Positions 1 through 64,000 of a stretch of 64,000 nucleotides of DNA are shown here, piece after piece. How positions within the stretch are numbered: position 1 is the first letter of the stretch; each line of letters begins with the position of its first letter. The stretch spans positions 1,376,001-1,440,000 of the forward strand of contig CAWFFH010000003.1 of assembly GCA_963815095.1 (NCBI GenBank). The letters are read 5' to 3'. The notes beneath the pieces are model-generated. The model saw only the letters and a list, made by a program, of their open reading frames with translations, was not told the DNA's origin and did not search any database. The position numbers were made by a program, and so were the translations under genes. This DNA is from Candidatus Bathyarchaeota archaeon (GTDB taxonomy: Archaea > Thermoproteota > Bathyarchaeia > Bathyarchaeales > Bathycorpusculaceae).

Positions 1-80
1 ACTGCCCCACGTGCAACCGCCTCGTCACCGTTAAGCAAGGCAAAATTGCCCGGCTTACCTGATGCAATCTTAGAAGTCAT
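1..80 (-). CDS. iorA: Indolepyruvate:ferredoxin oxidoreductase alpha subunit, 5' part (runs off window)
   Basis: Manual translation from ATG at 80: MTSKIASGKPGNFALLNGDEAVARGA, resembling the IorA N-terminal LLGNEAIARGA motif; directly downstream of paaK. Confidence 0.7.
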   Translation of the reverse strand, partial: MTSKIASGKPGNFALLNGDEAVARGA

Positions 81-91
81 AAGTTTGTCCT

Positions 92-1411
92 TTACATTTT
101 GCCCTTGCGCAAATCCAATACCCTTTTTGCTTTGCCTTCAGTTCTTGGAAGTTCGCCTGGCTTCACAATTTGGACGTCAGCAGATATACCTGTCACAATG
201 TGGATTCTCTTTTGAATTTCACTTATTAAGGCGGCCTTATCGAGCTGTGGATTTTTGTTGGCTTGCTCACACAACTCAACCTTAACCACAAAAGTATCCA
301 ATGCTCCTGGTCTATCGAGAACGATGAGGTACTGAGTTGCTAATTCTGAAAAGCACATTACGGCATATTCGATTTGAGATGGAAACACGTTTACTCCACG
401 GATAATCAGCATGTCATCTGATCTTCCGGTAATTCTCTCCATTCTTGCATGGGTTCTTCCGCATGCACATTTCTCCGTGTTGATTTTGGAGATGTCTCTT
501 GTTCGGTAACGCAACATGGGTAAACCTGTTTTGGAGAGTGCTGTGAAAACTAATTCGCCTTCTTCTCCTGCAGGCAACACTTCGCCTGTGTCAGGGTCGA
601 TTGTCTCCACAATAAAATGGTCTTCCCACACGTGCAATCCCTTGTGCTCGGGACATTCGATTGAGACACCAGGACCACATAGTTCAGTTAACCCGTAAAC
701 GTCGAAGGCTTCTATTCCCATTTCTTTTTCGATTCGCTCTCGGATTTTATGGGACCATGGTTCAGCGCCGAACATGCCGAGTCTAAGTTTAAGGTCCTTT
801 TGTGGAATTACGCCTTCTTGAACCATTGTTTCAGCAAGATAAACTGCGAAACTTGGCGTGCAAGCTAAAATCGTGACATCCAAGTCTTTCATAAGTTTGA
901 TTTGGCGCTGGGTCATTCCGCCGCTAGCTGGAACGATTTTTGTTCCGAGTTTTTGGGCGCCGTAGTGGAAGCCTAAGCCTCCTGTGAATAAGCCATAACC
1001 GTAGGCGATGTGGATGACGTCTTGGCGTCTTCCTCCCGTAGTGTAGATGGAGCGGGCCATGAGTTCTTGCCACATTTCCATGTCGCCTTTGGTGTAGGCA
1101 CCAATAATTGGGTTTCCGGTGGTTCCGCTGGAAGCATGAATCTCCACAATATCTTCTGATTTAGCGGCTACCATGCCGAATGGGTAATTGTCCCTCAAAT
1201 CGCTTTTTATGGTAAAAGGAATCTTTTGCAAGTCGTCAAGGGACTGTATATCTTGGGGTTTGAGGTTAACGCTGTCAAATTTTTTGCGGTAAAAGCTGCT
1301 GTGTTCGTAGCAGTGTTTGACTTGTTCTTTGAGCTTTTGGAGCTGAATTTTTTTTATTTCCTGTGAAGGCATTGTTTCTATTTTTTCGTTCCAGTATTTG
1401 CCATCCGCCAA
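92..1411 (-). CDS. paaK: Phenylacetate--CoA ligase
   Basis: HASSGTTGNP, YGYGLFTGGLG, DVYGLTE, RYRTRD, GRSDDM and C-terminal GKAKRV motifs. Confidence 0.92.
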   Translation of the reverse strand: MADGKYWNEKIETMPSQEIKKIQLQKLKEQVKHCYEHSSFYRKKFDSVNLKPQDIQSLDDLQKIPFTIKSDLRDNYPFGMVAAKSEDIVEIHASSGTTGNPIIGAYTKGDMEMWQELMARSIYTTGGRRQDVIHIAYGYGLFTGGLGFHYGAQKLGTKIVPASGGMTQRQIKLMKDLDVTILACTPSFAVYLAETMVQEGVIPQKDLKLRLGMFGAEPWSHKIRERIEKEMGIEAFDVYGLTELCGPGVSIECPEHKGLHVWEDHFIVETIDPDTGEVLPAGEEGELVFTALSKTGLPMLRYRTRDISKINTEKCACGRTHARMERITGRSDDMLIIRGVNVFPSQIEYAVMCFSELATQYLIVLDRPGALDTFVVKVELCEQANKNPQLDKAALISEIQKRIHIVTGISADVQIVKPGELPRTEGKAKRVLDLRKGKM

Positions 1412-1429
1412 GTTTCTTGTCCCCTTTGG

Positions 1430-2134
1430 TTAAAGGCCTAGATACACTTCTTTTATGTGACTATTAGATAAAAGTTCCCTACTCTTTCCTTCCAAGATTA
1501 TCTTCCCTTCCTCAAGAACGTAGCCTCGGTCTGCGACGTTCAGGCTGTCGTGGATATTCTGTTCTACTAAAAGCACGGTTACGCCTTCTTCGTTGATAGT
1601 GCGTACAGTATCGAGAACCTTCTCAACTATAATTGGCGCTAAACCCAATGAAGGTTCATCTAAGATTAGCAATTGCGGATTAGACATTAAGCTTCGGCAG
1701 ATAACAAGCATCTGCTGCTCGCCGCCGCTGAGAGTTTGAGCTAACACCTTGTCTTTCTTTTTCAGAACGGGAAAAATATCAAAAACTTTCTCTTTAGTTT
1801 CCTTAATTTTCGCCTTGTCTTTTATGCTGAAAGCGCCAAGTTGAAGGTTTTCTTCGACAGTCATGCGTGGAAAGATTTCTCTTCCCTCAGGAATCATGGT
1901 TAATCCTTTTTTGACTATCTCGTAGGTAGGCAGTTTCTCGATGTTTTCGCCATTAAACTTAATTGAACCAGTTTTCGGATGCAAAAACCCCATGATGGTT
2001 TTTACAAGCGTGGTTTTTCCTGCGCCGTTGGGTCCAATAATACTGACGATTTCACCCTGTTCAACCTTGAAGTTAACGTCGCGAAGTATTTGCACCATGC
2101 CATAAGCAGCAGATAAGTTCTCAATTTCCAGCAT
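1430..2134 (-). CDS. livF: Branched-chain amino acid ABC transporter ATPase (LivF-like)
   Basis: GPNGAGKTT, LSGGEQQML, LDEPSLGLAP, LLVEQN. Confidence 0.88.
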   Translation of the reverse strand: MLEIENLSAAYGMVQILRDVNFKVEQGEIVSIIGPNGAGKTTLVKTIMGFLHPKTGSIKFNGENIEKLPTYEIVKKGLTMIPEGREIFPRMTVEENLQLGAFSIKDKAKIKETKEKVFDIFPVLKKKDKVLAQTLSGGEQQMLVICRSLMSNPQLLILDEPSLGLAPIIVEKVLDTVRTINEEGVTVLLVEQNIHDSLNVADRGYVLEEGKIILEGKSRELLSNSHIKEVYLGL

Positions 2135-2874
2135 TACTCTTCCTCACCAAAGTTGAACCGCTTACCCAAGTAAACCTTCACAACGTTCTCGTCGCAAACC
2201 ACTGTTTTTGGATCTCCTTCACAGATTTTTTCGCCATGATTCAACACAATAACATGGCTACATAATCCCATAATTACCCGCATGACGTGCTCAACGATGA
2301 GCACTGTTACTCCTTGCTTGTTGATTTGCTTGATTATTTCAATAGCTTCGTCAGATTCCTTGGGTGTAAGACCAGTAAGCAACTCATCAAGCAGAAGCAT
2401 TTTAGGATTCGTAGCCAACGCTTTCGCAAGCTGAATACGACGCAATTCAACAACGTTTAATTTTTTTGCAGGCAAATCAAACTTTTCTTTACCCAAACCA
2501 ACAAAACCCAAAAGCTCCTGCGCCCTAGGTAACGCCTCAGTTTTGCCAGTATATTTTTTCTCGTTGAACAGCACACTTGTTAATACGTTTTCCGTCGCGG
2601 TCATTTCGGGAAAAGACTGAACGGTTTGGGCAGTTTTGGTGATGCCCTTGGCGCAGATTTTGTAGGGCGGAAGTTTTGCAATGTTTTCTTCATTGAAGAG
2701 AATTTGTCCAGAATCGGGCTTATACACGCCACTGATGAGGTTTAACAGTGTAGATTTTCCTGAGCCGTTGGGTCCAACAAGCCCAGCTATCTCACCGTCG
2801 GCTATTGAGAAGTCAACGTTTTTTAATGCTTGAAGTCCGCCAAACCGTTTGGAAACCTCGATGCACTTTAGCAA
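2134..2874 (-). CDS. livG: Branched-chain amino acid ABC transporter ATPase (LivG-like)
   Basis: FGGLQAL, GPNGSGKST, LLLDE, IVEHVM, C-terminal VYLG; ABC signature is degenerate. Confidence 0.85.
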   Translation of the reverse strand: MLKCIEVSKRFGGLQALKNVDFSIADGEIAGLVGPNGSGKSTLLNLISGVYKPDSGQILFNEENIAKLPPYKICAKGITKTAQTVQSFPEMTATENVLTSVLFNEKKYTGKTEALPRAQELLGFVGLGKEKFDLPAKKLNVVELRRIQLAKALATNPKMLLLDELLTGLTPKESDEAIEIIKQINKQGVTVLIVEHVMRVIMGLCSHVIVLNHGEKICEGDPKTVVCDENVVKVYLGKRFNFGEEE

Positions 2875-2981
2875 ACTTGCGCACTCCGAATAGCAAGCAA
2901 TTATTCAAGTGCAAATATAAAGGTTGGTGGAAATGACATTTTCCTGAAATTTTGGTTAAAGTTAAATATTAACGGAAACTA

Positions 2982-3449
2982 TTGGACTGTTGGTGTAATT
3001 GTTTGCCTATAACGCAAGTAAGCGTGTTTCTTGATAATCATCCAGGTTCTCTTTTTGAAACCATGTCGCAGCTGGACAAGAACAAAATCAAAGTCTTCGC
3101 CTTATCCATCGCAGACGCCGGCGAGTTTGGCTTGGTTAGATTGATAACTGAAGACCCAGAGAAAGCCAAACGTCTCTTGGAGGATGCAGAGTTTAACCTT
3201 GCAAAATCAAAAAAGAACACCGAAGTCACAGCTATTTTCATATCTGAACAAAATACGATTTCGAATATAACCAAGATTTTGGGTGACGGCGGCATAAACA
3301 TTGAGTATGCTTATTCTTCAGCGGTGCACGTTGAAGGGAAGGTTGCTTTGATTCTGCGTCCTAGTAATGTTGAGCAGGCAGAGCAAATGTTAGCTGCAAA
3401 CGGCGTTGCTGTTCTCTCGCTTGGGGAAATCAAAAAATACTTCCAATAA
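2982..3449 (+). CDS. Tandem ACT-domain protein
   Basis: QVSVFLDNHPGSL, ALSIADAGEFGLVRLI, INIEYAYS; this family is typically found next to paaK; start uncertain. Confidence 0.8.
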   Translation: MDCWCNCLPITQVSVFLDNHPGSLFETMSQLDKNKIKVFALSIADAGEFGLVRLITEDPEKAKRLLEDAEFNLAKSKKNTEVTAIFISEQNTISNITKILGDGGINIEYAYSSAVHVEGKVALILRPSNVEQAEQMLAANGVAVLSLGEIKKYFQ

Positions 3450-3602
3450 CTACCTTTTTGTAATATATTTTTGTTCATACCCTATAATTCAGTAACGACA
3501 GTTTTTTTCGCTTAGTATGGGCATATATTCACAGAATAATGATTCTGAGACAATAAGCTTTAATTTGTGGCGTTTGCACGACCCTAAGCAGAGGTCAAAT
3601 TA

Positions 3603-6425
3603 ATGGTTACCACAAACCTTGACAAAATTTTCAATCCTCAAAGCGTAGCCATCATCGGAGCCAGTGATGTTGAAGGCTCAGTTGGATATGCTATAGTAAA
3701 AAATTTTACTCAGATGGGCTACACCGGCAAAGTTTATTTTGTTAACTTTCGAAAACCAGAGATTTTAGGTGTAAAAACTTACCCGACAGTTGACCAGATT
3801 CCTGAACCTGTTGACTTAGTAATCATTGCTACCCCCGCCAAAACCGTCCCAGACGTCATGGAGGAATGTGGCAAAGCACAGGTGAAAGGCGCAATAATTG
3901 TTTCTGCAGGCTTCAAAGAAACAGGTCCAGCAGGCAAAGCTTTAGAAGAAAAAATTCTTGAAGCATCCAAAAAATACGGAATCAGAATTATCGGTCCAAA
4001 CTGCATTGGAATTATCCGACCCCGAAATAACCTTAACGCAACCTTCCTTGATAAGATGCCTAAGGCTGGCAACGTAGCTTTCCTCTCCCAAAGCGGCGCC
4101 TTAGGTTCCGCAATCCTTGACTGGGCACTCCACGAAAACATCGGCTTTAGCAACTTCGTCTCAGTCGGATCCATGCTTGACGTGGACTTTGGCGATTTAA
4201 TTGATTATTTTGGTTCTGACCCAAAAACAAAAAGCATCCTCATGTACGTTGAAGGCATAACTGAAGCCCGCAAATTCATGAGCGCCGCAAGACACTTTGC
4301 ACGAACCAAACCAATCATAGTTGTTAAGTCAGGCAAATTTTCCGAAAGCGCAAAAGCTGCTGCTTCTCACACAGGTTCCCTTTCAGGGGAAGACAGCATT
4401 TATGATGCAGCATTCAAACGCGCCGGCATTGTACGCGTTAGCGAAATAGCTGACCTGTTTAATTCAGCTGAAGTTTTAGGCACACAACCGTTGCCTAAAG
4501 GTCCAAGACTTGCCATAATAACTAATGCAGGCGGACCTGGCGTAATGGCAACTGACTCACTTATTGGACAAGGCGGCAAACTGGCAAAACTAAGCCAAAA
4601 AACACTAGACTCTCTCAACGCTGTTTTGCCTCCATTCTGGAGCCACGGCAACCCCATCGACGTTTTAGGAGACGCCAAATCTGAACGGTATAAAGCAGCC
4701 GTTGAAGCATGCCTAAACGACGACAACATCGATGGCATCATGATTATTTTCACTCAACAAGCCGTTTCAGAATCAGTAGAAATAGCAAAGAACATCGTTG
4801 AATTAGTACGCAGCAAATCCTACCAAAACAAAACAATACTTACATCATTTATGGGATTTGGCGCAGTCCAAGAAGCCAATAACATTCTAAACGCAAACAA
4901 CATCCCCACTTACACAACACCCGAACAAGCCATTCGAACCTACATGTACATGTACAATTACAACCGCAACATAGACCTCCTCTACGAAACCCCCGAAGAA
5001 CTCCCAGTAGATGCAGCACCACCAAAACGCCCCATAATGGCAATTCTAAGAAACGCAGCATTTGAAGACCGCGAAATCTTAACCGAGGACGAAGCCAAAA
5101 AAATACTCAAATACTATAATTTCCCAGTCGTCAAAACCGAAGTTGCCAACACCGTTGACGAAGCAATAGCGTACTCTCAGGAAATGGGGTTCCCAGTTGT
5201 CCTAAAGATCTTGTCACCTCAAATCATCCATAAAAGCGATGCAGGCGGAGTAATCTTAAACGTTAATTCACCCACCGAAGTCCGCGAAGCCTTCGATCTT
5301 CTAATTCAAAGAGCAAACGCATACAACCCCAGCGCACAAATAATCGGCGTAACTGTTCAACCCATGATTGAAAAGAAAGGTCACGAACTCATCATCGGAG
5401 GAAAAACCGACCCCGTCTTTGGTCCAGTAATTCTCTTCGGTATGGGTGGAGTCGGCGTGGAACTCTTCAAAGACTACTCAATTGGACTTCCACCACTAAA
5501 CACAACCCTCATCCACCGCATGATGGACGAAACCAAAGTTTACCGCTTACTCAAAGGATGGCGTAACGCACCCGCGGTGAACCTCAAAAAACTCGATGAA
5601 ACAGTGCTCATGTTTTCTCAGCTGCTAGTTGATTTCCCCCAGATAAAAGAAATTGACATAAACCCATTGCTAATTAACGAAAAAGACGCTACCGTCCTTG
5701 ATGCTCGAATAGTCGTTGATAAGGATAAAGTTTGCAGGAAATTTGAGCCCCACGAACACATGGTTATCAGCCCGTACCCCAAAAAATACGAGGTACTGTG
5801 GTTACTCAAGAACGGTCAAGAAGTTCTCTTGCGCCCCATAAAACCTGAAGATGAACCCATGTGGCTTGAGATGTTCCAGAGCTTCTCAGAAGAAGCAATT
5901 CGCTACCGTTTCTTCCAAATGCTAAAAGATACACCGCATGAAGTCCGCGTCCGCTACTGCAACATTGACTACGACCGAGAAATCGCTATCGTCGCAGAAA
6001 TGGTGGATAATGGTAAAAGAAAAATCCTCGGTGTTACCCGACTCAGTCTTGAATCCGACGAAAAGAGTAGCGAAATGGCTTTCATTGTAAGCGACTATTG
6101 GCAGGGTTTAGGTTTAGGCACCAAAATGGTTGATTACGTGCTTGACATCGCCAAAGAGAAAGGCATGGAAAAGGTTCACGCAATCATATTACAAGACAAC
6201 TACCGCGCATTGAGCTTGACAAAGAAGATGGGCTTCAAAATCGAATACCTAACAGACGGCACCGTCAAAGCAACACTTGACCTAAAAGATGAAGACCTAG
6301 ACTTTCGATGTGCACAACTAAAACTGCCCGAGCCACCTCAAACAAAACAAGAAAAGAAACCGGAAGTAAAAGTTTCTGAAAGCAAAAAAGCAATCCGCGA
6401 GCCGCCAGAAGCGGCACCCGCTTAA
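3603..6425 (+). CDS. ADP-forming acyl-CoA synthetase alpha-beta fusion with C-terminal GNAT domain (Pat-type acetyltransferase architecture)
   Basis: CoA-binding IIGAS, GPNCIG, SQSGA, SHTGS, TNAGGPG, NPIDVLGD, ATP-grasp HKSDAGGV, DINPL, then GNAT RPIKPED...WQGLGLG. Confidence 0.9.
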   Translation: MVTTNLDKIFNPQSVAIIGASDVEGSVGYAIVKNFTQMGYTGKVYFVNFRKPEILGVKTYPTVDQIPEPVDLVIIATPAKTVPDVMEECGKAQVKGAIIVSAGFKETGPAGKALEEKILEASKKYGIRIIGPNCIGIIRPRNNLNATFLDKMPKAGNVAFLSQSGALGSAILDWALHENIGFSNFVSVGSMLDVDFGDLIDYFGSDPKTKSILMYVEGITEARKFMSAARHFARTKPIIVVKSGKFSESAKAAASHTGSLSGEDSIYDAAFKRAGIVRVSEIADLFNSAEVLGTQPLPKGPRLAIITNAGGPGVMATDSLIGQGGKLAKLSQKTLDSLNAVLPPFWSHGNPIDVLGDAKSERYKAAVEACLNDDNIDGIMIIFTQQAVSESVEIAKNIVELVRSKSYQNKTILTSFMGFGAVQEANNILNANNIPTYTTPEQAIRTYMYMYNYNRNIDLLYETPEELPVDAAPPKRPIMAILRNAAFEDREILTEDEAKKILKYYNFPVVKTEVANTVDEAIAYSQEMGFPVVLKILSPQIIHKSDAGGVILNVNSPTEVREAFDLLIQRANAYNPSAQIIGVTVQPMIEKKGHELIIGGKTDPVFGPVILFGMGGVGVELFKDYSIGLPPLNTTLIHRMMDETKVYRLLKGWRNAPAVNLKKLDETVLMFSQLLVDFPQIKEIDINPLLINEKDATVLDARIVVDKDKVCRKFEPHEHMVISPYPKKYEVLWLLKNGQEVLLRPIKPEDEPMWLEMFQSFSEEAIRYRFFQMLKDTPHEVRVRYCNIDYDREIAIVAEMVDNGKRKILGVTRLSLESDEKSSEMAFIVSDYWQGLGLGTKMVDYVLDIAKEKGMEKVHAIILQDNYRALSLTKKMGFKIEYLTDGTVKATLDLKDEDLDFRCAQLKLPEPPQTKQEKKPEVKVSESKKAIREPPEAAPA

Positions 6426-6513
6426 TTTCTTTCTTTTGTATTCTGGATAGTTTTAAATTTTCAAGCATCCACCTATTAGTGGTGGAACCATAAGAAAACT
6501 CATCTGCATACTC

Positions 6514-7959
6514 TTGCTCATCGTTGTTTTGATATGCAGCATGCTCCTTGTTACCAACGTAAAGGCTACCACCAATGTCAGTGGACTAATCTCTTCGGAT
6601 ACAACTTGGACACAGGCTAACAGCCCCTACTTACTAACTGGAACCTTAACAGTGAACAGTGGCGTCACCCTAACCATTCAGCCAGGCGTAACCGTAGACC
6701 TTGCTTCATATTCCTTTCTGGTCGGAGGCACATTAAACGCTACAGGCACAAGCGACAACAACATAATCTTTCAAACCTCATATTCTTACAGTTCAATTCG
6801 AATCCAGTTCTTATCCACGAGCGAGAATTGGACTGCCACGACAAATTCTGGCTGCACAGTTACCAATTCCCTCTTTAACTCAGTCGGAATAATAGTTACG
6901 AACTGTTCACCCAAAATAAGTAACAATTACTTTACCAACAACAGATTTACTCCAATTTCAGTAAATGGTGGCTCAGTTTTGATTGTAAGCAACACGTTCG
7001 ATTGCCAAGCAACAGCCATCACTGTCAGTGGTGTATCTGCTTCGCCTACAATTTCCAGTAACTTCATCAAATCCAACAGCTATGGCATTTACGTTACAGG
7101 TAACAACGCCTACATCTCAGACAACAACATAACCCGTTGCCCGACAGGCGTTTTTGTCACAGGCAACTCAACTATCACAAGAAACCTAATCACCAATAAC
7201 ACCAATGGAATTTACTCTCTAACCAATTTACCATGGATCGCGAATAACATAGTTGCCAATAACGGCATTGGCGTCATGGGTGGCGGAACCATACAAAATA
7301 ACACCATTGGAAACAACACAATAGGTGTCGGCGTATCTATTACTCCCAGCAACATAAACCAAAATAATTTTTTTAACAACACACAATTTAACCTTGGTTT
7401 AGCGATGTCAAATGCGACCGATGCAACCAATAACTGGTGGGGAACCACTGATATCTCGGCTATTAATCAGACAATTTATGACTCTAAAAATTCTACAAGT
7501 TTAGGCACTGTCAACTTTAATCCATTTTTGACTGAGCCAAACCCCAACGCACCTGCAATTGAGAGCATAAATTATGTTCCCGTGCCAACTCCTACACCTT
7601 ACCCAAGCTTAATTCCAGCTCCAACAATGACACCGTATCCAACAATTCATTCAACCCCACCACCATACCTAAACATTACAACGCCAACTCCGACGCCTAC
7701 ACCAACAGATACCCCAACACCCATACCAACACCATCCCCCCAACCAACCCCAAGCCCAATCCCCAAAAAAATGCCCGGCACACCGCTGAATCTGGCAGAC
7801 GCATCATTTATTGAAGGTATCTCGCAATTCGACATAACAAACGTAGCTAAACTCGTGCTCATTGCCTTAGGGATCATGTGGTTAATCATAATCTTGGTTT
7901 ATATTGACCGCGATTTCGGCAAAAAGACCACAAGAAAAGTAAGAAATAATGTCTGTTAG
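6514..7959 (+). CDS. Secreted right-handed beta-helix surface protein with Pro/Thr linker and C-terminal TM anchor
   Basis: Signal peptide, TTWTQANSPY, Asn-rich repeats, NNWWG, PTPTP linker, TM helix plus basic tail; paralog of 40812..42161. Confidence 0.8.
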   Translation: MLIVVLICSMLLVTNVKATTNVSGLISSDTTWTQANSPYLLTGTLTVNSGVTLTIQPGVTVDLASYSFLVGGTLNATGTSDNNIIFQTSYSYSSIRIQFLSTSENWTATTNSGCTVTNSLFNSVGIIVTNCSPKISNNYFTNNRFTPISVNGGSVLIVSNTFDCQATAITVSGVSASPTISSNFIKSNSYGIYVTGNNAYISDNNITRCPTGVFVTGNSTITRNLITNNTNGIYSLTNLPWIANNIVANNGIGVMGGGTIQNNTIGNNTIGVGVSITPSNINQNNFFNNTQFNLGLAMSNATDATNNWWGTTDISAINQTIYDSKNSTSLGTVNFNPFLTEPNPNAPAIESINYVPVPTPTPYPSLIPAPTMTPYPTIHSTPPPYLNITTPTPTPTPTDTPTPIPTPSPQPTPSPIPKKMPGTPLNLADASFIEGISQFDITNVAKLVLIALGIMWLIIILVYIDRDFGKKTTRKVRNNVC

Positions 7960-7973
7960 GAGCAAAGACGAAG

Positions 7974-8528
7974 ATGGTTGAGACGTTTTATCTGCACTTA
8001 GAATTCGCAGCCAAAAATGGCGGATGGTCCATTAATTTGCCTTTTTTGTGCAATAAATGCGGGGTCTGCTGCACCTTAGATGATTTCTTGACTGCAGGAG
8101 AAATCAACGCCAAACCCAAAGAGCAACCCGACGTCTTTGCCAAAATGAAGATCGTTACCGAAGAACTTGGTAAGATGTGGGGAGCTGACGAAGAAAAATA
8201 CGACCAATACATCCAACGCAAACCCTGTCCCTTTTTAGTAGAGAATGCCTGCTCTATCTATGAGATTCGACCTGAAGGGTGCCGCCGATTTCCCAACACC
8301 AAATTTGGCATGCTCACACAAGACTGCGAACCGTTGAATCGATTCAAAAAGCAACGCACAGCCTTAAAGAAAGCAAGAGCCACCAAAGAAACCTACCACT
8401 CAACAGAGGCAAACATTAAGCCGGTAAAATATGCAGAAAACCAGTTCCAAGCGTGCCTCACAAAACTACGTCAAGCTGGCATAACAGACGACGAATTAGC
8501 CCTTTTCAACGCCTTCAACGGAAGATAA
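7974..8528 (+). CDS. YkgJ-family cysteine-cluster (CxxCxxCC) protein
   Basis: FLCNKCGVCC, PCPFL...CSIYEIRPEGCRRFP. Confidence 0.8.
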   Translation: MVETFYLHLEFAAKNGGWSINLPFLCNKCGVCCTLDDFLTAGEINAKPKEQPDVFAKMKIVTEELGKMWGADEEKYDQYIQRKPCPFLVENACSIYEIRPEGCRRFPNTKFGMLTQDCEPLNRFKKQRTALKKARATKETYHSTEANIKPVKYAENQFQACLTKLRQAGITDDELALFNAFNGR

Positions 8529-8537
8529 ATTGCCAAT

Positions 8538-9110
8538 CTAATATTTCAGTTGGGCATACCTGAAGCAGCAGACTAAGTGGTCGTTTACTAACCCAGCAGC
8601 TTGCATGAAAGCGTAGCATATGGTGGGACCAACAAATTTGAAGCCCCTCATTTTCAGTTCGCAACTCATCGCTCTGGATAGCTCTGTCTCGGCTGGCACT
8701 TCAGAAAAATCGTTGAAGACATTCTGAACGGTTTTTCCATCTACGAACTTCCAGATGAACTTATCAAAGGAGCCGAATTCTTTTTGGATCTTAAGAACCT
8801 GCTGCGCATTAGTTATGGTCGCCAAGATTTTGGAACGGTTCTTAACTACACCAGGCGCTACCATTAAACGCTCAACATTGTGGTCACTGTACTCTGCAAT
8901 TTTTTTTGGTTCAAAGCCGTCAAATGCCTTCCTGAACATTTCTCGCCGGTCCAAAATCAGCCACCAAGACAATCCCGCCTGAAACGCATCCAAAACCAAA
9001 AACTCAAACAACTTCACATCATCGTGGACAGGAACGCCCCATTCTTCATCGTGGTACCTCAGATAGAGGGGCTTGTCAACGTTCCAACATCTCTTTAGCG
9101 GCGCAGTCAT
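8538..9110 (-). CDS. tag: DNA-3-methyladenine glycosylase I
   Basis: YHDEEWG, FQAGLSW, GFKFVGPT, QAAGLVNDHLVCC. Confidence 0.92.
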   Translation of the reverse strand: MTAPLKRCWNVDKPLYLRYHDEEWGVPVHDDVKLFEFLVLDAFQAGLSWWLILDRREMFRKAFDGFEPKKIAEYSDHNVERLMVAPGVVKNRSKILATITNAQQVLKIQKEFGSFDKFIWKFVDGKTVQNVFNDFSEVPAETELSRAMSCELKMRGFKFVGPTICYAFMQAAGLVNDHLVCCFRYAQLKY

Positions 9111-9141
9111 GGTTTGTTCACCCTTAAAGCAGAGTTAAAAG

Positions 9142-9693
9142 CTACTTGAGTTCTTTTCCTATACTCCAAGCTTTGGCGAATTTTTTGCCCAACCCATAGT
9201 AGCTCTGGTCATTCATAACAAACAAAATAGGCTGCACCTTCTCAAAATCTACCTCACCGTCAGTTAGGACTGATTCGTCGCAGAAGGTGTTTACAATTTT
9301 GCCAATGAATATATCGTGGCTTGGGAAATCAACAGTTTTTACAAGTTCGCATTCCATGTTGATGCTGCATTGTTCAATCATGGGGGCAGTTTTGAGTTTT
9401 CCATAGAACGTTTTGAAAATGGCTGCTTTGTTCTCGGTTTTTCCTGAAACTAAGCCACAGTGGTCGGTTTCTTTAACCATCGCTGTGGATGGTATGTTGA
9501 TGCTGAAGGTTTTGGATGCTTTAATGCCTCCGTTTGTGTAGTGGCGTTTGTTCATGCCAAGCGAAACCGACTCAAGTTCCATAATGCCCATATGCGCTAT
9601 GGTGACGTAATTGGGTTTTCCACCAACCAAAGCTCCAATAAGAGTGGTCGGCATTGGATAAAGACAGTTTTTTGCACCAAGTTCAATCTTCAT
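9142..9693 (-). CDS. Flavin reductase-like protein
   Basis: LYPMPTTLIGA, FSINIP, CGLVSG, APMIEQC..NMEC, HDIFIG. Confidence 0.85.
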   Translation of the reverse strand: MKIELGAKNCLYPMPTTLIGALVGGKPNYVTIAHMGIMELESVSLGMNKRHYTNGGIKASKTFSINIPSTAMVKETDHCGLVSGKTENKAAIFKTFYGKLKTAPMIEQCSINMECELVKTVDFPSHDIFIGKIVNTFCDESVLTDGEVDFEKVQPILFVMNDQSYYGLGKKFAKAWSIGKELK

Positions 9694-9897
9694 TATTTAA
9701 ACCTCAAAAAATTCTTGCCTATTGAAAAGTGTTTTTCTTAGTATTTTAAGTAAGCGACGAATAACGCCAATTGCTTGTTCATCTATTAATGTTAAGACTG
9801 TGTTTACAGGATTTTCTCAACTATAACTAATAAAGAACTAGCGGCTTTTTTTTGAAACTCTTATATACGCCATTTGATAATTTCTCTGTTGAGTGTC

Positions 9898-10206
9898 ATG
9901 GCTGAAGTTTGTTCAACGTGTGGACTACCTAAAGACCTTTGCGTTTGTGGAGAAATAGAGAAAGAGCAACAGCGCATTCGTATACGTCTTGAAACCCGAA
10001 AATTCGGCAAAGCAACTACCATTATCGATGGCATGGATGATAAGAATTCGAATTTGACAAGCATTGCTCAAAAACTCAAAACATACTGTGCATGCGGCGG
10101 AACCCACAAAAACGGGCAAATCATGCTCCAAGGCGACCACCGCGACCGCGTACGCGATTTCCTTGTTAAGATGGGTTATCCACAAGAAAACATCGAACTA
10201 CAATAA
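9898..10206 (+). CDS. sui1: Translation initiation factor aIF-1 (SUI1)
   Basis: CSTCGLPKDLCVC, RKFGK, LKTYCACGGT, LQGDHR; ATG at 9898 chosen as start. Confidence 0.92.
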   Translation: MAEVCSTCGLPKDLCVCGEIEKEQQRIRIRLETRKFGKATTIIDGMDDKNSNLTSIAQKLKTYCACGGTHKNGQIMLQGDHRDRVRDFLVKMGYPQENIELQ

Positions 10207-10241
10207 TCGCGTAGTCCCCAAAGCAAGGTGAATGGTTCTTA

Positions 10242-10469
10242 ATGAAAAAGTCAGATGGCATCCGCGATATTCTTAAAAACACCAAACATCGAAAACCCAC
10301 CCAAATTTACTGTCCTCGATGTGCTAGCCCAAAAATCAAGTTGTCTAGTAGTTTAGATATTTGGTTAACTCCAAGGCAATACTACTGTGAAAACTGTGGT
10401 TACCTTGGCATAATTGTTATGGAACTCGAAGAAAAAAACGAAGATGAAAAAGAAAAAGAAGAAACTTAG
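10242..10469 (+). CDS. Small zinc-ribbon protein
   Basis: CPRCAS...YYCENCGY; GGTGA RBS-like sequence upstream. Confidence 0.7.
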   Translation: MKKSDGIRDILKNTKHRKPTQIYCPRCASPKIKLSSSLDIWLTPRQYYCENCGYLGIIVMELEEKNEDEKEKEET

Positions 10470-10494
10470 ATTTGCTCAAATTAAGAAATATGCC

Positions 10495-11439
10495 CTAATC
10501 GGGCAATTCAAGATTTAATTGTTTTTTGAGTGTCTTGTAGCGGTTGCGCACTGTTACTTCGGTAACGCCGGCGGCTTCAGCGATGTCTTTTTGAGTTTTC
10601 TTCTCGTTGTTTTGCAGGCATGCAATGTATAGGGCAGCAGCAGCTAAACCCATCGGGTCTTTTCCTGCCGCAGCACGCTTTCGCCTTGCTTCACGAAGAA
10701 TTTGGATAGCTGCACCTTGAGTTTTGCCTGAGATGCCTGTTTTTTCAGCAATCTTTGACACGTATGTTAGTGGGTCAGCGATGGGCATATGAACGTCGAG
10801 TTCTCGCAATAGGAGTCTGTAGCATCTTGCAACATCTTTCTTGTCAACTAGGCTGGCTTCTGCGATTTCTCGGAGGGTTCTTGGGGTTCCGCTTCCACGG
10901 CACGCAGCATACAACGCGGCTGCGGCTATTGCTGCAATTGAGCGACCGCGAACTAAGCCTTTGTCGAGTGCTTTGCGGTAAACGACAGCGGCTTTTTCTT
11001 TAATTGGTGGAGGTATGTAGACTTTATCTGATAAGCGGTCAAGTTCAGCCATGGCTTGGGCAAGGTTGCGGTCAATGGATGAGTGAACTCTACTTCGAAT
11101 TTGCCATTTGCGAAGACGCCACATCTGCAGCCTAGTTGAAAGGGGCAGTTTTCTTCCAAACGCATCACGGTCCACTTGGCTGATGGCTGTGGATAAGCCT
11201 TTGTCATGAACGGAATAAGAAGTGGGAACTCCAACTCGGCTTCTGGAAGCTTTTTCTTCTTGGGTAAATGCGCGCCATTCAGGTCCTTTATCCATCATCT
11301 GCTCGTAGACGACCAGTCCGCAGTCGCCACATACGGTTTCTCCTGTATCGTAATCGTGAACTAAATTCTCGCTACCGCACTCTGGGCACTTGTCTTGCAA
11401 GCGCTGTGCTGTTTTGGGTGGTGTTTCTTTTTTGCTCAA
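10495..11439 (-). CDS. tfb: Transcription initiation factor IIB (TFB)
   Basis: CPECGS...CGDCG Zn ribbon, GPEWRAF, two cyclin repeats, GVTEVTVRNRYK. Confidence 0.97.
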   Translation of the reverse strand: MSKKETPPKTAQRLQDKCPECGSENLVHDYDTGETVCGDCGLVVYEQMMDKGPEWRAFTQEEKASRSRVGVPTSYSVHDKGLSTAISQVDRDAFGRKLPLSTRLQMWRLRKWQIRSRVHSSIDRNLAQAMAELDRLSDKVYIPPPIKEKAAVVYRKALDKGLVRGRSIAAIAAAALYAACRGSGTPRTLREIAEASLVDKKDVARCYRLLLRELDVHMPIADPLTYVSKIAEKTGISGKTQGAAIQILREARRKRAAAGKDPMGLAAAALYIACLQNNEKKTQKDIAEAAGVTEVTVRNRYKTLKKQLNLELPD

Positions 11440-11811
11440 TCTCTCTACCTCGATTTTGCTATGCGTAGAACCGTCACCAAGGCCATTTGGCTAGAAAGTA
11501 GTATATTCGGCCCGCGCAAACTATGCAAAGGAACGGACCTAATATTTAAGATTTGTGGTTTATTAAACTTATTGCACATAATGGTTTCGAATTGCCCAAA
11601 ATATCAAAATTCGCATATGGAAAATAACATAAAAAAGTGTAAAAAAGATCATAACTGCGTGAGGAAAAACGTCACTTTATATCATAAATCTCAATCAATA
11701 ATCAAAGAAAACCTAATCAACTTCCACCGCCAACCGTCAGAACGCTTATTAACAAAAAAGCCACCCATAAACCTCTAACAATAAATAAAACAGTGCTAAT
11801 TGAAACCGTGC

Positions 11812-11884
11812 AGCCCGGTGGTGTAGTGGTCAAGCATAGAGGGCTTTGGACCCTTTGACGAGAGTTCGAATCTCTCCCGGGCTA
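11812..11884 (+). tRNA. tRNA-Gln (TTG)
   Basis: Acceptor AGCCCGG/CCGGGCT, anticodon arm GAGGG-CTTTGGA-CCCTT, T-arm GAGAG-TTCGAAT-CTCTC; no intron, CCA not encoded. Confidence 0.93.
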
Positions 11885-12092
11885 CTTTTCGCGCATCTTG
11901 AGTTGGAGTTTTTATTCAAACCATTAAGCGAGATTAAGATAATATTAGATCGAACATCAAAGGTCAAACCACCCCAAAGATAAGGCAGGTTTTAGATAAA
12001 CGGACCCGAGAGTTCGGGCGCGGACTTAGTATTAACTTCGAAAATTCGTCAATTAGATAGAATAAGATTCACGTTAACTTTACGATAACAGT

Positions 12093-13196
12093 TTAGATTT
12101 TCACTTTGCAAATTTCGTATACAATCAAATGCGGATATTTCAAGTAAAACCTGTATAAATGAGGATTTTCTTTTTCCAATTCAACACTTGGATTGGGCTC
12201 ATAAATCCTAAAAATAGCCAAGGAATTCTCGCTAAGAGCGCTCGTCATTTCATCAAGGGTAAACCAATGGTGCGGATTGTCTTTAGCATTGTACTCTATT
12301 TTGTAATTAGGCAAACGTCCATGAAAGCGTCCTTTGCTTGAGGAAGTTATGCCTTTCGCAAGTTGACCAAAAAACGGATGCGCCTCAATAATAAAAAATC
12401 GACCCTCATCTTTCATAACTCTTCTAATTTCGCTTAAAGCCTGAGTGAAATCCTTATGATTATGCATTTGTCTACAATAGTCAAAACTCACAATCGTATC
12501 TATCGCGACAATATAGTCAAACTTTTCAGACGGCACATTTTTTGCAAAATCAAGAAAATCCCCCTGCAAAAACTCTACATTTTCAAGTCCTAGTCTTTGC
12601 TTAAGTTCATTTGCTTTCGAAATCAGAAATGCACTTCTGTCAATTCCAGTTACGTGTGCTCCATGTTTGGCTAAAATCTTGGAAAAGTAACCTGGTCCAC
12701 ATCCAAAATCGAGGATTGTCTTTCCAGATATTTTTTCTTTTGTAAAAAATTGGGTAACGAAATTTTCTACACAATATTTGTAGTATACTCGGCTTTCAGG
12801 TCGTATGTCTGAAACGTCATCGTAAAATTTCATTTTAAACCATTTTTCCATAGTCCCTTGCTGCTCATCATATTCCTTCAAAGTCTCACCCATTGCAGTT
12901 GTTATTGAATTGTTGACAGCCGACGCCACCAGCTTATTGATGTTTTGCAGGGACATATTTGAACCATAATTGTCTATGATTTTTTCGCCAAATGCAGAAT
13001 TTAGCCATTCTTTGTACTCGGGCAACATTTTTTCGATGACTTCACGGACGGTTGATTGCAGTTTTGCATAAATTTCTGGATCTAACTTTTCAAAATATGG
13101 AAGTTTTTCCGAAGGTGCGTTCAGGCGTTGATTTTGTTTTTTGGTTTTTGTATGTCTTTTAGAGAGGGTTTTGGTTGTTGGTTTATTTTTAGGCAA
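12093..13196 (-). CDS. Class I SAM-dependent methyltransferase with N-terminal domain homologous to the adjacent precursor peptide
   Basis: Motif I ILDFGCGPG, VTGIDRS, EFLQGDF, KFDYIV, RVMKDEGRF, HPF; residues 31-108 align with the precursor leader and follower. Confidence 0.88.
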   Translation of the reverse strand: MPKNKPTTKTLSKRHTKTKKQNQRLNAPSEKLPYFEKLDPEIYAKLQSTVREVIEKMLPEYKEWLNSAFGEKIIDNYGSNMSLQNINKLVASAVNNSITTAMGETLKEYDEQQGTMEKWFKMKFYDDVSDIRPESRVYYKYCVENFVTQFFTKEKISGKTILDFGCGPGYFSKILAKHGAHVTGIDRSAFLISKANELKQRLGLENVEFLQGDFLDFAKNVPSEKFDYIVAIDTIVSFDYCRQMHNHKDFTQALSEIRRVMKDEGRFFIIEAHPFFGQLAKGITSSSKGRFHGRLPNYKIEYNAKDNPHHWFTLDEMTSALSENSLAIFRIYEPNPSVELEKENPHLYRFYLKYPHLIVYEICKVKI

Positions 13197-13375
13197 AAAT
13201 AATCGCTGCTCTCTTTATGATCTCTCAAGATAATATTTATGTTTTTTTGCAGGATATGGAATCAAAAAGGAAACTGGCGGAATGCAAAGAAAAATGGTAG
13301 CCACTACACCTTTACTGCGTAAATGGTCGAGCGATTTTCAGTTAATGGCGTTCGGTTTCTGAACTGCGAAGCTTC

Positions 13376-13834
13376 TTATTTGAACTGCTCTTTCAAAGCT
13401 TGACGAATTGCTCCCATCATAGCCTCGTTGACAGCATTAACAACCTTGTCATCAATGTTTTTAGCTGGCGTGGGACATTGGTTGCTGCATGCACTGCACA
13501 ATTGTGTTGGGCAGTCATTTCCACATGAACTACACAGCTCTACTGGACAATCGTTTCCACATGAACTACAGATTTCTACCGGGCAATCGTCGGCTGCTAT
13601 CAATGAAGAATTTACCCATCGCTGATATTCCGGCAAAGTTTTTGCTACAGCATCACGTATTGTTGATTGCAGCTTTGCATACATTTTAGGATCCAGTCTT
13701 TCAATAGTTGGCATTTTTGCCAAAGTTTTCTGTAAACGCTTCTTTTGGGCTGGAGTCAATTTTTTTTCCAATGGAACAGCTTTTGATTTTTTTAAGGAAG
13801 AGTTGAGTATACGTTTATTTTTTGCCAAAAACAA
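13376..13834 (-). CDS. Putative RiPP precursor with Cys-rich 12-aa repeats flanked by leader and follower
   Basis: Core DCPVEICSSCGN-DCPVELCSSCGN-DCPTQLCSACSN-QCP (10 Cys); lies between rSAM/SPASM and methyltransferase genes on the same strand. Confidence 0.8.
   Translation of the reverse strand: MFLAKNKRILNSSLKKSKAVPLEKKLTPAQKKRLQKTLAKMPTIERLDPKMYAKLQSTIRDAVAKTLPEYQRWVNSSLIAADDCPVEICSSCGNDCPVELCSSCGNDCPTQLCSACSNQCPTPAKNIDDKVVNAVNEAMMGAIRQALKEQFK
13472..13588 (-). repeat. 36-bp coding tandem repeat (3 copies plus a partial) in the precursor core
   Basis: tttccacatgaactaca occurs at 13518 and 13554, 36 nt apart; the third copy is more diverged. Confidence 0.9.
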
Positions 13835-13916
13835 TCACTACATTGAGGTATTAACTCGCTTTATTTAATGTTTATTGTGAAGTAAAGTTGGGGGCTGGAT
13901 TATTGGACAGAATTCT

Positions 13917-15332
13917 TCAACCGTTGGCTTCTGAACATTGGTTTTTTTGAGATTCCAGCAAGAAATTGTATGAAATTAGGAGCTTTAGTATTTCATTTTG
14001 AAAAGCACAGAAGTAGTCTTCTTTTATGCCAAGTTGGCCAGTTTTAACATAGATATCGTAGGCGCATCCTCCGCCGCAAATTCCAATCGCCGCACATCGC
14101 ATGCAATCTTTATTTTTTAGAGTGCCTATTTCCAGCCATTTGTGAAATAATGGTTCTTCTTGAATTTTCAAATCATCTTTAATTGGAATTTGACATTTAC
14201 CCGACGGATAGAACGCATGACATGGTCCGACTGTTCCGGTTGGCGAAAAAAATAGTAGCTGACCAAAGGCTGGGCAATCATATATGTGAAATATTTCTTT
14301 GAAAAAATAATTTGCTCGCCGATTATCAATGCGATCTTCAAACATGTGTAATTCTTTTGCTCTCAAGTAGGCCGCAAAAAGATGATGCGCAAGCTTTTTG
14401 GGATCTGGCACCTCAAATTCGGTTGGCTCTTTAAGTCTGGTTAACAAGTTGAAGCCTATGGTTCTGATTCCCAGTTTTTGGATAAACTCTATTATTTCTT
14501 CTGCGTGCTCATAGTTCTGTTTTGTGATTGTGCATGATATTCCTATATTTAAGCCTGCTTCTTTCAGAAGAGCCAACGCTTTAAGTGCTGAATAGAAGGT
14601 TTCTTTTCCATCGGTGAAAACGCGGTTTCTATCAATGTTGGCCCATCCGTCAAGCGACAATCCAACGGCAACGTCGTGTTTTTTAAGTTTTTTAGCTATC
14701 TCTTCGGTTATTAGGCTCCCATTTGTTACGCAGGAAAACAGGAATTTCTTAGATGCCTGCTCGAGCTTCTCAATAATGTAGAAAACAATTTCGCTGTTGC
14801 TAAACGGCTCTCCCCCATAAAATGTAACCCTGAATTCTGGAACTTGCTTTGCCTCGTTGATTAGAACATTTATGACTTTATCCGCTAAATCCTTGGACAT
14901 CACTGTACTTGGTCTTTTCAGATTGTTTTCTATAAAACAGTAACCGCACCTGAAATTGCAGAAGTCAGTCACCAAAATATAGCCAAGGCTAGGTTGGGGG
15001 CTTTTCCTAAGCAAGCTGGCAGCAACGGCATCAAACACTTTTTTCGCATCAAAACCCCGAGGGACAACAAATTTTAGTTCAATTAACTCCTTGATGTCGC
15101 TACTGCGGATTCCGCTGCTTAGATCTGCCAAAATCTTTTCGTACTTTTTGTTGGTTAAATATATTTTTTTGAGAGTTAAAGAATTGAAAAGGCACTTCGT
15201 TGATTCATCAATATCGAACAGGTGGACAAACGGCGAAAGAATTAACTGGGCAGACTCTTCTCGGAGCATTTGCTTAGAAGGCTGGTTCTTATTTATAATC
15301 TCATTAACATCTTTAGACTGTTTTTTGCTCAT
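13917..15332 (-). CDS. Radical SAM/SPASM-domain peptide maturase with probable N-terminal RRE
   Basis: CNFRCGYC, FYGGEP, TNGSL, SLDG; SPASM cysteines YDCPAFG..GPCH..DCMRCAAIGICGGGCAYD..FC; about 110-aa N-terminal extension. Confidence 0.9.
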   Translation of the reverse strand: MSKKQSKDVNEIINKNQPSKQMLREESAQLILSPFVHLFDIDESTKCLFNSLTLKKIYLTNKKYEKILADLSSGIRSSDIKELIELKFVVPRGFDAKKVFDAVAASLLRKSPQPSLGYILVTDFCNFRCGYCFIENNLKRPSTVMSKDLADKVINVLINEAKQVPEFRVTFYGGEPFSNSEIVFYIIEKLEQASKKFLFSCVTNGSLITEEIAKKLKKHDVAVGLSLDGWANIDRNRVFTDGKETFYSALKALALLKEAGLNIGISCTITKQNYEHAEEIIEFIQKLGIRTIGFNLLTRLKEPTEFEVPDPKKLAHHLFAAYLRAKELHMFEDRIDNRRANYFFKEIFHIYDCPAFGQLLFFSPTGTVGPCHAFYPSGKCQIPIKDDLKIQEEPLFHKWLEIGTLKNKDCMRCAAIGICGGGCAYDIYVKTGQLGIKEDYFCAFQNEILKLLISYNFLLESQKNQCSEANG

Positions 15333-15520
15333 TTACCCACCTAAAAACAATGCCATCTTAAATGTCCCTAAACTAACAAATTATTAAAATCTTTCCTAAA
15401 ATCTCAATGGCGGCACTTTTAATCCATATTCAGATCAGCTTTAAAACTCTAGAATCCAAAAAACACGACAAGTTATGAAGCGACAAGACATAAAAGCAAC
15501 TAAAGGACCTGTCTAGAAAC

Positions 15521-15988
15521 ATGAAGAATATAGACCAACCCAAGGGTGAGTCTCCATCCCAGCTTATAGACGCAAGAATCCAGCAGCTAGGCGACTGGCG
15601 CGGAGAAATGCTTTCCCGCATCCGCGCTTTGATCAAGCAAGCCGACCCTGATGTCGTGGAGGAAGTAAAGTGGATAAAACCCACCAATCCATTGGGAGTT
15701 GCGGTTTGGTCTCACAAAGGGTTGATTTGCACCGGTGAAGTCTACAAAAATGCCGTAAAGATGACCTTCCCCAGCGGTGCTTCTTTGAGCGACCCTTCGG
15801 GTCTTTTCAGCTCCTGTCTCGAGGGTAGCGCGAGGCGTGCAATTGATTTCCACAAGGGTGAAAAAGTCAATGAGGAGGCCCTGAAGGCTCTTATTCGTGC
15901 AGCGTGGCGCACAACATCTCCTCTAACTGAGCCAGATAAAGAGAAAGGTGTATGTAAATTCCCTGCTCATTTAAGATTGTTGTCTTAG
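15521..15988 (+). CDS. DUF1801 (YdhG-like) protein, C-terminus probably frameshifted
   Basis: IDARIQQLGDWRG, EEVKW, VWSHKGLICTGE, ASLSDPSGLF, RRAIDF; apparent 1-nt loss near 15904. Confidence 0.8.
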   Translation: MKNIDQPKGESPSQLIDARIQQLGDWRGEMLSRIRALIKQADPDVVEEVKWIKPTNPLGVAVWSHKGLICTGEVYKNAVKMTFPSGASLSDPSGLFSSCLEGSARRAIDFHKGEKVNEEALKALIRAAWRTTSPLTEPDKEKGVCKFPAHLRLLS

Positions 15989-16303
15989 CCCAACCACGTT
16001 TCCGTCAACGTCCTTGACCTGAGCTATCAATAAACGGCCACCTACGTCCTTAACATCTTGTACAACAACAGCACCGACCTTAACCATTGCTTGGAGACTG
16101 CTTTTGATATCCTTTACATCAGTGTAAGCAATGGGTCCCATCTTAGAGTTAGGGTCTAAGCCGACTTCCATGTTGCCAACCTTATAGCCTACATAGTAGG
16201 GGCTTGCGACATACGGTTCGGCGTCTAAAAACTTGCTATAAAATGCTTTAGCTTTTTCTACATCTTTAACCGGATAGACAATAAGTTTAATGTTTTGTGA
16301 CAT
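15971..16303 (-). CDS. VOC/glyoxalase family protein
   Basis: YPVKDVEKAKAFY, VKDVGG..LIAQVKDVDGNVVGL. Confidence 0.85.
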   Translation of the reverse strand: MSQNIKLIVYPVKDVEKAKAFYSKFLDAEPYVASPYYVGYKVGNMEVGLDPNSKMGPIAYTDVKDIKSSLQAMVKVGAVVVQDVKDVGGRLLIAQVKDVDGNVVGLRQQS

Positions 16304-16804
16304 ATTATATCTCCACTAAAATTAATGACTAATAACTGTACAATCAATTTGCTTGATAAAGTTATTGTTAATGAGACAAACCATTCCCGCAGCAAACCTG
16401 GAAATAGTTAACATTTAGAAGGAGAAAAACGGGTTAATTTCTGCTGAATCTGCTGTTTTTCTTCTTTCAATTTAATGTCACCGGTTTACAAAAACAACAA
16501 TGCATGCCATCCTAATTTGTCCACAGATCTTCCCAAAATCAAAAACTGAATGTTAGAAGTAGTCGTCTAGGAGATTTGCTTAGACAACTACTACCAGATA
16601 CAGAAATTAAATTAGAAGCAGCTCGTTAACTGTTAGACGAAGTGCAATTTTTTCAACTTCCTTCTTCTTTTTAAGATATTTCTCCTTTTCTCAAATTTCG
16701 AGGATGTCGATCAGCTCTGTATCTTTTTTTTAAATTTTTCCAGCAAAATAGTTGGAAATAAGCAGAAGGTAGAAAAACAATCTCCCACATACTCTTAGTC
16801 TTAG

Positions 16805-17365
16805 GTGTTCAAGTTGGCGTTGGATTGTTTTCTGCCTGACAAAACGATTCTTATAGACGCTTCAGGATGGAGCGACCTCTTACTAGGCGTTGTGGTAGGT
16901 GCACTAAAACCCCCCCACCCAATGCTCATGGAGCGACGAATTCCTACCGCGTCCTTTCAGCCTCCTAACTTTAAAAACAAAAAATACTTAGAAGACGCCA
17001 TAAAAATCGCCAACGAAATCATCACCGTAATGCAGCCGGACGCTGAAACATGCTTCAAAGTTTGCACAGAATACGTCTTATCCAGCGTGGCCTTGTACTT
17101 AGAAAGTCAAGGGTTCAAAGTTACAAGAGTTGAATCCACCGGCGAGCTCAAACCGTTGGTTGACCAAGCCTACATAAGATGGTGTGTAGAAAAAGGCGTG
17201 CCCGAGGAGATCCTGAAGGATAAACGGCGTTTTTGGGTATTTCTGGATTGGGTTGCTGAAAATCCTCATCTAAGGGAGGGGCTTGTGAAGACTGGGTGGG
17301 CAAGCTGGGAACAAAAATGGCGCGAAGAAATATACAAAAACCCTAAACTAACTCGACCAAAATAA
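16805..17365 (+). CDS. Hypothetical protein, possible RNase H-like fold
   Basis: ILIDASGWSDLLLGVVVG resembles the RNase HII first strand; C-terminal VKTGWASW. Confidence 0.55.
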   Translation: MFKLALDCFLPDKTILIDASGWSDLLLGVVVGALKPPHPMLMERRIPTASFQPPNFKNKKYLEDAIKIANEIITVMQPDAETCFKVCTEYVLSSVALYLESQGFKVTRVESTGELKPLVDQAYIRWCVEKGVPEEILKDKRRFWVFLDWVAENPHLREGLVKTGWASWEQKWREEIYKNPKLTRPK

Positions 17366-17366
17366 T

Positions 17367-17987
17367 TTGATTCAGAAACCTTTCGTGACAGCCATGGCTA
17401 AAACAAAGAAAATAATAGGGCACAATCAAACATCCAAACAATTAACCCTCGACCATCTGCCTAATACACCAAAGCATGAATCCACCGAAACCACAGCGCA
17501 AGTTCAAGAGAAAAGAATAATCATTACTGAAGTTGGTACCGTAACTAAAGAGGATGAGTTAGCCGTAAAAATAAGCTTCAAACTCTTTCCCTCAAAAACT
17601 GCATTTTCAAGAGTGCAGTCAGATTTATCGTTTGATAACCCAAAAATCAGTTCCGTTCCGGTTAGGATTCCTCAGGGGCCTTTATCGGCAGACGAGTTTG
17701 AACTAACGCCCGTGCTGGATATGAAAGGAGTACCTGCAGGAGTTCATAACATAAGAGTAGAAATGTATGAGTTGTGGTCTTCAGGTGAGAGGCTTTCCGA
17801 AGCCGCCAAGGAAGTGAATGAGGATTATGTGCCTCAAACCCGCGAATCCAAGTTCGTTAAAGTTCCAATTGTTAAAAGTGTTGCAGGGGCTGATTTAGCG
17901 GTGGTCTCTGAATCCGAGAGGGAAGTTTATCGAGAAATTGAAAAAACAATGAAAAAGGAGCAATTAAGCCAACGGGACGACTGGTAG
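17367..17987 (+). CDS. Hypothetical protein (beta-rich, possibly Ig-like)
   Basis: 206-aa ORF co-oriented with 16805; PAGVHNIRVEM motif; true start may be downstream. Confidence 0.55.
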   Translation: MIQKPFVTAMAKTKKIIGHNQTSKQLTLDHLPNTPKHESTETTAQVQEKRIIITEVGTVTKEDELAVKISFKLFPSKTAFSRVQSDLSFDNPKISSVPVRIPQGPLSADEFELTPVLDMKGVPAGVHNIRVEMYELWSSGERLSEAAKEVNEDYVPQTRESKFVKVPIVKSVAGADLAVVSESEREVYREIEKTMKKEQLSQRDDW

Positions 17988-18290
17988 TTTTTCCAGTTGA
18001 ACCTTAAGAGGTTATTTCTTTTTTCCTTTTGGAGGAAGTTGACTTAACATAGCTTTCTTTTTTGCTTCTTTTTCTCTTTCAAGTTTCTTTCTTTGTTCAA
18101 GCTGTGTATTTTTATTTTTTCTACTCATAACGCTCATATTTCGACACTACAACAAATAAGTAACAATTCTCACACTAAAACGTTATCTTTTTAAATTAGA
18201 CCTTTTCATTTGTCAAAAAAAAAACTTATCATCGATTTATTCATTTTTATCGAAATCGTTATGAGATAAGAAGATAATATTTACTTTGGT

Positions 18291-18473
18291 TTGCTCGTTT
18301 GGAGTTCAAGGATTTTGACGACTAAGACTTTGCTTTGCGGTTGCGTTTACGAAGAGAACGAGTGGATGCTTGTTCGAATCAAAGAGTGTGAAAAGCATCA
18401 TAAGGAACGGCATAAGAAAGTAGAGTATCGTCCAAAAGCAGAATGCAATCGTAATGATACGAGAGGCGAATAA
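18291..18473 (+). CDS. Possible small Cys/His protein
   Basis: LCGC...ECEKHH in an AT-rich region; short, with no other support. Confidence 0.3.
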   Translation: MLVWSSRILTTKTLLCGCVYEENEWMLVRIKECEKHHKERHKKVEYRPKAECNRNDTRGE

Positions 18474-18606
18474 GACTAATTAACTCCATCTGTGAGTTTA
18501 TAGTTTCTAATTAAGTCGCTATTATTTTGACTTAACCGTTATTATTTTAACTATGATACTGGTAGTGTTATATAGTGAGATTACCGCATATATAGTGTGA
18601 AACAGA

Positions 18607-18909
18607 TTGTCTAAACAAGAGAAAATTAAAAGCAAGCATGTAGTCGCAAAAGTAACTCCGGTCAAAGAAATCCCAGAAGGAAGAAAAATCGCCAAAATAC
18701 CCGAATATGATGTGGTCTTCAAACAAATAGTTGAAAGCTCTGAAAAAATGTTCAAAATTGAAGTCGAAGGCAAAACCGTACGGTCAATGTACGCTCCATT
18801 TACATTCAGAGTAAAAAAATTCAACCGAACACCAGACAGAAAATTCAACCTAGCACTCAGGGTACGCAACAAAGAAATTTACATTGTGAAGTTAGAAAAG
18901 AAGGACTAA
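18607..18909 (+). CDS. Small basic hypothetical protein
   Basis: 100-aa Lys-rich ORF, TATA-like sequence upstream, T-tract downstream. Confidence 0.6.
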   Translation: MSKQEKIKSKHVVAKVTPVKEIPEGRKIAKIPEYDVVFKQIVESSEKMFKIEVEGKTVRSMYAPFTFRVKKFNRTPDRKFNLALRVRNKEIYIVKLEKKD

Positions 18910-18949
18910 AATTTTTATCTTTTTCCCCAACCTTTTAACTATTACATCA

Positions 18950-19194
18950 GGATTGTCTTTATCAAATTTTATGATGCATCTTAAGAAAGAAAATCCACTT
19001 GACATACGAAACCGACAGTTTAGTGAATATTTGAACGCTTTCTTTGACCGCATGGTTAAACGTTGAAAGAATCAAAGTTGGAAAAAGAAAAACGATTGAT
19101 ACGTATTAGTGAAGAAGCTTTGTTGTTTGCCAAGTATTTGAGAAACGAAAAGAAAGACTGGAATCCAAGAATAGCTAATTGGAAGCTTGCGTGA
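18950..19194 (+). pseudogene. Probable frameshifted 3' remnant of a cas1/casposase-like gene
   Basis: Joined frames give NFMMHLKK..KIHLTYETDSL..LNAFFDRMV.VERIKVGKRKTIDT.ISEEALLFAKYLRNEKKDWNPRIA; recognised from memory as a Cas1 C-terminus, not searched. Confidence 0.55.
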
Positions 19195-19220
19195 CAAGTT
19201 GAGTTAGTAAAGAAACCTTA

Positions 19221-19258
19221 GCTGTTCTTTTACGGAACAGGCTGTTCTCTGGGGAGAG
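19221..19258 (+). repeat. Intergenic element, copy 1 (TGTTC..GAACA palindrome followed by TGTTC..CTGGG(G)AGAG)
   Basis: gctgttcttttacggaacaggctgttctctggggagag; similar copy at 21628-21666. Confidence 0.6.
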
Positions 19259-19294
19259 TTATGAGTAACAGTGATTATTTCTAAGTTAGAGAAT

Positions 19295-20112
19295 ATGAAA
19301 CCAAAGATAACACTACTCAGCTCAGTGCTTATTTTATTTTTATTAGTTCCCTCAATATCTGCAACACAAATTACTAATGTTGCACCTACACCATATACAA
19401 CTTACCACAAAGGTGACCTATACACTACTGTTTATTTTCCAAGTGAAATAACTCCACCAAATGGAACAAAACCACCAAAAATAGAAATCACATCTATGTT
19501 TAACTGTTCTGTAATAGCTTCAAATAATCTACCTTAACTTTTAATTTGACTTTGGTTTCACCAACCGCTTTTTATTCTATTATTCTTCAAGGGGTCTGTT
19601 ACAAACCAAGTTGGCAATCAGGTAATACTACTATTGACTTTGGTTCAAATAACAAGTTTTACAATAAGACGTTAGCCTTCTCAATCTCTTCTACCAATAT
19701 GACGGATGGAACAAAATCAGTTACAGTTTATGCAAGCACAATGTATGAGTTTAAAACAAGCAGAGAGAATGTTGCAGAACCAGTTAGTGGGATTAAGGGG
19801 ATTCCTCCTTATGGAAACTATCTCCATTATTCTAATTATTACTTTATAGAAGGCTCTTCCTCTGTTAACTTTATGATTGATACTTCCCCAACAGCTACAC
19901 CAAGCGTAAACAATGATTCAGGTTCAGGTTATAAAACCAACATTCTCCTGTATACAATTGGAATAATTACTCTTCTGATTGTGGCTGCTGCTTTGTTGGT
20001 TTATCACAAACGCAGAACCAAACAATTTAGTCCAGAAACCTTTACTGGACTTAGTCAAGGAAGCTGTACAAGAAGTCTTATAACGAAAACTCTTCCAACA
20101 ATAAAGTGGTAG
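19295..20112 (+). pseudogene. Surface/Ig-like protein gene split by a frameshift near 19530
   Basis: Signal peptide in the first ORF, TM anchor LLVYHKRR in the second; one extra base restores ...SNNL-TLTFNLTLVSP. Confidence 0.65.
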
Positions 20113-20114
20113 CT

Positions 20115-21614
20115 ATGAGTAAAACTATAGCTTTAGCAATTGTTTTGGTCTTTCTAACAGCATCAAGCATAATTACCTTTTTGCCGGCCAAAGCTGAAAC
20201 TAAAGCCATCATTGTTCCAGATGATTACCCAACTATATCTGATGCATTGATTGCTGCTGCCGACGGTGACACCATATGTGTGAAGAAAGGAACCTACAAG
20301 GAGGGTACATTGGTGATAAACAAAACAGTGACCCTTATAGGCGAAGACCCAAAAACAACCATAATACAAGACCCCTGGTTAACTCCTCATTGGGACCCCT
20401 CTTCATCACCTTTTCCTCCACCAAAACCCACCACCATACAAGTTAAAGCAGACGATACGACGATTTCAGGATTTACTATCACAGGCAACGCTATTCCTCT
20501 AAGCATTCTTGCTAACAGAGTTCAAGTCATTGCCAGCATCATGGATAGTATTGAAGTGTATGGCAACAATAATACCATCAGCCAAAACAGCATAAAAACA
20601 TACGTCAAATGCGATGGTTCGTACAACAACTTTCTAAGTAATCCAATGATTGGCGGAGGGTACGACGGCTTTTTAGTTAATGGAGATTTTAACGTAATTT
20701 ACAACAATAGACTTTCGGGTTGTTCCATTGAAGTGAGGGCAAAAAATAATACCATAGCAAAGAACAGCGGTTATTTCTCTCTAAGCTTAACCAAGAGTTC
20801 TTCAAATAACGTAGTTTTAGGCAACCGAATAAGTGGAGACTTACTTCTGATGGGGTTCAACAATACTTTCTATGCAAACGAGATTACTTATGTGGGAATA
20901 GGTGGATTTCACGGTGGCACCACGGATGCGGCATATAATAGTTTTTTCCAAAATAACTTTGTTGGCAAAGCACCTGAATTTTCAGTTAGCACTAAAAATC
21001 CTGGTACTCTCTTTTGGAATAACGGTGGAAAAGGGAACTATTGGCGTAGTTTCAATGGCACCGACTCAGATACCGACGGGGTAGGAGACACAACCTACCA
21101 AGTATATGCCGAGTACCACTATTTTGATGGCGCCATTCGTGAAGATACAACCGTTTCTTTGGGTCAGGACAAATATCCACTCTTGTTAGCTTTTGAAATT
21201 GATAGCGTAAAATTTGATAAGTCCAAAATTACAATCCCTGTAGTTGTGTCAGAGTCGTTGTTAACTGTTCTTTCGCCTCAAAATAATAAAACCTACAATG
21301 TGAAAGATGTATCGCTTAATTTTTCAATATCTCAACTGGCTAAATTGGTAAGGTATAGTTTGGATGAACAAGATAATGTTACGGTCGCTGGTAACTTTAC
21401 GCTTACCGATTTAGCTAATGGTGTACATAATATAACATTTTATGCCGATGACCCGTTTGGGAATACCCAAGCATCAGGAATAATTGTTTTCAATGTAGAA
21501 GTTCAAGCGTCTTTTCCTGTTGTTCTTAGGTTCGCTGTTTCTGTTGGAGTAGTCGCCTTGGCGGTTGCTGGTTTGTTGGTATACTACAAAAAACACAAGA
21601 CGAAAACAGCTTGA
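20115..21614 (+). CDS. NosD-like beta-helix plus Ig-like surface protein with C-terminal TM anchor
   Basis: IIVPDDYPTI, GNYWRSF..DSDTDGVGDT, YSLD, GVHNITFYA, GLLVYYKKHK. Confidence 0.82.
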   Translation: MSKTIALAIVLVFLTASSIITFLPAKAETKAIIVPDDYPTISDALIAAADGDTICVKKGTYKEGTLVINKTVTLIGEDPKTTIIQDPWLTPHWDPSSSPFPPPKPTTIQVKADDTTISGFTITGNAIPLSILANRVQVIASIMDSIEVYGNNNTISQNSIKTYVKCDGSYNNFLSNPMIGGGYDGFLVNGDFNVIYNNRLSGCSIEVRAKNNTIAKNSGYFSLSLTKSSSNNVVLGNRISGDLLLMGFNNTFYANEITYVGIGGFHGGTTDAAYNSFFQNNFVGKAPEFSVSTKNPGTLFWNNGGKGNYWRSFNGTDSDTDGVGDTTYQVYAEYHYFDGAIREDTTVSLGQDKYPLLLAFEIDSVKFDKSKITIPVVVSESLLTVLSPQNNKTYNVKDVSLNFSISQLAKLVRYSLDEQDNVTVAGNFTLTDLANGVHNITFYADDPFGNTQASGIIVFNVEVQASFPVVLRFAVSVGVVALAVAGLLVYYKKHKTKTA

Positions 21615-21627
21615 TACTTATTGGGTG

Positions 21628-21666
21628 GCTGTTCTTTTTGGGGAACACTGTGTTCCTCTGGGAGAG
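21628..21666 (+). repeat. Intergenic element, copy 2
   Basis: gctgttctttttggggaacactgtgttcctctgggagag. Confidence 0.6.
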
Positions 21667-21705
21667 CTAAAAGTCAGATTGTTGCATACACAATTAGGGT
21701 TAATC

Positions 21706-22605
21706 ATGAATCGTCAGTCAAGCAGGGTAACCGTGTTTGCGGTGGTTCTTTTGGGTTTACTGTTGATTGGGCTCCAACCTGTTTTAGGTAGCACTGTGGG
21801 TCCAGTTTACCTCTCTGACTACATCACCGTCTACAGCCCCGTCAACACAACCTACAACACCAAAAACATCCTCTTCAACTACACTGTTGGCGTCGGCATA
21901 GGCATGCACATTTCCCTAAATTACACCCTGGACGGAACCCTAGCAGACGCCATGCCCTTCACAGTCATAAACCCAAACGAGCTGCACGTGATGTATTTAG
22001 CGCGTGGTCAAGTACAGTTGCCCGAGTTATCAGAGGGACAACATACTTTGACAATTGCATACTATACAGACTTTAACTTCTACAAAGATGCACATTCTTA
22101 CGTGGACACAATTCATTTTACCGTCGACTCAGCGGCACCCGACGTTGTTTTAGATGCAACCCCACCCAACATAACCATACTAACACCTAAAACAAACCAA
22201 ACCTATGCAGGCGCAGTCCTGTTAAATGTGCTCCTAAGCGAACTAACCACACCATTTACAGTAAACATAGACGGAAACAGAACCATAACTCTGCCAGCGC
22301 AAAACACCACTCTAACCGACTTAACTGTAGGCAAACATAGCCTCTCCATTAAAGCAAACGACCTTGTAGGAAACCGAGGGTACTCAAACAGAGTCAGTTT
22401 TTACGTGACTCAACCCACGTCAACACATACGCCAACCCCAACGCTTACACCAACTCCAATGCATACACCAACCCCAACGCCTATAATCCCAACAAGTAGC
22501 TTCAATTCGCAATTAATGCTTCCAATAATTGCGGTTGTAGTTTTAGCCGTTGTAATTATCTCTTTGTTGCTTTTTAGACTATATGAAAGACGAGTGAGAA
22601 AGTAA
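21706..22605 (+). CDS. Ig-like-domain surface protein with Pro/Thr linker; last 8 residues are encoded by the IS110 left end
   Basis: Signal peptide, YSPVNTTY, LSEGQHTL, PPNITIL, PTPT linker, TM; original tail RHRKTISQNQPNV* lies at 23853-23894. Confidence 0.82.
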   Translation: MNRQSSRVTVFAVVLLGLLLIGLQPVLGSTVGPVYLSDYITVYSPVNTTYNTKNILFNYTVGVGIGMHISLNYTLDGTLADAMPFTVINPNELHVMYLARGQVQLPELSEGQHTLTIAYYTDFNFYKDAHSYVDTIHFTVDSAAPDVVLDATPPNITILTPKTNQTYAGAVLLNVLLSELTTPFTVNIDGNRTITLPAQNTTLTDLTVGKHSLSIKANDLVGNRGYSNRVSFYVTQPTSTHTPTPTLTPTPMHTPTPTPIIPTSSFNSQLMLPIIAVVVLAVVIISLLLFRLYERRVRK

Positions 22606-22731
22606 CTCTTGCTGGCTAGTCCGGTGCCTTCTTGGCCCTTGCGGCCGATTTTTAGACTGGGCTTGACCTGAGCTGCTATAGAACTGGGCATTCGCCCGTA
22701 TGAGAGATTGCAGCCTGAAAGCCAGCAGGAG
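22606..22731 (+). ncRNA. Putative IS110 bridge RNA with target-binding and donor-binding loops
   Basis: Outer stem CTCTTGCTGGCT/AGCCAGCAGGAG. Loop 1: AGTCCGGT..ACTGGGCT with guides tgccttct and tttttaga. Loop 2: GCTGC..GCAGC with guides tatagaact and atgagaga. Confidence 0.75.
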
Positions 22732-22742
22732 AAAGAAAAAAA

Positions 22743-23789
22743 ATGGTGAGATATGTAGGAGTAGATGTTGGCAAAGCCAAATGCAGAGCAGCAATAATGA
22801 ATCAAACCGGCGCCATCGAGAGCGAATTCTTCTTTGAAAACAACACTAAAGGAATAGAGTCTTTGACGTCTATGCTAACTGTTGAGGATCAGGTTGTTAT
22901 GGAATCTACAGGGAATTTGTGGCTAAGCATATACGATGCATTGGATAATAGAAGCATTAAGGTAGTGCTGGCTAATCCATTGAAGACTAAAGTGATAGCT
23001 TCAGCGAAAATAAAAACTGATAAGGTGGATGCTAGGATTTTGGCGCATTTGCTGAGAGCTGATCTTGTTGCTGAAAGCTATGTTCCGCAAGGAAGCATAC
23101 GTGAAATGCGAGGTTTAGTTAGGCATAGGCTGAGCTTGGTTAGAATGCGCACGGCTATAAAGAACAAGGCACATGCAATCGTTGACAAGTATAGTTATCG
23201 TTGTGAATTCTCAGATATGTTCGGTAAAGGTGGAATTGCTTGGATGAGGTCACTGATACTTAATGAGCTTGATAGACTGATTTTGGAAAACCATCTTTCG
23301 CTGATTGAATCTATTAACTTGCAGGTCGGGATGGTGGATAAAGCTATTCGAAAAATCGCTTGTGAGGATGAGGATGTTCGGTTGCTACTTAGCTTGACTG
23401 GTGTTGATGTTTATGGTGCATTGTTGATTCATAGTGAAATTGGTCCGATAACGCGGTTTAGTAGTTATAAGAAGTTGATTTCTTGGGCTGGTTTGGCTCC
23501 GTCGGTGCATCAATCTGGGAATGTTGAGTATACTGGTAGGATTACTAAGCGTGGTTCTAGCTTGTTGAGGTGGGTTATGGTTGAGGCTGCGAGGACTGCT
23601 GTGCAGTATGATGAGAAATTGGCTGGGTTTTATGAGCGTGTGAGGGCTAGGCGTGGTGATCAGAAGGCTGCTGTTGCTGTTGCTTGTAAGATGCTTAAGA
23701 TTGTTTGGTTCATGCTAAGTAGGCGTGAGGTCTATAGCTGTGCTAATACGAGGCGTTATGGAGAAAAGCTAAAAAAGATTGGTGCGTAG
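22743..23789 (+). CDS. IS110 recombinase/transposase
   Basis: DEDD motifs YVGVDVGK, VMESTG, KTDKVDA; C-terminal WAGLAPSVHQSG, ITKRGS. Confidence 0.95.
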   Translation: MVRYVGVDVGKAKCRAAIMNQTGAIESEFFFENNTKGIESLTSMLTVEDQVVMESTGNLWLSIYDALDNRSIKVVLANPLKTKVIASAKIKTDKVDARILAHLLRADLVAESYVPQGSIREMRGLVRHRLSLVRMRTAIKNKAHAIVDKYSYRCEFSDMFGKGGIAWMRSLILNELDRLILENHLSLIESINLQVGMVDKAIRKIACEDEDVRLLLSLTGVDVYGALLIHSEIGPITRFSSYKKLISWAGLAPSVHQSGNVEYTGRITKRGSSLLRWVMVEAARTAVQYDEKLAGFYERVRARRGDQKAAVAVACKMLKIVWFMLSRREVYSCANTRRYGEKLKKIGA

Positions 23790-24209
23790 TTTGGTTTACT
23801 GGCTTTCAGGATAAGTTGGTCGCTGGCTTAGAGAACCGTCTTTCATGAGAGAAGGCATCGAAAAACAATCTCTCAAAACCAACCCAACGTTTAAAAAAAA
23901 GCATAAACTAAATTTTAAAGGAAAAGTTTGATAAACTCAACTTTCTTTGTATTGAAAAAACATCTAAGGATATTTTTAATTAAAAACTTTAGTTCTTTCT
24001 TTCTGTGTTTGTCTGTCTTGTGTGTGCTAAAGGAGAGAGAGAGAGTAGTAGTAAAAGTAGTTAGATGAAAGAAGTAGTCAATAGTAGTTAGTTAGAAGCA
24101 TAGGGGAAAAAGACTAAAATTTTATCCTTCAATAGTCTTTTGTTTTATTAAGAAGAAAATAAACATTATTAGATTTTTTCAATTAAACTGCTTTTAAAAT
24201 TCGACCTGG

Positions 24210-25205
24210 TTATTTTGCTTTGGAAGGTTGTTTGGGCGATTTGTAGAAGAGCAAAGGCAAAGCAACCAGAGGCAGCGCCAGCATCCATAAGTCCATGTTG
24301 TGCCCAAGGAACCACGCATACCAATCATTCCATACATTGCCCGCAAAGAAGACCCAACTGAAATAGTTCCATAAAAAATACAATCCAAGCGCAAGCAATA
24401 TGACGCCGATTGCTTGGTGTTTGAGGTCTTCCAAGTTTTCCACGTGGACAGATTTCTTGGTGATGTAGCCAGAGTATATTGCCAACGCTAGTAAGCCGAA
24501 CGCTGTTGTGATAAAACTTACCAAGTGTTCCGGGTGGGGAATTAGTTGTTCTACTCCGTTGACTTGCATGGGTACAACCCAAAGATATTCGATTCCTTTG
24601 GTTCTAATGATACCTACCCATATGCTTGTATTAATCAACCAGAAAACAACAATGTAGAGTGTACTAGTGATAAGTCCCCACTTCACAGGCGCCTTTAGAG
24701 ATTTGTTGGGGTTTAACTTGAAAGCAAAGACGAACAGGATGATTGGGAGAACTATTGCTTCCATTACACTTGGAATAACGCCCAAAAACAACGAATTTAA
24801 CAAGTTAATTAACGATCGGCCATGAGCAAGCGTCTGATCAAAGCTTTGAACAGTATAGCCTGTGGTTGCGCTAAGACCCAACCAATAAATTCCCTCAAAA
24901 ACCAAAACAACTCGCAGAACTGTGTACATTGTGGGTTTTGAAAGCTTCTTTTGAGAAAAGTAAGCGATGATAGCTGCGAGAGCTATAATGCTGGCTGCAA
25001 ACCTGAAAACCAGGCCGACGGTTGCAAAGATATCTTCCGTTAAAATCATGGTTCCAAAGGAGCCACCTCCAAGGCGGTTCCATTCACCAATCCATGAGAG
25101 CGTAAACATTGCGTGCAAAGTGAATAAGAAATATGCAACAATAACTGTTAGTAATCCTAATTTTATTGGCGTGACGAATTTCTGCTCTGCCATAGAATCA
25201 ACCAA
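24210..25205 (-). CDS. Polytopic membrane protein, function unknown
   Basis: About 8 hydrophobic segments. Confidence 0.7.
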   Translation of the reverse strand: MVDSMAEQKFVTPIKLGLLTVIVAYFLFTLHAMFTLSWIGEWNRLGGGSFGTMILTEDIFATVGLVFRFAASIIALAAIIAYFSQKKLSKPTMYTVLRVVLVFEGIYWLGLSATTGYTVQSFDQTLAHGRSLINLLNSLFLGVIPSVMEAIVLPIILFVFAFKLNPNKSLKAPVKWGLITSTLYIVVFWLINTSIWVGIIRTKGIEYLWVVPMQVNGVEQLIPHPEHLVSFITTAFGLLALAIYSGYITKKSVHVENLEDLKHQAIGVILLALGLYFLWNYFSWVFFAGNVWNDWYAWFLGHNMDLWMLALPLVALPLLFYKSPKQPSKAK

Positions 25206-25312
25206 ACTTGGTTAAGATTAACTCGTTTAGTTGCGTATATTATATTTGTGGTAGCTGTAGGGACGGTTAGTGTTAAATACAAAATTCACTTTAGTATTAA
25301 TGGAGATACCTT

Positions 25313-25537
25313 GTGTTAAGCGAAAAACGAATGCACAATTTCTTGTTTGCCGTTCAAGGAGTCGGTATCGTATTTGTGGCTATTTTCCTATTGGCTTACT
25401 TAGGTGGTCTGCCCACAACCAATGTTCTCCATAATCAACTTGTGTTCAGAATTCCGTTAGCTATTCTTGGTGTTGTGTTTTTGGTAATTACATTTGCAAT
25501 GGTAGTTTTGGCGGTTTTTTCAAGAAAAGAACGTTGA
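25313..25537 (+). CDS. Small 2-TM membrane protein
   Basis: Two hydrophobic helices, basic tail, GGAGA upstream. Confidence 0.6.
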   Translation: MLSEKRMHNFLFAVQGVGIVFVAIFLLAYLGGLPTTNVLHNQLVFRIPLAILGVVFLVITFAMVVLAVFSRKER

Positions 25538-25555
25538 TTTAAGATAATTCATTGT

Positions 25556-26188
25556 TTAACTCAAGGTTTCCCGTTTGCCATTATTAAATAAATAAACCTT
25601 ATTGATGAAAGACAATTTTCCCTTATCGCAAACAATAGCTGAACTTTTAGGAACAGCAAAAATGTCCTCCTCCTTCGACAACTCTATCAATTCTTTATCA
25701 TTGCCTAATCGGTAATGCGCCTTCAAGGCTATGTCTACTAGATCTAACCCATCAATAATCTTGACTTCCGAGGTACTTCGATAGGTAATTACACATTTCC
25801 TGCAAAGCGCCAAAGCTCCTGCACTTCGCCCAACAATAACTCCTTCAAAGTCGTTTAGTAAGCTTTGAATGCCTGATTTTTTTAAGCGTTCCACCAAAAC
25901 GGTGGGTACACCACCAGTTAAATAAATAAGGTCTGATTCAGAGATTTTTTCCTTAATTTCTGAAAATGAACACGAGTAATCGACGTTATTTACTGTGCTT
26001 GCACCTAAGCTTCTAAAATAATCGAACATGAGTTTGCTTTTAGGGTATGCTTTATCGAAAGATGCTCTTGCCCACGAAAACACAAGAATTCTCGGTGCCT
26101 CACCAGCATCCTGGAAGGCTCGTTGGTTTATTTCCTTCGCATCTCTTTTGTGGGTGTTTTCTCCACCTAAAAGATAGATCCTGGGCAT
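25556..26188 (-). CDS. Peptidase S51 (PepE-like, class I glutamine amidotransferase fold)
   Basis: LIYLTGG, nucleophile motif GRSAGA, GLDLV..AHY. Confidence 0.8.
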   Translation of the reverse strand: MPRIYLLGGENTHKRDAKEINQRAFQDAGEAPRILVFSWARASFDKAYPKSKLMFDYFRSLGASTVNNVDYSCSFSEIKEKISESDLIYLTGGVPTVLVERLKKSGIQSLLNDFEGVIVGRSAGALALCRKCVITYRSTSEVKIIDGLDLVDIALKAHYRLGNDKELIELSKEEDIFAVPKSSAIVCDKGKLSFINKVYLFNNGKRETLS

Positions 26189-26317
26189 AACAATTCTGAC
26201 ATGCTTGGAAGTTTAAAAGATTACCGTCAAGTTCTCAACCCATTCAATGGGTTGTATAATTGGGTCATTTACTGATAATGCTTATTAGGTTTAAATTAAA
26301 AGTTAGCTCGATGCAAG

Positions 26318-26539
26318 ATGGTTCCTGAAGGCTACATTGAGTATAAGCGCCGAGAATTCTGCAAAGATGTTAAATGCTCCGTGCAAATCGAGTTAAACCA
26401 GCAAACTGATGGTTCGCCAGCTTACGAGCAGGCACGCCAAAAATGCAGCACCGCATGTCTATACACGACATGGCAGTTTCATCATTGGCTCATAGAAAAA
26501 GGTTATTTAATTCTAAAACCAAAAGCTTCCTCGGAGTAA
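26318..26539 (+). CDS. Small Cys-containing hypothetical protein leading the lsrF operon
   Basis: EFCKDVKC...CSTAC...WQFHHWL; 6 nt upstream of lsrF. Confidence 0.7.
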   Translation: MVPEGYIEYKRREFCKDVKCSVQIELNQQTDGSPAYEQARQKCSTACLYTTWQFHHWLIEKGYLILKPKASSE

Positions 26540-26545
26540 TGAATT

Positions 26546-27343
26546 ATGGATTGGGGAATGAAGAACCGCTTAAGTAGACTCATCCAGAAAGACGGAAAAG
26601 CCCTCTTTTTACCAATTGATCACGGATACTTCCAGGGACCAACACATGGCCTGGAACATCCCGAAGAAACAATTAAACCAATCATCCAATACGCCGACGG
26701 CCTAATGTGCACCCGCGGCGTTCTGCGCAACTGTATCGACCCCGCGATCGAAAAACCCATCATCATGCGAGTTTCGGGCGCAGTTTCGGTGGTTGGGGAA
26801 GACTTAGCTAACGAAAGCGTAGTTACCTCCATAGAAGAAATCCTCAGATTAAACGCCTCAGCAGTTTCCATGTCAGTATTCGTTGGAACCAAATACGAAA
26901 ACAAAAGCCTAAGCAACCTCTCCAAACTCGTCGACGAATGCGAAGAATACGGCGTACCCGTAATGGCAGTTTGTGCAGTCGGAAAGGAACTTGAAAAACG
27001 AGAAGCCCGATATTTAGCCTTAGCCGCCCGTATAACAGCGGAAATTGGTGCACGAGTTGTTAAAACTTACTATTGTAAAGAGAACTTTGAGAAAGTAGTT
27101 GATGGCTGTCCAGTTCCAATCGTGATTGCGGGAGGACCAAAAACTGAAACGCAACGAGAAGTCTTTGACTTCGTTTACGACGGCATACATAAAGGAGCAA
27201 TAGGCGTCAATTTGGGCCGCAACATCTGGCAAACTCAGCATCCAGTAGCTTCCATCAAAGCTATTCGGGCCATAATTCATGAAGGGTACACCGCTCAAGA
27301 AGCCGAAGACTTCTACAACCAAATCATAGCAGGCAAAGCCTAA
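26546..27343 (+). CDS. lsrF: LsrF-type thiolase (class I aldolase fold)
   Basis: MDWGMKNRL, DHGYFQGPT, TRGVLR, VVKTYYC, IVIAGGPK, GRNIWQ. Confidence 0.88.
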   Translation: MDWGMKNRLSRLIQKDGKALFLPIDHGYFQGPTHGLEHPEETIKPIIQYADGLMCTRGVLRNCIDPAIEKPIIMRVSGAVSVVGEDLANESVVTSIEEILRLNASAVSMSVFVGTKYENKSLSNLSKLVDECEEYGVPVMAVCAVGKELEKREARYLALAARITAEIGARVVKTYYCKENFEKVVDGCPVPIVIAGGPKTETQREVFDFVYDGIHKGAIGVNLGRNIWQTQHPVASIKAIRAIIHEGYTAQEAEDFYNQIIAGKA

Positions 27344-27353
27344 CCTTTCTTTT

Positions 27354-28394
27354 TTGGTGATTATTTTGCTTGCTGCCTTTTACTATAACAATCATGACAT
27401 TCGCGTTGAACAAATCCCTCTTCCGAGCATTGGTGAAGATGAAGCGTTGCTTAAGGTGATAGCTAGCGGTATCTGCGGTAGCGATGTTTTGGAGTGGTAC
27501 CGTATTCCTAAGGCACCCCGTGTGTTGGGTCATGAAGCTACAGGCATTATTAGTAAAGTTGGCAGCAAAGTTAACAGCATCAAAGTTGGCGACCGGGTGT
27601 TTGTTTCTCACCATGTTCCATGCAATACATGTAGGCACTGCCAACGCGGAAACCACACCGCCTGTCACACACTTCACACAACCAACTATTACCCCGGCGG
27701 CTTTGCACAATACGTTCAAGTTCCCAAGATCAACGTCCAAATCGGTACCTACAAACTGCCTGATGCTATGAGTTTTGAAGAAGGCACATTCATTGAGCCA
27801 CTTGCATGTGTCTCACGGGGGCAACGCCTCGCCAACCTGCAAAAGGAAGACTCGCTTCTAATCATTGGCAGCGGCATCTCAGGCATCCTCCACGCACAAC
27901 TTGCCAAATTCAAAGGCATAGAGAACATCATTGTAGCGGACATCAACCCGTACAGGTTGGAGCTTGCTAAAAAATTCGGCGCAAACCACGCTCTCAACGC
28001 CAAAGATAACCTGCCTGAAAAACTCAAAGAAGTAAACGATGGGCACTTAGCCGATCAAGTTGTCGTTTGCACAGGTGCAACTTCTGCGGCAATGTCTGCC
28101 ATGGACTGCGTTGAAAATGGCGGAACTATACTGTTCTTTGCCGTGCCCGACCCAACTGTGAAGCTGCAAGTGCCCATTAACCAGTTTTGGCGAAACGAAA
28201 TTTCCATGCGCACGAGCTATGGGGCAGCCCCAAATGACCTTGAAGATTCGCTTAGGTACTTGGCTACTGGAAAATTAAACGTTAAAGACATGATTACTCA
28301 CAGGTTTAGCTTGCGCGAAGCTCAAGAGGGGTTCCGTTTGATGGCTGAAGCAGGGCAATCGCTCAAAGTAATTTTAGAGCCAAACAGCGAGTAA
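27354..28394 (+). CDS. Zinc-dependent medium-chain (polyol-type) dehydrogenase
   Basis: GICGSD, GHE, CNTCRHC..C, GSGISG. Confidence 0.88.
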   Translation: MVIILLAAFYYNNHDIRVEQIPLPSIGEDEALLKVIASGICGSDVLEWYRIPKAPRVLGHEATGIISKVGSKVNSIKVGDRVFVSHHVPCNTCRHCQRGNHTACHTLHTTNYYPGGFAQYVQVPKINVQIGTYKLPDAMSFEEGTFIEPLACVSRGQRLANLQKEDSLLIIGSGISGILHAQLAKFKGIENIIVADINPYRLELAKKFGANHALNAKDNLPEKLKEVNDGHLADQVVVCTGATSAAMSAMDCVENGGTILFFAVPDPTVKLQVPINQFWRNEISMRTSYGAAPNDLEDSLRYLATGKLNVKDMITHRFSLREAQEGFRLMAEAGQSLKVILEPNSE

Positions 28395-28429
28395 AAGAGA
28401 TAAAAACACATTTCAATATACACTCTGCT

Positions 28430-29047
28430 ATGCCAGACTTATTTGACATGATTCGCTCGAGGCGAAGCATTAGAAAATTCCTTCCCCGCCAAGTTCCCAA
28501 AGAGCTTGTCTTGGAGGTTTTGGCGAATGCTGGTTGGGCACCCTCCGCCCACAACGCTCAACCATATGGATTCATCGTTTTAGAAGATGCCCAAATTAAA
28601 CAAGAGTTGGCGGATGCGATGGCTCAAGTTTGGGTTGCAGACCTAGCAAAAGACGGCCAAACCATAGACGCTGATAAACTTCAGGAAAGAGTTGAACGGT
28701 TTGCAAAAGCACCAGTCCTTATCTTGGCATGTATAACAGGAATTGAAGGGCTGCCAAACTATTCTGATGAGCGACGGCGGTCATGCCTTCATGACTTGGC
28801 GGTTCAGAGTTTGGGTGCTGCGATTGAAAACTTGCTTTTGGCAGCGCACGCCAAGAATTTGGGAGCATGTTGGTATTCGTCACCATGCTTCTGTAAAGAG
28901 ACAGTTAGGGAAACATTGGAAATTTCTAATGTGGTGGAGCCGCAGGCGTTTGTCGTTTTGGGTTATCCTGATGAAACTCCAACGGTGCCCAAGAAAAAAT
29001 CGCTTTCTGAATTTTGCTTTGTGGATGCGTGGGGTAGAACGGTTTAG
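28430..29047 (+). CDS. Nitroreductase-family protein (FbiB C-terminal-like)
   Basis: RRSIRKF, WAPSAHNAQP, ENLLLAAH..LGACW, LGYP. Confidence 0.85.
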   Translation: MPDLFDMIRSRRSIRKFLPRQVPKELVLEVLANAGWAPSAHNAQPYGFIVLEDAQIKQELADAMAQVWVADLAKDGQTIDADKLQERVERFAKAPVLILACITGIEGLPNYSDERRRSCLHDLAVQSLGAAIENLLLAAHAKNLGACWYSSPCFCKETVRETLEISNVVEPQAFVVLGYPDETPTVPKKKSLSEFCFVDAWGRTV

Positions 29048-29385
29048 GATTTTATCATAGTTAGGAGCATTTTGAACCTTGTTTTAGCCGATAGGGCATG
29101 CGGTTGGTTTGCTGGCAGGATGGTCATTTCGCCCTGCTTGAGACTAACTGGTTTGCCTGATATGGTGACTTGCACTTCACCTTCAAGCACATATACCATT
29201 GCGTCGTAGGGTGCCGTGTGTTCGCTTAAGCCTTGATTATCATCAAACGCAAACAATGTCACGGTTCCAGTTTTCTTGTCAATTAGGGTTCGACTAACCA
29301 CTGAGCCTTTCTGATAATCAATTAAGGCCAACAGGTTAGATGATTTAGCTTGAAGCTCATGATTTTTGTTTGACATAATAACCAC
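29044..29385 (-). CDS. Cupin domain protein
   Basis: VVSRTL, TLFAFD..QGLSEHTAPYDA, PANQPHAL. Confidence 0.85.
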   Translation of the reverse strand: MVIMSNKNHELQAKSSNLLALIDYQKGSVVSRTLIDKKTGTVTLFAFDDNQGLSEHTAPYDAMVYVLEGEVQVTISGKPVSLKQGEMTILPANQPHALSAKTRFKMLLTMIKS

Positions 29386-29409
29386 TTTATTGTTTGAAGA
29401 CTGAACGAG

Positions 29410-30210
29410 TTATTTCTTTTGTTTTTCTTTTTCCTTATCCCAACTTTTGAGCATTTCACTAATTATTTTGGGTCTTAGCGTGAAAATTTCTTGGGGCTTA
29501 TCAACATAAATGTAAACACTGAAAACTTTGGTAACGCCTGTTGACCCCGTCAACAAGTACTCAGGTTTTCTATGTAAAATGTTTGAATAGGTCTCGAAGA
29601 CTTCATCGAATAGTGTGTTTAATCGCTCTGTTGAGATGCTGTGGTCAAAGCCCATTTCGAAAGTGTAGCAGTAAAGGCTGCCGTTTCTTGTGCTTTCGTA
29701 GACATAGTTGGTGATGTCGCGATCCAAAATTTGAAGGTTGCTTATTGAAATGACGTTGTTGTCTGAGGTCAAAATTTTTGTGTAATTCATGGTTATTTCT
29801 TGGACTAAACCTTCATCCGTGCCAATTTTGACGTACTCACCTACTTTAAAGGGTCTAGCGGCTAAAAGGAAAAGGCCAGCGATGAAGTTACCGATAGTTT
29901 TTTGTGAAGCAAAACCTATGGCGGCGCCGCCTACAGCGGAAACTGACAACAGCCATTCAGCTTGGACTCCGCCCACACTGCTTATGGCTAATACGGCAAA
30001 GATTAGAATTAGAATTCGGAAAGTTAAGACAAGGTTGTTGCGTGCACTTGGTTCGAGTCTAATGCGTTTGGCAAAACCTGTTAGGTAACGGCTAAGTAAT
30101 CTTTCCAAGGTAACTGCTACTATGGCAATAACAATGATGTCGAATATAGTGGAAAGGGGAATTTGGACTCCGAAGATGTCAGCCAAGCCAAACCGCTCGT
30201 TTACTGCCAA
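29410..30210 (-). CDS. mscS: MscS-family mechanosensitive channel
   Basis: AIGFASQKTIGNFIAG, RPFKVGEYV. Confidence 0.85.
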   Translation of the reverse strand: MAVNERFGLADIFGVQIPLSTIFDIIVIAIVAVTLERLLSRYLTGFAKRIRLEPSARNNLVLTFRILILIFAVLAISSVGGVQAEWLLSVSAVGGAAIGFASQKTIGNFIAGLFLLAARPFKVGEYVKIGTDEGLVQEITMNYTKILTSDNNVISISNLQILDRDITNYVYESTRNGSLYCYTFEMGFDHSISTERLNTLFDEVFETYSNILHRKPEYLLTGSTGVTKVFSVYIYVDKPQEIFTLRPKIISEMLKSWDKEKEKQKK

Positions 30211-30259
30211 CTTGCAATAAGTCGTCTATAACTCTTTCGCGAAGAAACCCAGCAGGCGA

Positions 30260-30664
30260 CTATTCCTCTTTTTTGTCAGGAATAAAATCCATCGACATCG
30301 AATTAACACAATGCCGCGTATCTTTTTCCGTCAAGTGCTCGCCAGTAAAGACGTGGCCGAGGTGGGCACCACAGTTAACGCACTGGATTTCTGTTCGCCT
30401 ACCATCAGGGTCTGGCAAACGTTTTACAGCTCCTGGGATTTCATCATCAAAGCTTGGCCAACCACAATCTGATTCAAACTTATTTTCTGAACGGTAAAGT
30501 TTTGCGCCGCAGCGTTTGCAGACATAAGTGCCTTTATCCCAAAAAGCGTAGTATTTGCCTGTGAAGGGCATTTCTGTTCCTTTGTTTACGATGACTTGTT
30601 CTTCTTCAGGGTTAAGTTTCTTAAAATTGGTTTGGGGTTGAGAAGCAGACAATAAAAACACCAT
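30260..30664 (-). CDS. msrB: Methionine-R-sulfoxide reductase
   Basis: GTEMPF, CKRC, GWPSF, RTEIQC..CGAHLGHVF, RHCVNS. Confidence 0.93.
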   Translation of the reverse strand: MVFLLSASQPQTNFKKLNPEEEQVIVNKGTEMPFTGKYYAFWDKGTYVCKRCGAKLYRSENKFESDCGWPSFDDEIPGAVKRLPDPDGRRTEIQCVNCGAHLGHVFTGEHLTEKDTRHCVNSMSMDFIPDKKEE

Positions 30665-30788
30665 TATAGACTATGATTTGGAAAGTAAAAAACCATTCTG
30701 CTTTCACTGAGGCACTATTATGTTGAGAGCTCGGAGGGCAAGCAAACAGGAATAAATATATTTAAAACGATTCATTTGTGACGTTCAG

Positions 30789-31799
30789 TTGGTTACATTG
30801 GATAGAATTGCAAAGGCGGCTTTAGTGGCAGTGGTGTTTGTGGTTATCTTGGCTTTAGCTTTGGCTGCAACGATTATTTCTTTACCAGAGCAATCCTATC
30901 GACATGGCGAAGGTTATGTAGACCCAGCAAGCGGAATTCACATAACCCCTAACGGATACATTACGGGTTCCTCAGACTCTTCAAGCACAATTATTCGACA
31001 TGATGGAAACGTCTACACGCTTACAGGCAACACGACAAACATGGTTACAATCGAAAAAAGCAACATAGTATTCGATGGCAGGGGCTTCTCGTTTATTGGA
31101 CCGCAGGGTTTAAGGCTAGCAGAAGTTTCCAATGTTACCGTAAAAGATCTAAACATTGAAACACATTATCTTCGCATCATATTGGATAAAACAAAAAACA
31201 GCTTAGTGCAAAACGTTTCCTCTAACTATGAGTTTATCCTTTCCCAGTCAGAAAACAATTTAATTTTTAATTGTTCGGGCGTTGTAAGGCTGGAGAACTC
31301 CAACTTCAACACAATCAAAAACTGTGCAACTGGAGAAATATCGCTCAAACAATCAAACGGCAACTCTCTTCTCTATAATACACTTTGGACTCGGGGTCCA
31401 AGCTTAGGATTCTGGCAATCCTCTAATAACTTGGTTTTCGGCAACACCTTTGAGAAGTTCTGGTCATGGATAGGCATGGGTGGCGGTTCCACTAACAACA
31501 AGATTGTTGCAAACAACGTTTGGGCAGGGCAAATCTACCTTGTAGACAAGTTAGAAGGAACTAACTATATCTATCATAACAACTTCTGGAATTTCCATTG
31601 GAACCAATCCGCTACTACTAACTCAGCCAACGTATGGAGCGATAACATGCAGGGTAACTACTGGGGGAGCCCCTGGGGTTCAGACGCTAACCATGACGGC
31701 ATCGGTGACTCACCCTACATCATCGACAGAACAAACAGAGACAACTACCCTTTGATGGCTCCAGTGAACATCGCCGATGAGCCAATTCCTTCCCTCTAA
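30789..31799 (+). CDS. NosD-like beta-helix membrane-anchored protein
   Basis: N-terminal TM, IEKSNIVFDGRG, YHNNF, GNYWG..DGIGDSPY..DNYPLMAP. Confidence 0.8.
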   Translation: MVTLDRIAKAALVAVVFVVILALALAATIISLPEQSYRHGEGYVDPASGIHITPNGYITGSSDSSSTIIRHDGNVYTLTGNTTNMVTIEKSNIVFDGRGFSFIGPQGLRLAEVSNVTVKDLNIETHYLRIILDKTKNSLVQNVSSNYEFILSQSENNLIFNCSGVVRLENSNFNTIKNCATGEISLKQSNGNSLLYNTLWTRGPSLGFWQSSNNLVFGNTFEKFWSWIGMGGGSTNNKIVANNVWAGQIYLVDKLEGTNYIYHNNFWNFHWNQSATTNSANVWSDNMQGNYWGSPWGSDANHDGIGDSPYIIDRTNRDNYPLMAPVNIADEPIPSL

Positions 31800-31848
31800 A
31801 AAACAGATATAAAGAAGCGCTTGGTATTTACTACCTGAAGGTTTTTGT

Positions 31849-32130
31849 ATGGTTGAAATTACAAAGTTATTTTGGAAACCAGCTTTGACTTCCGACGGTT
31901 TTATGCTAGGTGAAGTGCAGAGCGCCGAACTGGACATGAGCAATTGGCAAATAATCAATTTATTTGTCTCTTTAAGTGAGGAAGCATCCCAAAAAATGGG
32001 GTTTAAACATCCTTACCTTGGCAAAGTTATGGTTTGCTTACCTGTATCTACAGTTGAATCCGTCACGGATAAGGTAGTTTTGAACAAAACCATCGAGGAA
32101 TTGCGCACTCTCAGGCAATGCCGAGAATAA
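31849..32130 (+). CDS. PRC-barrel protein
   Basis: TSDGFMLGEV..D..WQI, LPVSTVESVTDKVVL. Confidence 0.75.
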   Translation: MVEITKLFWKPALTSDGFMLGEVQSAELDMSNWQIINLFVSLSEEASQKMGFKHPYLGKVMVCLPVSTVESVTDKVVLNKTIEELRTLRQCRE

Positions 32131-32383
32131 TTTTTTCTTTTTTATTGTTTTAATTTTTATCTCGCCATCTAAGGTGCAACGAAAGGGCGGCACCGAATAA
32201 TGTTACTAAGGCAATTTCTGATGAGACATAAACAACAGCTTTTTTGGGTAAATCGCGACTTGTTTTTCCATTAAAAACAGGGAAAAATCCATCAAGGTTT
32301 GGCTGAAACTTTATTAGTGGATATGGGCTTTTCTGAATCTAGCACTTGTGTGCTATCTAAATTAACTGTCAAGGTTAAACCAT

Positions 32384-32944
32384 ATGACTGAGGCAGCAAC
32401 TCCTACCCAAAATAGGGAACAGCCCATAAAAGCTTCCGAGTTAGACCCAAAGTTCAAGTATGAACTGGTCAAAATACATGGAAGCGAAAAAATTCTAAAA
32501 TGTTTCCAGTGCGGAACATGCACCTCAGACTGCCCAGTAGCAAGATTCAGCGATTCTTACAGACCACGCACCCTAATTCATATGGCACAATTGGGTTTAA
32601 AAGACCGCGTTTTAAACAGCGACACACTTTGGCTCTGCGCAGCATGCTTCACCTGCACTGACCGATGCCCACAAGACGTCGAAGTCGCAGCAGTCATTCG
32701 TGTCTTCCGCAATTTAGCAGCAGAAAAAGGCTGTTTCCCACAAGTCTTCAAAGACCAAGCTCAAAGCCTACTTGAGACAGGCTACGCCTTCAAAATTCCT
32801 GAACTTCGAGTAAAAAAACGTGAATCCCAAGGACTCCCACCACTTCCCAAAGGTAACCCCGAAAAAGTCTGCAAAACCCTCAAGGGCGTAAAATTCTTCG
32901 AGAAAATCCAAAAACCCGCAGGAGATAAACCAAGTGGGCAATAA
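32384..32944 (+). CDS. hdrC: Heterodisulfide reductase subunit C
   Basis: CFQCGTCTSDCP and WLCAACFTCTDRCP. Confidence 0.9.
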   Translation: MTEAATPTQNREQPIKASELDPKFKYELVKIHGSEKILKCFQCGTCTSDCPVARFSDSYRPRTLIHMAQLGLKDRVLNSDTLWLCAACFTCTDRCPQDVEVAAVIRVFRNLAAEKGCFPQVFKDQAQSLLETGYAFKIPELRVKKRESQGLPPLPKGNPEKVCKTLKGVKFFEKIQKPAGDKPSGQ

Positions 32945-33827
32945 ATATCTAATTTTCCTTGGATGCGCTATTCCATACCGTGTTTCATCTTATGAGATTT
33001 CTGCACGCAAAATCTTAGCTAAGCTCGATATTGAGCTTGTTGAGATGCCTGAGTTTAATTGTTGTGGTTTGCCCTTGGATCCAGTGAGTCATGAAACGAT
33101 GCTTATTTTGGCGGCGAAAAATTTGGCTTTAGCTGAACAGCAAGGGCTAAACATCTTAACATTGTGTCCGGGTTGCGCTGGGACGTTAAAGAAAGTTAAC
33201 AAAATTCTCAAAGCTGATAAAGTCCAGAGAGAGGAAATTAACTCCCATCTCAAAGAGGTTGGGTTGGAATTCAAGGGAACCATCGAAACTAAACACCTGC
33301 TCCAGCTCCTCAAGGAAGATGTTGGCTTAGAAAAAATTAAAGCTTCAGTTGTAAAACCACTTACAAACCTTAAAGTTGCCGAACACAACGGTTGCCACAT
33401 TCTAAGGCCCAAAGAATACATCGAATTTGACGACCCCGAAGACCCCCAAACCCTAAAAGCTCTCATCGAAGCCACAGGAGCCACTTGCCTCGATTACATC
33501 GACGAAACCGAATGCTGCGGTGCACCGAGCGTGGGAGTTAGCGACAAAGTCGCGTTGGCATTGGCAAGAGACAAACTAAACCACATAAAACAAGTAGAAG
33601 CCCAAGCCTTAATCACAATTTGTCCCTTCTGCCACATAATGTATGATACAAACGAGTTGCGTATAGAAAAAATGTTTAATGAGGCCTATGGTATTCCAAT
33701 CCTCCATTATCCTCAATTGTTGGGGTTAGCTATGGGCATGTGTCCTGAAGAGTTAGCCTTCAACGAACTTCGAGTAAATGCATCAAATCTATTAAAACAA
33801 ATAAGCCAAGGTGCAAACAAACCATGA
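32934..33827 (+). CDS. hdrB: Heterodisulfide reductase subunit B
   Basis: FLGC, two CCG motifs, CPGC, HNGCH, CPFCH, HYPQLLGLA. Confidence 0.92.
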   Translation: MGNKYLIFLGCAIPYRVSSYEISARKILAKLDIELVEMPEFNCCGLPLDPVSHETMLILAAKNLALAEQQGLNILTLCPGCAGTLKKVNKILKADKVQREEINSHLKEVGLEFKGTIETKHLLQLLKEDVGLEKIKASVVKPLTNLKVAEHNGCHILRPKEYIEFDDPEDPQTLKALIEATGATCLDYIDETECCGAPSVGVSDKVALALARDKLNHIKQVEAQALITICPFCHIMYDTNELRIEKMFNEAYGIPILHYPQLLGLAMGMCPEELAFNELRVNASNLLKQISQGANKP

Positions 33828-34813
33828 GTCAAAACAAACTAAAAATAGCCTTTTACTGGGCTGCAAGCTGTGGCGGCTGCGAAATAGCTGTCTTAGACTT
33901 AAATGAAAAAATCCTCGACGTAGTGAAACTCGCTGACATTGTTTTCTGGCCAGTTGCCATCGACGTCAAATATAAAGACGTGGAAGCTCTTCCAGACAAA
34001 CACATTGACATAACCTTTTTCAATGGTTCCATCCGCAACAGCGAACAGGAACATATGGCAAAAGTGCTCAGAGCAAAATCCAAAACTTTAGTTGCTTTTG
34101 GCTCATGTGCTCACGAAGGATGCGTTCCAGGCTTAGCAAACCTCAACGACAAAAAAGAAATTTTTGAACAAGTCTACATAAAAGACAAATCAAACGTTAA
34201 CCCACAATCAACTATACCAAAAACTCAGTCACAGGTCAAAGAAGGCACTCTCAAAATCCCAGAATTCTACGACACCGTAAAAACACTCGCCCAAACCGTC
34301 GACGTAGACTATTACCTCCCAGGTTGCCCACCCCCAGTCAAACTAATCGCTGGCGCAGTCGATGCAATTGCGAGTGGCAAGCTACCACCCAAAGGTTCCG
34401 TACTCGCCCCACTCAAAGCGGTATGTGATGAATGCCCCCGAAAACGTGACAACAAAAAGATCGACAAAATCTACCGCGTTTATGAGAAAGTTCCCGAACC
34501 AGAAAAATGCCTGATGGAACAAGGCATAATTTGCATGGGTATGGCAACAAGGAGCGGTTGTGGGGCACAATGTCTCAAAGTTGATATGCCCTGTACTGGT
34601 TGCGGTGGAAAAGCGCCAAATGTGCCCGAGCAAGGTGCAGCTATGATAACTGCGTTAGCTTCGATTCTTGGATACGATGGCGTTGAAGGCAAAACAAAGT
34701 ACACAGAAAAAGAGATTGAAGAATTAATGAATCAAGTCAAAGACCCTGTTGGCACAGTATACATGTACAGTCTTCCAACATCAATTTTAAAACGTAAGGT
34801 GATTAAGAAATGA
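33824..34813 (+). CDS. mvhG: Group 3c [NiFe]-hydrogenase small subunit
   Basis: SCGGCE, GSCA..G, PGCPP, CDECP, CMG..TRSGCGAQC..PCTGC. Confidence 0.88.
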   Translation: MSQNKLKIAFYWAASCGGCEIAVLDLNEKILDVVKLADIVFWPVAIDVKYKDVEALPDKHIDITFFNGSIRNSEQEHMAKVLRAKSKTLVAFGSCAHEGCVPGLANLNDKKEIFEQVYIKDKSNVNPQSTIPKTQSQVKEGTLKIPEFYDTVKTLAQTVDVDYYLPGCPPPVKLIAGAVDAIASGKLPPKGSVLAPLKAVCDECPRKRDNKKIDKIYRVYEKVPEPEKCLMEQGIICMGMATRSGCGAQCLKVDMPCTGCGGKAPNVPEQGAAMITALASILGYDGVEGKTKYTEKEIEELMNQVKDPVGTVYMYSLPTSILKRKVIKK

Positions 34814-36261
34814 AAGAAATAGTAATAGACCCAATCACTCGCCTTGAAGGACACGGAAACGTATCCATATTCCTAAACGACCAAGGCGAAGTAGCAAACG
34901 CATACCTCAAGATTCCTGAACTGCGTGGCTTTGAGAAATTCTGCATTGGCAGAAGAGCCGAACTCATGCCGCAGTTAACCACCAGAATCTGCGGTGTTTG
35001 CCCCGTTGCCCACCATTTTGCGGCGGTGAAAGCTTTAGACCAAGCCTTCAACGTTGAAGTGCCGTCAGCAGCAGCGAAACTGCGCGAACTCATGTACAAC
35101 GCCTACTTCATCTACGACCACACCCTACACTTCTACTATCTCGGCGGACCAGACTTCATCGTTGGACCCGACGCACCAGCAGAAAAACGCAACATCCTAG
35201 GCGTCATCGAAAAAGTTGGCATGCCCATAGCTTCCGAAGTCATAAAACACCGTGCATACGGACAGAAAATAACTGAAATCATCGGCGGAAAAGCAACCCA
35301 CCCGGTCTGCGGTTTACCTGGAGGAATTTCCAAGCCACTTAGCGAAGAGAACAGACAAGAAATCGAGAAAATGGCTGCTTCCTGCGTAGACTTCGCAAAG
35401 TTCACAATAAAAATCTTCCACGACATAGTCTTAGGTAACCCCAAATACGTTGACATGATAACAAGCGAAGCCTACACGATGCCAACATACTACATGGGCA
35501 CGGTTGATAAAAACAACAAAGTTAACTTCTACGACGGCAAAATCCGCGTTGTAGATCCAACCGGCAGAGAATTCCTCAAGTTCGAATCAAAAGACTACCT
35601 CAAACACATCGGTGAACACGTTGAAGAATGGACATACAGCAAGTTCCCATACCTCAAAGCAATTGGCTGGAAAGGACAAGTTGCAGGCGCAGACAGTGGC
35701 GTATATCGCGTTGGTCCACTTGCAAGATTAAACGCATCAGACGGGATGGCAACACCTCTTGCACAAGCAGAATACGAAGTAATGTACAAGACATTGGGCA
35801 AAAAACCAATCCACAACACACTCGCTTTCCACTGGGCAAGAGTAATTGAACTGCTATACGCAACCGAACGTGCAATGGAACTGGTTAAAGACAAAGAAAT
35901 CACGAGCACAAACATACGAAACAAACCAGGCGAACCCGGCGAAGGTGTAGGTGTCACTGAAGCAGCACGCGGAACCCTAATTCACCACTACACACTCGAC
36001 AAAGACGCACTCGTCAAAGACGTAAACCTCATCGTTGCAACAACCAACAATTACCCAGCAATATGCATGAGCATACGCGATGCAGCAAAAGGCTTAATCC
36101 ACGGCGGCAAAGTCGACCAAGGCATCTTAAACAAAGTTGAAATGGCATTCAGAGCTTACGACCCATGCTTTGGCTGCGCAACACACGCAGTCGGGCAAAT
36201 GCCACTAACTGTTGAAGTTTTCAACGCCCAAAAACAATTAGTTTCCTCTGTTAGCCGTTAA
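34810..36261 (+). CDS. mvhA: Group 3c [NiFe]-hydrogenase large subunit
   Basis: TRLEGH, RGFEKF, RICGVC, EAARGTL, RAYDPCFGCATH plus a cleavable C-terminal extension. Confidence 0.92.
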   Translation: MKEIVIDPITRLEGHGNVSIFLNDQGEVANAYLKIPELRGFEKFCIGRRAELMPQLTTRICGVCPVAHHFAAVKALDQAFNVEVPSAAAKLRELMYNAYFIYDHTLHFYYLGGPDFIVGPDAPAEKRNILGVIEKVGMPIASEVIKHRAYGQKITEIIGGKATHPVCGLPGGISKPLSEENRQEIEKMAASCVDFAKFTIKIFHDIVLGNPKYVDMITSEAYTMPTYYMGTVDKNNKVNFYDGKIRVVDPTGREFLKFESKDYLKHIGEHVEEWTYSKFPYLKAIGWKGQVAGADSGVYRVGPLARLNASDGMATPLAQAEYEVMYKTLGKKPIHNTLAFHWARVIELLYATERAMELVKDKEITSTNIRNKPGEPGEGVGVTEAARGTLIHHYTLDKDALVKDVNLIVATTNNYPAICMSIRDAAKGLIHGGKVDQGILNKVEMAFRAYDPCFGCATHAVGQMPLTVEVFNAQKQLVSSVSR

Positions 36262-36360
36262 GTTAGCCCTTTTTCTCCGGGCAACTCTCAATTTTTCATT
36301 TTTGTTTTTTTAATTCTAAAGTAAATCTTATATTCCATTGCGGTTGAATACACACATGTT

Positions 36361-36846
36361 GTGGGATCACATTTGAAAAGTTTAGTAGTTTATTACACAA
36401 GGGGCGGTAACACTCGTTTCGTTGCCCAAACAATCGCTGCAGAAGTAGGGGCAGACGTTGAGGAAGTTGTTGACCTCAAAAAACGAAGCGGCATTCTTGG
36501 CTACTTGAGCGGTGGTAGAGATGCAAGGAATGGCAAAGAAACCGAAATAGCTCCAACTGTAAAATCACCCGTCGGTTATGACCTTATAATCTTTGGAAGT
36601 CCCATTTGGGCTGGAAGACCTGCTCCTGCAATCACCACATATCTTAAGAAGAATGATGTTTCAGGCAAGAAAGTCGCCATTTTCTTTAGTCAAGGGGGGA
36701 AAAAACCGCAAGGTTTTGAACAATTAAAAGCTCTGATGCCAAAATCGGAATATATTGGTGAACTCTCGATAACTCAACCGTTACGCAAAAAAGAAGAATC
36801 TGAAAAACAAATCTTAGCTTGGTGCAAAACCCTCACCTCAACATAG
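36361..36846 (+). CDS. Flavodoxin
   Basis: VYYTRGGNT, GSPIWAG. Confidence 0.8.
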   Translation: MGSHLKSLVVYYTRGGNTRFVAQTIAAEVGADVEEVVDLKKRSGILGYLSGGRDARNGKETEIAPTVKSPVGYDLIIFGSPIWAGRPAPAITTYLKKNDVSGKKVAIFFSQGGKKPQGFEQLKALMPKSEYIGELSITQPLRKKEESEKQILAWCKTLTST

Positions 36847-36923
36847 AAAACTTTAGGTTATTTTTTTTAGCAAAACCCTAACATTTTAGGGTAAATCTTT
36901 ATGTGCGAACAGATGGTTAGTTA

Positions 36924-37301
36924 TTGTGTAAGCTGATTTACATGCAACCGCAACCACCTAACCCAGAACATAAAAGAATGAAACGCGAAAAGAAAACCAT
37001 CGGGTACATGGTAGAAATTTACTGCAGAAACCACCACGGCGCTCACGGCGAAATATGCCCCGAGTGCAGACAATTCCAAGAATACGCATTCCTCCGACTT
37101 GACAAATGCCCCTTTCAAGACAAAAAAAGCACCTGCGGCAAATGCGTTATCCACTGCTACAAACCTGATATGAAAGAAAAAGTCAGAACCGTTATGCGTT
37201 ACGCTGGGCCACGAATGCTAATCCATCACCCAACCTCGGCGTTACACCACGCTTGGGATGCCCACCGAAAACCACCAGTGCTTGCAAAGAAAGCAACTTA
37301 G
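36924..37301 (+). CDS. YgbA / nitrous-oxide-stimulated-promoter family protein
   Basis: REKKTI..IYC..H, CPEC, CPF..K.TC..C.IHCY, VMRYAGPRM. Confidence 0.85.
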   Translation: MCKLIYMQPQPPNPEHKRMKREKKTIGYMVEIYCRNHHGAHGEICPECRQFQEYAFLRLDKCPFQDKKSTCGKCVIHCYKPDMKEKVRTVMRYAGPRMLIHHPTSALHHAWDAHRKPPVLAKKAT

Positions 37302-37348
37302 CGACAAACTTTTTCAAGCCTCAATCCCTTTTTCAATTGGTGCCCTCA

Positions 37349-37834
37349 ATGATTGGAGACATTAAGGCAGAACTAGAAAAATGGTTTGTTGGCGCAGAAA
37401 AAACTGTAATAGCGGGAATCGGAAATCCCATTCGCCAAGATGACTATGTTGGGCTAAAAATTGTAGAGACCCTGCAGGGCAAGGTCCCAGCAAAGGTTTG
37501 CCTTTTGGAATGCGAGACAGTTCCCGAAAGCTACCTGTTAGATATAGAGCAGTTTAAGCCAACACATGTTCTTTTGATTGATGCTGCATTTTTAGGATTA
37601 AAACCTGGCGCAGCAAGCCTGTTTGAAACTGAAAAAATTGTTGATTATCCCGCAATCACCAGTCATCTGTTGCCTTTGAAGATTTTCTGCGAGTACATTA
37701 AACAAGCTACTGGCGCAAAAATTGGGTTGTTGCTAATTGAACCCAAATCTATGGAGTTTGGTGAAGGCCTAAGTATTGAATTGCAGTCAGCGGCGGATGA
37801 CTTTACAAAGATTTTGCTTTCGCTGCTGGGTTAA
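37349..37834 (+). CDS. hycI: Hydrogenase maturation endopeptidase (HycI-like)
   Basis: GIGNPIRQDD.VG, ETVPE, LIDAA, TSHLLPL; ATG at 37349 chosen as start. Confidence 0.85.
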   Translation: MIGDIKAELEKWFVGAEKTVIAGIGNPIRQDDYVGLKIVETLQGKVPAKVCLLECETVPESYLLDIEQFKPTHVLLIDAAFLGLKPGAASLFETEKIVDYPAITSHLLPLKIFCEYIKQATGAKIGLLLIEPKSMEFGEGLSIELQSAADDFTKILLSLLG

Positions 37835-38169
37835 GGTGTTTTCCTCTTGAAAACGCAGTTTAGCCCGAAGTATTCAAGGATTAAGATCAAAAGTTTTAAG
37901 AAGAGTGCCCCCGCCTTTTTTTATTTGAACCTTCCTTTATCAAGGTAATCGTTTAGAGTCAGTTTAAATTCTTTTCAGGAACTCAAAGGAAAGAAAGCAG
38001 GGGTGAATTAGAACCTTATAACCCGTATCACCCGCATTTCCCCTTTTTCACTTCTAAAGGTAGTATGCTCTTTCAGACTTGCCATATTCTAACTTCTACA
38101 TGGGTAGACTATCGCGCCATTTTTATTGGTCTGGTCTCATTGATTTTAGGAAATGAAAGTTAGTGATAT

Positions 38170-38421
38170 TTACGACTGTGGGGTTCGTCCTTTCAGCGTC
38201 TGCTCGTCGATTTCTTGGAATATGATTTCCTTGATAACATGCTCTGGAAGTGTGACCGAAGTACCTTCTAATTCCGATTTCTTGCTTTTTTCTATTGAGT
38301 AACTTGGCTTAAAGGTTACAAATGAACCCTCGAATTCAACCGAATTTGCGATGTAGATTTTTTCGCCAAGCTTTTCATTCGTAAAAATAAAGTACCCCAA
38401 AAAATGCTTCGATTCTGTCAT
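38170..38421 (-). CDS. Small hypothetical protein
   Basis: 83-aa ORF with ATG in a long intergenic gap. Confidence 0.5.
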   Translation of the reverse strand: MTESKHFLGYFIFTNEKLGEKIYIANSVEFEGSFVTFKPSYSIEKSKKSELEGTSVTLPEHVIKEIIFQEIDEQTLKGRTPQS

Positions 38422-38772
38422 TCAATCCCGCTCTACTTTCTATTACAAGCAATCGCTTATTTACAGATTATTATAGTTCGTTTTTGTTGAGGGTTAAGTA
38501 GGAAAGAAAGAGAGAATGAAAGAATATACGTAAAAATACAAGTTAATAAACGTACGTACGTGGGTTTGGGATTAAATTTTAATGTACACCACATTTTTAC
38601 GCTTCGCAGCTTAGGTTTTTTCAGTAGTCAGTCTAAAATGTAGCCAAAGCGATTACGCACGCTCAATAGAAAAATAATGTACGTCTAAACGCTAAGACAA
38701 ACAGTTCAGAAGACGAATTGAAAAGCTTAACTGCGTTTTTGCCCATTTAGCTTTTAATAGGTATGGGTTACA

Positions 38773-39276
38773 ATGCAATATGAAAATGTAATATTTCCAG
38801 ATTCAGTAGGCTTTCAATGCACGAATTGTGGAGTTTGTTGCAGAGACCAACCACCAGATATCAATTTGAAAGAACAACAACGGATTGAAGCCAAAGGATT
38901 CGTGAATTTCTTGGAAGACCCTAATGACCCTTCTAACAGGAACATTCGCAGAAAGAAAGACGGAAGCTGTTTCTTCTTAACCGAAGAGAACACTTGTAGG
39001 GTTCACGATGTCAAACCGTCAATATGCATTTTGGAGCCATTTATTATTACAGATTACGATGATAAAACAAATAGGATTTTTGTCGGCTTAAACCCGCTTG
39101 CAGTCATAAACTGCAAAGGTATTTGCACCGGAGAAATGATTGTTCCAGAAGAAATAGGAAAAGCTGCCCAAACCATCGTAAAAGAATTTTTAGAAATAGT
39201 CGCGAAGAAAACAGGACTCCCGGTTACAGATAAGAAAGTTTCTTCATTAACAAGGAAACTATTATTACGCTTTTGA
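38773..39276 (+). CDS. YkgJ-family cysteine-cluster protein
   Basis: FQCTNCGVCC, GSCFFL..CRVHDVKPSICILEPF. Confidence 0.82.
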   Translation: MQYENVIFPDSVGFQCTNCGVCCRDQPPDINLKEQQRIEAKGFVNFLEDPNDPSNRNIRRKKDGSCFFLTEENTCRVHDVKPSICILEPFIITDYDDKTNRIFVGLNPLAVINCKGICTGEMIVPEEIGKAAQTIVKEFLEIVAKKTGLPVTDKKVSSLTRKLLLRF

Positions 39277-39603
39277 TTACGGTGTACAGTTGTTCGAGTT
39301 CCTCTTTGTTATTAGTTTTTTTGGATTAAATTTAATCCTAAATGCACTGATGAAAGTAGATTGGTGAATTTATGGTTTAATTTTGAAAATCTCCTCAAAT
39401 ATTGCTCATTTTCAATAGACTTATTGCTAGCTTCATTATTGAAATTTCATGGAAAAGAAAATGATAGAATTGCTTTAGTGAACGCACCTTTATGGGTTAA
39501 ACGGTTTCGGCAAAGATTTTTCGCTGATAAATAGCTAATTTTTTTTGGGCTTCTTAAAATATTAATTAGCCAGTTTCAAGTTAGCATTGGTTGTGAAACC
39601 GTT

Positions 39604-40083
39604 ATGGCTGGAAAAGCAGTAATTATCATGGGTTCTGAGCGGGACTTGGATTTCTCCCGTGAAATTGCAAAATACCTTAAACTTTTAGGTGTAAACTATG
39701 AGTTTAGGGTTGCTTCTGCCCATAAGACTCCTGAGAAAGTGCTTGAGGTTATCAAGGAATTCGAGGCAGAAAAAGTCGTTTACGTTACTGTAGCAGGTCG
39801 TTCAAATGCGTTAAGCGCTTTTATCGATGGTAACACCACAAAACCCGTTATCGCTTGTCCACCTTACAGCGAAAAATTCGGAGGCGCAGACATCTACTCT
39901 TCCCTTCGAGTGCCTAGCGGAATAGGCAGCGTTGTAACTATTGAGCCTGAAGGCGCAGCGATTGCGGCAGCAAAAATTTTGGCCCTTGAAGATGCACAAT
40001 TGAATGTTGGTGTGAGAACATATCAAGAAGGTAAACGCAAAGAACTCGACAAAGCCAACGAATCAGTCAAAAAACTAAAATAA
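39604..40083 (+). CDS. purE: AIR carboxylase / N5-CAIR mutase
   Basis: IIMGSERD, VASAHKTP, AGRSNALS, SSLRVPSG. Confidence 0.9.
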   Translation: MAGKAVIIMGSERDLDFSREIAKYLKLLGVNYEFRVASAHKTPEKVLEVIKEFEAEKVVYVTVAGRSNALSAFIDGNTTKPVIACPPYSEKFGGADIYSSLRVPSGIGSVVTIEPEGAAIAAAKILALEDAQLNVGVRTYQEGKRKELDKANESVKKLK

Positions 40084-40097
40084 AAAAAAATTGGTTT

Positions 40098-40721
40098 TTA
40101 GGTTGGCGTATTTGGTACGGTATTAAATGTTGAGCCCTGTATCCAAGAGTCAGGGTTTTTATATCTGACTACGGGTGTTGCGTTTCTTAGTCTGTCTGCT
40201 TCTTTAGTTTCAAAAGCATAAATAATTTCTAAGAGGGTTTCTTTATGTGCTTGTTTTTGCGCAGCGAAGTTTTCGAAGATTTTCTTAAAATTTTTCGTGT
40301 TTATTGCAAATTTTGAGAATTCATCAGATAGTACTCGCATCAATGCGGATTCTGAATAATTTGTGTAGATTGAAGTGAGTTGGTCTTCTAAATTGCTTAG
40401 CTCTCTTAGAGATTCGCAAACTGTTTCATAGTCCACATTGTTGATTTTGCGGATTTTTTTGCAAAAATCGGTGACGCTGGTTGTTAGTTCCGCGAATTCT
40501 TTTTTTGGGTTAACATTTTCTGTTTCTGCTATGTCAAAATAGTCTAGCATTGATTGGATTGTTTTTGCACATTTTAGGCTGTCGAAGGCGAGTCCTGTTA
40601 TGAAGCTGCTTTCGGGTTGGTTGATTTTTTTGGATAGTGTTTCGTAAAGTTTGAAGGTTTGGGTTTCTAGGTTAGCGCAATTCGTTAGGTAGATGGTGCT
40701 TTCTTGTAATTTTCCGTTCAT
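40098..40721 (-). CDS. Hypothetical protein, degenerate ferritin-like helical bundle
   Basis: ANLE..T..LY, DSLKCA, LSNLE..L..IY pattern; metal ligands look degenerate. Confidence 0.55.
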   Translation of the reverse strand: MNGKLQESTIYLTNCANLETQTFKLYETLSKKINQPESSFITGLAFDSLKCAKTIQSMLDYFDIAETENVNPKKEFAELTTSVTDFCKKIRKINNVDYETVCESLRELSNLEDQLTSIYTNYSESALMRVLSDEFSKFAINTKNFKKIFENFAAQKQAHKETLLEIIYAFETKEADRLRNATPVVRYKNPDSWIQGSTFNTVPNTPT

Positions 40722-40811
40722 ATATGGTCATATGAACTTTGTATATGGAATATTAATAAACATTATTAAATTTGGGTTTAACTGCTTACATGTTGGGCAA
40801 GAATACAGAAA

Positions 40812-42161
40812 CTATTTTCTCTTGCGCACATTTACAAGAATAGCCCCAAGCAAAACAGCGATGACTGCCAACAATGCAAAAATGCCAATTTCTACCCAGT
40901 TGAAAGGTTGCGTGGTTCCAGGGCCAGATTGTCCCGTTACAGTTGCTGTAGGGTATTGCGTGGATGTTGTTTCAGTGGGTTTAGTTGTTTGGTTTGGAAT
41001 GGGTGAAGTTGGATTGAGGGTTGGGAATTGTGTATTGGGAGGTGTAGCTTGGGTGTTTGGTGAGGTTAGAAAAGGCGTAAAGGTTACTGTACCAAGATTG
41101 AAGTCGTATTTGCTATCATAAATAGAGTTGCTAATTATTGATTGGTCGATTGTTCCCCAATAATTGTTGGATAGTGTTACCCCTGCAGAACTGGCTTGTA
41201 TATTGTATTGTGAATTGTTTTGAATGTTGTTTCCCGTTATTAGTTGTAAAGAAGTTGGTTTGGAAATTCCCATTATGTTGTTAGTGATTGTGTTGTCTTG
41301 AATTGTTGAGTTGCCATCAGCTTTATCTATAAGAATGCCCCAATAATTGTTGGTTACTAAATTCTTTTCAATAATTGTCATGCCAGTTTGGTATCCGCTA
41401 TGTCGGATGCCTGCGCCGCTACCACCCCAAATTACGTTACCACTGATAGTTCCTGAGTCTCCAGCAATGATAACGTCATTTCCCTGTTGGTTTGTTATGT
41501 TATTGCCTGAAAATAAATAAGTACCAACACCAGCTGCAGTGTATTTCCCGCCTGCAATGTTAATTCCGCCAAGAAAAGTGTTGCCTGTCACTGTCGAAGC
41601 GCCTCTTAACAAAACTGCTCCATCAACGAAGCTTTTGTCAATCGTTGTAAAACCGCCAACCGAAATTTCAGAATTACCCTTCAGCGAGCAGCCGATTAGT
41701 GTTACCGTTGCGTTGCTGATGTAGCTATCGCCATTTATCGAGGTTTGGTTTAATATCGCATTTTCAATATTGCAGGTTGGATATTCATAGCCCAAAAAAA
41801 TGTTATTGGGCGAGTTACTTAGCATATTGTAGTTGTTTGGGGGGCCAGCATAACGATTGTTAGAATTGAAGAAAATTTGATCTGCCGCTGAGCCCTGCGC
41901 ATTCAGGGTTCCGTTTACTTCTAAATAGAATGTGCCAATGTCTACTGTTACTCCTGGTTCAATTGTTAAAGTTGCGCCCTTGGCTATGCCTACAGGTCCA
42001 GTGAATATGTAGGGGCTGTTTGCTTTGGTCCAAGTGGTGTTTTGGGTTATTACGCCGTTTTCAGACGTTGAAGCTCGTACCCTGCCAGGAAATGAGCCCT
42101 CGACGAAAAGTAATCCACAAATCAAGATGGATAACAAGATAACGCCCAGGATTCTCTTCAT
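40812..42161 (-). CDS. Secreted beta-helix surface protein with TM anchor
   Basis: TTWTKANSPY, NNYWGT, PT-rich linker, TM plus RKRK; paralog of 6514..7959. Confidence 0.8.
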   Translation of the reverse strand: MKRILGVILLSILICGLLFVEGSFPGRVRASTSENGVITQNTTWTKANSPYIFTGPVGIAKGATLTIEPGVTVDIGTFYLEVNGTLNAQGSAADQIFFNSNNRYAGPPNNYNMLSNSPNNIFLGYEYPTCNIENAILNQTSINGDSYISNATVTLIGCSLKGNSEISVGGFTTIDKSFVDGAVLLRGASTVTGNTFLGGINIAGGKYTAAGVGTYLFSGNNITNQQGNDVIIAGDSGTISGNVIWGGSGAGIRHSGYQTGMTIIEKNLVTNNYWGILIDKADGNSTIQDNTITNNIMGISKPTSLQLITGNNIQNNSQYNIQASSAGVTLSNNYWGTIDQSIISNSIYDSKYDFNLGTVTFTPFLTSPNTQATPPNTQFPTLNPTSPIPNQTTKPTETTSTQYPTATVTGQSGPGTTQPFNWVEIGIFALLAVIAVLLGAILVNVRKRK

Positions 42162-42307
42162 TGCATAACCCCATTTAGCATGTTAACGAAATAGTTGATT
42201 TAAGGATTTGCGCAAAATGCCCTCGTCAACTGATTTTATTGTTAACTGCGAGATAAAGCGATATAAGCACAAAAACAATAATTACCAAACAATTCGAGGC
42301 AACCAAG

Positions 42308-43366
42308 ATGGGCAGCGTAAAAGATCTACAAATAATCGCGAAACCAACCCAGACAGCTATGGGAACGGGGAGGTTTCTCTTTTCCGACCGCTACAGCGTT
42401 TTTGACTGGGGAGAAATGCCCGACCACATTGATGGCAAAGGTGCCGCTTTGTGCCTTATGGGCGCTTACTGTTTCGAGCAACTTGAAAAGATAGGTGTTA
42501 AAACTCACTACAAAGGGTTGGTTAACGAAAAGGGAAAAGCGGTCAAAGTTGCTGAACTCAAACAGCCCTCCTGCATTATGGAAGTCGCTTTAGTTAACGT
42601 TTACAAACCCAAAACAAGCGTGGCGGGTGGTAAGATAGTTCACGATTACAGCATGTACACTTCTAAACTTAAAAACTGCCTTATTCCACTTGAAGTGATC
42701 TACCGGAATGGGTTGCCCGACGGTTCATCAGTTTTCAAACGATTGGCACAGGGAAAAGTAACACTAAAAGACCTCGGATTAGACCACCACCCCAAACCAG
42801 GCGAAACTCTAGCTAATCCAATCTTTGATGTCAGCACAAAGTTGGAAGAAACCGACCGTTACGTTACATGGAATGAAGCCCAGAAAATCGCTGGCTTAAC
42901 CAACAAAGAATTAGCTGACGTTAAAGCGGTTTTGCTAAAAGTGGATGAAACTATAACCAAAGCTGCCTCAAATGCAACCTTGAAGAATGAAGACGGCAAA
43001 ATCGAATTAGCTTTTGATGACAAAAGAAAACTAATGCTTGTTGATGTTTTAGGCACGTTGGATGAGTGCCGCTTCACTTACGATGGCGTGCATGTGAGCA
43101 AGGAAGTTGCCCGGCAATTCTACAAAAATACCAGTTGGTATGGAGATTTGGAGCAAGCCAAAAAAGATGCTGAAGCAAAAGGAATCCAAGATTGGAAAGC
43201 GCTCTGCAAATCACAACCGCCAAAACTTGACCCCAAACTTAAAACAATCATAAGCCAAATGTACATGGCAGTGGCAAACGAGATGACAGGGCATAAACTG
43301 TTTGTTTCTCCGAAGCTTGCCAAGGTAATTGATGATTACAAAGCCTACATGAGTGAAAGAATATGA
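42308..43366 (+). CDS. purC: SAICAR synthetase
   Basis: MGSVKD, FSDRYSVFDWG, STKLEETDRY, DGKIE, GTLDECRF. Confidence 0.9.
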   Translation: MGSVKDLQIIAKPTQTAMGTGRFLFSDRYSVFDWGEMPDHIDGKGAALCLMGAYCFEQLEKIGVKTHYKGLVNEKGKAVKVAELKQPSCIMEVALVNVYKPKTSVAGGKIVHDYSMYTSKLKNCLIPLEVIYRNGLPDGSSVFKRLAQGKVTLKDLGLDHHPKPGETLANPIFDVSTKLEETDRYVTWNEAQKIAGLTNKELADVKAVLLKVDETITKAASNATLKNEDGKIELAFDDKRKLMLVDVLGTLDECRFTYDGVHVSKEVARQFYKNTSWYGDLEQAKKDAEAKGIQDWKALCKSQPPKLDPKLKTIISQMYMAVANEMTGHKLFVSPKLAKVIDDYKAYMSERI

Positions 43367-44463
43367 TGATGAAAGATAAAATAAAAGACACAATCGCCAA
43401 TTACGACCAAAAGAAAATTCGCATCGGCGTCTTAGGTTCACATTCCGCATTGGAAATTGCTTCAGGTGCTAAACAGGAGGGCTTCGAAACAGTCGTTGTC
43501 TGCCAAAACGGCAGAGAAAAAACCTACGCACGCTACTACCGAAACATCTTTGACAAATTCATATTACTCAACAAATTCTCAGACATCACCAACCCAGAAA
43601 CCGTTAAGGAACTAACCGACCTAAACACCGTTTTCGTTCCCAACCGCTCATTCAGCGTTTACGCAGGCTACGACGCGATCGAACAAAAATTCGCCGTTCC
43701 CCTTATGGGCAACAGGTACCTGCTAAAAACCGAGGAACGCAACGCCCCCAAAAATCAGCTTTGGCTCCTCAAAGAAGCAGGCATAAAAATTCCCAAAGCC
43801 TTCAAATCTCCCAAAGATATCGATTGTCCTGTTATTGTGAAAGTGCCTGAGAAGGGCAGAACGATTGAGCGTGCGTTCTTCTATGCTTCAACGCCCGAAG
43901 AGTATGAGCGGGAAGCTGAAAAACGCATAAAATCAGGCATCATCACTCGAGAGGCGCTCAACCAATCCGTAATCGAAGAGTACGTGATTGGCGCGAAGTT
44001 TAACGCTAACTATTTCTGGTCACCTTTAACCGACGAGATAGACCTTCTCGGCTTTGACCGAAGAATTCAAACAGACCTCGACGGCGTCCTCGACCTCCCA
44101 GCAAAAGAACAATTAGAACTCAACATTGCAACCCAGAACATCGAAATCGGCCACATGGGCGTAACCATGCGTGAGAGCCAGCTCGAAAAAATCTTCGAGG
44201 CTGCAGAAAAGTGGGTGCAAATATGCAAAAAAGAGTTCCCGCCAGGCATGATTGGACTCTTTGCACTCCAAGGCGCAGTAACCAAAGACTTAGAATTCCG
44301 CGTTTTCGACGTTAGCCCACGTGTTCCAGGCTGCCCCTGCGTAGAACCGACCTCGCCTTACATGAAGTACAAGTATGACGTTGAGGTGGGTCCAGGCAAA
44401 CGGGTTGCTATGGAAATAAAACGAGCGCTTAGGAAGCATAGGCTTGCTGAAGTGGTAACATGA
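43363..44463 (+). CDS. PurP-like ATP-grasp paralog
   Basis: GSHSALEI, GAKQEGF, PNRSF, RESQLE, VSPRVPG; lacks the GAKGGRG loop. Confidence 0.85.
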   Translation: MMMKDKIKDTIANYDQKKIRIGVLGSHSALEIASGAKQEGFETVVVCQNGREKTYARYYRNIFDKFILLNKFSDITNPETVKELTDLNTVFVPNRSFSVYAGYDAIEQKFAVPLMGNRYLLKTEERNAPKNQLWLLKEAGIKIPKAFKSPKDIDCPVIVKVPEKGRTIERAFFYASTPEEYEREAEKRIKSGIITREALNQSVIEEYVIGAKFNANYFWSPLTDEIDLLGFDRRIQTDLDGVLDLPAKEQLELNIATQNIEIGHMGVTMRESQLEKIFEAAEKWVQICKKEFPPGMIGLFALQGAVTKDLEFRVFDVSPRVPGCPCVEPTSPYMKYKYDVEVGPGKRVAMEIKRALRKHRLAEVVT

Positions 44464-45545
44464 TAGATAGCAAAGCCGTCGGAAAAATAATTGAAAAATA
44501 CGATCAGAAGAAAATCGCAATCGGCACTTTGGGTTCTCATAGTTCGCTCAACATTTTCAAGGGCGCCAAAGAGGAAGGCTTCAGAACAGTTTGCATCTGC
44601 AAAGAAAAAGATGCCATAATGTACCAGAAGTTCCCGCTGGTTGACGAGTTAATTATCGTTAAAGATTTCACCGAACTCCTCGGTGAGAAAATGCAGGAAC
44701 GGCTGCGTGAATTGAACGTGGTTTTGATTCCGCATGGTTCATTTACAGCTTATTTGAGCACTGAACAATTAACCGACAGCCTTTTCGTGCCAATGTTCGG
44801 CAACCGTCAACTCTTGCATTGGGAAGCCAACCGCAAATCCCAGGAAGAATGGCTCCGCCAAGCTGGGCTACGACTGCCAGCAACCTTCAAAACCCCTGAA
44901 GACATTGACCGCTTAATAATCGCAAAACTGCAAGGTGCAAAGGGCGGCAGAGGTTACTTCCTTGCCAACTCACCCAAGAATTTCCACAAACAATTCAACG
45001 AAATGGTCAAACGTGGCATGCTAACACAAGACGATTTGCCAAGCATCCACCTGCAAGAGTACGCACTGGGCGTGAACGTTTACCCCAGCTACTTTAGCTC
45101 CATCATAAACGACGACGTCGAAATGCTCTGTGTGGACCGACGATACGAATCCGCAGTAGACTCAATAGGCAAAATCCCCGCTTGCCAACAACTGGAAATC
45201 GACATAAACCCCACCTACACCGTAATCGGAAACTTCCCCATCGTGCTCAGAGAATCTCTTTTGCCCGAAATCATGCGCATGGGCGAAAACGTCCACAAAA
45301 AAGCCCGCGAACTCGCCCCGCCCGGAATCATTGGACCCTTCTGCCTCGAAACTGTCATAACTGATGAAGCGAAAATCTACACCTTCGAAATCAGCGCACG
45401 CATAGTCGCTGGAACCAACGTCGGCATCGGCACATCACCATACGCTTACCTGAAGTACGGTGAAAACATGTACATGGGCAGACGCATAGCGATGGAATTC
45501 AAAGAAGCCATCAAACAGAAACGGCTACAAGATATCGTAGCCTAA
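44460..45545 (+). CDS. purP: FAICAR synthetase (formate--phosphoribosylaminoimidazolecarboxamide ligase)
   Basis: GSHSSL, PHGSF, GAKGGRGYF, DRRYES, EISARIVAGTN. Confidence 0.9.
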   Translation: MIDSKAVGKIIEKYDQKKIAIGTLGSHSSLNIFKGAKEEGFRTVCICKEKDAIMYQKFPLVDELIIVKDFTELLGEKMQERLRELNVVLIPHGSFTAYLSTEQLTDSLFVPMFGNRQLLHWEANRKSQEEWLRQAGLRLPATFKTPEDIDRLIIAKLQGAKGGRGYFLANSPKNFHKQFNEMVKRGMLTQDDLPSIHLQEYALGVNVYPSYFSSIINDDVEMLCVDRRYESAVDSIGKIPACQQLEIDINPTYTVIGNFPIVLRESLLPEIMRMGENVHKKARELAPPGIIGPFCLETVITDEAKIYTFEISARIVAGTNVGIGTSPYAYLKYGENMYMGRRIAMEFKEAIKQKRLQDIVA

Positions 45546-46309
45546 AACTTTGGAAGGCATAGTTCAAGCAATCCTTCAAAGTTTTCCCTATTTTCGTTCT
45601 GCTTAAAATTTCTCAAAGCTGAAATTAAAATTGATTTTTCCTTGATGCCGAACACTTCGCTTAGCATCTTTGCTGCCCTGCTGTTTCCCATAAAAAGAAA
45701 CTGACACACCGACGTAACGTTAATCACTCTGCGAACTATGCTTGCGGTTTCAAAATCCACAATGAAAGATTTGTTCTCCTTATCCACGAGCAGGTGCTTT
45801 GTTGCCTTGCTTATCTCTCCATGGTCCAAGCTTGCTTCGTCCAGGCGCCAGCATTGCTCCAGTATGTCAATCAAAACTCTGCGAATGAGTTCTTTTTCTC
45901 TTTGGGGTTCAAGCCAATCTTCAAGCAAATCCCCGTCAATAAGCTGGGAAAGCATAAAATTGTTGCTTATCGCGATGAACTTGGGACCGACACCGATTGC
46001 GTTGGCTTTCTGGAGCATTTCAGCTTCATGGCTAAAATCTGTTCGGTCGGCATCTATTCTACGCATTTTCAACGCTGCTTTTTGACCTTTCAGATACGCC
46101 ACTACCACAACACCAACGTAGCCTTTGCCCAATACAGGAATGTTAGAAGCGTTTGTTTTTCCACTGAACTCAAGCGCTTCAACGCCAAGCTGTTGCAGTT
46201 CCTCTATTCGCCTCTGTATCTCAGCAGGGTTAGTTCTGGGATAACAAACCACTGACGCGTAAGGTTCAACGTCAAGGTTCTCCACAAGCACTATTGCGGT
46301 CGGCTTCAC
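45542..46309 (-). CDS. Atypical (RIO/Bud32-like) Ser/Thr protein kinase
   Basis: LGKGYVGVV, ALKMRR, LDHGEIS, IVDFE. Confidence 0.82.
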   Translation of the reverse strand: MKPTAIVLVENLDVEPYASVVCYPRTNPAEIQRRIEELQQLGVEALEFSGKTNASNIPVLGKGYVGVVVVAYLKGQKAALKMRRIDADRTDFSHEAEMLQKANAIGVGPKFIAISNNFMLSQLIDGDLLEDWLEPQREKELIRRVLIDILEQCWRLDEASLDHGEISKATKHLLVDKENKSFIVDFETASIVRRVINVTSVCQFLFMGNSRAAKMLSEVFGIKEKSILISALRNFKQNENRENFEGLLELCLPKF

Positions 46310-46411
46310 TGCAAATCCTTCTATTGGCTATTGCAACGACGTTAGTTAATTAAAGCTTAAGTGCCGTTTTTGTAAAGTAATTGGACAGCGTGGACTAGCA
46401 AGAACGGAGGA

Positions 46412-48013
46412 GTGCGACTGAGGTTACCTTTATGGTTGCAGTTTCGTCTTAACAAGTGGCAACTAGCCGTTTTAGTTTTTGCGTTGGCTTACGCTTTTCT
46501 GATTACCTTAAACTTAAGCTCTATTCCGATGCAGTGGGATGAAGTTACCCATTTCAATGGTGCCCTCCAATTAGTCAGAGGCCAAATTTGGCAATACATC
46601 ACCACGAACTCGTTCTATCCGCCATTATACAATCTGGTGATGGCTGCCTACTTTGCTCTGGCAGGAGCCAGCGTTCTAACAGGACGGCTTGTAACGGTAA
46701 CGTTTTCGGTCCTTTCCATATTTATCGTCTACAAAATTGCTAAAGAAATGTATAATGAAAAAACCGCGTTGGTTTCTGCTGTGTTGTTTGCGGTTATGCC
46801 TGGAATCGTTTGGCTTTCCAATATCGCTATGATTGAAATCATGTTACTTTTCATGTTTTGTCTGTCTATGCTGTTCTTCTTTAGGTGGCTGCGAACTAAC
46901 CGAGATCGAGACTTAACATTGAGCGTTGCTGCACTTCTTGTTGGAATAACGGTGAAGTATCAAATTCTTGTTGTTGTACCCGTAGTTATGGTTGTAAGTG
47001 TTCTTGTTTTTGGTAAAGGCACCTTCCTGAAAACTCAAGCTGAGAGGTTTTTGCACTCTAAAAGGATATGGCTGGGCGTTTTGTTATTGGTCGTTGCTGC
47101 GGTTTTGCTCTATGTGTTCTTCGTTTCAGGCCTGCTGAATGAATGGTTATACGCTATGCAAGTCGGAAACGTTGGTCAATCTTGGTACAGTAACCGTTTT
47201 CCTGCTCCAATTTTTTACTTACTTGAAATGGTGTGGCCTTACAATAATGTGCATCCTATGTCGCTGTTGCTCTATGGTTTGGGGCTGACGGGTTTAGGCT
47301 TTTTTGCGTGGAGACGAAAACCGCAGGACAAGTTTTTGCTTGTTTGGTTCATAGTTATCTTCTTTGTTTTCACTCTGATTCCAAATAGGCAATGGCGTTA
47401 CGTGACGCCTCTGTTTCCTGTGTTGGCGATTTCTGCTGCAGCCCTCTTAGTCTCAGCCTTAGGATATGCCCAGAAAATCTGGCAAGCAGCAACGACCACT
47501 CTAAACAAAAAGCGACTTGCAAAGATCTCAGCGGCGCTCCTGATAATTTTCACTGCTACAGGGCTCTTCTACAGTTGCATGGATGCTTACACTTGGGTGT
47601 CAGGAAATAATCAAGCCCATGTTCCCATCGAGCAGGCAGCAACATACGTGGCTAGTAAATCTAACACAAACCAGTCGGTGATAGTTTTGTGTCCTTATAA
47701 CTTCTTCAACAAAGACATGGTTTGGTTTTATCTAAATAGCAACAGCCCCAGTCTAACACCAGTGTTCCAGTACCCGACGTTAGCCGTCGATGCATACACT
47801 CCTGAATTCAATATAACCGAATTTGTGAATTATTGCCAGACAAACAACACAGGCTACGTTATGCTCTACGAGTACGGGGGAACCATATCATATTACAACA
47901 GCAACTTAACTGAACAAGCCGTCTATGGTATGTTAAACAACACAGAAAGATTTACCCTGCAATCAACTTTTGGCGTAGCCCCTCAACGAATCTTCGTTAT
48001 GTCCTTCAAATAA
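46412..48013 (+). CDS. GT-C glycosyltransferase (GT39/ArnT-like)
   Basis: WDEVTH, YPPLY, GRL, multiple TMs, KY, RY motifs. Confidence 0.85.
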   Translation: MRLRLPLWLQFRLNKWQLAVLVFALAYAFLITLNLSSIPMQWDEVTHFNGALQLVRGQIWQYITTNSFYPPLYNLVMAAYFALAGASVLTGRLVTVTFSVLSIFIVYKIAKEMYNEKTALVSAVLFAVMPGIVWLSNIAMIEIMLLFMFCLSMLFFFRWLRTNRDRDLTLSVAALLVGITVKYQILVVVPVVMVVSVLVFGKGTFLKTQAERFLHSKRIWLGVLLLVVAAVLLYVFFVSGLLNEWLYAMQVGNVGQSWYSNRFPAPIFYLLEMVWPYNNVHPMSLLLYGLGLTGLGFFAWRRKPQDKFLLVWFIVIFFVFTLIPNRQWRYVTPLFPVLAISAAALLVSALGYAQKIWQAATTTLNKKRLAKISAALLIIFTATGLFYSCMDAYTWVSGNNQAHVPIEQAATYVASKSNTNQSVIVLCPYNFFNKDMVWFYLNSNSPSLTPVFQYPTLAVDAYTPEFNITEFVNYCQTNNTGYVMLYEYGGTISYYNSNLTEQAVYGMLNNTERFTLQSTFGVAPQRIFVMSFK

Positions 48014-48060
48014 AATAAAAAGATAATATGCACAGTAGAGTTATCATAGCGGGTTAAGAA

Positions 48061-50181
48061 ATGCCGCGGTTTAAGCAAATCCTTGAAATTCAACAGTTAA
48101 TGGGCAGAAAAGAACTTATCAGAAACATAGGTATTATTGCGCACATAGACCACGGCAAAACCACCCTCGCAGACTCGCTTTTGGCTGGGGCAGGTTTGCT
48201 GTCGACTCAAATGGCAGGCATGGCGAGGGTACTTGATTATCTTGATGAAGAGCAGAAACGCAAAATCACCATAAAAACAGCCAACATTAGCCTACTCTAC
48301 AAAACTGCAGGCACCCCATATATCATAAACCTCGTTGACACGCCGGGGCATGTGGATTTCACTGGCAAAGTCACAAGAGCCTTACGAGTTATTGACGGTG
48401 CTGTAGTTGTGGTTGATGCCGTAGAAGAAATTATGGCACAAACCGAAATCGTCACAAGACAAGCCCTCGAAGAACGAGTGCGCCCCGTATTATTCATCAA
48501 CAAAGTCGACAAATTAATGGTTGAACTGCAATTAAACGAGGAGCAAATCCAAAAGAAACTCGACCAAATAATCAGCCGATTCAACGATCTAATCGAAACC
48601 TACGCGGAACCACAATTCAAGAACCAATGGAAAATCAGCACTTCAATGGGCAATGTGGCTTTTGGTTCAGCTTTGCACGGTTGGGGTTTTACAATGAAAA
48701 TGGCAAAGCGGCAGAACATAAAGTTTTCAGACCTAATCAAAGCCAACGAAAACAATCAAGAAACGAAACTAAAATCAACCTTACCCGTTTACGAAGCAGT
48801 TTTTGAAATGGCAATCGCTGTAATTCCGAGTCCACCAGAAGCGCAAGCATACCGCATTGAGAAGGTTTGGGATGGACATATCGATTCCAAACTAGGCAAG
48901 GCATTGGTTGAATGCCGCGATGATGCGCCAACCATCATGTATGTAACAAATGTACATTCTGATCCTAACGGTGACACCTTGGCAACAGGGCGAGTTTTTT
49001 CTGGCAAAGCCAAGAAGGGTGACAAATTACATCTGGTAGATGCACTAACTGAAACCGAGGTTAGAGAAGTCTCCATCGACATGGGTTCGCTGCGGGAAGA
49101 AGTGAGCGAAGTTTCAGCTGGCAGTTTAGCCTCTTTTACTTTGACTGGACATGTTAAGGCTGGTGAAACCCTCGTTGATATAGCACACAAAGTCGAAATG
49201 GTGCCTTTCGAGGGAATATGCTACGTTTCAGAGCCAGTTGTAACTTTGGCAGTTGAACCCAAAAACCCCCAAGACATTCCATTATTGCTTGATGCACTTG
49301 AAAAACTTGCGGCGGAAGACCCAAACCTCAAAGTAATTGCGGATAAGCAAACTGGCGAGTATCTGCTTAGTGGCATGGGCGAATTGCACTTAGAAATAGC
49401 TATGCACCAACTGAAAAAAGACGGGATTAACGTCACTGTATCTTCGCCAAGAGTTGTTTACATCGAAAGCGTTCAGAAGAAAGGTGTTGTTGCTTTGGCA
49501 AAAAGCCCCAACAAACAGAATAGTTTCTGGGTACAGGTTATGCCTGAAACAGAAGAAAATGAACATCCTGCGGACGTAGACTCTGGCAATGTTCTATCTG
49601 TGGATGAGCATCGAAATGTGCTTTTAGATTGTTGCGGAAAAACGGAAGCAGTTTCGGAGAACGTTTTGGAAGCAATCATTGCAGGGTTTGAGTACGCTTG
49701 CAGAGCGGGTCCCTTATGCGGGGAACCTGTCAGGCGTTTAAAGGTGAACTTGACCGATTTACAAATTTGCGAAGGCGAAGATGAGGGTTCAGAAATCATG
49801 CGTGGCGTCGGCAAAGCAATTTTTGGCAGCTTCCTAACTGCTGACCCAGTCCTGCTTGAACCCATCTACAAAATCATCATATCCGTGGCAACAGAACTAT
49901 CTGGCGAATGCCAAAGAATGCTCAGCATGAGACGCGGAAAAGTAACTTTATTCGAGCAAAAAGGTCTTTTAAACATAATCACCGGTTACATCCCTGTCTC
50001 TGAAACTTTTGGCTTCTCACAAGAACTTCGCTCAGCAACTTCAGGACGGGCGTTTTGGCAATCATATTTTGACCACTGGGAAAAGATGCCACCAAAACTT
50101 TCTTTGCAAGTAACCACTGATTTGCGGCAGCGAAAAGGTCTAGTGCCAGAAATGCCTAAACCCGAGAAATTTATGGAGTAG
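48061..50181 (+). CDS. Elongation factor 2 paralog (aEF-2p-like)
   Basis: AHIDHGKTT, DTPGHVDF, NKVD, SGMGELHLE, LRSATSGRA; the diphthamide loop is replaced by acidic ICEGEDEGSE. Confidence 0.85.
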   Translation: MPRFKQILEIQQLMGRKELIRNIGIIAHIDHGKTTLADSLLAGAGLLSTQMAGMARVLDYLDEEQKRKITIKTANISLLYKTAGTPYIINLVDTPGHVDFTGKVTRALRVIDGAVVVVDAVEEIMAQTEIVTRQALEERVRPVLFINKVDKLMVELQLNEEQIQKKLDQIISRFNDLIETYAEPQFKNQWKISTSMGNVAFGSALHGWGFTMKMAKRQNIKFSDLIKANENNQETKLKSTLPVYEAVFEMAIAVIPSPPEAQAYRIEKVWDGHIDSKLGKALVECRDDAPTIMYVTNVHSDPNGDTLATGRVFSGKAKKGDKLHLVDALTETEVREVSIDMGSLREEVSEVSAGSLASFTLTGHVKAGETLVDIAHKVEMVPFEGICYVSEPVVTLAVEPKNPQDIPLLLDALEKLAAEDPNLKVIADKQTGEYLLSGMGELHLEIAMHQLKKDGINVTVSSPRVVYIESVQKKGVVALAKSPNKQNSFWVQVMPETEENEHPADVDSGNVLSVDEHRNVLLDCCGKTEAVSENVLEAIIAGFEYACRAGPLCGEPVRRLKVNLTDLQICEGEDEGSEIMRGVGKAIFGSFLTADPVLLEPIYKIIISVATELSGECQRMLSMRRGKVTLFEQKGLLNIITGYIPVSETFGFSQELRSATSGRAFWQSYFDHWEKMPPKLSLQVTTDLRQRKGLVPEMPKPEKFME

Positions 50182-50186
50182 TCTTC

Positions 50187-51047
50187 GTGCTCTTTGATGT
50201 TGCTTTTGATTTGGATTTTTCGCTTTGTTGCGGACAAGTGTTTAGGTGGAAAAAGCTCGGGGGCTGGTGGTATGGTGTCGTCGGAGAAGATGTGTTTAAG
50301 GTTCGCCAATGTGGTAGTGAATTAGAGTTTGAGGGTGTCAGCGAAGACTTTGTCCGCTACTATTTCGGTTTAAACGATGATTTAAAACAAATTAGCCGAT
50401 GCATTTCTAAAGACGATTATATTCGCAAAGCACTGCGCAGGTTTGAGGGTTTGCGTCTTGTTCGCCAGAAACCTTGGGCGTGCCTCATTGGCTTTATTTG
50501 TTCCACATACAAGAATATTGCTGCCATTGAATTGATGCTTCAGAAGCTTTCGGTAAAGTTTGGGGAAAAACGCGTTTTCGATGGACACGATTTTTATTTG
50601 TTTCCAACTGTTGAAAAACTGGCTTTTGCAAGCGAGGCTGATTTAAAAGAATGTGGTTTAGGTTACCGTGCTAAATACGTGCAGAAAACCGCCGAGAAAA
50701 TCCTTGACGAAAAGATTAACCTCAAAAACCTGAAATCTCTATCTTATTTGGAAGCGCGGAATTTGCTTCTAGAGTTTCCTGGCGTCGGGATGAAAGTGGC
50801 TGATTGTGTTCTGCTTTTTTCACTCGAAAAGTTTGAAGCTTTTCCGGTGGATGTTTGGGTTAAACGCGTTATCTTAAATCATTATGCTGACCAGTTACCT
50901 GTCGAAATGGTAAAAAAAATGCAAAGTCACAATTCCTTAACTAACGGTGAATACCTAAAAATCAGCGATTTCGCCCGAAACTACTTTGGAGCCTACGCCG
51001 GCTACGCCCAAGAATACCTCTACCACTTCGAGCGAACGCAACGTTAA
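50187..51047 (+). CDS. 8-oxoguanine DNA glycosylase (OGG1-like HhH-GPD)
   Basis: CGQVFRW, GLGYRAKY, PGVGMKVADC, FPVDVW, AGYAQEYLY. Confidence 0.88.
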   Translation: MLFDVAFDLDFSLCCGQVFRWKKLGGWWYGVVGEDVFKVRQCGSELEFEGVSEDFVRYYFGLNDDLKQISRCISKDDYIRKALRRFEGLRLVRQKPWACLIGFICSTYKNIAAIELMLQKLSVKFGEKRVFDGHDFYLFPTVEKLAFASEADLKECGLGYRAKYVQKTAEKILDEKINLKNLKSLSYLEARNLLLEFPGVGMKVADCVLLFSLEKFEAFPVDVWVKRVILNHYADQLPVEMVKKMQSHNSLTNGEYLKISDFARNYFGAYAGYAQEYLYHFERTQR

Positions 51048-51084
51048 AATGTTGACAAACAGCATTTCCATACTGGTGCGACCT

Positions 51085-51339
51085 ATGAGTGAGGGCAAAA
51101 TTGAAGATTTAATCAAGCACAAACGAGTTTTCCTAAGACAAACCACAACAGATTATTCTGCAGGCGGCAATGACATGCTCGATGATGTTGACGCGGCACT
51201 AAAAGAAGCCAAAGCAGAAATCGCCCATAACTTGGAACTCGTCAACTGTCTGCGCAAAGACGAGGGCGAACAAGCATGGCAAAAAGACTGCCTATCCATG
51301 TTTAACGCATGGTACGAAAAATGGTTCGGCAACCCCTAA
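51085..51339 (+). CDS. Small hypothetical protein
   Basis: ATG at 51085 after GGTG; helical, ends WYEKWFG. Confidence 0.55.
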   Translation: MSEGKIEDLIKHKRVFLRQTTTDYSAGGNDMLDDVDAALKEAKAEIAHNLELVNCLRKDEGEQAWQKDCLSMFNAWYEKWFGNP

Positions 51340-51421
51340 CCCTTATCCGTTTAGTTGCTTCTCAATCGGCGGAAAATGTTTAAATCTTAACTGGAACAGC
51401 AATATTAGAGAATAGCTCTGT

Positions 51422-51499
51422 GGGCCCGTAGCTCAGTCCGGCTAGAGCGCCAGACTCATAATCTGTTGACCGGGTGTTCAAATCGCCCCGGGCCCACCA
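51422..51499 (+). tRNA. tRNA with CAT anticodon, probably tRNA-Ile2 (agmatidine type)
   Basis: GGGCCCG/CGGGCCC acceptor typical of archaeal Ile tRNAs, loop CTCATAA, T-loop TTCAAAT, encoded CCA. Confidence 0.85.
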
Positions 51500-51609
51500 A
51501 TCATCCCACACAGTTAACCATTTGGTAACTTCTGTCCCTCATTATTTGAGAATAACCTGCTAAAGCGAAGGCTTATACCGAGGTCAACTCTTACGACATA
51601 CGTAAGGAA

Positions 51610-51750
51610 ATGATAGATATGACTTTTATTTCTAAAGAGCATTTTTTCCAAAATGGTTGGGATTGTAATAAGTGTGGAAAGATGACGGAGCACCGGAAAG
51701 AGGGAAAAGGCCCTACCGCTAAATTAGTCTGTATGGTATGCGGGTCATAA
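51610..51750 (+). CDS. 46-aa zinc-ribbon microprotein (below the ORF-track cutoff)
   Basis: MIDMTFISKEHFFQNGWDCNKCGKMTEHRKEGKGPTAKLVCMVCGS*; two CxxCG knuckles. Confidence 0.65.
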   Translation: MIDMTFISKEHFFQNGWDCNKCGKMTEHRKEGKGPTAKLVCMVCGS

Positions 51751-51965
51751 ACTAAAAACCTCCTTTATCGCGATTTTGAAGAATCTTTTGGCTTCTTTTT
51801 TTAGGCCGGTTCTTGATCCGGCGGATGCAATAGTTAAATAGCTATTTTCTATGTTCCCTAATAACAGGCAGCCAATCAACCCATTAGAAAGCGACCTTCA
51901 GATGATAGACAATGAGAATTGACTAAAAAATAATGAATATGGACTAAAAATTCTTCGGCAATCGA

Positions 51966-52277
51966 TTATATATTTAAGCTGTGAATTTTACTAAGTAGCG
52001 ATCTGCAATCTTCCAACCCCTTCTCAGTTATTTCCACAACCTGATGTACGCCGCCCCAAGACCTAACAGTCCGGACTCTGATTAGACCAGAAGCTTCCAT
52101 CTTTGTCAGATGATTCTCCAAACTACCCTTTCCCAACCCAACGAAAGAACGCAACTCCACTGAACTCAACTTCTTGTTCATGGCAAGCAGAATCAAAATC
52201 AGTATTCTGGTTGATGATTTGAAGGTAGGGTCATTTAGCTGCTCGTTTAATGATTTAATTATGTCTGTGTAGGGCAT
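51966..52277 (-). CDS. Winged-helix (ArsR/MarR-like) transcriptional regulator
   Basis: TRILILILL, LGKGSLENHLTKMEASGLI, ITEKG. Confidence 0.8.
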   Translation of the reverse strand: MPYTDIIKSLNEQLNDPTFKSSTRILILILLAMNKKLSSVELRSFVGLGKGSLENHLTKMEASGLIRVRTVRSWGGVHQVVEITEKGLEDCRSLLSKIHSLNI

Positions 52278-52300
52278 TTTGAAGTCGGGGTTCTGGTCGG

Positions 52301-52972
52301 TTACCAATTTGGGGGATTCTCCAGAGAGTTGGGAGGTTTCCGTCTGCGTGCATATGCAGAAGCTAAGATAAGAACGACAAGAAGGATTACCCAAAGAATT
52401 AGGTAAAAGCCCGCGTTGGCTTTTAGGAGAGAAACAACAAAACCCCCTAAAGTGTAAATAGTCAACGCTGACACAACCGCTTTGCTTTCTCGTGGTAGCC
52501 GCTCAGGGAACGAACCTTTAAGCGCAAAGAATAAAGGAAACACAGTTGTGGCCAAAAGTCCGAATCTAAAAGCCAAAAATTCGTGGCGCAGCAAGAAAAT
52601 TGCGGCAAGAATCGGCAAATAGTAGGCCGTCCAAACTAATGCTATCCATGAAGGCTTCAGCAATTTTGTCCACATTGAATCCATAATTTCTCTGCGTACA
52701 AGCATGGAGTTATAAGCCTTCTTGAAAATCCAAGCAATCATGGCAGCGCCCACAACGCTCACCGCTGTGTTAACCAAGATCGCAACAACAAGAAAATAGC
52801 TATCTGAAAGCCCAAGGAATAGGATAATCGAGGGCAGAAAAGTTATGAGGACAATTTCAGCGGCGACTGCAGCATAACAGAGTCCCCAAGCTCGTTCTAG
52901 TATGTACTGTTCTATAACCAGGGCTTTTTCTGCCACACGCTTAATTTGCTCTGGTGAAACATTCTCGACCAC
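52301..52972 (-). CDS. Membrane protein co-transcribed with the wHTH regulator
   Basis: About 6 hydrophobic helices. Confidence 0.7.
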   Translation of the reverse strand: MVENVSPEQIKRVAEKALVIEQYILERAWGLCYAAVAAEIVLITFLPSIILFLGLSDSYFLVVAILVNTAVSVVGAAMIAWIFKKAYNSMLVRREIMDSMWTKLLKPSWIALVWTAYYLPILAAIFLLRHEFLAFRFGLLATTVFPLFFALKGSFPERLPRESKAVVSALTIYTLGGFVVSLLKANAGFYLILWVILLVVLILASAYARRRKPPNSLENPPNW

Positions 52973-53120
52973 ACTTTACCTCCTTAATTTCTATATCTGA
53001 ATGCAAAGGTTCTTTTGACTTTATTCTTTCTGGTACAAATTTTGTACTCGGGAAAGTTATTTATGAAACATCACTTTACTGTTTCAGACAATCAATCCGC
53101 TCAATCCAAGGTAATAACAG

Positions 53121-54038
53121 TTGATAGATACTGACAATCTTACAAAAAAGTTCGAGGATTTAACAGCCGTAGAAAACCTTACCCTTCACGTTAACGACGG
53201 CGAAGTATTCGGTTTTCTCGGCCCGAATGGCGCAGGGAAAACAACAACCGTCAGAATGCTCTGCTGCCTAATATCAAAGACAAGTGGAAGCGCCAAAATA
53301 GGCGAGTATGAAATAGGCAATAAGGAAGACGCGCTGAAAATCCGCAAAATCATCGGGTTTGTCTCTGATAACGTTGGATTATCTGAAAATCTGACAGCCT
53401 ACGACAACCTAGACTTTTTTGCAAAGATATATGATTGCCCGGAAACCCAAAGAAAAGAGAACATCAAGCGTTTTCTTGAGATGTTAGGGCTTTGGGATAA
53501 GAGGAATGTTTTGGCAGGAACTTTTTCTAAGGGTATGAAGCAAAAACTCGCCATAGCCCGAGCCCTCATTCATGAACCACAAGTTATTTTTATGGACGAA
53601 CCTACCGCGAATCTAGATCCTGAGGCTTCGAAAACAGTTCGAGATTTCATTCTTCAACTGAAAAAAGAGAAGAAGACAATCTTTCTAAACACCCACAACC
53701 TTGGCGAGGCACAGAGAATCTGCGACAGAGTGGCAATAATGAATACAAGTCTTAGAGCAATTGGTACCCCGCAGGAACTTGAAAGGTCCGTTAGTGGCAA
53801 GAAGACTGTTATCGGATTGGAACAGCAAGTAAACGGTGCTGTTTTGGTGGCATTGAAAAAACTGGCTCTCAAAAACCTGTCCAGCGGCGGCGACACTATA
53901 ACATTTGACGTGGAAAACCCAGACAAGGAAAATTCACCTGTTATAGAGGCTATAGTGCTAGCGGGAGGTCGTGTCAAATCAATCAATGTGGTAGGCTCAA
54001 CTTTGGAAGATACCTATCTAAAACTTGTGAGGAAATAA
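53121..54038 (+). CDS. ABC-2 type exporter ATP-binding protein
   Basis: GPNGAGKTT, FSKGMKQKL, MDEPT, NTHNL. Confidence 0.9.
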   Translation: MIDTDNLTKKFEDLTAVENLTLHVNDGEVFGFLGPNGAGKTTTVRMLCCLISKTSGSAKIGEYEIGNKEDALKIRKIIGFVSDNVGLSENLTAYDNLDFFAKIYDCPETQRKENIKRFLEMLGLWDKRNVLAGTFSKGMKQKLAIARALIHEPQVIFMDEPTANLDPEASKTVRDFILQLKKEKKTIFLNTHNLGEAQRICDRVAIMNTSLRAIGTPQELERSVSGKKTVIGLEQQVNGAVLVALKKLALKNLSSGGDTITFDVENPDKENSPVIEAIVLAGGRVKSINVVGSTLEDTYLKLVRK

Positions 54039-54040
54039 AT

Positions 54041-54784
54041 ATGCGAATCTCAAAGGCGTTGATTATAGCAGCTAGAGACTTCAAAATATTTAGGCGAGTA
54101 AGAAACGTCTGGACCTCGATAATTATTTTCCCAGTTGTTATTTCGGTTATGTTTCCGGTGATACTGGAGTATTTAACGATAAGGGGGAACCACGGACTCG
54201 CAGCGTCGGGTGTGCTTCCAAATTTGCTTACCTCCTTTTCTTTCTTTTTAGTTATAGGAGCAGCATACGTTCCCTTAGGGATTGCCTCTTACAGTATAGT
54301 CGGGGAGAAAGTGGAGAAGAGTTTGGAACCGCTTCTAGCCACGCCGCTAACTGATGGAGAAATATTGCTTGGAAAAGCCATCTCTGCAGTTATTCCAACT
54401 TTAGTTGCAATGTATGCGGCTGCGGCAGTGTTCATGGTGGGCATTGATGAGGTTACTTTCAATACGCTTGGCTACTATTATTTTCCAAACTGGAACATCG
54501 CCACTTTGCTGTTAGTTCTGATGCCGGTCGCCATTGTGATGAGTGTTCTGTTCAGTGTGATTGTTTCTTCGCGAGTTAATGATGTGCGGAGCGCTAACAG
54601 TTTTGGAGTTTTTATACTCTTTCCACTTCTGGGCATATACCTTCTCAGCGAGACAAGCATAATAACCCTTGACATAAACAGCCTGCTCATAATTTCAGGC
54701 ATTATCTTGGCAGTTGATGTGGCGCTTTTCTATGTTAGCACCAAGACTTTCCGTAGGGAGGAAATACTAACAAAATGGAAGTAG
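54041..54784 (+). CDS. ABC-2 type exporter permease
   Basis: SIVGEKVEKSLEPLLATP..EILLGK, FRREEIL. Confidence 0.88.
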   Translation: MRISKALIIAARDFKIFRRVRNVWTSIIIFPVVISVMFPVILEYLTIRGNHGLAASGVLPNLLTSFSFFLVIGAAYVPLGIASYSIVGEKVEKSLEPLLATPLTDGEILLGKAISAVIPTLVAMYAAAAVFMVGIDEVTFNTLGYYYFPNWNIATLLLVLMPVAIVMSVLFSVIVSSRVNDVRSANSFGVFILFPLLGIYLLSETSIITLDINSLLIISGIILAVDVALFYVSTKTFRREEILTKWK

Positions 54785-54806
54785 TAAAGTTGGAAGCAAA
54801 GAGGAG

Positions 54807-55025
54807 GTGGGAAAAATGGTGGACATGAAAGATTATTATCAAACAAATAAAGGGCGACTCCTTGGAATTGGGGGAATATTAATTGTTGTGGGTCTTGTCC
54901 TCTATTTTGCAAGACATCAAGAATTAGTGCTCGTATTACCCATCGTTGGGGCTGTTTTGTTCATTGCCGGAGTTATTTATAAGCCTCAAAAGAAAACAGA
55001 TAGCACCCCTAAGGTGACTGAATAG
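54807..55025 (+). CDS. Small 2-TM membrane protein
   Basis: GGAGGTG upstream, two hydrophobic helices. Confidence 0.6.
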   Translation: MGKMVDMKDYYQTNKGRLLGIGGILIVVGLVLYFARHQELVLVLPIVGAVLFIAGVIYKPQKKTDSTPKVTE

Positions 55026-55469
55026 GTTAAGCATCGGCAAAAAATGTTGAGGCACTTGGTTTTTTCTTTTTTCAATTACTAAGAAGGCATTTTGATCCAG
55101 TGTTGGTGACAAGAGCGGGACCAACAGAGAACGTTAGAAGTTGTTGTTGTTGTTGCTGCTGCACCTATATTCTGCAGACCGGTTGCAACAACAATCAAAG
55201 ACAAACCCAAATTGCCCAGTTATTCTTAACTGAAACACAAGTCAGACCCATCGAAGATAATGATGCAACCCAATTTGCACACAACAGCATCATCAATCAA
55301 AAATAACCCACTAAAAACCGATTAGTTACTTATGATTTGGATTATTTTTTTTATACAATACTATTCCTTCAATCAAGAATAGACTCTTTGCGACCCCATT
55401 CGTGCCTGTAAGGAAAAGGAAGCTGATTTCAATCAATAAACCATTAACTATTTAACACAAAAAAGAAAA

Positions 55470-55955
55470 TTACTGCCTTTGATGTAGCTTTAAAACTAAA
55501 ACTGCGACTCTTCTGCCCAACTCCTCGCATTCGACAAGATCTTCTTTACTTGGTACACCCATAACCGCAACTCCGTAATGTGCATCGTCAGCTCTGCCCT
55601 GAACAATCATGCCGTGAATAAGCATAGCATGTACAATTGAGAGAGGTGTGGTTTCGGCTCCTGAAGCGGTTCCGCCGCTGCTGGTAAATGCGCCGCCGAC
55701 TTTGCCGCCTAATTGCTTGTGGACCTGTTCGGATCGGTCGATTAGTGCTTTAAGTTTAGCAGACATTTGCCCAAAATATGTTGGCGACCCCAAAATTATC
55801 CCGTTAGCGGCTAACAAATCACTTGGATTTGTTTCTGCAGCTTTTTTCACAATAACTTCCAAATCACTTTCTTGCGCTGCTCCTTTCCCCACCGCTAACG
55901 CCATTTTTTCCGTGTTTCCAGAATTAGAATCATAAACAACAAGTATTTTTGCCAT
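55470..55955 (-). CDS. WrbA-like flavodoxin / NAD(P)H:quinone oxidoreductase
   Basis: YDSNSGNTEKMA, GSPTYFG, GKVGGAFTSSG. Confidence 0.85.
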   Translation of the reverse strand: MAKILVVYDSNSGNTEKMALAVGKGAAQESDLEVIVKKAAETNPSDLLAANGIILGSPTYFGQMSAKLKALIDRSEQVHKQLGGKVGGAFTSSGGTASGAETTPLSIVHAMLIHGMIVQGRADDAHYGVAVMGVPSKEDLVECEELGRRVAVLVLKLHQRQ

Positions 55956-55959
55956 AATT

Positions 55960-56526
55960 TCACTTCACAATTTCCTGTATTATCTCATTAACCGCCATAA
56001 TCTTTGCGTTGTAAACATACTCCAAATATTTTAGGCTCTGCTCTTGGTCTTGAGGTGTAAGGGCTTCAACGCCGTCTTTGGTGATTACTATTTGGTAGCC
56101 TCGGAAGAAAGCGTCTGCTGCTGTGTGGCGGATACAGATGTTTGTGTGTAAGCCTCCTAAAATTAGAGTTTTTGCACCTTCGCCCTCGTAGAGGCTGCGT
56201 AAGAGTGGTTCTAAACCTGTTTCGTAAAAGCCGCTGTAAGTGCGTTTCTCAACGATGTAGTCTTTTCCTTCTTCGGGTTTGAGGTCGGCAATAACTTGGG
56301 CGCCCTGGGTGCCTTTTATCGCGTGAATACCCCATTTTTTTGTGATTTCAAAATCTCTTGGGTAGTGAGCGTCGATGCTGTATAAGACTGGGACCTGGTT
56401 TATTCGAGCGGCTAATAGGAGCCTTTGGAGGGGTTCAATTATGTTCTTGACGTTTTTTATTTTCAGTGGACCTGTGAAAAAATCGTTCTGAACATCCACA
56501 AGGATAACTGCGGGGTTATTTAACAA
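55960..56526 (-). CDS. Isochorismatase-family cysteine hydrolase
   Basis: VDVQNDF, KRTYSGF, GLHTNICIRHT. Confidence 0.87.
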   Translation of the reverse strand: MLNNPAVILVDVQNDFFTGPLKIKNVKNIIEPLQRLLLAARINQVPVLYSIDAHYPRDFEITKKWGIHAIKGTQGAQVIADLKPEEGKDYIVEKRTYSGFYETGLEPLLRSLYEGEGAKTLILGGLHTNICIRHTAADAFFRGYQIVITKDGVEALTPQDQEQSLKYLEYVYNAKIMAVNEIIQEIVK

Positions 56527-56573
56527 AAAATCACTCTCAAATGAAAGAGGAAGCAGCGCCTAATTTAGTTTAC

Positions 56574-57626
56574 CTATGGCATGCAAGGGCCAGCAGTCAG
56601 GACTTCGGCACCGTTTTTGGTGACAAGAACTGTGTCTTCAATTCGAACTCCACCTAAACCGGGCACGTAGATTCCTGGCTCATCTGTTACCACGTTTCCC
56701 GCCATCAGAGTGTCTTTGCTGTCTGGGCTCAAAATGGGTGCTTCATGAACTTCCAAACCGACGCCATGACCAAGATTGTGGACAAAGAACTCGCCAAAAC
56801 CCGCCTCCTCAATTACACACCTGGCAACTCTATCAACTTCACTTGCAGCAACTTGGGGTTTAATGGTCTCAAGAGCTTTATCGTGTGCAAGCTTAACCGC
56901 GTCGTAGATTGCTGCTTGATGGTAGGTTGCTTTGCTGGCGATGAAGGTTCGGGTTAGGTCTGAACGGTAGAATTTGTAGGTCGCGCCAATGTCCACTACG
57001 ACAAAGTCTCCGTCTCGGATGGTGCGCTCGATGTTGCAACCGTGCGGGAACGCTGAAGATGGGCCAGATGCTACGATGGTTTCAAATGCCAGACCGTAGC
57101 AGCCTGCCTTACGCATGGCATACTCGATTTCCGCTGCCGCAGTTTTCTCTTTTGTTCCAAGCCACATAGTTTCTTTAGCAGTCTGCATCCCAATAGCTGC
57201 TATTCTGCAGGCTTCACGGATAAACTTTATTTCTTGGTTATCTTTGACGCTGCGAAGTTCCCGAATCAGATTATTGATGGGTTCGAGTTTTTCTTCTCCG
57301 CCGACAGTTTTGGCTAACGTTCGCCAGTTCTCAATTGACAAGGCGTCTATGCCGAATTCTTTGGCCGAGGCTTGCTTAGCGATTTTTTCCATCAAGTTTT
57401 CGCCACGCTTTAGAAGTTCTATCGTTACGCCTTTGGCTTCTTCTTTTGCCTGTTCATAATTCACTCCCGAAACGTAGAGGATGCTTTCACCTTGTTCGGG
57501 AATGTAGAGGGCCGTTGCTCCTGAAAAGTTCGTGAAATAGGTTAAGTTGGTTTGGTTGAAGATTAGTAAGTTGGAGGGTTTGCTCTGTTTCTGGGCTGCT
57601 TGTTTTAGTGCATCGGTTCGATTCAT
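56574..57626 (-). CDS. Xaa-Pro aminopeptidase/prolidase (M24)
   Basis: PH, VVDIG, SDLTRT, HNLGHGVGLEVHE, EPGIY, RIEDTV; ATG at 57626 chosen as start. Confidence 0.9.
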   Translation of the reverse strand: MNRTDALKQAAQKQSKPSNLLIFNQTNLTYFTNFSGATALYIPEQGESILYVSGVNYEQAKEEAKGVTIELLKRGENLMEKIAKQASAKEFGIDALSIENWRTLAKTVGGEEKLEPINNLIRELRSVKDNQEIKFIREACRIAAIGMQTAKETMWLGTKEKTAAAEIEYAMRKAGCYGLAFETIVASGPSSAFPHGCNIERTIRDGDFVVVDIGATYKFYRSDLTRTFIASKATYHQAAIYDAVKLAHDKALETIKPQVAASEVDRVARCVIEEAGFGEFFVHNLGHGVGLEVHEAPILSPDSKDTLMAGNVVTDEPGIYVPGLGGVRIEDTVLVTKNGAEVLTAGPCMP

Positions 57627-57748
57627 GAGTTTTCGCCAATCTAAGGGGAAGGGCTTGGGTTGGTTTAAGTTTTCGCTTCTAAAGTTGCTTGTTGAGGGTG
57701 TATTGAGGTTAATTATTGCGTTATGCAACCAAAAGCCAGTCGAATTTT

Positions 57749-57799
57749 GCCGTGATTTTTTAAATGAACAAGCCATTAACTTAATATACTTTTCAAATG
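57749..57799 (+). promoter_or_regulatory. aor1 promoter block, duplicated at 60751-60801
   Basis: 42/51 nt identical to the block upstream of aor2, including TATA-like TTAATATA. Confidence 0.7.
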
Positions 57800-57833
57800 C
57801 CTTCTAACTTACAAGACATGAGGGGAAAAAAGC

Positions 57834-59747
57834 ATGTTTGCTTATGCGGGAAAAATTTTACATGTTGACCTCACAACAGGCCAAACAAGAACCGAGCCAC
57901 TGAGTGAACAGATGGCTAAAAGCTACATTGGCGGCATCGGTTTAGGTATTCGATTACTTATGGATAACTCAAAACCAGGCACAGACGCCTTCCACCCAGA
58001 CAACCCAATAATCTACTGTACAGGTCCGCTCAGCGGCACCATGGGTCCAACAGCCGGCAACGGCTATGCAGTAGTTTCCAAATCACCAGCCACGGGCGGA
58101 GTCGGGGAAGCAAAGGCACACGGGTTTTTTGGTCCAGACCTAAAACGCGCAGGATACGACGCCGTCGTAATCACTGGAAAAGCACCAAAATTATCTTACC
58201 TTTGGATTGACGATGACAAAGTAGAAATCCGAAACGGCGAATACCTCAAAAACGCCACAGTAGGCGATACAGATAACAAAATCCGAGATGAACTCGGAGA
58301 CTTCTATATTCGCGTATCAGCCATTGGCGAAGCAGGCGAAAAACTCTGCAGGTTCGCAGCCATCATAAACGACGAATTCCGAGCAATCGGACGCACAGGC
58401 ATGGGCGCAGTGATGGGCAGCAAAAACCTCAAAGCCGTCGCTGTAAGGGGAACAAAAGACGTTAACGTAGCTAACATGGAAGGCTTCAAAGAATACATCA
58501 AAATGATCCATGAACGAATGAAGGGTCCAGCTACCAAGAAATACAAGACCTTGGGTACACCTGAAAACGTACTAGTTTTAAATTCGCTTTCAGCTTTAGC
58601 AACAAGAAACTGGACGAACGCAACTTTTGAAGGCGCTAATAAAGTCAGCGGCGAATACTTAAACGAACATTATGTTAAGAAAATTGTCGGTTGTGCAACT
58701 TGCGGTATGCGTTGCGACCACATTGCCGTTGTTCCTGAAGGACCATACAAAGGATCAACTTCAAGACTAGAATTCGAATGCCTCTGGAGCATGGGGCCAC
58801 TTTGCGGTGTTGACCGTTTAGACGCAATTATCGAAGCAATGCGAATCGTCAACGAATACGGCATGGACGGCATCTCAATTGGTGTCGTTGTCGCATTTGC
58901 GATGGACCTATATGAACATGGCATAATCACCAAAGAACAAACTGATGGAATCGACCTCAAATTCGGCAACTCTGAAGCATTAATCGCTATAATCCACAAG
59001 ATTGGTAAACGTGAAGGTTGGCTTGGCAACATTCTTGCAGAAGGTGTTGAGAAAGCAGCCGAATTAATCGGCGGAGACGCATACAAATATGCATGCCACA
59101 TCAAAGGCTTAGAACTACCAGGCTACGACCTAAGAACACTAAAAACAGCCGCCCTAGGCTTCTCAGTATCATTCCGAGGTGCCTGCCACCTAAGAAACGG
59201 AGCATACTCACCGGACGTAAAAGGCAAAGTAAACCGCTTCAAAATCGAGAAAGGCAGAGGCAAAATGATCACCGACGAGAGCCACATGTACAACATCATC
59301 GACTCACTAATCGTCTGCAAATTCAGCAGAGGCACATACTACGATGGCTGGAAAGACCTAGCTAACTACTACACCCTAGCAACAGGCATCCCGATTACCC
59401 CAGAAGAAATGACTCAAGACGGCGACAGAATAGAAAACCTCGCACGCCTCTTCAACATACGTGAAGGCAAAGGCACACGCAAATACGACGATGTCCCCTA
59501 CAAAATAAAGAATTTCCCAGTACCCGACGAAGGACCAGCTAAAGGCGTCTGCGTTAACGACGAAGAAATGGCAATCGGCTTAGACGATTACTACGCTTCA
59601 AGAGGATGGACCGCCGATGGCATACCAACTGTTGAGAGACTTAACTCGTTAGGGTTAGGCGATTTAGCCTACATTGCCGAAGATGCAATGAAAGTCGCTA
59701 AAGAAGCCAAGCCTCAAGCAGCGGTTGCAACTGTGGGAGGAAACTAA
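57834..59747 (+). CDS. aor: Tungsten aldehyde:ferredoxin oxidoreductase family protein 1
   Basis: KSPATG, GRTGMGAVMGSKNLKA, CATCGMRC, EFE, GMDGIS, RGACH, LIVC. Confidence 0.92.
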   Translation: MFAYAGKILHVDLTTGQTRTEPLSEQMAKSYIGGIGLGIRLLMDNSKPGTDAFHPDNPIIYCTGPLSGTMGPTAGNGYAVVSKSPATGGVGEAKAHGFFGPDLKRAGYDAVVITGKAPKLSYLWIDDDKVEIRNGEYLKNATVGDTDNKIRDELGDFYIRVSAIGEAGEKLCRFAAIINDEFRAIGRTGMGAVMGSKNLKAVAVRGTKDVNVANMEGFKEYIKMIHERMKGPATKKYKTLGTPENVLVLNSLSALATRNWTNATFEGANKVSGEYLNEHYVKKIVGCATCGMRCDHIAVVPEGPYKGSTSRLEFECLWSMGPLCGVDRLDAIIEAMRIVNEYGMDGISIGVVVAFAMDLYEHGIITKEQTDGIDLKFGNSEALIAIIHKIGKREGWLGNILAEGVEKAAELIGGDAYKYACHIKGLELPGYDLRTLKTAALGFSVSFRGACHLRNGAYSPDVKGKVNRFKIEKGRGKMITDESHMYNIIDSLIVCKFSRGTYYDGWKDLANYYTLATGIPITPEEMTQDGDRIENLARLFNIREGKGTRKYDDVPYKIKNFPVPDEGPAKGVCVNDEEMAIGLDDYYASRGWTADGIPTVERLNSLGLGDLAYIAEDAMKVAKEAKPQAAVATVGGN

Positions 59748-59748
59748 A

Positions 59749-60261
59749 ATGGGCCGTCCCCAAGACAGAAAATTCGTAACAGCCGACCCAGACAAATGCA
59801 TCGGCTGTCTAGTATGCGAATATGCTTGCAGCATGGTTAACGAAAAAACCTTCAACCCAAACAAATCACGCATACGCGCCATGCGCCTAGGTCCACTAGT
59901 AAACCTCGCAGTTACCTGTAGGCACTGTGAAGACGCCTCATGCGTAGCTGCCTGCCCAAGAGATGCTCTAAAACAAGACTGTGATAGCGGTATAATCCGC
60001 GTTGACGAAAACGCATGCAATGGTTGCGGATGGTGTATTAGCGCATGCCAATTCGGCGCTATGAACATGCATCCAGACAAAAAAGTAGTATTTACCTGCA
60101 ACAGCTGCACCGACAACGAAACTAAAGAACCTCAATGTGTTAAATGGTGTCCCGAAGAAGCCTTATCATTTGTCAGCGCAGAAACATTATCGCAGAAATA
60201 TCGCCAGAAAGCAGTCAAGAACCTGTTCCAAACAGCTGAAGAAGCCAATAAAGCTAAATAA
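59749..60261 (+). CDS. 4Fe-4S polyferredoxin subunit (DmsB-like) partnering AOR1
   Basis: CIGCLVCEYAC, CRHC..C..CP, CNGCGWCISAC, CNSC..CVKWCP. Confidence 0.88.
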   Translation: MGRPQDRKFVTADPDKCIGCLVCEYACSMVNEKTFNPNKSRIRAMRLGPLVNLAVTCRHCEDASCVAACPRDALKQDCDSGIIRVDENACNGCGWCISACQFGAMNMHPDKKVVFTCNSCTDNETKEPQCVKWCPEEALSFVSAETLSQKYRQKAVKNLFQTAEEANKAK

Positions 60262-60322
60262 ACTCAGTTTAGCGCTTTTTTGCGCTACTTTTTGTTTTTT
60301 TTCGAAAATGTTTTCTATCGTT

Positions 60323-60610
60323 TTATCCGCCTGTCATCAGCGACATCAGGATTATGCTGTCACCGTTTTTTAGGGATGTGTTTACGCCTTGTAGCTGATC
60401 CATCAAAACACCATTAACCATTGCAACAAATGTTGCTTTCATTTCCTTCTTGACCGGGTCATAGACTTCCTGTATGAATTGTTTGCCGTAATCTCCGGCG
60501 ATTTTGCCCAGCAAATCCGACAGTAAACTGCCATTTGGAAGTGTGAATTCATCTTGGCTTGTGTTTGTGTAGGATTTAACCAAGCTGATATAGTGGACTT
60601 TAACTTCCAT
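60323..60610 (-). CDS. MoaD/ThiS/SAMP ubiquitin-like sulfur carrier
   Basis: MVNG, LKNGD, C-terminal GG. Confidence 0.87.
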   Translation of the reverse strand: MEVKVHYISLVKSYTNTSQDEFTLPNGSLLSDLLGKIAGDYGKQFIQEVYDPVKKEMKATFVAMVNGVLMDQLQGVNTSLKNGDSIILMSLMTGG

Positions 60611-60705
60611 TTCTTTTCCTTCTGCTCTGGTCTAATAATTGTTTTGGGGTTCTGATATTTCTTTTCTATTCTCGATATAGTTTTAGCCTTGAAAACCTCG
60701 ATTAG

Positions 60706-60729
60706 CGTTATGTGAAATTGTGCATAACG
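60706..60729 (+). promoter_or_regulatory. ModE-like palindromic operator
   Basis: CGTTATG-N10-CATAACG, i.e. CGTTAT-N12-ATAACG, between the divergent moaD-like and aor2 genes. Confidence 0.55.
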
Positions 60730-60750
60730 ACTCCTACATCCACGTGGAAA

Positions 60751-60801
60751 GCCATGACTTTTCAAACTAAGAACCCATTAACTTAATATATTGTTCAAAT
60801 G
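60751..60801 (+). promoter_or_regulatory. aor2 promoter block
   Basis: Paralogous to 57749-57799. Confidence 0.7.
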
Positions 60802-60821
60802 AACTAAATACTTTAAAACGC

Positions 60822-62693
60822 TTGGAGGAACAAGGTTTGCTAGGTTACGCGGGAACAATCTTATATGTTGATTTAACCACAGGCAAAACTCGCAAAGAAA
60901 AACTGAACGAGGAAGTCGCCAAAAAATACATCGGCGGCATCGGCCTTGGCATGGAACTCTATTTATCCAATTCAAAAGCAGGTGTGCATCCACTTAGCGC
61001 AGAAAACCCGCTTGTTTTAGCAATTGGACCCGTTTCAGGAACCATGTTTCCAACAGGCGGCAACGGACACGCCTTTATATCTAAATCACCCGAAACAAAC
61101 GGAGTTGGCGAAGCTGTAAGCCACGGCACCTTTGGCGCTGAACTAAAAAGAGCAGGATACGACGCAATAATCTTAACTGGCAAAGCTGAAAAGCCAACTT
61201 ACCTTTGGATTGACGACGACGCAGTCCAACTTCTTGATGCTTCACAAATCTGGGGCAAATCACCCGGCGAAACTGAAGACGCCATCAAAAATGAAACAGG
61301 CGACTATTACGTTCGGATAGCATCCATAGGTTTAGCAGGCGAAAAACTCAGTAAAATTGCCACTATTATTAACGAGAAAACCCGCGCCGCTGGCAGAACA
61401 GGTCTTGGCGCCGTTATGGGCAGCAAAAACCTCAAAGCCATCGCAGTTCGAGGCACCCGCGACATAGTTGTAGCGAAACCGGACGAATTCATGGAAATGG
61501 TAAAAGAATTCCACGAACGCATGAAAGGTCCAGCTGCACAGAAATACCGCACCTTAGGCACATCTGAAAACATCGTGATTCAAAACTCACTTTTCTGCAT
61601 GCCAACCCGCAACTTCAACAACGCTCATTTTGACAACGCTGAAAAAGTCAGCGGAGAAACCCTCAACGAACGTTACATCACAAAAATCATAGCCTGCAAC
61701 TCATGCGCTATGCGATGTGAACATGAAGCATTAATCCGCGAAGGACCCTACAAAGGCACCTTGGCAAGAATGGAATATGACAATATCTGGGCATTGGGAC
61801 CAAACTGTGGCGTAGACAAACTAGATGCCATAATAAAAGCTGCTGAACTCTGCAACTACTACGGCCTTGACGCAACAAGCGCAGGCGTAACCGTCGGTTT
61901 CGTGATGGACTGCCACGAAAAAGGTATCCTGACCCACGAAGACCTTGGCGGATTAGATGCTCACTTCGGCAACGCAGATGCACTCATCCAACTTATCGAA
62001 AAAATCGGCAAACGCGAAGGAATCGGCGACATGCTTGCTGACGGCGTGAAAGCGGCTGCACAAAAAATTGGCAAAGGCTCCATGGAGCTTGCTCAACAAA
62101 TTAAAGGCTTAGAAGCTACAGGTTATGATTTGCGATGCCTGAAAACTGCCGCTTTAGCTTCAGCAGTTTCGTTCCGCGGAGCAGACCAGAACCGCAGCGG
62201 CGCTTACAGCATTGATCTAAAAGGCAAAGTTGACCGTTTGAAAGCCGAAAAAGGACGCGGCAAACTCGTCAAAGACGCAGAAGACATCTACGCATTAATC
62301 GATTCCCTTATCATCTGCAAAAACGCCAAAGGCACCCTCTACAAGGAACTCGCCGACATGGCAAAACTCTACAGCCTAGTCACAGGCATCGAAATGACCC
62401 CTGAAGAACTCAGCCTTGCAGGCGAACGAATAAACACACTCGCAAAACTCATTAATGTCCGAGAAGGATTTAGTCGCAAAGACGACACATTGCCCTGGAA
62501 AGTAATGAACCAACCAATCCCCGACGAAGGACCCGTTAAAGGCGCGGTCGTAACTCAAGACGAACTTGACCTGCTACTTGACGATTATTATCAAGCTCGT
62601 GGCTGGAATGTCGAGGGTATTCCTACAAAAGCTAAACTCGAAGAATTAGGCATGCAAGATTACCAGACTATAATTGAAGGAAAAGAGGCATAA
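60822..62693 (+). CDS. aor: Aldehyde:ferredoxin oxidoreductase family protein 2 (divergent active-site motifs)
   Basis: GRTGLGAVMGSKNLKA, CNSCAMRC, GLDATS; has EYD and RGADQ in place of EYE and RGACH. Confidence 0.88.
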   Translation: MEEQGLLGYAGTILYVDLTTGKTRKEKLNEEVAKKYIGGIGLGMELYLSNSKAGVHPLSAENPLVLAIGPVSGTMFPTGGNGHAFISKSPETNGVGEAVSHGTFGAELKRAGYDAIILTGKAEKPTYLWIDDDAVQLLDASQIWGKSPGETEDAIKNETGDYYVRIASIGLAGEKLSKIATIINEKTRAAGRTGLGAVMGSKNLKAIAVRGTRDIVVAKPDEFMEMVKEFHERMKGPAAQKYRTLGTSENIVIQNSLFCMPTRNFNNAHFDNAEKVSGETLNERYITKIIACNSCAMRCEHEALIREGPYKGTLARMEYDNIWALGPNCGVDKLDAIIKAAELCNYYGLDATSAGVTVGFVMDCHEKGILTHEDLGGLDAHFGNADALIQLIEKIGKREGIGDMLADGVKAAAQKIGKGSMELAQQIKGLEATGYDLRCLKTAALASAVSFRGADQNRSGAYSIDLKGKVDRLKAEKGRGKLVKDAEDIYALIDSLIICKNAKGTLYKELADMAKLYSLVTGIEMTPEELSLAGERINTLAKLINVREGFSRKDDTLPWKVMNQPIPDEGPVKGAVVTQDELDLLLDDYYQARGWNVEGIPTKAKLEELGMQDYQTIIEGKEA

Positions 62694-62695
62694 AC

Positions 62696-63190
62696 ATGGT
62701 AAAGCTGCACGAAAGAAAATTTGTTTCCACAGACCCAGAAAAATGCGTCGGCTGCCAAATATGCGAGTACGCCTGCTCATTCACCAAAGAGAAAGCTTTC
62801 AACCCACTCAAATCACGCATCCGTGTCGTCCGTGTTAACCAATTAGCCAACATGGCTGTAACATGCCGACTCTGCGAAGAACCAGCCTGCGTAGCAGCCT
62901 GCCCACGTGATGCACTCACTCAATCCAAAGAAACAGGTAACATAGAACTCGATAAAGACAAATGCAACGGCTGCGGCTGGTGCATCGAAGCCTGCGATTA
63001 CGGGGCAATAATGCTTCACCCAGAAACCAAAGTCGTCTACGTCTGCGACATGTGCAAAGACAAACCTGAAGGGCCACAATGCGTCAAATGGTGCCCCGAA
63101 GAAGCCATAACCGTCGTTACAAGCGATGTATTAGCACAGAAAGCAAGAATCGGCGCAATCAAAAAACTCTTCCAAGAAAAAGAAAAATAA
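62696..63190 (+). CDS. 4Fe-4S polyferredoxin subunit partnering AOR2
   Basis: Paralog of 59749..60261 with the same four Cys clusters. Confidence 0.88.
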   Translation: MVKLHERKFVSTDPEKCVGCQICEYACSFTKEKAFNPLKSRIRVVRVNQLANMAVTCRLCEEPACVAACPRDALTQSKETGNIELDKDKCNGCGWCIEACDYGAIMLHPETKVVYVCDMCKDKPEGPQCVKWCPEEAITVVTSDVLAQKARIGAIKKLFQEKEK

Positions 63191-63303
63191 ACGAACATTT
63201 TTGCTCATTTTCTAATTTTTAAAATTCAGTATTTTAATTTGAAGTAGCGTTTTGGAAAACCTATTAATAACAACATGCCAACAACGTCTCAGGTGCCCCA
63301 CAT

Positions 63304-64000
63304 TTGCTTGACCACCTAATCATCACAATTATTCTGGGATTAATTCAAGGCTTCGCAGAATGGCTACCCATATCCAGTACCGCTCACTTGCGAGTTGCAG
63401 AGCACTTTTTAGGGTTCCCTGCGATGCCCCTGTTCAATGTTTTCTTACACATAGGCACACTTGGAGTTGTAATATTCTACTTTAGACACGACATTAAGGT
63501 AATTCTAACCGCTTTTCTGCATAGAGATTTTCATTCAGAATATGGCAGATTCATCCCATTAATTATTGTCGCATCCATACCCACGGGCATAATTGGAATC
63601 CTCTATGACCTTTACCTAGGCGACAACTACCAAACAATCCTAATCATCGGCATAACATTCCTATTCGGAGCCGCACTCCTATTCTCATCAAAGTTTGGAA
63701 AAGAAACTAAAACTCAAATCTCCTACCGCGAAGCACTTGTAATGGGAACCGCTCAGGGAGCGGCAAGTTTTCCGGGGCTTTCTAGGAGTGGTTCAACAAT
63801 ATCCAGCGGGCTGCTGCAGGGCGTTAAACGTGAAATGGTTTTTAAATTTTCATTTTTGCTCTCAATTCCCGCAATCATCGGGGATTTAGCCGTTGAAGCA
63901 TTTCATGATCGAGGCAGTTTTTCTCAAGGCGTCGGGGTCAGCTCGTTGAACCTTTTCATTGGTTTAATCTTTGCAGTTTTAGCAGGTTACTTGGCAATTG
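63304..64000 (+). CDS. uppP: Undecaprenyl-diphosphate phosphatase, partial (runs off window)
   Basis: Manual translation from TTG at 63304: LGLIQGFAEWLPISSTAHL ... PGLSRSGSTI ... FSFLLSIP. Confidence 0.88.
   Translation, partial: MLDHLIITIILGLIQGFAEWLPISSTAHLRVAEHFLGFPAMPLFNVFLHIGTLGVVIFYFRHDIKVILTAFLHRDFHSEYGRFIPLIIVASIPTGIIGILYDLYLGDNYQTILIIGITFLFGAALLFSSKFGKETKTQISYREALVMGTAQGAASFPGLSRSGSTISSGLLQGVKREMVFKFSFLLSIPAIIGDLAVEAFHDRGSFSQGVGVSSLNLFIGLIFAVLAGYLAI

Follow-up and report, generated by a model that had tools for sequence, protein, structure and literature searches.

The window, the 64,000-nucleotide stretch of Candidatus Bathyarchaeota DNA that was analysed, contains, on its minus strand, a peptide-maturation cluster of three genes, which encode a maturase of the radical SAM/SPASM type, a Cys-repeat precursor, and a class I SAM-dependent methyltransferase (MTase). 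The ancestral MTase of this cluster almost certainly took in an entire precursor gene in frame, once, after which the leader and the follower were kept by selection and the relic core decayed independently in different lineages. The fused piece comprises the start context, the TTG codon, the Lys-rich tail, the leader, a core collapsed to its first and last unit, and the follower helix, and the fusion joint is located a few residues ahead of the conserved M-E-K-W-F motif of the enzyme. The features of the three genes, in window coordinates, are as follows.

13917..15332, minus strand: radical SAM/SPASM-type peptide maturase, 471 aa, assigned from the Pfam Radical_SAM match and Cys motifs.
13376..13834, minus strand: precursor, 152 aa as listed, with a Lys-rich tail, leader, three 12-residue Cys repeats plus CPTP, and follower helix.
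13607..13717, minus strand: leader block of the precursor (K40-S76), common to the MTase, from BLASTP and ungapped alignment.
13460..13606, minus strand: Cys-repeat core of the precursor, 49 aa with 10 Cys.
13388..13459, minus strand: follower helix of the precursor (N126-E149).
12093..13196, minus strand: whole MTase gene, 367 residues.
12852..13196, minus strand: N-domain of the MTase, residues 1-115, the fused pseudo-precursor.
12996..13106, minus strand: leader-like block of the MTase (K31-S67), dN/dS 0.22.
12945..12995, minus strand: relic-core linker of the MTase, 17 aa, with no Cys in the window copy.
12873..12944, minus strand: follower-like helix of the MTase (N85-E108), dN/dS 0.50.
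12093..12851, minus strand: class I SAM-dependent methyltransferase catalytic core, residues 116-367, Pfam Methyltransf_31.

The resemblance of the N-domain to the precursor was carried by two ungapped blocks, both of which the original prediction had described and both of which were recomputed exactly. Precursor residues K40-S76 matched MTase residues K31-S67 at 22 of 37 positions, and precursor residues N126-E149 matched MTase residues N85-E108 at 10 of 24. Between the blocks, the precursor had 49 residues with 10 Cys and the MTase had 17 residues with no Cys, also as predicted. None of 5000 shuffles of the MTase matched either block score, and BLASTP of the precursor against the MTase open reading frame gave E=2e-17 (38/123 identities), the alignment having a single gap region of 32 residues across the core. 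The leader of the N-domain is thus homologous to that of the Cys-repeat family (22/37, E=2e-17), and its follower helix (10/24) has the hydrophobic face in common with the precursor, while the core of 12-residue C-P-x-x-x-C-S-x-C-x-N-x repeats ending in C-P-T-P is missing. A profile from the N-domain and the precursor found 18 proteins among 1.84 billion representatives, all of which were precursors or their fragments apart from one MTase representative. The sequence and profile search of the PDB with the MTase returned generic Rossmann matches only (query positions 118-311), none of them in residues 1-115.

The similarity between the two genes at the DNA level extended 5' of both TTG codons. 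The predicted match of the start contexts was borne out at 21 of 25 bases, but the precursor start assumed with it had to be moved, since alignment with relatives placed the shared TTG at 13828 and the listed reading frame opens two codons upstream, at TTG 13834. The start codon of the MTase was TTG in all 17 intact orthologues. Upstream of it, the following features were recognized.

13197..13241, minus strand: 5' region of the MTase, termed type B, running from an A/T-rich box through the motif GCGATTATTT to TTG, its function being inferred.
13248..13297, minus strand: what remains of a B12-binding radical SAM gene, namely its first ~17 codons, recognized by collinearity.
11812..11885, plus strand: tRNA-Gln beside the cluster, serving as a boundary marker only.

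The type B region was conserved ahead of the MTase and of the second precursor copies (PRE2) in relatives, and GTGAT in the precursor version of this region was complementary to the 3' end of the 16S rRNA of the genome. The B12-radical SAM remnant was collinear with the start of the B12-radical SAM gene and the PRE2-to-MTase spacer in the second cluster of the genome. This gene is whole in relatives, and the rest of it has been deleted from the cluster in the window. As to the wider surroundings, only one protein of the flanking genes was matched in any of the 28 compared loci (L011-L038), which made the neighbourhood uninformative on function.

The fusion proved to be neither unique to one genome nor decaying: it was carried by 22 loci in 19 Ca. 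Bathyarchaeota MAGs and by 44 clusters of long-form proteins, with dN/dS below 1, and is therefore conserved in homologous clusters and under purifying selection. Each of the loci examined also had separate precursor genes. A tree was built from N-domains (25 of the 44) and listed precursors (30 of the 120) chosen for spread; in it, all N-domains fell on one side of a single branch (support 75/88), and this split recurred in 82% of 200 bootstrap trees. None of 500 label shuffles was as low as the observed separation of N-domains from precursors, and identity to the N-domain of the window dropped as low as 36%. Judging from the tree, the capture of a precursor by the MTase occurred once. Bacterial relatives of the MTase, 53-65% identical to the core, were without the N-domain, and none of the 5 bacterial loci had an MTase with similarity to its own precursor. 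Among 200 other genomes sampled from the class of the window, 11 of them from the same genus, the cluster was not found, and the MTase occurred in 1 of 201, its own genome, which is read as a patchy distribution in that sample rather than absence from the group. With the cluster missing from these 200 genomes, any function would be dispensable for most relatives.

The linker between the leader and the follower retained traces of the core from which it was derived. Among the 44 long-form MTases, the linker contained two Cys in 4, one in 17, and none in 23, and the two-Cys linkers read D-D-C-S-N-N-C-P-T-P, which corresponds to the first and the last unit of the precursor core. The relic Cys position was occupied by C, Y, G, S, F, R or A, and all of these except A lie within a single nucleotide change of a Cys codon. 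The original description of the core as deleted needs qualification, since deeper-branching relatives kept a short relic of the first and last core units. Precursor homologues numbered 158, and among the 120 listed the number of repeats ran from 1 to at least 4, which makes the collapse of repeats natural in the Cys-repeat family. The relic core appears to have decayed independently in different lineages, and with the two-, one- and no-Cys stages preserved, the origin of the domain is legible directly from the sequence. Duplication of a precursor gene followed by its fusion to the enzyme, as originally proposed, was strongly supported by the alignment, the start-context DNA, the relic core, and the single-branch tree taken together.

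It is highly improbable that the N-domain still serves as a substrate, as in a borosin-like enzyme that modifies itself. The two-Cys unit kept by 4 of the 44 long forms has a pattern identical to that of the last core unit of the precursor, as this reading would expect, but the linker has no Cys in the window copy and 22 others and a single Cys in 17, and separate precursor genes stand at each locus examined. Borosins of types I-III (OphMA-like) likewise join a SAM-dependent MTase and a precursor-peptide sequence in one polypeptide of a RiPP pathway, and both split (type IV) and fused forms exist (PMC8429565). The fused peptide of borosins is C-terminal, keeps its core, and is the substrate, whereas the Bathyarchaeota copy is N-terminal and coreless, with separate intact precursors adjoining. 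The fused peptide of a borosin carries the modified core; that of the window MTase does not.

Selection has acted differently on the parts of the MTase. In the window gene and 16 intact orthologues, the median dN/dS was 0.41 in the tail, 0.22 in the leader block, 0.32 in the linker, 0.50 in the follower, and 0.13 in the catalytic core, and in 12 precursor genes it was 0.73 in the tail, 0.15 in the leader block, 0.20 in the core, and 0.34 in the follower. The follower of the MTase was thus relaxed (0.50 against 0.34 in precursors), and its I-R-Q was lost. The frame was open over the N-domain and the core in 16 of the 22 loci. In two of the 22 (L026 and L027), a +1 frameshift in the relic linker parted the leader from the follower and the enzyme, which is either a sequencing error or a real split, and in the L025/P0049 lineage the leader motif of the MTase was degenerate, while the cognate precursor kept it. 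A contig from an RNA library of a relative (390 nt, 40 differences) crossed the junction of the N-domain and the core at 12767-13152; such a contig shows neither the strand, nor the ends, nor the level of a transcript.

These results bear on two explanations in which the peptide itself does little or no work. In the first, the N-domain is a passenger of regulatory capture: the precursor-type 5' region and start would have been selected for co-expression, and the peptide tolerated as a spacer. The near-identical upstream region and start shared by the MTase and PRE2, the conservation at the DNA level of the upstream motif and of codons 1-5 in both gene types, and the relaxation of the N-domain relative to the catalytic core are all in keeping with it. 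Yet the dN/dS of the leader block (0.22) was near that of real precursors (0.15), polar residues were conserved among N-domains down to 36% identity with that of the window, and the unconstrained relic core did decay, which shows how neutrality looks within the MTase gene. This explanation is accordingly held to be quite improbable. In the second, the annotation would be an artefact, the enzyme starting at M116 and the 115 upstream codons being a dead in-frame copy of the precursor. M116 is invariant, and some database gene calls of short forms begin at the equivalent Met, but 115 codons without a stop in 17 of 17 intact genes, despite identity down to 36%, and the dN/dS well below 1 are hard to reconcile with a dead copy, the equivalent Met is internal in the bacterial forms, and the RNA-library contig bridges the junction. 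An artefact is therefore very unlikely indeed. An internal start at M116 with its own ribosome-binding site was considered too and dropped, since the preceding Gly codon varied (GGG, GGA, GGC) and bacterial forms have this Met inside the protein.

Profile analysis placed both enzymes in broad families. Residues 157-273 of the MTase matched PF13847 (Methyltransf_31) with 93.3 bits (cut-off 27), PF08241 with 65.5 (21.2), and PF13649 with 65.4 (27); borosin enzymes belong to another methylase fold than class I Methyltransf_31/11/25. The precursor had nothing meaningful in Pfam or NCBIfam beyond weak LppA, TraB, and ISH6 matches below cut-off, and neither the precursor nor the MTase was represented as a family by a curated model in these two collections. 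The maturase matched Radical_SAM (PF04055) with 81.4 bits (cut-off 29.5) and contained the CxxxCxxC motif as C-N-F-R-C-G-Y-C. Pfam SPASM gave no match in its C-terminal 177 residues at E up to 10, but the SPASM-maturase models of NCBIfam aligned across this region, and a C-x2-C-x5-C-x3-C cluster was visible. For this maturase, which acts next to a Cys-rich repeat precursor, the best-scoring curated families were the FibroRumin-system and PapB-type (ranthipeptide) maturases. However, the scores were far below the curated cut-offs, being 178.3 bits against 400 for the FibroRumin maturase TIGR04136 and 154.6 against 340 for PapB NF047865, and the bacterial maturase relatives reached 218-236 bits against the same FibroRumin cut-off of 400. 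RREs are often missed by Pfam, and no match of the RRE/PqqD type was found in residues 1-118 of the maturase with Pfam at E up to 10.

Natural fusions of a radical SAM/SPASM maturase to the same type of MTase were found in three relatives of 803-820 aa (P0237-P0239), and P0072 was a fragment of this kind. In these proteins the MTase core was 58-61% identical and the maturase 31% identical, one of them aligning over residues 30-465 of the radical SAM enzyme (E=5e-56); the core is covalently tied to its partner enzyme but has no leader/follower domain derived from a precursor. In bacteria, the radical SAM and MTase genes overlapped by 4 bases in L034 and by about 200 bases in different frames in L031. 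Because of these fusions and overlapping genes, the MTase family seems to favour physical coupling to the maturation machinery. A non-covalent equivalent is conceivable in the archaea, in which the leader motif of the N-domain would dock on the leader site of the radical SAM/SPASM maturase or the B12-radical SAM enzyme and so form a stable complex of radical SAM enzyme and MTase. In addition to the three natural fusions in the same enzyme family, the conservation of the shared leader motif on all faces, as expected for a segment held in a groove, speaks for this docking. Moreover, the MTase of the archaea is preceded by a 5' region of its own and lies apart from the radical SAM gene, with other genes in between, so coupling via adjacent translation is unavailable to it. 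A domain seated in the leader site of the maturase would nevertheless compete with the real substrate; the equivalent of precursor residues 25-44 has been freed from constraint in the N-domain, so that the mimic has lost the maturase-binding element, if that segment is one; and an RRE-type domain was not confirmed in the N-terminus of the radical SAM enzyme (Pfam, E up to 10). Docking of this kind is regarded as fairly unlikely.

The presence of a coreless copy of the substrate in the enzyme suggests an unusual way of finding the substrate. The reading that we put forward, tentatively, is that the N-domain acts as a coreless pseudo-precursor that pairs with the helices of the real precursor, and that the substrate bridges a ternary complex. 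Heterodimerisation with the substrate had been one of the two mechanisms originally proposed, the other being docking on the RRE of the radical SAM enzyme. The N-domain would then be a non-modifiable pseudo-precursor that keeps the C-terminal part of the leader (E-K-L-D-P, Y-A-K-L-Q-S-T, and K-T-x-P-x-Y-x-x-W) and the hydrophobic face of the follower. In real precursors, the C-terminal part of the leader and the follower would pack together and self-associate, and pairing of the coreless copy with the precursor would place the Cys core beside the catalytic domain of the enzyme. Residues 25-44 of the precursor leader would be left free to bind the radical SAM enzyme or enzymes, by which the substrate would bridge the maturation complex. 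Comparison of 44 N-domains with 115 precursors showed that residues 25-44, I-R-Q (143-145), and Q-F-K (150-152) were conserved in precursors only, and that the C-terminal motifs of the leader and the hydrophobic positions of the follower were conserved in both. The shared conservation of the follower had helical periodicity (R=0.54, reached by 27 of 5000 shuffles), which fits packing by one helix face. The leaning of the family towards physical coupling also counts in favour of the pairing. The shared conservation of the leader formed one unbroken stretch, Y-A-K-L-Q-S-T, that showed neither helical nor strand periodicity, and it fits a segment gripped all round by a partner at least as well as helix-helix pairing. 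Further points against the pairing are the relaxed follower of the MTase, the degenerate leader motif in L025/P0049, the frameshifts in L026 and L027, the lack of an RRE/PqqD-type Pfam match in residues 1-118 of the maturase, and the lack of the cluster in the 200 sampled genomes.

Complex prediction with the full MTase and the precursor gave a score of 0.53 against 0.00 for the best control, with contact agreement of at least 41% and partner pLDDT of at least 54 among the runs. Of 80 solved complexes, 58 attained the mark, as did 2 of 110 mismatched pairs, and scores of 0.60 or less comprised 7 of the 80 solved complexes and both passing mismatches. The prediction gives weak support for binding of the MTase to the precursor and reports no interface, and such binding is expected anyway, as that of an enzyme to its substrate. 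If the pairing holds, it would constitute a new mode of substrate recognition, in which leader and follower pair like with like via a fossil of the substrate, the substrate bridges the MTase and the maturase, and no RRE-type domain is needed on the tailoring enzyme; this wider claim is possible, though doubtful. In P0062 and P0238, a short segment ahead of the MTase core resembled (E about 1e-3) the junction between leader and core in precursors of Bacillota. As a weak lead, the same pairing logic may exist elsewhere in the family; searches of 400 genomes in each of two phyla found no such locus outside the starting genome, and the N-terminal extension did not appear in 15 metagenome loci.

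The N-domain may instead bind in cis to its own catalytic domain, either as a pseudosubstrate that blocks the enzyme until the modified precursor displaces it, or as a built-in leader that switches the enzyme on. The autoinhibitory pseudosubstrate segments of protein kinases are substrate-like, lack the modifiable residue, and are built into the enzyme, where they are short binders of the active site. The N-domain shares their defining trait, being a substrate copy without modifiable residues, and its leader motifs are retained under selection; it differs in keeping leader and follower without the whole modified region. Fusion of the leader to the N-terminus of LynD or MicD yielded constitutively active enzymes (PMC9052802), which would favour the built-in leader. 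According to the same source, these engineered LynD-F and MicD-F enzymes and an earlier fusion of a lanthipeptide synthetase likewise carry the leader on the N-terminus of the enzyme in place of the substrate. They are man-made, act in cis, and need no leader on the substrate, whereas the archaeal fusion is natural and ancient, includes the follower, and has substrates that keep their leaders. Against binding in cis, the bacterial cores, 53-65% identical, work without such a domain, and the leaders of bacterial precursors are unrelated, a hint that this leader is not read by the core. Binding in cis is thus considered unlikely.

Fusions of precursor and enzyme are known in which the fused peptide is the substrate, and fusions of leader and enzyme are known from engineering. 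In an uncultured archaeal lineage, nature kept an enzyme with the recognition parts of its substrate minus the modified part, and separate substrates are still encoded. A search of open full-text literature, judged mainly on titles and the starts of abstracts, found no description of the Bathyarchaeota cluster or of a natural tailoring enzyme with a coreless precursor copy, so a prior description is possible. If the N-domain recruits the substrate or a partner enzyme, it would be a compact natural docking module, reusable to steer tailoring enzymes to chosen peptides. It also offers a way into a family of Cys-repeat peptides, cross-phylum and uncharacterised, that has follower helices and no curated model. 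The proteusin/NHLP precursors likewise have a long, partly structured leader homologous to an enzyme domain, the alpha subunit of nitrile hydratase (PMC10858898); there the direction is the reverse, with an enzyme subunit that became a leader, whereas in the Bathyarchaeota a whole precursor became a domain of its own tailoring enzyme.

The cluster consists of three ORFs on the minus strand, spanning 12093 to 15332 of the window:

13917-15332, minus strand, radical SAM maturase of 471 aa
13376-13834, minus strand, Cys-rich precursor ORF of 152 aa
12093-13196, minus strand, methyltransferase (MTase) of 367 aa

The maturase is a radical SAM enzyme whose nearest curated families are the SPASM-type peptide maturases FibroRumin and PapB, at scores far under their cut-offs. 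The precursor contains a Lys-rich tail, a conserved leader of about 50 residues, a core of three 12-residue repeats C-P-x-x-x-C-S-x-C-x-N-x terminated by C-P-T-P, and an amphipathic follower helix. Residues ~145-275 of the MTase form a class I SAM methyltransferase domain, well over the Pfam thresholds, and residues 1-115 (the N-domain) had no match in Pfam, NCBIfam or PDB. Proteins 88-95% identical to those of the cluster came from Ca. Bathyarchaeota or Bathyarchaeia MAGs. The 16S rRNA of the genome is archaeal, and by our own reading of the ORFs the window carries a TFB-like gene; both assign the organism to the archaea.

The N-domain resembles the precursor with its core removed, as the original prediction had described. 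Precursor K40-S76 matched MTase K31-S67 at 22/37 identities (leader) and precursor N126-E149 matched MTase N85-E108 at 10/24 (follower); between these blocks the precursor has 49 residues with 10 Cys and the MTase has 17 Cys-free residues. Either block score was reached by 0 of 5000 shuffles, and BLASTP of the precursor against the MTase gave E=2e-17. The start contexts, also said to be alike, are identical at 21 of 25 bases by our own count, and in the DNA alignment the similarity extends upstream of both TTG codons.

The proposal that a precursor gene was duplicated and fused to the enzyme was borne out, as five lines of evidence show that a whole precursor gene was captured a single time by the MTase. 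Precursor and MTase genes share a conserved TTG start (17/17 intact MTase genes); in both gene types, G-(T/C)-G-A-T-T-(G/A)-T-T-T stands before it and codons for (P/S)-K-N-K come after it. The GTGAT element complements the 3' end of the genome's own 16S rRNA and may serve as a ribosome-binding element. A mis-called MTase start is extremely improbable. Between leader and follower, the deeper-branching MTases contain D-D-C-S-N-N-C-P-T-P, which reads as the precursor core minus all internal repeats. Such a collapse is plausible because the precursors themselves differ in repeat number, from one to four or more among the 120 matches listed. Among the 44 long forms, the relic linker contained two Cys in 4, one Cys in 17 (closer relatives) and none in 23, the window copy included; the lost Cys was replaced by Y, G, S, F, R or A, all except A one base from a Cys codon. 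In borosins of types I-III, a methyltransferase is fused to a precursor still serving as substrate (excerpts of PMC8429565); for an N-domain with such linkers, a role as residual substrate is scarcely credible.

In a maximum-likelihood tree of 25 of the 44 N-domains and 30 of the 120 listed precursors, hand-picked for spread, all 25 N-domains fell on one side of a single branch, apart from the 30 precursors (support 75/88, in 82% of bootstrap trees), and the precursors nearest to them also had the W-L-N-S-x-F-G-E motif. Bacterial MTase relatives, from Verrucomicrobiota, Bacillota and Alphaproteobacteria MAGs and metagenome contigs, contained no N-domain and in 5/5 loci did not resemble their own precursors. 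An N-domain profile searched against 1.84 billion representatives matched only 18 proteins: besides the MTase representative, these were precursors and fragments. Neither another enzyme with the domain nor a wider HMMER-detectable leader family appeared among these matches.

A protein search with the MTase found 97 proteins, 44 of them with an N-terminal extension of at least 105 residues bearing the leader-like domain (59-95% identity over the whole length) and about 30 others matching in the catalytic core only (49-61%). The fusion is widespread in homologous clusters of a single lineage, since a scan of species-representative genomes found the full-length MTase in 22 loci of 19 Ca. Bathyarchaeota MAGs, with N-domain and core in one open frame in 16 and frame breaks in the remaining 6. 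The usual order was maturase, precursor, a 531-aa B12-binding radical SAM enzyme (top match a RiPP C-methyltransferase family, under cut-off), a second precursor in 6/22 loci, and MTase. The cluster is patchy and often multi-copy, because the MTase gene was not found in 200 other sampled genomes of the class (11 of the same genus), flanking genes were not common to the loci compared, and one MAG had three loci and another two. An archaeal-type metagenome contig (L098, 1607-4919) had the order precursor, MTase with N-domain, maturase. In a Methanoregula MAG (L037, 5995-6366), the sole match was a stop-free stretch of 124 residues, 57% identical to the MTase C-terminus, which looks like a gene remnant.

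Purifying selection was evident from Nei-Gojobori dN/dS values for the window MTase gene and 16 intact orthologues (132-135 usable of 136 pairs) and for 12 precursor genes.

dN/dS by segment (MTase; precursor)
Lys-rich tail: 0.41; 0.73
Leader block: 0.22; 0.15
Linker (MTase) or core (precursor): 0.32; 0.20
Follower: 0.50; 0.34
Catalytic core: 0.13; not applicable

The N-domain is therefore constrained at the protein level, about 1.5-fold more loosely than real precursors. Peat metatranscriptome assemblies include a relative's 390-nt contig that crosses the N-domain/core junction, and a 261-nt contig identical to window 13371-13631 (precursor core and follower, the 3' half of the gene) was present in two soil metatranscriptome assemblies of two studies; these contigs represent presence in RNA libraries rather than transcript ends or strand, and the 261-nt contig may be RNA or carried-over DNA.

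In our reading, the N-domain is a pseudo-precursor that cannot be modified and is kept by selection, a putative tether of the enzyme to the maturation complex. Comparison of 44 N-domains with 115 precursors by position showed that both kept the leader motifs E-K-L-D-P, Y-A-K-L-Q-S-(T) and K-T-x-P-x-Y-x-x-W-x-x-S and the follower positions V-V-x-A-V-N-x-A-M-x-x-A-x-x-x-A-L. The common follower positions had a clear helical periodicity, reached by 27/5000 shuffles, and the common leader run had none. Conserved in precursors only were residues 25-44 (K-L-T-P-A-Q-K-K-R-L-x-K-T-L-A-K-M-P-x-I), the follower I-R-Q and the C-terminal Q-F-K. Our preferred, still tentative, reading is that the N-domain would pair with the leader-C and follower helices of the precursor itself, so that the precursor-only segment 25-44 would stay available to the radical SAM enzyme(s).

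The original prediction had proposed either such heterodimerization or docking on the RRE of the radical SAM enzyme. Complex prediction with full MTase and precursor, each with a separate alignment, lent weak support to binding between the two proteins, with a score of 0.53 (top control 0.00), contact agreement between runs of at least 41%, partner pLDDT of at least 54, and no interface given in the output. The score mark was reached by 58/80 solved complexes and 2/110 mismatches; at scores of 0.60 or below, just 7 of the 80 solved complexes reached it, plus both passing mismatches. Three proteins of 803-820 aa (P0237, P0238, P0239) are homologous radical SAM/SPASM maturases fused to the MTase, P0072 is a fragment of this type, and the maturase and MTase genes of bacterial loci overlap or adjoin; the family therefore appears to tend to couple the MTase physically to the maturation machinery. 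Direct docking of the N-domain on the maturase is unlikely but a serious competitor, and action in cis, as pseudosubstrate or activator, is decidedly unlikely.

In loci L011, L017, L021 and others, two types of upstream region were observed, one for the first precursor copy (PRE1) and another, nearly identical, for the second (PRE2) and the MTase, which suggests that a block of 5' region plus gene start may have been copied repeatedly within the cluster. The N-domain as a mere passenger of 5'-region capture is quite improbable alongside its protein-level constraint. About 132 kb away, the window genome contains a second, fuller cluster with two precursors and the B12 enzyme, and with three genes split by breaks that are either real decay or assembly errors (maturase 213+300 aa, B12 enzyme 400+128, MTase 133+243):

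G000:C3:1512000-1531000, about 6879-12293, paralogous cluster L007: maturase, precursor, B12-binding radical SAM enzyme, second precursor, MTase

The B12 gene is missing from the window cluster and likewise from locus L036. The window precursor-MTase spacer (13197-13375; compared with L007 8775-9010 and 10985-11210) is collinear with the L007 PRE2-to-MTase spacer, and in both the opening ~17 codons of the B12 gene survive. Upstream, the window precursor is of PRE1 type, yet its downstream flank is of PRE2 type; together with the collinear spacer, this would fit a recombination between two precursor copies that deleted the B12 gene. In two MAGs (L026 and L027, both 6200-6420), a +1 frameshift at short G or C runs within the relic-core linker splits the leader part from the follower and enzyme, with the D-D codons (GATGAT) supplying an ATG in the new frame; its cause is either faulty sequencing or natural un-fusing of the N-domain.

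Among known systems, leaders have been placed on enzymes in engineered LynD and MicD fusions (excerpts of PMC9052802), and proteusin leaders derive from an enzyme subunit (excerpts of PMC10858898). An archaeal RiPP survey described radical SAM-type clusters as widespread, and the word Bathyarchae was absent from it (excerpts of PMC12144867). Searches of open full-text literature turned up no paper dealing with this cluster or with a natural fusion of a coreless precursor to an enzyme.

A cross-phylum bacterial family had the same layout, a Cys-repeat precursor followed by maturase and short-form MTase (L031 3658-4242; L032 3897-4442; L033 6781-7311; L035 6820-7308; L034 3931-4245; L092, L095, L097 and L099). 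Its precursors combine a leader with Cys repeats, of CxxxCxxx type or otherwise, and with a long follower helix in which the motif (R/K)-(F/Y)-G-(D/E)-x-x-K-I-L recurs. Among curated NCBIfam models, none matches the precursor and none names the MTase. Directly before the MTase core, P0238 (491-514) and P0062 (4-32) contain P-G-P-G-K-S-F-S-R-S...C-P-T-D-C-T-S. Their cognate loci were not found in 400 genomes of each of two phyla or in 15 metagenome loci. These segments resemble the leader-core junction of Bacillota precursors (12/28 identities, E=0.003; 13/37, E=0.001; E per single comparison) and may represent a second piece of precursor origin that this enzyme gained independently.

Follow-up and report, generated by a model that had tools for sequence, protein, structure and literature searches.

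A bathyarchaeal cassette of a SPASM radical SAM enzyme, a cysteine-repeat protein and a methyltransferase with a precursor-like N-terminal domain

The Crp system of Methanococcus voltae makes ranthionine links with the enzyme CrpC on CrpA, a Cys-repeat protein that stays intact (PMC13692751, 2026). According to the same text, the repeats of CrpA hold C-X-X-Q/D, and CrpC crosslinks within motifs of four to five residues, the Cys standing before the acceptor; also, CrpB shares the N-terminal 47 residues of the substrate, and its co-expression raises the modification (PMC13692751). Thioether formation by an archaeal SPASM enzyme on a protein with Cys repeats thus already has a precedent, and CrpA/CrpB/CrpC is the closest one for the gene cassette analyzed here. 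The literature searched, with most subscription journals outside its scope, held no description of this cassette, and the string 'Bathyarchae' is absent from the supplement text of PMC13692751 (the figure images S3, S4, and S25 lie outside that text; the same holds for S10-S12 of PMC10288494).

The cassette lies in a stretch of 64,000 nucleotides (hereafter, the window) from a Candidatus Bathyarchaeota archaeon. According to our main reading, to which we give a probability of about 60%, the SPASM radical SAM enzyme staples the Cys loop of a small protein via i to i+3 thioethers, this protein being methylated and probably kept intact in the cytoplasm. The Bathyarchaeia are largely uncultured; the cassette is compact and open to heterologous expression in the way of CrpA/CrpC.

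As the earlier note on this DNA had described, three co-oriented genes are found, all of them on the minus strand. The radical SAM/SPASM maturase (13917..15332, 471 aa) carries an RRE-like N-terminus at about residues 25-110, a CxxxCxxC motif at 125-132, and a seven-Cys SPASM domain. It is followed by the Cys-repeat substrate protein, or precursor (13376..13834, 152 aa, with the start possibly two codons later), and by a class I SAM-dependent methyltransferase (12093..13196, 367 aa), whose catalytic domain spans about residues 116-367. A tRNA-Gln(TTG) gene on the plus strand (11812-11885) converges on these genes, and an Rfam search found nothing besides the tRNA. Its adjacency to the cassette is incidental. 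Integration of the cassette at the tRNA was rejected, since a duplicate of the tRNA 3' end was looked for and none was found, and any tRNA is present in just 2 of 30 related loci, Gln in neither.

The three genes are a true cassette, intact and under purifying selection. The earlier proposal depended on homologues of the radical SAM enzyme adjoining a Cys-repeat gene, and they do so in 26 of 27 close loci; in the same set, the scaffold-bearing methyltransferase is found in 22 and a B12-dependent radical SAM gene in 21. Moreover, among 120 genomes of one Bathyarchaeia genus, the precursor and the SPASM enzyme are present in the identical 22, with the B12 enzyme in 19 of these. The flanks of the loci mostly differ, so the cassette moves as a block. 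Comparison of the window with its relatives gives dN/dS values equal to those of the family, which mostly reflect inherited history, all three ORFs being intact. Besides the cassette's own families, no gene family occurs in more than 4 of 28 related loci (antisense shadow ORFs set aside). Across the flanks of these 28 loci, no protease or exporter/transporter family recurs, in line with the claim that the cluster holds neither, and no P450 or MNIO partner recurs. The shares found in sequencing runs are small (≤0.21), so no claim on habitat is made.

The radical SAM assignment of the 471-aa enzyme is confirmed by a Pfam search (PF04055, 81 bits with a cut-off of 29.5), the CxxxCxxC being C125/129/132. 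Seven SPASM Cys (353, 371, 410, 413, 419, 423, and 442) are kept in 21 of 21 close and 2 of 2 distant homologues, in an alignment from whose counts two unrelated neighboring ORFs were left out; C380 is not conserved in it. The Pfam SPASM model gives no match to the enzyme at E 0.1, and so the SPASM call, which agrees with the earlier one, rests on the Cys pattern and on CteB (5WGG), the best PDB match, which aligns over the full length (E 1.5e-24). The second-best PDB match is TigE (8VPO). The best NCBIfam matches are FibroRumin (TIGR04136), with 178 bits for a cut-off of 400, and PapB (NF047865), with 155 for a cut-off of 340; the Crp model (TIGR04463) gives 94.2 for a cut-off of 525. None of the NCBIfam cut-offs is reached, the top score being less than half of its own, and the thioether chemistry is thus extrapolated to this enzyme. 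With TIGR04136, the distant relatives L028 and L029 reach 263 and 246, and short Cys-rich ORFs also adjoin them. The nearest models and structures of the enzyme are thioether-forming or Cys-peptide maturases.

The first ~110 residues are weakly RRE-like: for a 12-row profile, the best PDB match is the RRE of TigE (residues 3-85, E 0.013), and an Atlas cluster in which PqqD makes up 11% of the members scored 0.90 against this region. At six positions close to the active site, the enzyme reads F-Y-V-S-H-A and CteB F-F-T-S-H-Q, three being identical and three different. The GYW motif of cyclopropyl synthases, which precedes the SPASM domain, is absent according to the alignment and the comparison with TigE. 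Across the catalytic and SPASM parts, dN/dS is 0.07-0.08.

All 10 Cys of the precursor lie within residues 82-123 (13466..13591, minus strand), a core loop of three 12-residue units. The unit, C-P-x3-C-S-x-C-x-N-D/Q, is found in one to five copies per loop across the family. In 120 precursor homologues with 286 CxxC units, the 12-residue spacing is kept in 161 of 166 intervals, so the repeat pattern is not due to chance, and the central three-unit core reported earlier is borne out. A D or Q stands at +3 of the second CxxC Cys in 97% of the 286 units. In the window core, C-x-x-D/Q/E is found at 6 of the 10 Cys, and CX3D, the substrate motif of PapB, is found at none. A calculated tryptic digest of the precursor places the 10 Cys together in a single peptide of 53 residues with a monoisotopic mass of 5437.2 Da.

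Structure prediction gives a basic tail and helices at residues 28-39, 49-81, and 125-150, with the acidic Cys loop between them; the model confidence is high for the flanks (pLDDT ~90) and below 50 for the core loop. The precursor is thus predicted to be a long helical hairpin with a Cys-repeat loop. A fold search returned only generic helical matches (Z ≤ 5.7), the Atlas search gave no usable match, and neither result indicates a new fold. The flanks are conserved at 64-75% among homologues, on par with the core, whose dN/dS is 0.13. The leader and follower of the earlier note make more sense as the paired arms of the predicted hairpin, which is also fused to the methyltransferase. No hydrophobic signal or transmembrane stretch is found in the precursor, and a cleavage motif is not apparent before or after its core. 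The suggestion that the product stays intact inside the cell fits the lack of such a stretch, the conservation of the helical flanks, and the absence of a conserved protease. Three RNA libraries from two studies (two of the libraries are probably one data set) contain a contig that matches the precursor exactly; having been found by these words of the sequence and lacking a DNA control, they do not demonstrate transcription.

The same Cys pattern could belong to a protein that is mainly a metal or Fe-S carrier, with the CxxC-x3-CP units as free ligands, while the radical SAM enzyme would do non-thioether work, on C-C or C-H bonds of non-Cys residues or on a bound cofactor. CxxC is the sole element invariant over all precursor variants, and the deep-branching members L016, L018, L027, and P0231 are without the C-x-N-D/Q spacing; metal binding therefore fits as well as crosslinking. 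Also, the window core holds three CxxCxxxCP strings, a sequence that makes up the latter half of a ferredoxin motif, the polyferredoxin model FwdF gives faint matches (E 0.005) in 2 of 52 precursor homologues, and TigE, the second-best structural relative of the enzyme, makes C-C bonds. For the majority of Cys-rich proteins in archaea, metal binding is the predicted role, according to PMC13692751. However, the window precursor holds neither the full ferredoxin motif CxxCxxCxxxCP nor CxxCH, and no Pfam or NCBIfam metal-protein model matches it. For the enzyme, the missing GYW motif and a Val/Ile position in the repeat that is not conserved argue against non-thioether chemistry, as does the three-Cys AuxI site, an arrangement proposed to bind a substrate Cys (PMC13692751). 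On balance, we consider a metal carrier with non-thioether chemistry unlikely.

Still less likely would be a conventional multi-core RiPP, in which, once the protein is crosslinked and methylated, a protease encoded elsewhere excises the whole loop or single units to give a small secreted or intracellular product, the helices being only bipartite recognition sequences. The variable number of cores, the multiple copies of precursors, and the orphan precursor genes found apart from the enzymes at L128 and L130 would agree with it, and the best matches of the B12 radical SAM enzyme are to the RiPP enzymes ApyD and TIGR03975. Nonetheless, the flanks of the 28 loci show no recurrent protease or transporter, a result with which a trans-acting protease would be compatible, the helical flanks match the core in conservation and bear no evident cleavage motif, and CrpA, as the nearest precedent, is presented as a modified protein (PMC13692751). 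Stapling of an intact protein by the SPASM enzyme is thus the reading followed below.

The earlier note missed two features of the locus, one in the methyltransferase and one beside it. The enzyme itself is a class I methyltransferase, as had been claimed (PF13847, 93 bits; Rossmann fold, Z up to 19), with a tie among O-, N-, and C-methyltransferases, and the fold searches do not discriminate among methylation at O, N, S, or C; its match lists contain no borosin. The first ~110 residues (residues 1-110; 12867..13196, minus strand) match the precursor (BLASTP E 2e-17), with identities of 20/35 and 10/26 over the two helices and a 124-nt DNA repeat at 72% identity between the precursor gene and the fused-domain region. 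Both helices are retained, with a short Cys-free loop in place of the Cys core, and vestigial core residues remain in the fused domain of P0156, P0162, P0164, and L020. A tree places 27 methyltransferase N-domains on one side of a branch and 33 precursors on the other (support 98/93). Helix 37-68 of the fused domain has a dN/dS of 0.23, compared with 0.17 for the matching precursor helix, and the follower-like helix is under weak constraint (0.62). The domain is thus a precursor copy without the core, which forms one clade and is under purifying selection.

About 30 farther relatives of the methyltransferase (P0179-P0208, 50-60% identity) are without the precursor-like domain, which is thus dispensable for the catalytic fold. 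Profile searches for this distant clade gave no match in five locus genomes, a match in the own genome only among 401 genomes of the phylum, and no match among 401 genomes from the phylum of L029, and a generic-motif metagenome scan for the context of the clade returned only unrelated methyltransferases.

The second feature is a relic. In 21 of the 22 loci that bear the methyltransferase, a B12-dependent radical SAM gene lies between it and the precursor, and this gene is missing from the window. A segment at 13247..13295 (minus strand), corresponding to its first ~16 codons and joined to the methyltransferase upstream region, is 78-94% identical to the start of the B12 gene in related loci and 85-92% in the closest ones; its translation resembles the N-terminus of the B12 radical SAM protein. 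Of 126 diagnostic sites up to 13451, the window agrees with the first precursor at 109; in the downstream spacer, it agrees with the second precursor at 76 of 92. Moreover, the 104-nt block of relic plus upstream sequence is found again after the second precursor in seven five-gene loci. The three-gene form of the window is a deletion derivative of a four- or five-gene cassette, and the B12 gene was most simply lost when the two paralogous precursor genes of a five-gene array recombined. The three-gene system claimed earlier is a real cassette, then, but not the usual form of it. An AT-rich, TATA/BRE-like stretch before the methyltransferase (13230..13249, minus strand) is common, by alignment, to the upstream region of second-precursor genes; read by eye against the archaeal TATA/BRE consensus, it is a candidate promoter.

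Assembly collapse was judged an unlikely cause of the missing gene, because short contigs of identical sequence cover 13309-13459 in DNA data, which may come from the campaign that gave the window, and 13371-13631 in RNA data, and because seven other loci show the relic junction; no identical contig bridging the relic-to-methyltransferase junction was found. A comparison of L020 with L012 reveals an independent second loss at the same site with other breakpoints, and the cassettes L015, L016, and L018 are also without the B12 enzyme. The second cassette of the window genome (C3:1518878-1524289) has apparent single-base frameshifts in its radical SAM, B12 radical SAM, and methyltransferase genes. 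Where the B12 gene is present, as in L002, it scores 157 bits with ApyD (cut-off 750) and 149 with TIGR03975, a model of RiPP C-methyltransferases (cut-off 282). The weakest alternative, and an improbable one, is that the window copy is decaying or partial, in that the normal product needs the B12 enzyme, and the fused domain is a passenger of a fusion that captured a precursor promoter and start: the near-constant B12 gene, the frameshifted second cassette, and the homology of the methyltransferase upstream region to that of second precursors agree with it, but the three window ORFs are intact with family-like dN/dS (mostly inherited history), the B12 enzyme was lost a second time and is missing from further cassettes, purifying selection acts on the helix of the fused domain, and precursor-identical contigs in RNA libraries speak weakly against decay.

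For the preferred thioether reading, helices 49-81 and 125-150 of the precursor would display residues 82-123 as a loop, and with the loop held between helices the repeat number could vary from one to five and leave the frame untouched. Following the chemistry of CteB, PapB, and CrpC, the RRE-like domain would bind the N-terminal part of the precursor, the 5'-deoxyadenosyl radical would take H from a side chain, and a core Cys bound to the open iron of the AuxI cluster, which has three Cys ligands, would close a non-alpha thioether, with −2 Da for each. The likely acceptor would be the D/Q/E three residues downstream of the Cys. As for the methyltransferase, its homology to the precursor suggests that the fused core-less frame pairs with the substrate helices or occupies the docking site of the substrate on the maturase; either mode would bring the active site to the Cys loop. 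A Cys left free is the best single guess for the methyl acceptor, although a tentative one. In the full cassette, the B12-dependent enzyme would add C-methyl groups, and the window product would go without this modification unless the second cassette of the genome acts in trans. The most likely use of the product would be metal binding by the remaining CxxC thiols.

It is also possible, if rather doubtful, that the core-less hairpin and the precursor hairpins co-assemble into a mixed bundle, the methyltransferase being a subunit that displays stapled, methylated, metal-binding Cys loops. If these proposals hold, the substrate would be recognized by self-pairing through a paralogous substrate frame, a mode not described in the literature searched, and the hairpin could serve as a portable scaffold for loop display, in which the number of repeats is tunable. 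Moreover, protein-level thioether chemistry would extend to an internal loop and be joined with two kinds of methylation. The cassette also provides a natural case for testing an enzyme that carries, as a fusion, the frame of its own substrate without the core, and the window is a natural deletion mutant that separates the roles of the SPASM enzyme and the methyltransferase from that of the B12 enzyme.

Among known systems, aminopyruvatide biosynthesis pairs the B12 radical SAM enzyme ApyD with the SAM methyltransferase ApyS, and the full cassette described here has a similar pair; however, its B12 enzyme stays below the ApyD-family cut-off (157 of 750, L002 gene), and a P450 or MNIO partner is missing. 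With the ranthipeptide maturases CteB and PapB and the FibroRumin maturase, the enzyme shares the CxxxCxxC and seven-Cys SPASM layout and a Cys-rich substrate, although this substrate is a predicted hairpin of 152 aa without CX3D instead of the short leader-core peptide of PapB and CteB. The cyclopropyl synthase TigE (8VPO) is the second-best PDB match, its RRE included, and also acts on a repeat-motif precursor; in contrast, the GYW motif that defines TigE/TvgB (PMC10878394) is absent from the enzyme, and the precursor repeat is built on Cys and has no conserved Val/Ile.

In the borosins, a folded, helical leader domain links the methyltransferase with its precursor, either fused (OphMA) or in trans in the split form (SonM/SonA) (PMC8429565). 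The enzyme described here has a class I Rossmann domain and not the backbone N-methyltransferase domain of the borosin type; also, the fused part is core-less here, a full precursor is encoded separately, and the system is built on radical SAM enzymes. As for a counterpart of the five-helix borosin binding domain, the precursor model shows a long helical hairpin, and the fold search gave generic matches only (Z ≤ 5.7).

Finally, the Crp system shares with the cassette a radical SAM enzyme of the archaeal RRE-SPASM type (with an N-terminus that is only weakly RRE-like here), the seven SPASM Cys, and an adjoining Cys-repeat protein with C-X-X-Q/D (PMC13692751). As described there, the Crp cluster has no B12 radical SAM enzyme or methyltransferase, and the core of CrpA is C-terminal, with ten 17-residue repeats, whereas the 12-residue repeat of the precursor is internal, between two helices. 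In the same account, CrpB is a free protein that shares only the N-terminus of its substrate (PMC13692751); in the cassette, both flanks of the substrate are fused to an enzyme.

The three minus-strand ORFs of the cassette lie where the earlier note placed them, at 13917-15332, 13376-13834 and 12093-13196. The first encodes a radical SAM enzyme (rSAM), recognised by PF04055, whose residues 100-428 align with CteB, the ranthipeptide maturase of PDB 5WGG (E 1.5e-24). The full SPASM Cys set ascribed to it is borne out by the homologue alignment, in which the seven SPASM cysteines are kept in 21/21 close and 2/2 distant sequences, C380 being an eighth Cys private to the window enzyme. Also as proposed, the last ORF encodes a class I methyltransferase, with its domain from about residue 116, and the middle protein, described as a precursor of unrecognised family, gave no match in family-model searches. 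The tRNA-Gln is indeed located beside the cassette (11812-11885, the three ORFs converging on it), but a link to the cassette did not hold, the tRNA being incidental. Upstream, positions 15521-16303 encode a DUF1801 protein and a glyoxalase-family protein that were not seen to recur beside related loci. Both the precursor (13703-13834) and the methyltransferase (13089-13196) start with a Lys-rich, poorly conserved tail predicted to be disordered; precursor residues 1-44 have a pI of 11.4 versus 4.1 for the acidic core.

A protein search returned 158 relatives of the precursor. Among the best 120 of these, one, two, three, four and five CxxC units occur in 4, 74, 35, 6 and 1 proteins, with a spacing of 12 in 161 of 166 intervals; the core unit consensus is C-P-x3-C-S-x-C-x-N-D/Q. 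The flanks, basic tail excepted, are 64-75% conserved in a 52-row alignment, and AlphaFold2 (52 rows) predicts two long helices with confidence, 49-81 and 125-150, around an unconfident loop at 81-123 (pTM 0.49), a model that drew generic helical matches only in a fold search. When the precursor profile was run against 1.84 billion representatives, 18 proteins were recovered, 17 being family members or fragments and one a weak Cys-repeat match. The family is narrow in distribution, being present in 4 of 401 genomes of the class and 22 of 120 of the genus, and 27 of 29 related loci are recorded as Candidatus Bathyarchaeota. Orphan precursor genes are present in genomes with a full cassette elsewhere, for example L128:6494-7009 and L130:6667-7098, which have no enzymes alongside and both adjoin a long protein (~820-840 aa) with a signal-like N-terminus. 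Cores differ in the deep-branching loci L016/L132, L018, L027 and L015, being made of 10-residue repeats that include Trp or of CxCxxC clusters; there the followers are longer, and additional SPASM rSAM genes replace the methyltransferase and the B12-dependent radical SAM gene (B12 rSAM), the usual fourth gene of the cassette.

Regarding the chemistry, the best model matches of the rSAM are FibroRumin and PapB maturases, all under the cut-off. The GYW motif, a mark of cyclopropyl synthases (PMC10878394), is absent from the rSAM in the homologue alignment. At the six proximity positions defined on CteB (PMC10288494) it carries F-Y-V-S-H-A, three of six being identical to CteB, which would be compatible with ranthipeptide-type chemistry and not diagnostic of it. 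A precedent is CrpC from Methanococcus voltae, an archaeal seven-Cys SPASM enzyme which, as described in PMC13692751, forms ranthionine crosslinks within short sequence motifs of a protein with Cys repeats; the substrate repeats contain C-X-X-Q/D, and a neighbour protein sharing the N-terminus of the substrate raises modification. In the window core, 6 of 10 Cys are in a C-x-x-D/Q/E context and none of the ten in CX3D. From these points together we infer thioether formation and methylation. The rSAM would install short thioether staples on some core Cys, the class I enzyme would methylate the precursor, the B12 enzyme would add C-methyl groups in full cassettes, and the product would stay intact in the cytoplasm, its remaining CxxC thiols possibly binding metal, a combined reading to which we assign a probability of about 0.6. 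It is unlikely that the precursor is a metal carrier and the rSAM chemistry is other than thioether formation. Deep family members vary in unit spacing and retain CxxC, a pattern as compatible with metal binding as with crosslinking.

The earlier note had taken these genes for one system, and the homologous loci agree. In 27 loci with a close rSAM (identity of at least 67%), scoring as present the frameshifted genes common in long-read records, the Cys-repeat gene occurs in 26, the methyltransferase in 22 and, between precursor and methyltransferase, a 529-aa B12-binding radical SAM gene in 21. Moreover, rSAM and precursor mark the identical 22 of 120 genus genomes, 19 of which have the B12 rSAM; because these genomes are kin and not independent, no statistic is attached. 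The cassette flanks are mostly unrelated from locus to locus and, antisense shadow ORFs set aside, the number of loci sharing any other gene family never exceeds 4 of 28; therefore, no protease or exporter is conserved, as had been claimed for the cluster. An excised RiPP, against which this lack of a conserved protease or exporter speaks, is still less likely than the metal carrier.

Upstream of the methyltransferase in the window, the spacer of 180 nt contains a 49-nt stretch (13247-13295) that matches the beginning of the B12 rSAM gene and whose frame translates to a sequence resembling the N-terminus of that enzyme. Two precursors flank the B12 gene in 7 of 27 loci and in the second cassette of this genome. 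With such two-precursor loci as reference, the window has first-precursor letters at 109/126 diagnostic sites, down to 13451, and its spacer has second-precursor letters at 76/92; the entire 104-nt relic block is found again 3' of the second precursor in 7 loci. The window cassette is a deletion derivative lacking the B12 enzyme, for which recombination between the two precursor paralogues, with a breakpoint at ~13450 to ~13330, would be the simplest explanation. In locus L020 the same gene has been lost independently, at the site where L012 retains it, with breakpoints differing from those of the window. The second cassette (G000:C3:1518878-1524289) has five genes, two precursors surrounding the B12 rSAM, and single-base insertions, from sequencing error or decay, frameshift all three enzymes. 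That the three-gene copy is a decaying partial copy is the least probable alternative, all three ORFs being intact. The contribution of the window is evidence that the three-gene form is a natural deletion derivative, itself intact, that lacks the B12 enzyme.

The first ~110 residues of the methyltransferase match both the N- and C-terminal arms of the precursor with the core omitted (E 2e-17; 20/35 and 10/26 identical). Two helices are predicted within this N-domain, and a vestige of one core unit survives in some relatives. When the core-less frames were placed in a tree (77 columns, midpoint root, row P0167 left out), 27 enzyme domains stood opposite 33 precursors at the starred branch (98/93), which fits a single fusion event. 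In pairwise comparisons over 17 genes, dN/dS was lowest in the catalytic domain (0.14), intermediate in helix 37-68 (0.23) and highest in the second helix (0.62); therefore, the leader-like helix is maintained as protein and the follower-like helix only loosely. By homology, the N-domain is a blank copy of the substrate. About 30 more distant methyltransferase relatives have short, different extensions and no precursor-derived domain. One of them, P0193, is fused to a SPASM-enzyme tail resembling the enzymes of loci L028 and L029, and thus the methyltransferase clade is tied to the cassette rSAM clade beyond the genus. The short conserved N-terminal extensions of this distant clade (P0179-P0208, P0193, P0221), unlike the Bathyarchaeia scaffold, may each reproduce the leader of the cognate precursor.

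Related radical SAM genes are also found elsewhere. L028:41-4060 (Bathyarchaeota) encodes a 43%-identical B12 rSAM and a FibroRumin-like SPASM rSAM (263 bits), with one more radical SAM-like ORF and an alternating-Cys peptide of 57 aa, the enzyme pair of the cassette being here beside an unrelated short precursor. In L029:5513-7173 (Myxococcales) an 82-aa Cys-rich peptide precedes a FibroRumin-like SPASM rSAM (246 bits). Elsewhere in the genome of the window, tblastn hits show radical SAM genes, B12-dependent ones among them, clustering densely at G000:C3:425000-511000 and 798000-801000.

Finally, no description of the cassette came up in a search of the text of openly accessible papers, and we regard it as a genuine but undescribed variant of protein tailoring by radical SAM enzymes. 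It would work similarly to Crp and to the ranthipeptide maturases, but belongs to neither by score or substrate layout. Borosins (PMC8429565) resemble it in that methyltransferase and folded precursor domain are linked, whereas the methyltransferase of the cassette is of a different enzyme class.

Follow-up and report, generated by a model that had tools for sequence, protein, structure and literature searches.

The window analysed here, a stretch of 64,000 nucleotides from the genome of a Candidatus Bathyarchaeota archaeon, harbours at 22576–23849 an IS110-superfamily insertion sequence, 1274 bp long with one copy of the core included. We consider it very likely (probability about 0.9) that this is an autonomous element which moves by RNA-guided recombination. 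In the RNA structure upstream of its recombinase gene, both arms of loop 1 covary with the sequence flanking the insertion across dozens of distinct guides. In its layout, ends and guide order follow the IS1111 type, while the RNA, upstream and with two loops, is of the IS110 type. It is well supported that the element represents an archaeal, hybrid-layout example of an RNA-guided mechanism already described in bacteria, and the known mechanism is unchanged by it. A first-pass annotation of the same DNA had proposed an archaeal element with a bispecific bridge RNA. The archaeal origin of the genome was confirmed, and the bispecific RNA is borne out by a covarying structure, by loop-1 arms that track the flanks and by a loop 2 that matches the element ends. 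The coordinates of all features are listed in Table 1.

Table 1. Features of the insertion sequence and the interrupted gene, in window positions.
Feature	Position	Strand	Description
Interrupted host gene, membrane-anchored protein	21565–22605	+	open reading frame
Left core copy AG	22576–22577	+	2 nt common to target and donor, crossover point; repeat at both junctions in 4/4 copies
Element body	22578–23849	+	1272 bp; based on genomic copies and contigs with foreign flanks
Left subterminal inverted repeat atgaaagacg	22583–22592	+	preceded by a 7-nt terminal extension (22576–22582) that includes the core
Bridge RNA core, 126 nt	22606–22731	+	outer stem 22606–22617 / 22720–22731; based on fold and covariance model
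Loop 1 5' arm ugccuucu	22625–22632	+	complementary to the + strand of core and right flank (AGAAGGCA)
Loop 1 inner hairpin	22633–22647	+	consensus helix 3, 99.3% of cells paired
Loop 1 3' arm uuuuuAG + AC	22649–22657	+	identical to left flank and core; pairs with the − strand
Loop 2 5' arm uauagaac	22677–22684	+	first five letters complementary to element positions 2–6 (ctata)
Loop 2 3' arm u-augag-AG-a-uu	22699–22709	+	identical to right end (atgag), core and first left-end letter
Recombinase gene, 348 aa	22743–23789	+	DEDD RuvC-like domain and Tnp domain
Right subterminal inverted repeat cgtctttcat	23837–23846	+	followed by the 3-nt extension gag (23847–23849)
Right core copy AG	23850–23851	+	based on sequence and genomic copies

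Four near-identical copies of the element are present in the genome of this archaeon, the sole difference between them being one SNP at window position 23610. All four share the same flanks, CTTTTT before the left core AG and AAGGC after the right core AG, and CTTTTT-AGA ... AGA-AGGC could be read across each copy. The boundaries are therefore independently confirmed by four genomic copies with like flanks. Copies inserted at sites unrelated to the guides had been suggested as a test of the guide assignment; we carried out this search and found 4/4 copies at the same target, in agreement with the assignment. In the window copy the 3 nt shared by both ends (AGA at 22576–22578 and at 23850–23852) leave the repeat ambiguous. 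Judged from the relatives, where the two corresponding positions read TG or AG at each junction, the true core comprises 2 nt, AG here and TG in most relatives. The earlier statement that a CT core is read on the strand opposite the gene thus holds for this element (AG on the + strand); in most relatives the core reads CA there (+ strand TG), so it does not apply to the clade as a whole.

In contigs from other sequencing runs the same element ends are joined to different flanks, and one contig of another run has a fifth flank, starting AGAAGG. Neither the circle junction (predicted as ctttcatgag-AG-actatatgaaag) nor the empty site (ctttttAGaaggc) was seen in the assembled contigs of four runs, which likewise showed no joints; in this search of contigs uncovered stretches carry no meaning, and shares below 0.2 in runs X12–X20 were disregarded as a sign of habitat. 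An orthologous empty site was not found among 40 relatives, in which the gene at the left flank has no orthologue. The matches to this left-flank gene were limited to a low-complexity linker and a single paralogue within its own genome.

The two subterminal inverted repeats form a perfect pair over 10 bp and are well preserved: the left one is kept as (T)TATGAAAG in 85 and the right one as CTTTCATGAG in 82 of 93 related loci. The left end measures 167 nt (22576–22742) and the right end 60 nt (23790–23849). The left repeat overlaps with a TATA-like ctatatga, which we infer may act as a promoter (TATA box).

The assignment of the encoded protein as an IS110 recombinase was supported by Pfam matches to PF01548 (4.8e-28, residues 5–150) and PF02371 (7.4e-22, residues 213–298) and by the NCBIfam model NF033542 (243.8 bits, cut-off 140). 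In NCBIfam this protein already bears the name "IS110 family RNA-guided transposase". The recombinase is homologous to that of IS621 (E 6.1e-15, 58.9 bits) as well as to that of ISCro4. Its residues D8, E54, D93, D96 and S258 align with the catalytic residues D11, E60, D102, D105 and S241 described for IS621 (PMC11208160, PMC11208158). Across 25 relatives D8, E54, D96 and S258 do not vary, and D93 hardly does. With the IS4321 transposase the alignment is restricted to residues 118–331 (27% identity); the pairwise scores for IS4321 and IS621 are about equal (60.8 and 58.9 bits).

We next turned to the 5' non-coding end. RNAfold of 22576–22745 gave an outer stem enclosing two internal loops with an inner hairpin in each (−54.3 kcal/mol, z = −2.74), and 0/200 shuffles were equally stable. 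A covariance model matched 22591–22739 (127.7 bits, E 3.9e-36) and recovered the fold from 93 of 96 sources, in each case on the + strand and immediately upstream of the gene. Over the 93 related loci 98.4% of the cells are paired, with double changes in 15 of 27 pairs; 0/500 shuffles were as good, and in slid controls at most 41% of cells were paired. The two-loop fold read from the letters in the first-pass annotation therefore agrees with RNAfold and with covariation in 93 loci. Rfam searched with E up to 10 gave nothing on the 5' non-coding end and nothing resembling a bridge RNA. Matches to mir-924, sR28 and MESTIT1_3 were dismissed as chance, being located elsewhere and far below the gathering scores. 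One metatranscriptome contig of 151 nt lies over 22627–22776 and is by its nature incapable of showing transcription, ends or strand.

On the sense strand the stem cells contain 322 G-U and 8 A-C combinations, which identifies the + strand as the folding strand. This excess is as for a transcript of the + strand and argues against guides that would work as single-stranded DNA in cis, in the manner of IS200/IS605 elements, instead of as RNA. The precedent of subterminal structures guiding cleavage in another IS family is what this idea rests on, with nothing specific to the present element in its favour. In addition, the recombinase belongs to a DEDD/serine family with demonstrated RNA guidance, and the structure is located 30 nt inside the element end, not at the end. 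Of all alternatives we give single-stranded DNA guides the least weight and regard them as exceedingly improbable.

The strings originally put forward as guides are all present, tgccttct at 22625–22632, tttttaga at 22649–22656, tatagaact at 22677–22685 and atgagaga at 22700–22707. We shuffled the 164-nt non-coding end 200,000 times and recovered an 8-mer identical to left flank and core in 1822 shuffles, the reverse complement of core and right flank in 2168 and the 8-mer of right end and core in 3175. Both target 8-mers were found together in 20 shuffles and all three 8-mers in none, which excludes a chance origin of the three matches within the window.

Loop 1 was compared with the insertion flanks of the related loci. 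The 5' arm agrees with the reverse complement of core and right flank at 7.15 of 9 positions over 51 distinct guides (controls 3.77), and the 3' arm agrees with left flank and core at 5.8 of 7 positions over 31 distinct guides (controls 2.18), with a per-position match of 0.77–0.98. Since the loci are related, the shuffle statistics overstate independence. Disjoint nearest pairs show 103 differences in the left-arm guide, and at 92 of them each of the two flanks tracks the guide of its own locus. For the right-arm guide both flanks track at 76 of 145 differences, one at 57 and neither at 12. At some loci the right arm needs a shifted register. At one related locus (L034), which has the same guides and a protein of 98% identity, the site is imperfect (CATTTTAG / AGCAAGG). 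The last two letters of the 3' arm (AC) match the dinucleotide with which the element begins; compared with the element start, position 2 of these letters agrees in 51/55 (shuffled 38.1), with 0/2000 shuffles as high.

These data bear on the idea that the 5' structure serves the recombinase mRNA solely as a cis-regulatory leader, for example one masking the ribosome-binding site, with flank matches that are coincidental or copied from the target. GGAG does end the 3' strand of the outer stem, 12 nt ahead of the start codon, and the RNA contig spans the structure into the gene. However, the three 8-mers never arose together by shuffling, and the arms co-change with the flanks over 31 and 51 distinct guides, also in independent pairs. 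Tracking of the insertion site is not expected of a leader; as the sole explanation it is thus refuted by the guide-flank covariation, and we consider it highly improbable. The 5' structure may still have a regulatory side-role.

For loop 2 the evidence is weaker than for loop 1. Its match to right end and core is contiguous, whereas that to the left end is discontiguous. The sequence of the 3' arm corresponds to the predicted circle junction. Among 55 distinct combinations, 54 have the same core letter in this arm as at the junction (AG or TG). The switch between AG and TG runs along clades. The 5' arm pairs over just 5 nt, none of them with the core. Two of these five pairs covary across relatives (33/43 against 22.5 and 30/43 against 24.6), with 1/2000 and 7/2000 shuffles as high. 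The match between tatagaact and the reverse complement of the left end had been described as imperfect, and indeed no exact 8-mer is found. Covariation in loop 2 is thin because arms and ends are nearly invariant. A handshake between the 3' arm and the right flank was considered and rejected as weak: position 1 agrees in 20/55 against 15.7 (64/2000 shuffles as high) and position 2 does not exceed chance.

Loop 2 could also be structural or protein-binding. The RNA would then act as a seeker RNA which picks the target alone (excision and insertion), the protein would read the ends via the 10-bp repeats, and the resemblance between loop 2 and the ends would be kept for other reasons. The IS1111-like ends agree with this arrangement, and end recognition may differ in that family according to Siddiquee et al. 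(PMC11187229); likewise the near invariance of loop-2 arms and ends with their thin covariation, and a core left unpaired by the 5' arm, are in line with it. The 3' arm, however, reproduces right end, core and 1 further nt (8 nt in total), with a core letter that co-switches in all but one combination, and two of the five 5'-arm pairs covary with left-end variants. Furthermore, a haloarchaeal homologue with differing ends carries its own right end and core in the corresponding arm. Altogether we consider target choice by a seeker RNA alone unlikely, though it deserves more weight than a leader or single-stranded DNA guides.

In the favoured mechanism, recombination guided by both loops, the left non-coding end would be transcribed, probably along with the recombinase mRNA, to yield a bridge RNA of about 126–150 nt, with which the 348-aa recombinase would act by means of its DEDD domain and serine. 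Loop 1 would choose the target TTTTT-AG-AAGGC(A), its 5' arm binding core and right flank on the + strand (8–9 nt) and its 3' arm left flank and core on the − strand (7 nt). The joined ends of the excised circle would be gripped by loop 2, with the 3' arm on the − strand over right end, core and 1 nt (8 nt in total) and the 5' arm on the + strand at element positions 2–6. Strand exchange at the common 2-nt core would then result in insertion without net duplication. Production of the RNA, its binding by the recombinase, circle formation, the cleavage chemistry and a handshake role for the terminal AC of the loop-1 3' arm are inferred by analogy with the work on IS621 and IS1111. The published guide rules of IS621 and of the IS1111/IS110 seekRNAs fit this element.

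Compared to IS621 (PMC11208160, PMC11208158), the element has the same recombinase domains with aligned catalytic residues and an RNA encoded ahead of the gene in the left end, whose two internal loops follow the order target then donor. In both systems a 2-nt core lies inside each arm and the target loop consists of a long arm (8–9 nt) and a shorter arm (7 nt). The 3' arm is extended by 2 nt that match the other DNA partner, which resembles the handshake guides. In contrast, the arms come in reversed order in this element as in all relatives examined, the subterminal repeats comprise 10 bp and not 2–3 bp (PMC11208160), and the RNA, 177 nt in IS621, has a paired core of 126 nt without a 5' stem-loop ahead of the loops. 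Of the two donor arms, the discontiguous one is 5' here and 3' in IS621; the present host is archaeal and protein identity is low (58.9 bits). With the narrow IS110 group the element shares an RNA upstream of the gene and a left end longer than the right, but not the guide order or the 10-bp subterminal repeats. An inversion relative to IS621 had been noted from the sequence. The reversal is real; it is not novel, as the IS1111-type order has already been published: according to Siddiquee et al. 2024 (PMC11187229), IS1111-type elements carry the top- and bottom-strand matches in the opposite order to IS110-type elements.

For the IS1111 group subterminal repeats of 7–17 bp with extensions of 7 bp on the left and 3 bp on the right have been described (PMC11208160, PMC11187229). 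The present repeats of 10 bp and extensions agactat (7) and gag (3) resemble those of the elements with IS1111-type seekRNAs in the latter text (ISEc11, ISKpn4, ISPa11). The same applies to the position of the top-strand match 5' of the bottom-strand match, taking the top strand of that paper as transposase-sense, and to the protein length, 348 aa being within the range of 330–350 aa given there. However, the IS1111 non-coding region is placed downstream of the gene in this text, whereas here the RNA is located upstream in 93/93 model matches and the right end has only 60 nt. Many IS1111 RNAs have multi-loop donor-binding structures (PMC11208160), in contrast to the two simple internal loops found here. 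From the description in PMC11187229, the element can be likened to two exceptions in which IS1111 features are likewise combined with an upstream non-coding region, ISMtsp17, an IS1111 relative, and ISHvo10, which has long non-coding regions on both sides. In the non-coding region of IS4321 we found 12-nt subterminal repeats and one segment (positions 1657–1668 of the IS4321 locus) complementary to the right flank. A second guide was sought in this region but could not be placed with confidence, and the IS1111-type guide order was therefore taken from the text of PMC11187229.

The family is large, with 401 confirmed metagenome matches and 1663 protein relatives. The clade occurs in Bathyarchaeia and Nitrososphaeria, and a relative is present in Halobacteria. 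This haloarchaeal homologue is located on a plasmid (47% identity), has different ends and shows the same matches between arms and flanks when read by eye. The covariance model of the bridge RNA gave no match on the haloarchaeal locus or on IS4321, so the haloarchaeal layout is known by eye reading only.

For bacterial elements, both bridge RNAs and seeker RNAs have been characterised. A count of 662 archaeal IS110 recombinases has been reported, with their RNAs undescribed in the available part of the source (10.1101/2024.06.21.599552). The Evo-PIN/COMPASS preprint (10.64898/2026.10.21.760802) presents, in its available text, 86 bridge-RNA covariance models from bacterial and archaeal intergenic regions beside IS110 recombinases. 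As in our analysis, these RNAs adjoin IS110 recombinases and show guide-DNA covariation; an archaeal cluster or a reversed order is not named in that portion of the text. Our literature search returned no paper with both "IS110" and "Bathyarchae". The locus anchors a large archaeal family with a clean guide code and 31 and 51 natural guide variants. Together with its covariance model and a layout mixing defining features of the two known groups, it can aid the annotation of archaeal genomes and help in tracing the move of the RNA gene between element ends. Furthermore, it offers additional compact orthologues for testing, with a protein of 348 aa and an RNA of about 130 nt.

Finally, we analyzed the target site. 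Unoccupied TTTTTAGAAGGC is present only once in 2.69 Mb, with 0.53 occurrences predicted by composition. The insertion point lies 14 codons ahead of the natural stop of the host gene, and insertion swaps the tail of the host protein, RRHRKTISQNQPNV, for RLYERRVRK-stop. The target is a recurring coding motif, comparable to that of ISEc21, an IS110-type element directed to a conserved coding stretch within IS3-family transposase genes; ISEc21 differs in its IS110-type guide order, bacterial host and target.

A tentative reading, to which we give less than even weight, is that the clade represents a host-adapted evolutionary intermediate between IS110 and IS1111, with a TATA box in the left repeat and nearly harmless insertions directed to protein tails. 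If so, IS1111-type ends and guide order would have been kept together with a two-loop bridge RNA upstream. The left subterminal repeat would double as the TATA box of the RNA, so that a junction promoter would not be needed. The codons targeted by the guide would encode a recurring membrane-anchor tail; the first 30 nt of the element would supply a replacement basic tail and stop, making insertions nearly harmless.

We consider it well supported that the element at 22576-23849 is a real bridge-RNA insertion sequence, an archaeal addition to a known mechanism class. Its recombinase matches PF01548 (4.8e-28) and PF02371 (7.4e-22) and scores 243.8 bits, above the cut-off of 140, with NF033542, the NCBIfam model named "IS110 family RNA-guided transposase". 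The solved recombinases IS621 (E 6.1e-15) and ISCro4 (E 2.5e-14) are homologous to it, and its residues D8, E54, D93, D96 and S258 align opposite D11, E60, D102, D105 and S241, which are described as the composite active site of IS621 (Hiraizumi et al., PMC11208158). The genome is archaeal and its small-subunit rRNA has its best match in the archaeal Rfam model (1486 bits). The nearest copies of the element in the genome collections are found in MAGs labelled Bathyarchaeia.

Coordinates of the element, its insertion sites and a haloarchaeal homologue (window positions unless a contig or locus is named; G000, the window's own genome; C3 and C4, its contigs)
Feature	Position	Remark
Compact mobile element	22576-23852	
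Recombinase ORF	22743-23789	single, 348 aa; two Pfam domains of IS110-family recombinases
Core AG, left and right copies	22576-77 and 23850-51	
10-bp perfect subterminal inverted repeat	22583-92; 23837-46	atgaaagacg; cgtctttcat
Terminal extensions		left agactat, 7 nt including core; right gag, 3 nt
Insertion in gene ends	window 22560-22605 and 23850-23894; G000:C3:1060811-1062112; G000:C4:1380-2679	
L114 (haloarchaeal plasmid homologue), layout read by eye	locus 387-409, 465-500, 1765-1789	like that of the window element

The genome (2.69 Mb, 9 contigs) contains four copies of the element, which differ solely by one SNP at window 23610. Every copy has CTTTTT-AGA as its left flank and AGA-AGGC as its right flank, with the continuation AGGCATCGAAAA in three of them. 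Only one unoccupied TTTTTAGAAGGC is present in the genome (0.53 expected from composition), so that four of five such sites are occupied. Contigs from other sequencing runs link the same element ends to the other genomic flanks, and in run X2 the right end is joined to a fifth flank again starting with AGAAGG. The contigs of the sequencing runs, none of which carried a joint, revealed neither a circle junction nor an empty site, and RNA ends were not recovered either. The repeated AGA is ambiguous in the window copy. Since relatives repeat two letters only (TG or AG) and the letter after the repeat differs between element start and right flank, we assign the dinucleotide AG as the core. Some 2.8 kb away from the fourth copy, on the minus strand of C4, is an unoccupied near-target, caacTTTTAGAAGGCATCGAAAAACCGC, in which the T run is four long rather than five and the extended sequence on the right agrees with that of the occupied sites.

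Three of the four copies are located 10–14 codons upstream of the stop codon in genes for proteins with a hydrophobic helix and a basic tail. At these sites the proteins end in ...LLLF|RRHRK... or RRRK..., the target coding for L-F-R-R. The first 30 nt of the element swap the interrupted tail for RLYERRVRK-stop, which preserves both the anchor and a basic tail. The fourth copy (C4:83619) lies at the same motif, but here the longest frame over the restored site has only 27 aa and is on the other strand. A Pro/Thr-rich linker in the interrupted gene (22440-22481) matches many relatives' loci and attracts unrelated contigs; these matches were rejected as homology because the sequence is of low complexity.

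The fold proposed for the left non-coding end by the first-pass annotation was reproduced exactly by RNAfold (-54.3 kcal/mol, z = -2.74). Related loci comprised 29 from genome collections and the best 80 of 401 confirmed metagenome matches, and a covariance model (R1) was built from 24 aligned upstream regions. It gave 93 matches in 96 sources, one each (window, L005-L033, L034-L099), each immediately upstream of the recombinase gene and on its strand; a second model search gave 14 further matches from 19 sources. In 85 distinct rows 98.4% of the cells are paired and both members have changed in 15 of the 27 pairs, while none of 500 shuffles reached any measure and slid controls were at most 41% paired; these figures are tilted towards structure, the alignment having been fitted to the model and the loci being related. 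The stems contain 322 G-U against 8 A-C cells, which points to a transcript of the + strand. The RNA is present in 15 of the 151 sampled genomes of the class, including the window's own, a scattered distribution such as an insertion sequence would be expected to show. A 151-nt metatranscriptome contig spanning 22627-22776 (two differing letters, one gap) agrees with a transcript that extends from the RNA into the gene, but proves nothing. The element start (22578-22589, actatatgaaag; in relatives actttatgaaag) resembles an archaeal TATA box about 24 nt ahead of the first paired base of the RNA (outer stem start, 22606), and the subterminal repeat may double as a putative promoter.

In the target-binding loop 1 the 3' arm repeats the left flank plus core letter for letter. 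Across related loci it matches its own flank at 5.8 of 7 positions (61 distinct guide-flank pairs, 31 distinct guides; agreement per position 0.77–0.98 over positions 1–7), compared to 2.18 of 7 when guides were paired with the flanks of other loci. The 5' arm corresponds to core plus right flank in reverse complement and matches at 7.15 of 9 positions versus 3.77 in the control (66 distinct pairs, 51 distinct guides), three registers being permitted for real pairs and controls alike. In this arm one group of loci has no letter opposite the first core base. Kinship was limited by using disjoint nearest-scaffold pairs with a guide difference: for the left arm both flanks track their own guide at 92 of 103 differences and one flank at 11, and for the right arm (145 differences) both track at 76, one at 57 and neither at 12. 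Shuffling the non-coding end of the window element 200,000 times never yielded all three exact 8-mers. The copy on the metagenome contig L034 shares its guides with the window element, and the two proteins are 98% identical. The flanks of this copy, CATTTTAG (left junction near locus position 230) and AGCAAGGTT (after the gene), match the guides imperfectly; this site is possibly a natural off-target insertion or changed later. In several relatives (e.g. L022, L078, L081) the right flank starts with TGAG-TG followed by the guide-predicted sequence, as if the last four end letters and the core had been tandemly duplicated at the junction.

In the donor-binding loop 2 the 3' arm (u-augag-AG-a) equals the right end, the core and the first left-end letter, which together form the predicted circle junction. 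Its core letter is that of the junction core in 54 of 55 distinct combinations, but the switch follows clades. The first five letters of the 5' arm pair with element positions 2–6 and none with the core; two of the five pairs covary with left-end variants (33/43 vs 22.5 and 30/43 vs 24.6, with shuffles as high in 1/2000 and 7/2000). On this evidence the donor loop is supported, though less firmly than the target loop. The loop-1 3' arm closes with two letters that match the element's first two and not the right flank; for the second of them 51 of 55 match versus 38.1 when shuffled (0/2000 as high). In position and logic these letters would correspond to the handshake guides described for IS621 (Hiraizumi et al., PMC11208158).

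The IS621 RNA extends from the junction of right and left end into the left end (PMC11208160). The element had been described as inverted relative to IS621; its guide arms are indeed in the opposite order, but such an order had already been reported (PMC11187229). According to the available text of that study (Siddiquee et al.), in IS1111-type seekRNAs the match to the top strand is located 5' of the one to the bottom strand, the IS110-type ISEc21 has the reverse order, and the definition of IS1111 types rests on subterminal repeats that carry extensions of 7 and 3 bp. The window element has exactly such repeats and extensions, but differs from IS1111 types in that its RNA, a simple bridge RNA with two loops, lies upstream. 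A few exceptions of this kind are named in that study: ISMtsp17 and ISHvo10 (the latter with two non-coding regions). The IS4321 transposase aligns with residues 118-331 of the window protein only (27%, 60.8 bits) and IS621 reaches 58.9 bits over both domains; as judged from these alignments, protein comparison does not settle the group (IS110 or IS1111). The layout is an IS1111/IS110 hybrid.

Plasmid pHSR2-01 of the cultured haloarchaeon Halanaeroarchaeum sulfurireducens (L114, record 52390-54564) carries an IS110-family gene 47% identical to the window recombinase. Model R1 found no match in this locus. Read by eye, its left flank gggccttg recurs in the 3' arm, and reverse-complementing the right flank tgtttagac gives the 5' arm, gtctaaaca; the locus has imperfect subterminal repeats. 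With the same arm-flank matches in this plasmid the layout spans at least three archaeal classes.

Our literature searches returned no paper with both 'IS110' and 'Bathyarchae'. The accessible text of one preprint counts archaeal IS110 recombinases, and we found no bridge RNAs of theirs described in it (10.1101/2024.06.21.599552). A 2026 preprint presents, in its accessible part, 86 models of bridge RNAs drawn from intergenic regions of bacteria and archaea (10.64898/2026.10.21.760802), and the family of the window element may be among them.

Elsewhere in the window, three direct-repeat families with a spacing of about 3.0 kb and 73–82% identity occupy 57749-62544, a pattern suggestive of tandem duplication of a gene block of roughly 3 kb.
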